18,775 bases of DNA from Candidatus Jordarchaeales archaeon (GTDB lineage Archaea > Asgardarchaeota > Jordiarchaeia > Jordiarchaeales > Freyrarchaeaceae), in assembly GCA_038858525.1 (NCBI GenBank), contig JAWCFL010000030.1:1-18775 (forward strand). The letters are read 5' to 3'. Under the pieces are notes generated by a model. That model was not told where the DNA came from. It did no database searches and saw only the letters and a program-made list of their open reading frames with translations. Every line of letters begins with the position of its first letter. Within the stretch, counting starts at the first letter, position 1. Made by a program: the position numbers and the translations under genes. Below are positions 1 through 18,775 of this stretch, piece after piece.

Positions 1-105
1 CGCACCCCTTATTTTCTCGAGCGCCGGGTGACTCACCTCGTAAAGGTCCCTCAGAAGCTCATGCTGATAATTAACAACCCAACCCAAAGCCTCCACCCTA
101 GACAA
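1..105 (-). pseudogene. C-terminal fragment of a GHMP kinase (galactokinase/mevalonate kinase-like); 5' part apparently missing, runs off the left edge
   Basis: Manual translation of the minus strand from 105 gives LSRVEALGWVVNYQHELLRDLYEVSHPALEKIRGA, resembling the GHMP_C helix 'H..LRD.YEVS.P.L(D/E)'. The frame is open only up to a TGA at 243-241, and codons 240-106 do not look kinase-like. Not in the ORF track. Confidence 0.6.
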
Positions 106-223
106 CCCGTTTGAACTGACGGAATAAAGATAATACCGGGTGGTTGAAGATGTTTTTAGGTAGTCGAAGTAGTAAACATTTGCCTTGGAAGGACACGAAT
201 GATGGGCTTGCGATGGTGGAAAC

Positions 224-658
224 GTGAGGCTCTGGTCTCTTCATCCAAGGTTCCTTGACTCTAAAGGGCTCGTGGCTCTTTGGAGGGAGGCACTACTTGC
301 GAGGAAAGTTTTGGAGGGGAGGACGAGGGGATACAGGAAGCATCCGCAGCTTGAAAGATTTAAAGGGTTCAGGGACCCATTGGCCGCTATAAATTCATAC
401 TTGTATTTTGTTCTCGATGAGGCTACGAGAAGGGGCTACCGATTTGATCAAAGAAAAATTTATCCTATTCCAATCATCGAGAAAGCGATTCCAGTTACGA
501 GTCTTCAGCTAAAATTCGAATTTGAACATCTAGTCTCGAAGCTCGAGGTAAGAGACCCAAAGCACATCGAAAAGATTGCTGGCGAAAAACTAGATTGTAA
601 CCCACTATTCTTCGTTGTCGAAGGAGACATAGAGACATGGGAAAAGGTGAAAAAATAA
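224..658 (+). CDS. Pyrimidine dimer DNA glycosylase / T4 endonuclease V family protein
   Basis: N-terminus MRLWSLHP..LD.KGLVALWRE and GY..HPQL.RF are typical of the family; R21-E22 aligns with T4 EndoV R22-E23. GTG start with GGTGG upstream. Confidence 0.85.
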   Translation: MRLWSLHPRFLDSKGLVALWREALLARKVLEGRTRGYRKHPQLERFKGFRDPLAAINSYLYFVLDEATRRGYRFDQRKIYPIPIIEKAIPVTSLQLKFEFEHLVSKLEVRDPKHIEKIAGEKLDCNPLFFVVEGDIETWEKVKK

Positions 659-959
659 CTGTTTGTTCTTCGGATTTTCATGAACTATTTCTTTGTCCCT
701 CAGTGGATCGTTAATGACGGCTTGACCGCCATTTTTCTTCCTAACGTTAAACCCATACGCAAGACTACCACATTTAAGTATGCTCGGTCTTTGTTTTTAG
801 CCCACTTGTCCTGGCGCTGTGAAATCAAACTAAACGTAAGCTTCTAGTTTACATTATTAGTGTCTGTATGACAAATACAGAACCCGTTACAGCTTCTTAG
901 AAGTTTGCGTCCATTCAATTAATTTTGTTTTCTGCGGGGTTTAAGATCTCTCTGAAAGG

Positions 960-1754
960 TTATTTTGGTGTTATTCCTGTGAATTTTTGTGGTGGTGTTT
1001 TCTTTTTTTCTAGGAAGTTTTTGCTTCTCTGCTTGAACTCCTCTGTTGTCCATATCATTGCTGTTATGTCTCTTGCGAGCTGCCAGTTTAGCATTGCCAG
1101 GTCAGTCCAGAACTTGAGGCATGACTTGACAACCCTAAAAGCCTGAGGGCTTGTCCTGTCTATTACTTCCAGTGCAAGTTTGCGGGCTTCACCTTCAACA
1201 TCGTTGTCCTCGACTACTCTGTTCACGAGTCCAAGCTGGTAGGCTTCCTCGGCGCTCAGTATGCGCGCTGTGAACAGGAGTTCTCTAGCCCTTTTTTCTC
1301 CAACTATTAGGGGGAGCATCTGGGCGCCTCCTCCCATAGCTGTGGAGCCTACCAGGAGCTCGGGTTGCCCGAACCTAGCTGATCTTCCAGCTACGACGAG
1401 GTCGCACATCATGACCAGTTCGTTTCCCCCAGCGACGCATGCCCCCTTGACGGCGGCGACGACTAGCTTACCTGTCTCCCTCACGAGCTCGAGAAGGCTC
1501 CAGTATGCTTTAAGCCACCTTAACCCGTCCTCAAAGCTTTTCCCCATTATTTCTTTCAGGTCTGCTCCAGCGCTGAAAGCGTTTCCCTCACCAGTAATGA
1601 TGATCGCGCACACTTTGCTGTCCCTGTCTGCTTCGGCAAGGGCATCATGGAGCTCCTTGAGCATTTCCAAGTGGAGGACGTTTAGCCTCTCAGGGTAGTT
1701 CAGTTTCACCCACGCTATCCTTTCGTCTTCGTCCCTCTCGAGCCTAACCTTCAT
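960..1754 (-). CDS. Enoyl-CoA hydratase/isomerase (crotonase) family protein
   Basis: AFSAGADLKE oxyanion loop; AGGNEL and FGQPE carry both canonical catalytic Glu. Start overlaps the upstream dehydrogenase by 11 nt, with GGAGGAGG inside that gene's 3' end. Confidence 0.92.
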   Translation of the reverse strand: MKVRLERDEDERIAWVKLNYPERLNVLHLEMLKELHDALAEADRDSKVCAIIITGEGNAFSAGADLKEIMGKSFEDGLRWLKAYWSLLELVRETGKLVVAAVKGACVAGGNELVMMCDLVVAGRSARFGQPELLVGSTAMGGGAQMLPLIVGEKRARELLFTARILSAEEAYQLGLVNRVVEDNDVEGEARKLALEVIDRTSPQAFRVVKSCLKFWTDLAMLNWQLARDITAMIWTTEEFKQRSKNFLEKKKTPPQKFTGITPK

Positions 1755-2658
1755 TCCTTCTCCCTCCTCCTACTTTGAGGAAGTCATACCAGCCACCCAT
1801 ACTGCCCGGCTTCGTCCTCCTATCTCCAAGGTATCCTGAAACAACAAGCCTCTTAAGGGAGATGGGTGGAGTGTAACGCTCCTCCCTCGTTTCAGCGTAA
1901 AGGTACTCGCCTATGTGGAGCATGGTGTCTAAGCCGATCAGGTCCATTAGTTCGAATGGGCCCATCGGGAAGCCGAATGCTAACTTGCACATCTCGTCTA
2001 TCTCCCTTATGCCCGCCACTCCAGCCTCGAAGAGCCGTATCGCCTCCATAAGCCAGCAACATATGAACCTCGTTGTGAAGAAACCGGGAACATCCATAGC
2101 CTCGATCGGCGTCTTCCCCAATCTCTCTGCCAGTTCCACCGTTAGTTTGAACGTTTCGTCCGATGTTAGCGCTCCTCTGACGACTTCTATAAGCCTCATA
2201 ACTGGCGCCGGGTTAAACCAGTGCATACCTATGAACTTGTCCTTTCTTTTAACGGAGGATGCGAGATCGCTTATGAGTATGCCGGACGTGTTGGAAGCGA
2301 AGACCGTCTCCTCCTTGCAGACGGAGTCCAGCTCCGAGAAAACTTTCTTCTTCAGGCTAGCATCCTCGGGCACGGCCTCTATAAGAAAGTCCACCTCCTT
2401 CAGATCCAAGATGGACGTCGTCGGCTTAATTCTGCTCATCACTTCTTCAGCTTCTTTCTCGCTCATCTTCCCTTTCTGAACCAGCTTGTCCAAGCCAAAC
2501 GGCCCCGACCTTATAAGCTTAAGCGCTTTCTCGAGAATTTCGGCACTCACATCGACAAGTACCACCTCATACCCTCTTCTAGCACAGACTTGAGCTATGC
2601 CGTGCCCCATCACGCCGGCCCCAACCACTCCCACAATTCTCACATCATCAACCCTCAA
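1744..2658 (-). CDS. 3-hydroxyacyl-CoA dehydrogenase (3-hydroxybutyryl-CoA dehydrogenase type)
   Basis: GAGVMGHGIA Rossmann motif, EAVPE, ASNTS, GMHWFNP (catalytic His), PMGPFELMDLIGLD. Start moved from 2688 to the TTG at 2658, which follows GGAGGTG. Confidence 0.95.
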   Translation of the reverse strand: MRVDDVRIVGVVGAGVMGHGIAQVCARRGYEVVLVDVSAEILEKALKLIRSGPFGLDKLVQKGKMSEKEAEEVMSRIKPTTSILDLKEVDFLIEAVPEDASLKKKVFSELDSVCKEETVFASNTSGILISDLASSVKRKDKFIGMHWFNPAPVMRLIEVVRGALTSDETFKLTVELAERLGKTPIEAMDVPGFFTTRFICCWLMEAIRLFEAGVAGIREIDEMCKLAFGFPMGPFELMDLIGLDTMLHIGEYLYAETREERYTPPISLKRLVVSGYLGDRRTKPGSMGGWYDFLKVGGGRRNEG

Positions 2659-2872
2659 TGGTTCCACCTCCATCCGCCACAAAAGCAAACGAGATCTATC
2701 GCGGAAGCCGTTTTTTAATGTTCTCTCCGACTCCTCTCATCGAGAAGCATCATGAAGAGTGGCTGAAGCCAGCACGGCGCTGAGACTTTCCCTTAGTGAG
2801 GAAACTCTTTTATGGTCGGAGGACTCTATGACGGATATACGCTTTTGAGTGCTGGGAAGGGAGGTGGTTGGT

Positions 2873-4108
2873 GTGCCTCGTGAAGGGCATGTTAGCCTTG
2901 AGGACTTGAACTGGGAGTTTGGTTGCAGTACGGATGAGGGGGCTCTTCACCTCTTCACGGAGGAGGAGAACAAGTTCAGAGTGGAGTTTAGGGAGTTCGT
3001 GAAGAAAGATGTTTTGCCTGTCGCCGACAGGATCGATAAGGAAAGGAACTTCGACTTAATACATGAAGCCGTGAGGAAGATGGGGAGGGCTGGTTACATC
3101 GGCGTCTCGTTTCCAAGGGAGGTTGGAGGGTGGGGGAAGGGGCTGGTTTACCAAGTGATAATTGGAGAGGAACTCTCGGCGGCAAGCTACGCTGTAGCTG
3201 TGACGTATGGCGCCTCCGCTGTGCTCTACGCTATGCCCATAGTGAGGTTTGGAACAAGAGAGCAGAAGGAGAAGTTTCTCAAGCCGATAATGAAGGGGGA
3301 GGAGCTTGGTGCGATAGCAATAACCGAGCCGACGGGGGGAAGCGACGCGATAGGAGGAATGCAGACGAGAGCGGTGAAGAAAGGTGCATACTACGTGATA
3401 AATGGTGAGAAGAGATTCATAACGAATGGGAGCAGAGCTAACTACATTCTGCTCTACGCTGTCACCAACCCTGACGTTAAGAGGCATCAGGGAATAAGCG
3501 CCTTTATAGTACCAACTGACATTGAGGGATTTAAGGCGGTTAAGGATTACGAGCTCCTTGGAAGGCTCGGCTCGGTCAACAGCCACCTCGTGTTCAAGGA
3601 TTGTAAGGTGCCGGAGGATAACCTTCTCGGAGAGGAGAACGGGGGCTTGAAGGTGCTCATGGAGGGGCTTGACAGCGAGCGGACGTTCACTTCAAGCCAG
3701 TACGTTGGCATCGCGCGTTCAGCATTCGAGATAGCCACAAAGTACGCCGCGGAGAGAGTACAGTTCAAAAGGCCCATAAGGGAGTTTGAGGGTGTGAGCT
3801 TCAAGATAGCAGACATGTACGCGAACATTGAGGCGGCGAGGCTCATGGTTTTAAGGGCTGCCAGAATGATAGATAGCGGGCTCAGCGCCACAAAGGAGGT
3901 GGCGGCGGCTAAGTTTTTCTCGGCAGACATGGCCGTGAAGGTTTGCTTGGACGCCGTCCAGATTGCAGGAGGGATAGGCATGACGAAGGAGTACCCGCTG
4001 GAAAGGTATCTGAGGGATTCGAAGATGGGGCAGATAGGCGCCGGGACCTCTGAAGTGCTGAGGTACCTTGTTCAGCGAGAAATATACAGGAAAGTGGTGG
4101 GTGGCTGA
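2873..4108 (+). CDS. Acyl-CoA dehydrogenase, isovaleryl-CoA-dehydrogenase-like catalytic arrangement
   Basis: AITEPTGGSD, INGEKRFITNG, R.QF.RPI..F, ERYLRD, GLDSER and IGAGTSEV motifs. Preferred start is the GTG at 2873 after GGAGGTG (track start 2849). Confidence 0.95.
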   Translation: MPREGHVSLEDLNWEFGCSTDEGALHLFTEEENKFRVEFREFVKKDVLPVADRIDKERNFDLIHEAVRKMGRAGYIGVSFPREVGGWGKGLVYQVIIGEELSAASYAVAVTYGASAVLYAMPIVRFGTREQKEKFLKPIMKGEELGAIAITEPTGGSDAIGGMQTRAVKKGAYYVINGEKRFITNGSRANYILLYAVTNPDVKRHQGISAFIVPTDIEGFKAVKDYELLGRLGSVNSHLVFKDCKVPEDNLLGEENGGLKVLMEGLDSERTFTSSQYVGIARSAFEIATKYAAERVQFKRPIREFEGVSFKIADMYANIEAARLMVLRAARMIDSGLSATKEVAAAKFFSADMAVKVCLDAVQIAGGIGMTKEYPLERYLRDSKMGQIGAGTSEVLRYLVQREIYRKVVGG

Positions 4109-4924
4109 CTATCTTCCCTGGAACAATGGCTCCCTTTTCTCGATAAAGGCTCTTACACCCTCCTCGTAATCCTTCGTCTTGGCAGACTCAACCTGCATTT
4201 TTCTTTCTTCTTCGAGATGCTGCCTTATGTCTGTTGCCCGCGTGGCTTGTTCGAGAAGCTTTTTCGTCCTAGCCAGCGCAAGAGCTGGGCCCATAGCAAG
4301 GAGCTTAGCGAGCTTCATAACTTCCTCCATCAACTTTTCGTGTGGAACAACCCTGTTCACTATTCCGAGCTGGAAGGCTTCTTGAGCGTCCACCGTCCTT
4401 CCAGTATAAAAGAGCTCGCCCGCCTTTAATGGGCCTATGAGTCTCGTCAGCAGGTATGTGCCTCCCATTCCAGGTATGAGGCCGAGCCTCACGAAGCTCT
4501 GAGCGAACTTAGCGTTGTCCGAGGCCACAACAATATCGCAGGCTATGGCTAAGTTGAAGGCTGCGCCCATAGCTGGCCCGTTAACCGCCGCTATCACTAG
4601 TTTACTCATTTCTCTTATTTTGAGGGACACTTTGTAGAGTGGCTCTGTCAGCCGGTCCATGAATTCACCCGGCTGCCCCTCCTCGATCGACTTGAACATC
4701 CCCTTAACGTCTCCGCCTGCGCTGAAGGCTCTCCCTTCCCCTGTGATGACCACAACTCTCACCGATTCATCCTCCTCGCACCTTCTAAGGCACTCAAGTA
4801 ATTCGCGTGCAACCTGTTCGTCAAGAGCATTAAGCTTCTCAGGGCGACTTAAAGTTATAACAGCCACACCATCCTCAACGTTAAACCTCAAAGACTCATA
4901 CTTCAACTTGGAAACCTCCAGCAA
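4109..4924 (-). CDS. Crotonase-superfamily protein (PaaG-like), canonical catalytic acids absent
   Basis: RPEKLNAL, AFSAGGDV, AAVNGPAMGA, ACD, LGLIPGMGG, EGVRAF.EKR.P.FQGR. Exact start uncertain. Confidence 0.9.
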   Translation of the reverse strand: MLEVSKLKYESLRFNVEDGVAVITLSRPEKLNALDEQVARELLECLRRCEEDESVRVVVITGEGRAFSAGGDVKGMFKSIEEGQPGEFMDRLTEPLYKVSLKIREMSKLVIAAVNGPAMGAAFNLAIACDIVVASDNAKFAQSFVRLGLIPGMGGTYLLTRLIGPLKAGELFYTGRTVDAQEAFQLGIVNRVVPHEKLMEEVMKLAKLLAMGPALALARTKKLLEQATRATDIRQHLEEERKMQVESAKTKDYEEGVRAFIEKREPLFQGR

Positions 4925-5125
4925 AAGGTGATAAACAAATTACTGAGCGGGGTTATTAGAGTTCCTCTCCATGATCAAATAAGCACGGGAGCGTACAATC
5001 CAAGTCAAGTTTCGCAATCCAAAAAACGAAACTAATGGAGAAGAAAAACATAAAAGCCAGTTAACTGGTCGGCTTCAATGTGACTACAATTGTAGCGTGC
5101 TCTAGCTTCTTTCTTTTTTCCTTCC

Positions 5126-5581
5126 CTAAAATTTAGGGGGGAAGAGCTCTGTTAGCCTAATAATTTTTAAACCCAGAGACTTAACATAGTCCTTAACCGA
5201 TGCCTTAAGTAGGTGCCTGTCCTCAGTCAGCATGTTTCTAGAGTAAAGCACAGCTACTGCCAGGTTTACGGCGTCCGAAGCATAAAGGTCCAGGTCTACT
5301 TCTAGGTCTCTCGCCTTATCTAACAAGCCAGATAGGGGCGCGGCTTCCATAAAGCCCAGGCTAGCCATTTCTCTAAGTAGATTGTATGCCTGAAGGATTT
5401 TCGTTTTAGGGTAATTTGCTTTCACCAAGGCTCTGACAACTTCCAGGTAAGTCCACTCCGAGATTATGAGGGTGAACTTTGCTGAGAGGGTTTCGTCGCG
5501 CAACCTTAAGGCTTCCCTCTCGTGTTCCTCTCCAACCCTAAACCACTTCACGATAACGGACGAATCAACGCATATCTCCAT
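5126..5581 (-). CDS. vapC: PIN-domain (VapC-type) toxin
   Basis: VDSSVIVKW, LEVVRAL, ASDA and LTED supply the four PIN acidic residues. ATG at 5581 lies 1 nt after the antitoxin stop (track start 5617). Confidence 0.9.
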   Translation of the reverse strand: MEICVDSSVIVKWFRVGEEHEREALRLRDETLSAKFTLIISEWTYLEVVRALVKANYPKTKILQAYNLLREMASLGFMEAAPLSGLLDKARDLEVDLDLYASDAVNLAVAVLYSRNMLTEDRHLLKASVKDYVKSLGLKIIRLTELFPPKF

Positions 5582-5582
5582 C

Positions 5583-5828
5583 CTAGCGCTCATCTCCTTC
5601 CTCATGAGACCCGACAACTATTTCTGTTAAGCTTGGCATTCCCTCCGTTCCTTCCCTAACCTCGTTAAATCGTTTTATCAGCTCATCGGTCTTGTATTGC
5701 TTTATTAGTAACTGTAGGGCTTTCGAGAAGGCTTCGGTCTTGCTGCTAAAATATCCTTTCCTAACAAGGTCCTCCACTTCCTTAACCATTTTTTCGTCAA
5801 GCTTCAAGTTTACTTGAACTCTAGCCAT
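5583..5828 (-). CDS. Ribbon-helix-helix (CopG/ParD-like) antitoxin
   Basis: RVQVNLKLDEKMVKEVEDLVRKGYFSSKTEAFSKAL is a strand-helix-helix RHH pattern; acidic C-terminus; directly upstream of the PIN gene; GGAGGT RBS. Confidence 0.85.
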   Translation of the reverse strand: MARVQVNLKLDEKMVKEVEDLVRKGYFSSKTEAFSKALQLLIKQYKTDELIKRFNEVREGTEGMPSLTEIVVGSHEEGDER

Positions 5829-5832
5829 TTAG

Positions 5833-5862
5833 TATACCTCCAAAATAAAGATGTAAGGTATA
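5833..5862. promoter_or_regulatory. 7-bp inverted repeat over the antitoxin RBS/promoter, candidate autorepression operator
   Basis: TATACCT (5833-5839) and AGGTATA (5856-5862), 16-nt spacer. Confidence 0.35.
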
Positions 5863-5974
5863 GATTAAAAGTGTTTCTGTCAGCTATGTGAAGACGTTAA
5901 GGTCCACGTTTCTCTTTGAAATTAACAGCGGCTTTTTAAGGCGAGTTGACGGCTGTGAGTGTGGAGGTGCAGTT

Positions 5975-7582
5975 ATGGCTAGCAGGATACTCAGCGGAGA
6001 GGTTGATTGTTGCGCTGCCATCGTTGTGCTGGATGGATGCAGCATTAGGGCGCTTAAGAGGGCGCATACTCCCGTGATCGATGAAATAGCCAGGTTAGGT
6101 GTTGCCACATTTAAGTGCCGCTCTGTTGCTCCGACCGCTACTTATACGGGGCACGCCTCCATTGTTACCGGCACCGCCCCTAGTGTTCACGGCATTGTAG
6201 GAAATTTCTACTATGATAGGGAGCAGAGGAAGGTGGTGTGGTTCGACGTTGACGACGTTAACGCTCATCTTGATGCGGCAACGCTCTTTGAGGCGGTGGA
6301 GGCTGGAGGATGCGTTGGTGAGCCGGTTACGAGGGGGGCGAGGTTTGTAGTGCCCAAGGAAGAAGTTCAGGCTAGAGACGTGTGGGAACAGGACGCTTAC
6401 GCCATAACGATGGCGGTGAAGATTGTTGAGGAGGAGAGACCTGTCCTGCTCGTTGTGAACCTGCCGGGGGTAGATGGGGTCGGAGAGAGGTATGGCGCTT
6501 CTAGCAGAGAGGCTTCCAGGATACTTGAGGAGGACGACAAACTGATCGGGAAGCTGCAGGATGCTTTAAGGGAGTGTTATGATGATTACTTGCTCGTGGT
6601 GACAGCGGATCACGGTATGACCGACGTGAAGGAGAACGTCAATCTTGAGGAAGAACTGGACGGGCTTGACCCGGTGGTTTGCACATCCCACAGATTCGCC
6701 CACATATACTTGAAAGACGTGATGGAGGCTAAAAGGCGCCTCGAGAAAGACGGGCGGCTTAGCTTGGTTCTTACTCATAGTGAAGCTGAAAGGCTTTCTC
6801 TTCATAACCCTCGGTCTGGAGACTTAATGGTTGCCGCTAGGCCGGGATACGAGCTCAGCAAACAGAGCCTCAGGGGGAGTCATGGTGGCCTAACTAGGGA
6901 TGAAATGCTTGTTCCGCTGGTGGTGAATAAGCCGGAGTACGCTGACTTGGTCCGGGATTGGGCCTCGATAACTGATGTTGTATTAATTGTTAGAAGGTAC
7001 CTTGTCGAGAGAAGGTGTGTTAAGGAAGCTATGCGTCTGCTCAGCGGTGTTGACCCGGCTCACGGATGGAGGCACGTTGAGAGGGTCCTTGCGTGCTCTA
7101 CGCGCCTGGCTTTGAAGTATGGGGCCGACGTGGAGACGGTGAGACTTGCAAGCGTACTTCACGACGTCGGCAAGGGAGTGACGGGGCCAGACCACGTTGA
7201 AGGGAGCATTAATGTTGCAGCCTCGCTTCTACGGGAAGTGCTGCCGGGTGGGAAACTGGAGAAGGTTTTAAGGGCGATTTCAAGCCACCACACCTACCGC
7301 CCGGAAGAACTGAAGGGGCTGGAGGAGGCCATTCTTTGGGATTGCGACAAGCTGGACGCGCTGGGTGTTGTTGGCTTTGCGAGATGCCTTGAGGAGGAGG
7401 GATGGAAAGGTGGGAGTATAAATGACGCGGTGGAGCACTTGAAGAGGGATACCGAAATGTTTTCCCAAAGGATGCACTTCAAGGAGACTAGGCGCCTCGC
7501 GAAGCTAAAGGTTAGGTGGGGTAAACGAGTTGTCAAGATACTGGCGAGGGAGATTGATGGGTTATCAGGCAAATATTCGTAG
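5975..7582 (+). CDS. Fusion: nucleotide pyrophosphatase/phosphodiesterase (alkaline phosphatase superfamily) domain + C-terminal HD phosphohydrolase domain
   Basis: N-part: VVLDG, PTATYTGHASIVTG..PSVHGIVGN, TADHGM, GSHGG. C-part: HG.RHVERV, LHDVGK, DH, SHH, DCDKLDALG. ATG at 5975 follows GGAGGTG (track start 5888). Confidence 0.88.
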   Translation: MASRILSGEVDCCAAIVVLDGCSIRALKRAHTPVIDEIARLGVATFKCRSVAPTATYTGHASIVTGTAPSVHGIVGNFYYDREQRKVVWFDVDDVNAHLDAATLFEAVEAGGCVGEPVTRGARFVVPKEEVQARDVWEQDAYAITMAVKIVEEERPVLLVVNLPGVDGVGERYGASSREASRILEEDDKLIGKLQDALRECYDDYLLVVTADHGMTDVKENVNLEEELDGLDPVVCTSHRFAHIYLKDVMEAKRRLEKDGRLSLVLTHSEAERLSLHNPRSGDLMVAARPGYELSKQSLRGSHGGLTRDEMLVPLVVNKPEYADLVRDWASITDVVLIVRRYLVERRCVKEAMRLLSGVDPAHGWRHVERVLACSTRLALKYGADVETVRLASVLHDVGKGVTGPDHVEGSINVAASLLREVLPGGKLEKVLRAISSHHTYRPEELKGLEEAILWDCDKLDALGVVGFARCLEEEGWKGGSINDAVEHLKRDTEMFSQRMHFKETRRLAKLKVRWGKRVVKILAREIDGLSGKYS

Positions 7583-7753
7583 AAGATTTTTATTGAAGTA
7601 TGTCTTAAACTATGGATGTCTCTTTGTGATAAAGCTTATATTTAGGAACAACACAATTGTTAGTCAGGTGATTTGATTTAAAAATACATTTGTGATGTGA
7701 AGTTTTCAGCTCACAGCCGAACAATTTGGAAAAATCGATCTGGAGGTTGTCGC

Positions 7754-8605
7754 GTGAAGGTTGTTGTGAAGGACAATGAGGTGGATCTGGCGCGCATAAT
7801 CCGTAACGCGTCCCCTGGAGACGAAATACTGCTGGAGAAAGGGGACTATGTTGTCGGTGAGGTTTTCGTCGAGTCAGACCTTACCATAATAGGTAAGGGA
7901 GCCGGCTTAACGAGGCTCCTACTTGATGGTCACGGCTTCACATGCGACGCTGTGAGAAGCTTTAGGGTTGAGGGGTTGTCCTTCGTCGGCTCAAGGGAGA
8001 GTGAAGTTCTTAACGTGAAGTATGGAAGGGTTGAGGCCACCAATTGCGAGTTCACAGGCTGTGAGCTGGCCTCTCTCCACGTCGAAGTGGGAATAGCTAA
8101 GCTTGAGGGGTGCAGCTTCCACCAGAACGGGTACGGCATGCTTCTAGGTGAGGGCAGTATAGTCTCCGTCAAGAGCTGCAAGTTCTCGGAGAACGAGGTT
8201 GCCGCAGTATGGATAGAGGGGGGAGACCTTAGGGTTGAGGAAAGCACCTTCCAAGAGAATGGTTTAGGTATCGCAACCACTTGGAGCTCGAGGGCTAAGA
8301 TAATCAGTAACTCATTCTTAAACCACACGATAGACCCAGCGATTACTGTTATGGAGAGGGCTGATGCAATCATAACCGGAAACGTCTTTAGCAACTGCCG
8401 CTGCAGCATTATGGCTTCACGCTACTCCACTGCGGTGATTGAAGATAACACTTTCATAGCGTGTGGAGACGCGCGAACACCCGTCCTATCGATCAGCGGC
8501 AACTGTAGCATTAGGGGGAACATCCTGGAGTCGAATAGATTCTCGGAGCTACGCGGCTTACCCATAGCTACATGCGTTGGAAGCATTAGCGAGAGACAAC
8601 CTTAA
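7754..8605 (+). CDS. Right-handed parallel beta-helix repeat (NosD/CASH-like) protein
   Basis: PGDEILLEKGDY, LTIIG.G, and repeated 'C.F..N..G' / 'I.GN.F..C' units. GTG at 7754 follows GGAGGT (track start 7697). No signal peptide visible. Confidence 0.8.
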   Translation: MKVVVKDNEVDLARIIRNASPGDEILLEKGDYVVGEVFVESDLTIIGKGAGLTRLLLDGHGFTCDAVRSFRVEGLSFVGSRESEVLNVKYGRVEATNCEFTGCELASLHVEVGIAKLEGCSFHQNGYGMLLGEGSIVSVKSCKFSENEVAAVWIEGGDLRVEESTFQENGLGIATTWSSRAKIISNSFLNHTIDPAITVMERADAIITGNVFSNCRCSIMASRYSTAVIEDNTFIACGDARTPVLSISGNCSIRGNILESNRFSELRGLPIATCVGSISERQP

Positions 8606-8888
8606 ACAATGGATCCGAAACGCGTTCCCCCCTGCATTTCGGACATCTTGACGGCTTCTTGGGCTTATCGGAGCTAAAGACGTAGCCGCACTTCAAGCAG
8701 CGTGGAGGAACCATCACGAGCTGCCACTCGGACTTCTGCAGGGAGCGAGCTATGTGCTTAAGGTCATCATAAACATCCTTCCGGTCTAGCTCTAGAAGCA
8801 GAGAAATCTGCTCTGCGCTCAGGGGGGTGTCACTCTCCTTTAACAGTCTAAGAATTTTTTCGCGTCGTGTCTCCCAGAGCCCAGTCAT
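8586..8888 (-). CDS. Archaeal transcriptional regulator with HTH + Zn-ribbon (COG3357-like)
   Basis: TRREKI..LL, LSAEQI..LL, VY.DL.HIARSL, then PPRC.KCGY.F...KPSRCPKC. Confidence 0.88.
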   Translation of the reverse strand: MTGLWETRREKILRLLKESDTPLSAEQISLLLELDRKDVYDDLKHIARSLQKSEWQLVMVPPRCLKCGYVFSSDKPKKPSRCPKCRGERVSDPLFKVVSR

Positions 8889-8901
8889 AAAACCACCAAG
8901 T

Positions 8902-9627
8902 TCACAACTTTATGACTAATGGGGTGAAGCCTCTCTTGTCGCATGCAACGTTGAACACCTTAACTCCTCTCACCACGCTTTCAAGGCAATCATCCCGGCA
9001 CTTGTGGCTGTGCCCATGGAACACGTAGTCCACTCCGTACGCCTCTAAGAGCTCCATGAAGACTGACGAGCCGCAGACGCCTATGAAAGGGTCTCCTTTA
9101 ACCGTTTCTGGCGTTGGAGAGAAATGCATAATAACAACCTTCACCTCGGCATTCTTGATGCTTTTTAACCCAGTCTCAAGCTTCTTCAACTCTATAGCGG
9201 TCGCCTTTACTGCTCTCTCGCGTCTCTCGCGCTCAACGTCGGCTTTAGGGCTGAAGGAGTAGTCATACCACCCCCTTGTGCCAGCAATCCCGAGATCCAA
9301 GTCCTCCAAGTAGTAGCCTTCCCCATCCAGCAATTTGAGATAGTAGGGAGTCGACAGGACCCTTCGCAGGTTCGGGTCGTACCACCTGTCATGATTACCC
9401 ACCACCATAAACCGGTACCTAGCGCTAGCCGAGTATAACATGTCGAGAGCCTGCTTTACACTATCATCGTACCGTTTAGCCATCGAGAGGTCGCCGCAGA
9501 AAAGGAAGACGTCGACCGGAGAATAGTCAAGGCTCCTCACGCAGCGCTCAATGTTTTCAAGAGTGAAAACATCCCTGAACTTCCCCTTAATTCCCAAGTG
9601 AAAGTCACCAGTTACAGCCAAAAGCAA
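8902..9627 (-). CDS. Calcineurin-like metallophosphoesterase (Icc-like)
   Basis: GDFHLG, CGDL, VGNHD, MHFSP and FHGHSH motifs. TTG at 9627 follows GGAGGT (track start 9675). Confidence 0.9.
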   Translation of the reverse strand: MLLAVTGDFHLGIKGKFRDVFTLENIERCVRSLDYSPVDVFLFCGDLSMAKRYDDSVKQALDMLYSASARYRFMVVGNHDRWYDPNLRRVLSTPYYLKLLDGEGYYLEDLDLGIAGTRGWYDYSFSPKADVERERRERAVKATAIELKKLETGLKSIKNAEVKVVIMHFSPTPETVKGDPFIGVCGSSVFMELLEAYGVDYVFHGHSHKCRDDCLESVVRGVKVFNVACDKRGFTPLVIKL

Positions 9628-9784
9628 ACCTAAACCTCCAGCCGCGTGAAGGCGAAGCCACAAGGCTTCCTTCAACAGTCTCCTTCAAATGCACGAATAA
9701 ATACATTTCATAAGATGCCATTTTTAACAATAAACCTTAACTATAAGGCCCAAAAACGAAATTTTTCTTTCATTTGATTGAGCA

Positions 9785-9979
9785 CAGCGAAAAAGGGAGG
9801 AGGGCAGTAGAATAGGATGTGGTAACAACTTCTTCGCTGGTAGCTTGTCAGAAGAGCGCCCAGACTCGCTACCGTTGCTAGGTGCTTCTTTCCTGTCCTT
9901 CAGCAAAGTAAGCAACCGGCGTTTGTTTCCGGGAGCACCTATTAGGAGCAGGCACTAGTTAGCTTGGGCGCTGTTTTTT
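9785..9979 (+). ncRNA. Candidate structured intergenic RNA (unassigned family)
   Basis: Complementary pairs found by eye: CAGCGAA/TTCGCTG, AGCGCCCA/TGGGCGCT, TAGGTGCTTC/GGAGCACCTA, GGTAGC/GCTACC, followed by a T6 run. No match to any RNA family I recognise. Confidence 0.25.
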
Positions 9980-10061
9980 CTTAGCCGCCGATAAGCGAAA
10001 AGTAGATAAGCTGATCATTGACGACCTGAAACCTAATTATTTTGTTGTCGGAGGAACGCGT

Positions 10062-10907
10062 ATGGTTACTGGGGTGTTCTTTCACCCCGAGTTTAAGGGC
10101 AAGGACTGGCCTGTTATAGGGGATAAGTTTGCAGGGTTCCCCGAGGCCTTTGGTAGCATGCTTAACGACGAGAAAATAGCCTTCTTTGAGCCTAAGGAGG
10201 TTTCCGAGGAGCTTCTACTTAAAGTTCATACGAGAGAACTGGTCGAGAAACTGAAGAAGGCATGGTACTGTAGGGGTGCCCTTCTTTCGGTTGGCGGGTG
10301 CTTGGAGGCTGCAGAGAAAATATTAATAGGTGAGCTGGAGAACGCATTGGTCTTCGTGGTCGCAGCAGGTCACCACGCAGGCCCCTCAAGCGCTTGGGGT
10401 GGAACATACGTTTCATGTACTGGTCCTACCATAGCTTACCTGAAGGAGACCTATGGAGGGAGGAGGCGCTACGCGATACTTGACACTGACTCGCACCACG
10501 GTGACGGGACGAGGGCGATCTTCATGGGGCAACGAGACATCCTCCATGTATGCTTCTGCAGTCAAAACCTCGTTGAGGATGAGGGAACGAAGGTTGACGT
10601 GGATGCCGGCTGGAACACGAGCGACGAAGACTACTTGAGGCTCGTGGAGGAGGAGTTCGTTCCGAGGGCTAAAAAGTTCAGGCCGCACATCATAATGCAC
10701 AAGCTTGGACACGACGTCTGTCAAGGCGACTATGGCGACAGAGGGTTGACCGAGAAGGCCTGTGTGGAGACCGTGCGTATCGTCGCAGACTTAGCGGACG
10801 AAATGTGTGATGGAAGGTACCTTATTCTGACGCATGGAGGAAGCAGGAGGGACCTCGCCGAAAAAATATACCCTGAAGCAGTAAGGATACTTGCAAAAAT
10901 AACGTGA
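10062..10907 (+). CDS. Histone-deacetylase (HDAC/AcuC/APAH) family hydrolase, divergent
   Basis: GHHAG His pair, ILDTDSHHGDGT Zn motif, KF.P..I...GHD third Zn ligand, LLKVH. GGAGG upstream of ATG. Confidence 0.85.
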   Translation: MVTGVFFHPEFKGKDWPVIGDKFAGFPEAFGSMLNDEKIAFFEPKEVSEELLLKVHTRELVEKLKKAWYCRGALLSVGGCLEAAEKILIGELENALVFVVAAGHHAGPSSAWGGTYVSCTGPTIAYLKETYGGRRRYAILDTDSHHGDGTRAIFMGQRDILHVCFCSQNLVEDEGTKVDVDAGWNTSDEDYLRLVEEEFVPRAKKFRPHIIMHKLGHDVCQGDYGDRGLTEKACVETVRIVADLADEMCDGRYLILTHGGSRRDLAEKIYPEAVRILAKIT

Positions 10908-10943
10908 GCAGGGGGGCTGAAGCAGAGCGAAGGAACGTTTATT

Positions 10944-12479
10944 TTACTTTATTTTTTCGCCGCAATAGGGGCAGTAGTTCGCTTCCTCTGGGATGCTACG
11001 CCCGCAAGCACGACACTCAGTCGCTTTAAGCTTGTATTCGTACTGAGTGACGCTTTTCCGGGGGGCTCCGCCACCCAGAGCGTAAAACCAAAGTGTAAAC
11101 CCTGTCAGGTAAAGAGACACAGCAATACTTGCCAAGAAGCCTGCTACTAGGCATGCCCCAAAAACAGCTGGGAAAATAAAAACGACAAGGCTAAAGTCTA
11201 GAGGAGGATACGGCAGCAGGATGGATAAAAAGGGAAATACTAGAGAGCCGGCGAGCTGGAGCTGTATGGGAATCATTGTTGAGAGTATGTAGTTGATGAG
11301 TTGACTAATAATAAGGTATATTATTCCGAACATCAGGAAGAGGAGGAAGGTTTTCAGCTTTGCTCCGTTGGTGAGCTCCTTGCTTCGCCGCAGTGATTCT
11401 CGTACTCCTGCATTTTCCACGATGACTGCTTGTGGGGCTAGAGCGTAGACCGTTGCGAAGTATATTCCTGGTATTATGAGGAGAAGTAAGCCTACGCCTA
11501 CTATGAGTCCCACTATTATTGTTGTAGCTGTGAGCTTAAGGTAACGCCTGAAACCAATTTCAATGCTTTCGAGTAGTGCTGGGCGCCCCTGCTCAACTAT
11601 CACGTGTACAAAGGCTATGACGATGCCCGCAACCATGACGAGCAGCAGGAAGGTGACTAGAAGTGACGCCACGGTAGAAGCTAGGGATACCTGGCTCAGT
11701 ATGGCTGGTGGGGTGAAGGAAAGTGATTGAATCTGTGTTAGAATATACGAGAGCCTGTCTGCAATGTATTGTATCGAGAGGAGAAATCCGACTGGCAACA
11801 TAATGTAGAATAGCGCCTTTGGTGTGAGCCTAAGAGCTTCGACAAACACGTCTCCAGCTCCCTCAAGGGTCTCGGGAGGCGAAGGTTTGAAAAGCGCTCC
11901 TATGATGGTGAATAAAAGAATAAGGATGCCGATGAAACGTAAAGAGTATAATAGAGGAATAAAGGGGTTGCTTTGAAACGTTAGGAACGTGACACTGCTT
12001 TGAGTCATTATCAGTGCTGGCTGGCTCCCCTCATTCTTCCATACGAGAAGCACCATGTAGTCATTTGCCGGCGGATAGGTGAAGAAAGAAGTTGAGGATA
12101 CTTCGGTGTCCAGGAGTGTGTCCTGCCAGGAGGGTAGGATGCCCGGTTCTATAACTGGGACAGGGTGGATGCCATAAATCTTGAATTTAACTGGCTGGTT
12201 CGACGCCACCACACCGAAAACGCAGCTCAAACGTGAGGGTAACATTAAAGGCTGATGGGCTTCTTCTCCAGGAGAGATATATATCAGGGAGAAGCCATCT
12301 GAGGGGATGTTCGGAAGGTAAAAAGAACCTATGATCGTAGGGTTATACGTGTGAGAGGACACGTATGGTATCAGATTCGGTGAAACAGACAACATGGTTA
12401 AGGAGGAGATTATTAGAAAAGCGCAAAAAACAATGGAACCTTTATGGATGCCTGAAAAAGACTTCTCACCATTGCTCAT
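10944..12479 (-). CDS. Multi-pass membrane protein with N-terminal extracytoplasmic domain and C-terminal zinc ribbon
   Basis: One N-terminal hydrophobic segment, a soluble stretch, about 7 hydrophobic segments including 'IVEN.G..ESL.RS.EL..G', and CRACG...YCPYCG at the end. Confidence 0.8.
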   Translation of the reverse strand: MSNGEKSFSGIHKGSIVFCAFLIISSLTMLSVSPNLIPYVSSHTYNPTIIGSFYLPNIPSDGFSLIYISPGEEAHQPLMLPSRLSCVFGVVASNQPVKFKIYGIHPVPVIEPGILPSWQDTLLDTEVSSTSFFTYPPANDYMVLLVWKNEGSQPALIMTQSSVTFLTFQSNPFIPLLYSLRFIGILILLFTIIGALFKPSPPETLEGAGDVFVEALRLTPKALFYIMLPVGFLLSIQYIADRLSYILTQIQSLSFTPPAILSQVSLASTVASLLVTFLLLVMVAGIVIAFVHVIVEQGRPALLESIEIGFRRYLKLTATTIIVGLIVGVGLLLLIIPGIYFATVYALAPQAVIVENAGVRESLRRSKELTNGAKLKTFLLFLMFGIIYLIISQLINYILSTMIPIQLQLAGSLVFPFLSILLPYPPLDFSLVVFIFPAVFGACLVAGFLASIAVSLYLTGFTLWFYALGGGAPRKSVTQYEYKLKATECRACGRSIPEEANYCPYCGEKIK

Positions 12480-12598
12480 TATACCACCAACAAGTTAGGC
12501 CCGAAAGGCGCAATATTCAAACAATTACCACAGCTTTTGAAGAACATGTTATCGTAACAATCAAGACAACAGCTCACTTTTTCCCTCCGCAACTCCAT
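12479..12598 (-). CDS. Unannotated 39-aa Cys-rich small protein
   Basis: MELRREKVSCCLDCYDNMFFKSCGNCLNIAPFGPNLLVV. AGGAGGAGGTG lies 5 nt before the ATG; its TAA overlaps the next ATG (TAATG at 12481-12477); two CxxC motifs. Confidence 0.55.
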   Translation of the reverse strand: MELRREKVSCCLDCYDNMFFKSCGNCLNIAPFGPNLLVV

Positions 12599-13056
12599 AA
12601 AGGCACCTCCTCCTAAACATCAAAGCAATGCCCTCCTAACAAACAGTAAACAGTAGAACCGCAGGACCTCTAACTTTTTTGAGGCACCTCCCTTAAAAGG
12701 ATTTGCTTGCATGCAGAGCAAGTAGCCGCATGACTTACCACAAGTCTACTTGAGCAGATTCCAACTAAAACGGTTTCTCGGCACTCCATCTGAATGCAAT
12801 TGTTACTCTAGCTCTTCTCGCGCTTTTTCTCGCCGATCTGTTCGCATACGGCGACGATAGGCTTAGGTCTCCCGGGCATCTGTTTAAATTTTAGGGTTTT
12901 TAGTCGCCTTGAAAACCATTGAAGTAGGGAACGGACAGTGAAAAAGTAACTATCGATAACGGGAACCTTTCTCTTTAGGGCTACGCCCTTCAGGAATTTT
13001 GTTATTGAATCTACTGGGAGCTGGCTGTTCCTTCATTGTAGCAGGATGATTACGCG

Positions 13057-13881
13057 TTAAGGTCTTGCCTGTGGAGTGGTGAGTACGCTTTTCCGGACGA
13101 GTGACACTTCTCTTCTTTTCAGTTGGAGGGTTAGCTCCTTATCTATGGCGTCCTTAACCGCTTTCCTGATGGCATACCCTCCTATGTGGAGATATGTGTC
13201 TCCTATGGCTTTGTCATACTGCATAGATGCGGTGCATGGATAGGCATGGTGAGCCTCAGATATTTTCTCGTTCAGCCTGTAAATCCTGGTGAGCTTTATC
13301 TGCTGCATGACGTAGAAGGTGCTCCCGCAGGGCGCTGTTCTGAGAACACGCCCCTTAGTTATCAGGTCTCCCTGTATTTCAACCTCAACTACTGGCCTGC
13401 CGACCTTACACTTCTTGATGAAGAGATCTATTATGTCGTTCGTTCCTCTTTCCTCTAGGACGCAAAATGGCCTTGGGAAGGCGCTCGCAACACCTATCTC
13501 CTCGAGGCTTCTTTCCACCTGCTTTTGGAGCCCAACAGGACACCAGCTTCCATCCTCTATAGGGACAATAACGCCCTTAACCCCCATGCTTTCAGCCAAA
13601 ACGGATATGCTTGCAAGAACATCCTGGTGCACTCCAACTACGATTAGCAAGTCACACTTAGGCGGGTTTCTCGGAAAGTAATCCTCAGGGTTCTCCAAGT
13701 AGGGGGGTAAGTCTTGGGGGATCTTGTGGAGACCATAAATGTAATTTGCGAATGAACCATAATCACGCCTGCAGTGCTCGCATGCGTCGCCGCACGACGT
13801 GCAAAACGTGGAAAAGTTGATCAGGTTACCGGCGACCTTCTCCCCAAAATCATCTCCATAAAGAACATATATTCTCAACAT
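13057..13881 (-). CDS. DUF166 family protein with CxxCxxxCxxC insert
   Basis: DLLIVVGVH, VIVP, GL.KQ, P.PFC.L, G.P.VEV, VLR.APCGST, HHAYPC.ASM, LH..G are DUF166-type motifs (recognised by eye). Confidence 0.75.
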   Translation of the reverse strand: MLRIYVLYGDDFGEKVAGNLINFSTFCTSCGDACEHCRRDYGSFANYIYGLHKIPQDLPPYLENPEDYFPRNPPKCDLLIVVGVHQDVLASISVLAESMGVKGVIVPIEDGSWCPVGLQKQVERSLEEIGVASAFPRPFCVLEERGTNDIIDLFIKKCKVGRPVVEVEIQGDLITKGRVLRTAPCGSTFYVMQQIKLTRIYRLNEKISEAHHAYPCTASMQYDKAIGDTYLHIGGYAIRKAVKDAIDKELTLQLKRREVSLVRKSVLTTPQARP

Positions 13882-13915
13882 GAAACCCTCTCGAATTCAT
13901 CCAAGTTTTAAGTCC

Positions 13916-13941
13916 ACATTAATACAATATATTCTTAATGT
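13916..13941. promoter_or_regulatory. AT-rich inverted repeat upstream of the DUF166 gene
   Basis: ACATTAA (13916-13922), N12, TTAATGT (13935-13941). Confidence 0.3.
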
Positions 13942-14199
13942 TAATATTGACTTAGCTTAAATCCCATTTTTAATAATAAAAAATAAAAAAAGAGGTTCTG
14001 CTTGTGGCTGGTAAATGGCGTCCCAAGCTTAAATTAAAGATTAATAAGATTTTTGAAGAAACCAACTCTCCTTCAGCTTTTCCGAGAAGTCATACGCAGA
14101 GAAAAACAAAGTTGCAGTTAGCTGAACGGTTCAAATAGATATTTTAGAAAGATATTAATAGCGTGTTGGTTGAGTTGGTGAGGGAAAAAGGGTGAAAGG

Positions 14200-14487
14200 T
14201 TGAGGGTAAAGGTTTCCTACATCCACATAATAGCTAGGGAGATCGGGGTGAAGGAAGAGGAGGTTGAAGTTGAAGGAAATATGAACTTGAAGGAGCTACT
14301 CGGTCTATTGACTGAAAGGCATGGTGAAGCCTTCAAGAAGTACGTTTACGATAGTGACAAAGGTGAGGTTAGGGGTTACGCTATAATAACGGTAAACGGG
14401 AAAATTATTCAGAGGAGGAACGTGGAGGGGGTAAAGCTAGCGGAGGGGGACCGCGTGTTTTTCGGCATAGGGGCTGCAGGAGGGTAG
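14200..14487 (+). CDS. MoaD/ThiS-family ubiquitin-like sulfur carrier (SAMP-like)
   Basis: Beta-grasp pattern (VKVSY, L.ELL..L, I.VNG, L.EGD.V) ending in a C-terminal Gly-Gly. TTG start with GGTG upstream. Confidence 0.88.
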   Translation: MRVKVSYIHIIAREIGVKEEEVEVEGNMNLKELLGLLTERHGEAFKKYVYDSDKGEVRGYAIITVNGKIIQRRNVEGVKLAEGDRVFFGIGAAGG

Positions 14488-14633
14488 CTATCGGAGATAG
14501 GTGTGTACTTTTCGCTTTCCTCCCGATTCCTTGAGACTATGGAAGGATGCATTATTCGTATTCCTTCTCGTCTCTTAAAGCCGGGTATTTAACTTGGAGG
14601 TCTTTATTTGAACCATGAGTGGAAGTTGGGTTT

Positions 14634-15227
14634 TTATGGCTTCTGCTTTTGTTGCCAGAGTTTTCCCTTGTATTGTTGTATTACTGGGCATCCTAGACAC
14701 TTGTTTTTCTGGAAGTACTGGCAGTCCCTGCAACGGGTTTTTGACCCGCAGGGAGGGTTTTCTGTTGCTTTAAAGCTCATTTTCATCGGGACAATGAACT
14801 CTTTCGCTGATGATATTATTATGTTGAACTCTACGCTCTGAACGTCGCTATTTGGCCTTATGTGGGCATCCACTATGGTTTCTATCGTTTCTATGTTCTC
14901 GCTTAGGAAAAGCATGCACACGTTACTCCTCCCCGACACTAGAAAACCATTGACAAAATATGGGCAATCCTTGAAGGATTCGAGTAGGCCTAGCGGGTTT
15001 CTCGTAGTAATATCCACCTTCGCCAAGTAGACACCCATCTTCGCCGGGTTTACTCCTACCAGTTTCGATATAATGCCCAAAGACCTGAGCTTTCTCAACC
15101 TCACAGCGACTGACGGCTGAGAAATCCCTATCCGTTCCGCCATGTATTCCTGTGAAGCGTCAGGGTCGTCACTCAAAATGGTTATTATGGCTTTGTCTCT
15201 ATCATCCAACTTTTCAAAGAAAGACAT
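14634..15227 (-). CDS. Lrp/AsnC-family transcriptional regulator with C-terminal Cys cluster
   Basis: LDDRDKAII..L..DP..SQE.MA..IGISQPSV..RL.KL HTH, RAM-like domain, tail C-x5-C-x2-C-x7-C-x2-CP. Second ATG (15227) preferred; track start 15251. Confidence 0.85.
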   Translation of the reverse strand: MSFFEKLDDRDKAIITILSDDPDASQEYMAERIGISQPSVAVRLRKLRSLGIISKLVGVNPAKMGVYLAKVDITTRNPLGLLESFKDCPYFVNGFLVSGRSNVCMLFLSENIETIETIVDAHIRPNSDVQSVEFNIIISSAKEFIVPMKMSFKATENPPCGSKTRCRDCQYFQKNKCLGCPVIQQYKGKLWQQKQKP

Positions 15228-15371
15228 TAGCACACACCCTTCATTACTCATAGCCAGTGTGTTCGCTATTTATTATTTATTAACTTATTAACCTGAATAA
15301 TACATTAATAATAAAAGATGCGATGCTATTTTCTACCGAGTCAGTTAAGCGAACTTTAGCGTAAAAGTAAT

Positions 15372-16082
15372 CTAAAGGATGACTTCGAGGTCTGGATCGT
15401 AGAGGCGCATTAATGAGGCGGAGGGGTCATAATATGACGCGATTGCCTTAACTTCTACACCTGCTCTTTTTGCACCTAGAAGTAGACTGTAGAAGTCCAA
15501 GTCCACTGAAATGTTTGGTTTAAAGGCGGCCACTCCAGGCAGGGCAGCCATGAAGATGATTATGCTTCTTACGCCACTTGCAGCGCAACAAGTAAGTTCC
15601 TTGACATGCCTTCTCCCTCTGAGCGAGGGGCAGTCGGGATACATTGCATATTCTCCGCCTCTCAGAACGGCGCTTTTCACCTCCACATATGCATGCTCAC
15701 CACTCTCCTTTCTCAGAAGGTAGTCTATAACTGAGCTGCCCAGCTTAACATTTCGTCTTGATACCCTCCAGCCTTTAAGCCACGGTATGAGGCCGGCGTC
15801 CAGCCATGCTTCGAAGGCTTTCATTTGGAGATGGGTGTCTATTACTGCACCGACCCCCTGATCTTCCACCGCAAAGAGCCTATAGCTGGTTTTCTCCGAC
15901 CTCTTAGCAACGCAGAAACCCTGCCTTCCTTCGACTAGAAGGTCGAGCAGTCTCCCTGTGTTGTTAAGGTAAGCCCTTGAGTGCGCTCCCTCAACGATGA
16001 CTTCAACAACGAACCTGTTCAGCCTCTTTCCAATAACACATCTTAATGCACCCTCGACCATCAAAGGATCCTTCTCAGTCAT
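15372..16082 (-). CDS. sfsA: SfsA family DNA/RNA nuclease
   Basis: RLNRFV, LNNTGRL.DLL, IDY, YVEVKS, YPDCPSLRGRRHV.EL, AGVEV.A. Confidence 0.92.
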   Translation of the reverse strand: MTEKDPLMVEGALRCVIGKRLNRFVVEVIVEGAHSRAYLNNTGRLLDLLVEGRQGFCVAKRSEKTSYRLFAVEDQGVGAVIDTHLQMKAFEAWLDAGLIPWLKGWRVSRRNVKLGSSVIDYLLRKESGEHAYVEVKSAVLRGGEYAMYPDCPSLRGRRHVKELTCCAASGVRSIIIFMAALPGVAAFKPNISVDLDFYSLLLGAKRAGVEVKAIASYYDPSASLMRLYDPDLEVIL

Positions 16083-16277
16083 TTCGACACCTCACAGCTA
16101 CATTTAACATTTAAAGAAGTAGAACTAATAGTTAAAATAGTAAAAATGCTCCGTCGCCTTTCAGGAAATTCGTTGGTGGAGTAATATTTGTTAAGTGACT
16201 TTTGGGATCACCGGGTTTTGACGAAGAGTTTAATTAGGGATCTATTTTTTTGAGATTATGGTTTGGAGGTTTTAGTT

Positions 16278-17075
16278 ATGGAGCTTAGAGAGGTGCCAAA
16301 GGAAGTCGACGAAGTTACTATTACCCGGGCGATTGTAAGATCTGCCGCCGAGGACTGGATCAGGATTGCCGACTCGGATGTGGTTGTTGTTGGTGCCGGC
16401 CCATCAGGACTAACAGCTGCTAGGTATGTTGCGGAGGCGGGCTTCAGAACTGTAGTGTTCGAGAGGAGGCTCTCGTACGGTGGAGGTATAGGCGGGGGCG
16501 GTATGCTTTGGCACAAGGTGGTTGTCTCCCAGCCAGCTGACGAAATACTCAGAGAGGTTGGTTGCAGGCTTGAGAAGTCAGAGGACGGCGTCTATGTTGT
16601 GGACGCGGCGGAGATGCTGGCGCGCCTAGCAACTGCAGCGATAGATGCCGGAGTCAAAGTAATTTTCGGCGTCACAGTCGAGGATCTGATGTACGCGCTG
16701 AACCCACTTAGGATAACGGGAGTCGTTGTTCAGTGGAGCGCGGTAAACCTTGCAGGACTTCACGTTGACCCTGTGGCCGTGAGGGCGAAGGCGGTAATAG
16801 ACTGCACGGGGCATGACGCTGAAGTTCTGAGAGTTGCTTCAAAGAAGATCCCTGAGCTTAATCTAGAGGTTGTTGGCGAAAGGTCGATGAATGCGCCCTC
16901 AGGGGAAAGGTTTGTCGTCGAGAAGACGGGCGAGGTTTGCCCCGGACTCTATGTTTCAGGAATGGCCGTATGCGCCCTGCACGGTGGCCCAAGAATGGGG
17001 CCAATTTTTGGAGGAATGCTGCTGTCAGGCAAAAAAGTGGCAGGCGAGGTTGTTAGGCGCTTAAGCAAGTATTAA
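16278..17075 (+). CDS. thi4: Thi4 thiazole synthase, His-type (sulfide-dependent)
   Basis: VGAGPSGL, ER..SYGGG..GGGM, LHVDP, DCTGHD, PGLYVSGM, GGPRMGPIFGGMLLSG. ATG at 16278 follows GGAGGT (track start 16263). Confidence 0.95.
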   Translation: MELREVPKEVDEVTITRAIVRSAAEDWIRIADSDVVVVGAGPSGLTAARYVAEAGFRTVVFERRLSYGGGIGGGGMLWHKVVVSQPADEILREVGCRLEKSEDGVYVVDAAEMLARLATAAIDAGVKVIFGVTVEDLMYALNPLRITGVVVQWSAVNLAGLHVDPVAVRAKAVIDCTGHDAEVLRVASKKIPELNLEVVGERSMNAPSGERFVVEKTGEVCPGLYVSGMAVCALHGGPRMGPIFGGMLLSGKKVAGEVVRRLSKY

Positions 17076-17097
17076 CTCTTAAGCAAAGTATTAACTC
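17060..17097 (+). repeat. Near-perfect 18/19-bp tandem duplication spanning the thi4 stop codon
   Basis: CTTAAGCAAGTATTAACT (17060-17077) followed directly by CTTAAGCAAAGTATTAACT (17078-17096). Confidence 0.9.
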
Positions 17098-17098
17098 A

Positions 17099-17875
17099 TT
17101 AAGACGAAGAGCTGGTTTGACCATTCTTCCTCCACATCTTTGTAACCCTAGCTCTTACTCCGCTTCTCTCCTCGAAGACTGCCTCTACTTCAACCAGCTC
17201 AGGTTCGACAGCTTTCACCACATCACTCAATATTGTGGCTACAACCTCCTCGTGATGCATGAACTTACCCTTAAAGGTTTCAAAGTAGTCTTTGAGGGAC
17301 TCGTACTCTATAAGCCTCCCTCTAGGAACATATCTCACTTTTATCGTCGCCCTGTCCAGCGTCCCCGTGACAGGGCATAGGCACGTGAAGCCGCTGTAAG
17401 TGAAAGTGGCTTCATGCTCTCCCTGTAAGTTGGGTAGCGTCCTCAACCCAGCACGCTCTTTTCCGAGACCTTCGAGAATCATAAGGAGTTCATTTACAGT
17501 TTTCGCAACGTGACTTGATACATATAGAGGCCACGGCGACCTGACTTCCCCTGGGCAATACGCCACAACGGGCTTCCCCCTGAGAGCTGAGAGGAGAGCT
17601 TCAACGGTAGCTCCAAAGCTCGGCCTAGTGGCGATGAGGACTACCACGTCCGCCTCCCTGCACTTCTCAAGATCCCTCAGGACAATATTTCTGCATAGCT
17701 CCGGGGCATCTCTGAAGTCACTTATACCACTATAGTCGGCGTCCTCGAACTGATCCACGACGACGTATCCAGCCAACCTAAGACGAGCTTGGAGACGCGT
17801 AATCTCCTCTTTTCCACCGTAACCCACCGAGCCACAGACGATAACTCTCAACCCGCCACTCAACACGTCCACCAC
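17099..17875 (-). CDS. Fusion: nucleoside 2-deoxyribosyltransferase/DNPH1-like N-glycosidase domain + QueF/QueF-like T-fold domain
   Basis: N-part: VCGS..GG, RDLE..READVVV...T.PSFG..VE, KPV, SPW. C-part: L.T.PN, FTCLCPVTGTLD, YVPRG, EYESLKDY, HHEE, EV...F..R.G. True start may be the TTG at 17851. Confidence 0.85.
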   Translation of the reverse strand: MVDVLSGGLRVIVCGSVGYGGKEEITRLQARLRLAGYVVVDQFEDADYSGISDFRDAPELCRNIVLRDLEKCREADVVVLIATRPSFGATVEALLSALRGKPVVAYCPGEVRSPWPLYVSSHVAKTVNELLMILEGLGKERAGLRTLPNLQGEHEATFTYSGFTCLCPVTGTLDRATIKVRYVPRGRLIEYESLKDYFETFKGKFMHHEEVVATILSDVVKAVEPELVEVEAVFEERSGVRARVTKMWRKNGQTSSSS

Positions 17876-18081
17876 ACAGAAAAATAAAAAGGAAACAAAT
17901 TAACCTTGCTGAAGACGACACGAACCTTTAAGATTTAACCAGCAACATCCAAATGCTTAGCTTTTCCTCGCAATCACCAAGTTAAATCACTTTTGCCGCT
18001 ATTCGTGAACAGCTATGAAAGGGCAGATTTAATAGGATCAACCCACTGATGAGTTCTAAGGAAAGCTTTGGGGTGTTTGCT

Positions 18082-18775
18082 TTGGAAATTTGGCGTTACA
18101 TAGACTTCGATTTAGTTGACCCGCCGACTAGCGGAGCATTGGCGGAGGCTATGCTTATTGCGCGCGCTGAAGGAAAATGCCCTGACACGTTCTTCATCTA
18201 TAGGAGGAAGCCGCCCGCGGTATCCATAGGATACTTCCAAGCGGTAAAAAACACGGTTGACCTTGCAGCGTGCCGCGAGCTGGGAGTAGAAGTGAGCAGA
18301 AGGATAACTGGTGGAGGAGCAATATACTCCGACGAAAACGGGATAATATATTCAATAGTGGTGAGTGAGGGCAACCCGAAGATTCCAAGAAACATAGCTG
18401 AGTCTTACAGTGTCCTTTGCAGAGGGCTAATCGATGCCCTGAAGATTCTCGGCTTGGACGCGGTCTTCCAGCCGATCAACGATATACTTGTAGGCGGAAA
18501 GAAGGTGAGCGGCAGCTCGCAGACAAGGCGGCGAGGCGTAGTCCTCCACCATGGAACCCTTCTCGTCAGGGCGGACATAGAGACAATGAAAAGAGTCCTC
18601 AAGATCCCTGAGGAAAAAATGAGTGACAAGGCTGCTAAAAGCTTAGAGGAAAGGGTCACAAGCTTAGAGAAGCTTCTCGGAAGAGAGGTAAGCATGGATG
18701 AAGTCAAGGAAGCAGTGAGGAAGGGCTTTGAGAAAGCCCTGGAAGTGAAGTTCGAGGACGGCGAGCTAACCGAGT
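18082..18775 (+). CDS. lplA: Lipoate-protein ligase A family, catalytic domain (partial, runs off the right edge)
   Basis: Manual translation: WRYID, PAVSIGYFQ, RRITGGGAIYSD, NDILVGGKKVSG, HHGTLL, ERVTSL. TTG at 18082 follows GGGGTG (alternative ATG at 18049). Absent from the track because it has no stop in the window. Confidence 0.92.
   Translation, partial: MEIWRYIDFDLVDPPTSGALAEAMLIARAEGKCPDTFFIYRRKPPAVSIGYFQAVKNTVDLAACRELGVEVSRRITGGGAIYSDENGIIYSIVVSEGNPKIPRNIAESYSVLCRGLIDALKILGLDAVFQPINDILVGGKKVSGSSQTRRRGVVLHHGTLLVRADIETMKRVLKIPEEKMSDKAAKSLEERVTSLEKLLGREVSMDEVKEAVRKGFEKALEVKFEDGELTE

Follow-up and report, generated by a model that had tools for sequence, protein, structure and literature searches.

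Introduction

Archaeosine is present at position 15 in nearly all tRNAs of archaea, and its synthesis is costly. We know of no route by which archaea recover archaeosine or its precursor from turnover. In bacteria and eukaryotes, salvage of queuosine has been studied in detail. There, queuine salvage begins at the 5'-monophosphate: Qng1 (DUF2419), a queuosine-5'-monophosphate N-glycosylase, frees the 7-deazaguanine base for re-use by a tRNA transglycosylase.

QueF is, to our knowledge, the only known nitrile reductase. Its unimodular form (B. subtilis YkvM, PDB 4F8B) is a T-fold enzyme that reduces preQ0 in an NADPH-dependent reaction. The QueF motif, E(S/L)K(S/A)hK(L/Y)(Y/F/W), includes Glu78 (PMC5372742), and the NADPH site is poorly defined by experiment. 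QueF-L (Pyrobaculum calidifontis, PDB 5JYX) is a single-domain, unimodular T-fold protein with the same Cys/Asp/His-Glu set, which acts on preQ0-tRNA in an NH4+-dependent manner; the thioimide that it forms with free preQ0 does not react with NH4+. QueF-L substitutes for ArcS, and its distribution is inverse to that of ArcS and GAT-QueC (PMC5485725). In viruses of archaea, QueF occurs together with DNA transglycosylases.

N-glycosidic bonds of nucleotides are handled by another superfamily. DNPH1/Rcl is a 2'-deoxynucleoside 5'-phosphate N-hydrolase, and NDTs work through a covalent ribosyl-Glu intermediate that can pass to another base. MilB and BlsM are CMP or hmCMP N-glycosidases. In MilB, Ser97 and Gly99 contact the phosphate, Glu103 is the nucleophile and Asp78 binds the ribose. 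Here we describe an archaeal protein in which a domain of this superfamily is joined to a QueF-type domain.

Results

A two-domain protein conserved in two archaeal lineages

We analyzed an 18,775-nucleotide stretch of DNA from a Candidatus Jordarchaeales archaeon (the window). The original prediction, made from the letters alone, had placed a DNPH1/MilB-like glycosidase and a QueF-type domain in a single 258-aa ORF. The ORF, profile matches and structure matches all agree with this architecture, in which the DNPH1-like domain is followed by a short linker and the QueF-type T-fold domain (Table 1). The position of the ORF was also correct; no strand had been given, and the ORF lies on the minus strand.

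Table 1. Coordinates, in the window, of the fusion gene and of the residues and motifs discussed in the text.
Feature	Position	Strand	Remarks
Whole ORF	17099..17875	(-)	258 aa; GTG start at 17875; stop included at 17099
N-domain, residues 9-139	17459..17851	(-)	NDT/DNPH1-superfamily flavodoxin-like fold
I12	17840..17842	(-)	Occupies the position of Rcl Tyr, just before the CGSVGYGG loop
CGSVGYGG loop, residues 14-21	17813..17836	(-)	Counterpart of the DNPH1 CGSIRGG phosphate loop
D68	17672..17674	(-)	Aligned with the ribose-binding Asp of DNPH1 and of MilB (Asp78)
S86-F-G88-A-T-V-E92	17600..17620	(-)	Spacing as in MilB Ser97/Gly99 (phosphate) and Glu103 (nucleophile)
S113-P114-W115	17531..17539	(-)	P-W invariant and S/T conserved across the N-domain family
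Linker, residues 140-145	17441..17458	(-)	
C-domain, residues 146-250	17126..17440	(-)	Unimodular QueF-type T-fold
C167	17375..17377	(-)	Equivalent to B. subtilis QueF Cys55, the thioimide nucleophile; 30/30 fused proteins, 128/128 QueF representatives
D174	17354..17356	(-)	Equivalent to QueF Asp62, general acid/base
EYESLKDY	17285..17308	(-)	Replaces the QueF motif E(S/L)K(S/A)hK(L/Y)(Y/F/W)
H207-H208-E209	17249..17257	(-)	H208 and E209 equivalent to QueF His96 and Glu97
FEERSG	17159..17176	(-)	Replaces F(N/T)(P/V)RGG; Arg retained, two Glu gained, Gly to Ser (30/30)

Protein searches returned one nearly identical database entry (P0002) and some 30 clusters of proteins at 47–87% identity, and all of these matches extend over both domains. 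All five genomes of the Asgard family to which the window belongs have the fusion; it was found in none of the 296 other Asgard genomes sampled, including the six of the sister family. It was also present in 32 of 96 Archaeoglobi, among them the cultured and fully sequenced Archaeoglobus profundus DSM 5631. A search for NDT plus QueF architectures thus leads to two lineages, the window's Asgard family and the Archaeoglobi. The original prediction had allowed for a chance fusion, with the two domains unlinked in relatives. Conservation of the fusion in two archaeal lineages, at the identities given above, rules out both this and a gene-call artefact: the fusion is real, a single ORF that carries both domains.

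The original prediction knew of no described enzyme of this kind, and our literature search likewise found no paper that describes a DNPH1-like/QueF fusion. Among the fold clusters listed in AlphaFold DB, a full-length fused representative was absent. An AF2 model of the protein (pLDDT 88, pTM 0.77) supported the structure comparison that the original prediction had called for. Aligned with VIA-align, the N-domain matched NDTs (Z 14–16), MilB (12.1) and Rcl (11.2), and the C-domain matched QueF (Z 17.7) and QueF-L (16.9, TM by target 0.9).

The N-domain has the catalytic residues of DNPH1 and MilB

On the window protein, the Pfam family PF05014 scored below its gathering score (17.7–19.3 bits versus 28.8; E 0.004). 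Stand-alone relatives of the N-domain, with 35–45% identity, occur in Nitrososphaeria, Methanophagales and DPANN and pass that cut-off with 29–37 bits. When a profile of the N-domain family was compared with solved structures, DNPH1/Rcl came out best (E 5e-6), followed by MilB (0.014) and NDTs (0.06). DNPH1/Rcl and MilB/BlsM are thus the closest sequence relatives of the N-domain. They share with it the Gly-rich loop, the ribose Asp, the Ser-x-Gly phosphate contact and the Glu nucleophile, all at identical spacing.

D68 and E92 had been proposed as the catalytic pair, with I12 in place of a conserved Tyr. The profile alignment to Rcl agrees: I12 and D68 fall on the Tyr and the Asp of Rcl, and S86 and E92 on its phosphate-contacting Ser and nucleophilic Glu. 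S86, G88 and E92 are invariant in both fused and stand-alone relatives, at least 90% of the sequences have D68 (two Methanophagales stand-alone proteins deviate) and the CGS(V/I)GYGG loop is conserved across the family. The active-site Tyr of DNPH1 (YFCGS), which is Phe in MilB, is absent throughout; Val, Ile, Leu or Met stands in its place. The family also differs from DNPH1 and MilB by an insert of its own, DYSxIxDFRD, and by a (S/T)PWP motif. In one divergent fused relative, P0045, both the Gly-rich loop and the Glu of the N-domain are lost.

We also looked for a split form of the fusion. No stand-alone QueF was found within 6 kb of a stand-alone N-domain at 35 loci, nor anywhere in five genomes with such an N-domain. 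These five genomes have no QueF domain, so the substrate of the N-domain may be a general nucleotide and need not be a deazaguanine nucleotide.

The C-domain keeps the QueF catalytic set and has a remodeled cofactor motif

The C-domain matched PF14489 (E 2e-18) and barely passed TIGR03139 (QueF-II, NCBIfam; 88.7 bits versus a cut-off of 86.9). Compared with solved structures, it was closer to B. subtilis QueF (4f8b, E 1e-13; 29–31% identity) than to QueF-L (5jyx, E 1e-9). A word-based search for short stand-alone relatives of the C-domain found nothing.

C167, D174, the HHE triplet, EYESLKDY and FEERSG all lie where they had been predicted. We counted residues at the key positions in 30 fused proteins and in 128 representatives of ordinary QueF. 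C167, D174, E190, H208 and E209 are invariant in the fused proteins, and Tyr197 and Arg237 are also kept. The fusion family thus retains QueF Cys55, Asp62 and His96-Glu97 as well as Glu78, the residue that binds N9-H of free preQ0 and corresponds to E190. The motif to which Glu78 belongs deviates in the fused family, where it reads E-Y-E-S-L-x-x-Y. Position 192 (QueF K80) is Glu in 30/30 fused proteins versus Lys in 119/128 QueFs, confirming that the NADPH motif is degraded, as had been claimed. Position 195 (QueF K83) is not conserved as Lys: it is Asp or Lys in the fused proteins versus Lys in 120/128 QueFs. Tyr replaces Ser79, and EERSG stands in place of PRGG, with Glu-Glu at positions 235–236 and Ser at position 238 in 30/30 fused proteins versus Gly in 120/128 QueFs. 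At position 207, which corresponds to the stacking Phe95 of QueF, His is found in 30/30 fused proteins versus Phe in 107/128 QueFs. The fusion further differs from QueF in its predicted N-glycosidase-type domain and in its occurrence in archaea.

Comparison with QueF-L gave a mixed picture. Like the fusion, QueF-L has lost the motif for NADPH and carries Glu in place of K80, and the thioimide chemistry of the two is probably the same. QueF-L has Ala where the fusion family keeps the N9-H-binding Glu, and it is a single-domain protein whereas the fusion has two. The stretch TLD had been read as a QueF-L-like feature; it is not conserved in the family, which conserves TGxxD instead. The net charge of the C-domain, taken as a sign of tRNA binding, gave no signal (−1.3 versus −0.4 for ordinary QueFs).

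A YpgQ-like partner in the Archaeoglobi

In the window's genome, the fusion gene lies between thi4 and lplA, with sfsA also nearby and no pathway gene as a neighbor. Neighbors are not conserved within this lineage: each relative showed a different one (FEN1, a CTP-transferase-like gene or RNase HII). The gene is single-copy, resides in core-genome contexts and is not part of a biosynthetic cluster. At the loci examined, which are housekeeping contexts, it had no mobile or defence neighbors.

The Archaeoglobi loci examined look different. There, an HD gene overlaps the 3' end of the fusion gene, and in at least two genomes (G362 and G366, the latter the genome of P0012) the HD protein is itself fused to the fusion protein. 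A gene for a half-size MFS transporter comes after the HD gene, and in A. profundus DSM 5631 the fusion gene forms an operon with both partners, directly upstream of the genes for the HD protein ADB58667.1 and the MFS protein ADB58666.1. The best solved relative of the HD protein is B. subtilis YpgQ (PDB 5DQV, E 4e-33), a Mn-dependent (d)NTP pyrophosphohydrolase. The HD partner is thus YpgQ-like, a predicted NTP pyrophosphohydrolase. The window's genome encodes a homologue with 41–42% identity, which lies on contig C61 and is not adjacent to the fusion gene.

The window's genome has its own archaeosine synthase

The original prediction reasoned that absence of other archaeosine synthases would favor a QueF-L role. 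We searched the window's genome for the 7-deazaguanine pathway and found ArcTGT, ArcS (433 bits) and an adjacent RaSEA (328 bits), and also QueC, QueD, a QueE-like gene and FolE2, so that de novo preQ0 synthesis is complete. No archaeosine synthase is therefore missing, and the fusion does not fill the role of tRNA archaeosine synthase here. DpdA-type TGT paralogues and DUF6610 (DpdA4) were not found in this genome, which is 92.7% complete. This weakens the DNA-modification role that had been listed as an alternative. Bacterial-type Tgt was found neither here nor in A. profundus.

We wondered whether holders of the fusion depend on salvage. Among the Archaeoglobi, neither QueD nor QueE was found in 18 of the 32 holders versus 15 of the 64 other genomes, a contrast with a nominal Fisher p of 0.003 that counts relatives as independent and draws on incomplete MAGs; in at least one case (G363) the absence is a contig-end artefact. 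The complete genome of A. profundus has QueC and lacks QueD and QueE. ArcTGT is kept in all 17 tested holders without QueD/QueE, and most of these have an ArcS-like paralogue. The enrichment of QueD/QueE-poor genomes among the holders is only suggestive. A YhhQ-type preQ0 importer is already present in most Archaeoglobi.

Bacterial-type Tgt is rarer in genomes with the fusion (10/32 versus 46/64 other Archaeoglobi). All 46 of the latter have no QueF domain whatever, which rules out bacterial-type Tgt as a requirement for the fusion.

Discussion

A possible route for recycling 7-deazaguanine nucleotides

These results suggest that the fusion may be a bifunctional enzyme for the recycling or clean-up of 7-deazaguanine nucleotides, a reading to which we give slightly less than an even chance. 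We infer its chemistry as follows. The YpgQ-like HD enzyme, where present, would convert a (d)NTP or NDP to the 5'-monophosphate; it would act as an overlapping or fused partner in the Archaeoglobi and from elsewhere in the window's genome. The N-domain would then use Glu92 to split the N-glycosidic bond of this nucleoside 5'-monophosphate, yielding ribose-5-phosphate and a free 7-substituted 7-deazaguanine base. This base would be handed to the QueF-type domain, with Glu190 contacting N9-H and His208-Glu209 the pyrimidine edge, and Cys167 would attack the 7-substituent to form a thioimide. Since the NADPH motif has acidic residues where QueF has lysines, a cation (NH4+ or amidinium) is a more likely second reactant or leaving group than NADPH. 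By analogy with QueF, DNPH1 and MilB, the protein may assemble as a T-fold ring with dimers of the N-domain.

The most economical version would run QueF-L chemistry in reverse and convert the archaeosine base, an amidine, to the nitrile preQ0 and NH3. preQ0 is the only base that ArcTGT accepts. The complete pathway, from archaeosine or preQ0 nucleotides through the monophosphate (HD enzyme) and the free base (N-domain) to preQ0, is a more specific proposal that we consider rather unlikely as it stands. Its nucleotides could come from tRNA turnover or necromass. Qng1 offers a functional analogy only: unlike the fusion, it has an unrelated HhH-glycosylase fold, is monomeric and performs no later chemistry on the base.

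Salvage or sanitizing had been part of the original prediction. The YpgQ-like partner, the half-size MFS transporter, the kept E190 and the QueD/QueE-poor holders speak for this idea, whereas the occurrence of the N-domain alone, without QueF, speaks against it. Other observations also fit recycling poorly: the window's genome has complete de novo preQ0 synthesis and no pathway neighbor, YhhQ importers are common, the QueF-L thioimide with free preQ0 is inert to NH4+, and P0045 lacks the loop and the Glu.

Alternative functions

The C-domain could instead be a true nitrile reductase that turns preQ0 into preQ1 using NADH, differently bound NADPH or another hydride donor. The N-domain would then supply preQ0 from nucleotides or have an unrelated housekeeping role, and preQ1 would go to a bacterial-type Tgt or another acceptor. 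The nearest solved and profile relatives are indeed true QueFs (TIGR03139 and 4f8b), and Cys, Asp, His-Glu, Glu190, Tyr197 and Arg237 are all kept; with the NADPH site of QueF so poorly defined by experiment, reduction with NAD(P)H is still conceivable. A Lys-to-Glu swap is a classic switch from NADPH to NADH preference and could mean just that here, and 10 of the 32 Archaeoglobi holders have a bacterial-type Tgt. However, there is no known user of preQ1 in the window's genome or in A. profundus, because both lack bacterial-type Tgt and DpdA. Tgt is moreover rarer in holders, occurs in 46 Archaeoglobi without a QueF domain, and four positions around the motif are acidic in every fused protein. 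We consider this function unlikely. It would be less likely still that the C-domain is a QueF-L-type archaeosine synthase on preQ0-tRNA, with the N-domain as a tRNA-binding or assembly module. The loss of the NADPH motif, the Glu at position 192 and a very good fold match all recall QueF-L, yet ArcS and RaSEA coexist with the fusion in the same genome and in Archaeoglobi, against the inverse distribution of QueF-L and ArcS (PMC5485725). Glu190, a binder of the free base, is invariant where QueF-L has Ala, and an N-domain that retains its full catalytic set is not a mere scaffold. Taken together, these points make a tRNA-directed synthase very improbable.

An anabolic role would make the N-domain a transferase: guanine would leave a (deoxy)nucleotide and be replaced by a 7-deazaguanine base that the QueF domain produces or holds. 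The resulting deazapurine nucleotide would be exported through the MFS protein and act as a metabolite, a signal or an antimetabolite. The ribosyl-Glu intermediate of the NDT superfamily is transferable to other bases, the top structural matches of the N-domain are NDTs, and an MFS gene lies downstream in the Archaeoglobi. Nevertheless, both the Ser/Gly pattern for phosphate binding and the profile comparison favor the hydrolase branch (DNPH1, MilB), a YpgQ-like pyrophosphohydrolase suits breakdown more than synthesis, and the gene is single-copy, in core-genome contexts outside any biosynthetic cluster. Such a transferase thus seems improbable. A part in 7-deazaguanine DNA modification, as a supplier of modified bases or nucleotides, appears the most remote of these functions: the pairing of QueF with DNA transglycosylases in archaeal viruses provides a precedent, but neither a DpdA-type TGT paralogue nor DpdA4 was found in the nearly complete genome, and the gene sits in housekeeping contexts without mobile or defence neighbors.

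Implications

A fusion with a remodeled cofactor site points either to a new salvage or clean-up pathway or to a cofactor or type of reaction that is new for the QueF family. If the recycling reading is true, conversion of the archaeosine base to preQ0 would be a new reaction of the T-fold family and the archaeal counterpart of queuine salvage. With re-use of the base by ArcTGT, it would be the first pathway for recycling archaeosine or preQ0 in Archaea. The fusion is present in cultured A. profundus DSM 5631, so its function is directly testable.

The fused proteins carry the PGAP-type annotation name "preQ(1) synthase". This label is probably misleading for archaea because, as far as we know, they do not make queuosine.

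Results

Two real domains in one open frame

The original prediction had read an N-glycosidase domain joined to a QueF/QueF-L domain from a single gene (see table). Both domains are real. In Pfam, residues 174-246 of the fusion protein matched QueF (PF14489, E 2e-18); its match to Nuc_deoxyrib_tr was weak (PF05014, E 0.004). It narrowly passed the NCBIfam QueF-II model (88.7 bits, cut-off 86.9), which accounts for the name 'preQ(1) synthase' on its relatives in public annotation. Against solved structures, the C-half matched B. subtilis QueF (E 1e-13) and QueF-L (E 1e-9), and the N-half matched DNPH1/Rcl (E 2e-5). An AlphaFold2 model with 28 relatives as input (pLDDT 88, pTM 0.77) superposed on QueF (Z 17.7) and QueF-L (Z 16.9) over residues 142-258, and on nucleoside deoxyribosyltransferases (NDTs; Z 14-16), MilB (12.1) and Rcl (11.2) over residues 6-141. 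No competing long frame lies within the gene. A Thi4 gene is convergent with it, 23 bp apart, and an AT-rich spacer of 173 bp separates it from a divergent lipoate-protein ligase gene. Both here and in one Archaeoglobi relative, a DUF166 gene is found 3-4 kb away from the fusion, which may be a coincidence.

The predicted architecture is conserved across relatives. A word-indexed search returned 31 clusters, nearly all of 236-258 aa with both domains spanned. When 1.8 billion representatives were searched exhaustively with HMMER, just three fused representatives emerged at 50% clustering; the matches that followed were stand-alone N-domains and ordinary QueFs. Among 301 Asgard genomes sampled, the fusion was present in all five of the window's own family and in none of the remaining 296, including six of the sister family. 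It was also present in 32 of 96 Archaeoglobi species genomes, one of them Archaeoglobus profundus DSM 5631 (flanking proteins ADB58667.1 and ADB58666.1). Maximum-likelihood analysis grouped the Asgard sequences in a single clade (100/99) whose sister is the main Archaeoglobaceae group; a second group, of Archaeoglobales, falls outside both. The tree, whose root is not established, suggests one transfer between two thermophilic lineages. A divergent fused relative, P0045 (39% identity), adjoins an RNase HII gene; its N-domain lacks the Gly-rich loop and the catalytic Glu, and its C-domain retains the EYESL, HHE and FEPRSG features.

Features and their coordinates
Feature	Location	Remarks
Fusion gene	window 17099-17875 (-)	GTG start, 258 aa, single open frame
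PF01663-HD ORF	window 5888-7582 (+)	564 aa
DUF166 gene	window 13057-13881 (-)	
DUF166 gene, Archaeoglobi relative	L011:5004-5657 (+)	
Closest HD homologue, window's genome (G000)	C61:3012-3539 (-)	41-42% identical
Second, weak NDT-like ORF, window's genome (G000)	C6:10062-10301 (-)	165 aa
QueC, A. profundus (G323)	L080:6211-6927 (+)	lone gene
Bacterial-type Tgt	L082:5835-7031 (+)	beside YhhQ-type transporter
YhhQ-type queuosine-precursor transporter	L082:6998-7714 (-)	beside Tgt
Bacterial-type Tgt	L084:5949-7163 (-)	beside YhhQ-type transporter
YhhQ-type queuosine-precursor transporter	L084:5078-5818 (-)	beside Tgt
P0045, divergent fused relative	L085:1421-2161 (+)	
Stand-alone DNPH1-like family	L035, L040, L034, L031, L055 and about 30 further loci	VCGSIGYGG ... 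DFRD ... PS(F/Y)G..E ... (S/T)PWP

The QueF-type domain keeps its catalytic residues and loses the NADPH motif

A column-by-column comparison set 30 fused proteins against 128 stand-alone representatives of QueF. The thioimide C167 (Cys55 in QueF) and D174 (Asp62) of the original prediction are retained in all 30, as are H208-E209 (His96-Glu97), E190 (Glu78), Y197 and R237. The degradation of the NADPH-binding motif was likewise confirmed in 30 of 30. All fused proteins have Tyr at position 191 (Leu or Ser in QueFs), Glu at 192 (Lys in 119/128), His at 207 (Phe in 107/128), Glu-Glu at 235-236 and Ser at 238 (Gly in 120/128); at 195 they have Asp or Lys, versus Lys in 120/128. NADPH binding is attributed to this motif, the defining one of QueF (PMC5372742); the fused proteins depart from it and are acidic in this region instead. 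We infer that NH4+ or an amidinium would fit this acidic pocket better than NADPH would; in QueF itself, the NADPH site is poorly defined.

Glu78 of B. subtilis QueF contacts the pyrrole N9 of free preQ0. QueF-L, in contrast, uses preQ0 already attached to tRNA and has Ala at this position in a gap-free alignment. Because the N9-contacting Glu is kept, the residue pattern argues that the fused enzyme would take a free base.

The N-domain resembles nucleotide N-glycosidases

A profile of fused and stand-alone members matched DNPH1 best (5e-6), then MilB (0.014) and NDTs (0.06). In its alignment to Rcl, I12 takes the place of the Tyr, D68 matches the ribose Asp, and S86, G88 and E92 match the Ser, Gly and Glu of the triplet, placing Ile12, Asp68 and Glu92 as originally proposed. 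S86, G88 and E92 are invariant in the family. In the MilB-hmCMP structure, obtained by mutating the catalytic Glu103, Ser97 and Gly99 hold the phosphate and Asp78 the ribose; the Ser97/Gly99/Glu103 spacing is identical to that of S86/G88/E92. In NDTs specific for nucleosides, the residue at -6 from the Glu is Asp. Since the N-domain has Ser there, a 5'-phosphorylated substrate is the better inference from sequence.

Family members share a conserved insert of their own, DYSxIxDFRD, and a (S/T)PWP motif. Stand-alone members, about 134 aa long and 35-45% identical, score above the Pfam cut-off and occur in many Nitrososphaeria, Methanophagales, DPANN archaea including Aenigmatarchaeota, and others. 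We found no QueF within 6 kb of them or anywhere in five such genomes, and no conserved informative neighbour among the loci examined. Thus, the N-domain has a role for which QueF is not required. Against the N-domain portion of the family profile, the second NDT-like ORF of the window's genome scores E 7e-7; two relatives also have this ORF.

Gene partners and the archaeosine pathway

At the Archaeoglobi loci examined, the last codons of the fusion gene contain the start of an HD gene, and in at least two genomes (G362 and G366, the genome of protein P0012) the two form one ORF of 406-417 aa. The A. profundus order is fusion, HD and half-size MFS transporter gene, with 4-bp overlaps. Among solved structures, the HD protein is closest to B. 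subtilis YpgQ (E 4e-33), a (d)NTP pyrophosphohydrolase that depends on Mn and prefers dGTP and dATP. An HD, a DNPH1-like and a QueF-like activity in series, together with a transporter, look like a pathway for breakdown or recycling. In the window's genome, the closest HD homologue sits on a 5.5-kb contig, so few neighbours are visible, and no homologue of the MFS partner was found. The window also encodes a type I nucleotide pyrophosphatase/phosphodiesterase domain fused to an HD domain 32-38% identical to the Archaeoglobi partner, 10 kb from the fusion gene on the opposite strand.

The window is an entire contig (C30) of a 2.09-Mb genome, 92.7% complete, in which we found no DpdA-like TGT paralogue, DUF6610, bacterial-type Tgt or YhhQ. 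This genome encodes FolE2, QueD, a QueE-like radical SAM enzyme, QueC, ArcTGT, and ArcS (433 bits) adjacent to RaSEA (328 bits). Absence of other archaeosine synthases was to have favoured a QueF-L role; ArcS and RaSEA are both present, which rules out the fusion as the organism's archaeosine synthase.

Among Archaeoglobi, neither QueD nor QueE was found in 18/32 fusion holders, versus 15/64 other genomes, a comparison of non-independent relatives and incomplete MAGs. ArcTGT is kept in 17/17 tested holders without the pair. Of QueC, QueD and QueE, the complete genome of A. profundus retains only the first: a cut-off as loose as E 1 gave no PTPS-family/QueD match, and there is no orthologue of QueE. 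ArcTGT and a homologue of YhhQ are present. In a related MAG (G328), QueC has an 83-aa remnant of QueE as its neighbour. The lineage appears to have lost the de novo route to preQ0. Many holders would therefore depend on scavenged 7-deazaguanine, making internal recycling useful, a line of support that is only suggestive. YhhQ-type importers occur in 78/96 Archaeoglobi genomes, and stand-alone QueF in 0/96.

Discussion

Our preferred reading, held tentatively and with a little less than even confidence, is that the fusion protein recycles or cleans up 7-deazaguanine nucleotides. The HD enzyme would convert an NTP to an NMP, the DNPH1-like domain would cleave a 7-deazaguanine nucleoside monophosphate by Glu92 chemistry, and the QueF-like domain would process the freed base by Cys167 thioimide chemistry without NADPH. 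In the neatest version, archaeosine base would yield preQ0 and ammonia; ArcTGT accepts preQ0, not the archaeosine base (PMC5485725). Qng1, the nearest functional precedent, frees queuine from queuosine 5'-monophosphate with an unrelated fold. Against recycling count the inertness to NH4+ of the QueF-L adduct with free preQ0 (PMC5485725), de novo preQ0 synthesis in the window's genome, and stand-alone N-domains that work without any QueF.

An NAD(P)H-dependent preQ1 synthase, the function named in public annotation, is unlikely, set beside the motif changes common to all the fused proteins. Anabolic base exchange, which would suit an N-domain that superposes best on NDTs, is improbable. A QueF-L acting on tRNA shares the fold of the C-domain and differs at E190, and we consider it very improbable; supply for DNA modification is the most remote reading. 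A full-text literature search found no published description of the fusion architecture, and possibly a new, testable pathway lies behind it.

A bacterial-type tRNA-guanine(34) transglycosylase (TIGR00430) occurs in 56/96 Archaeoglobi species genomes, scoring 414-589 bits in 55 of the 56 (cut-off 307). In the two loci examined (L082, L084), the Tgt/YhhQ pair is flanked by archaeal genes (mer, aspS). Together with the lack of a stand-alone QueF in all 96 genomes, these features hint that position 34 may carry a Q-like or preQ0 modification in these archaea.
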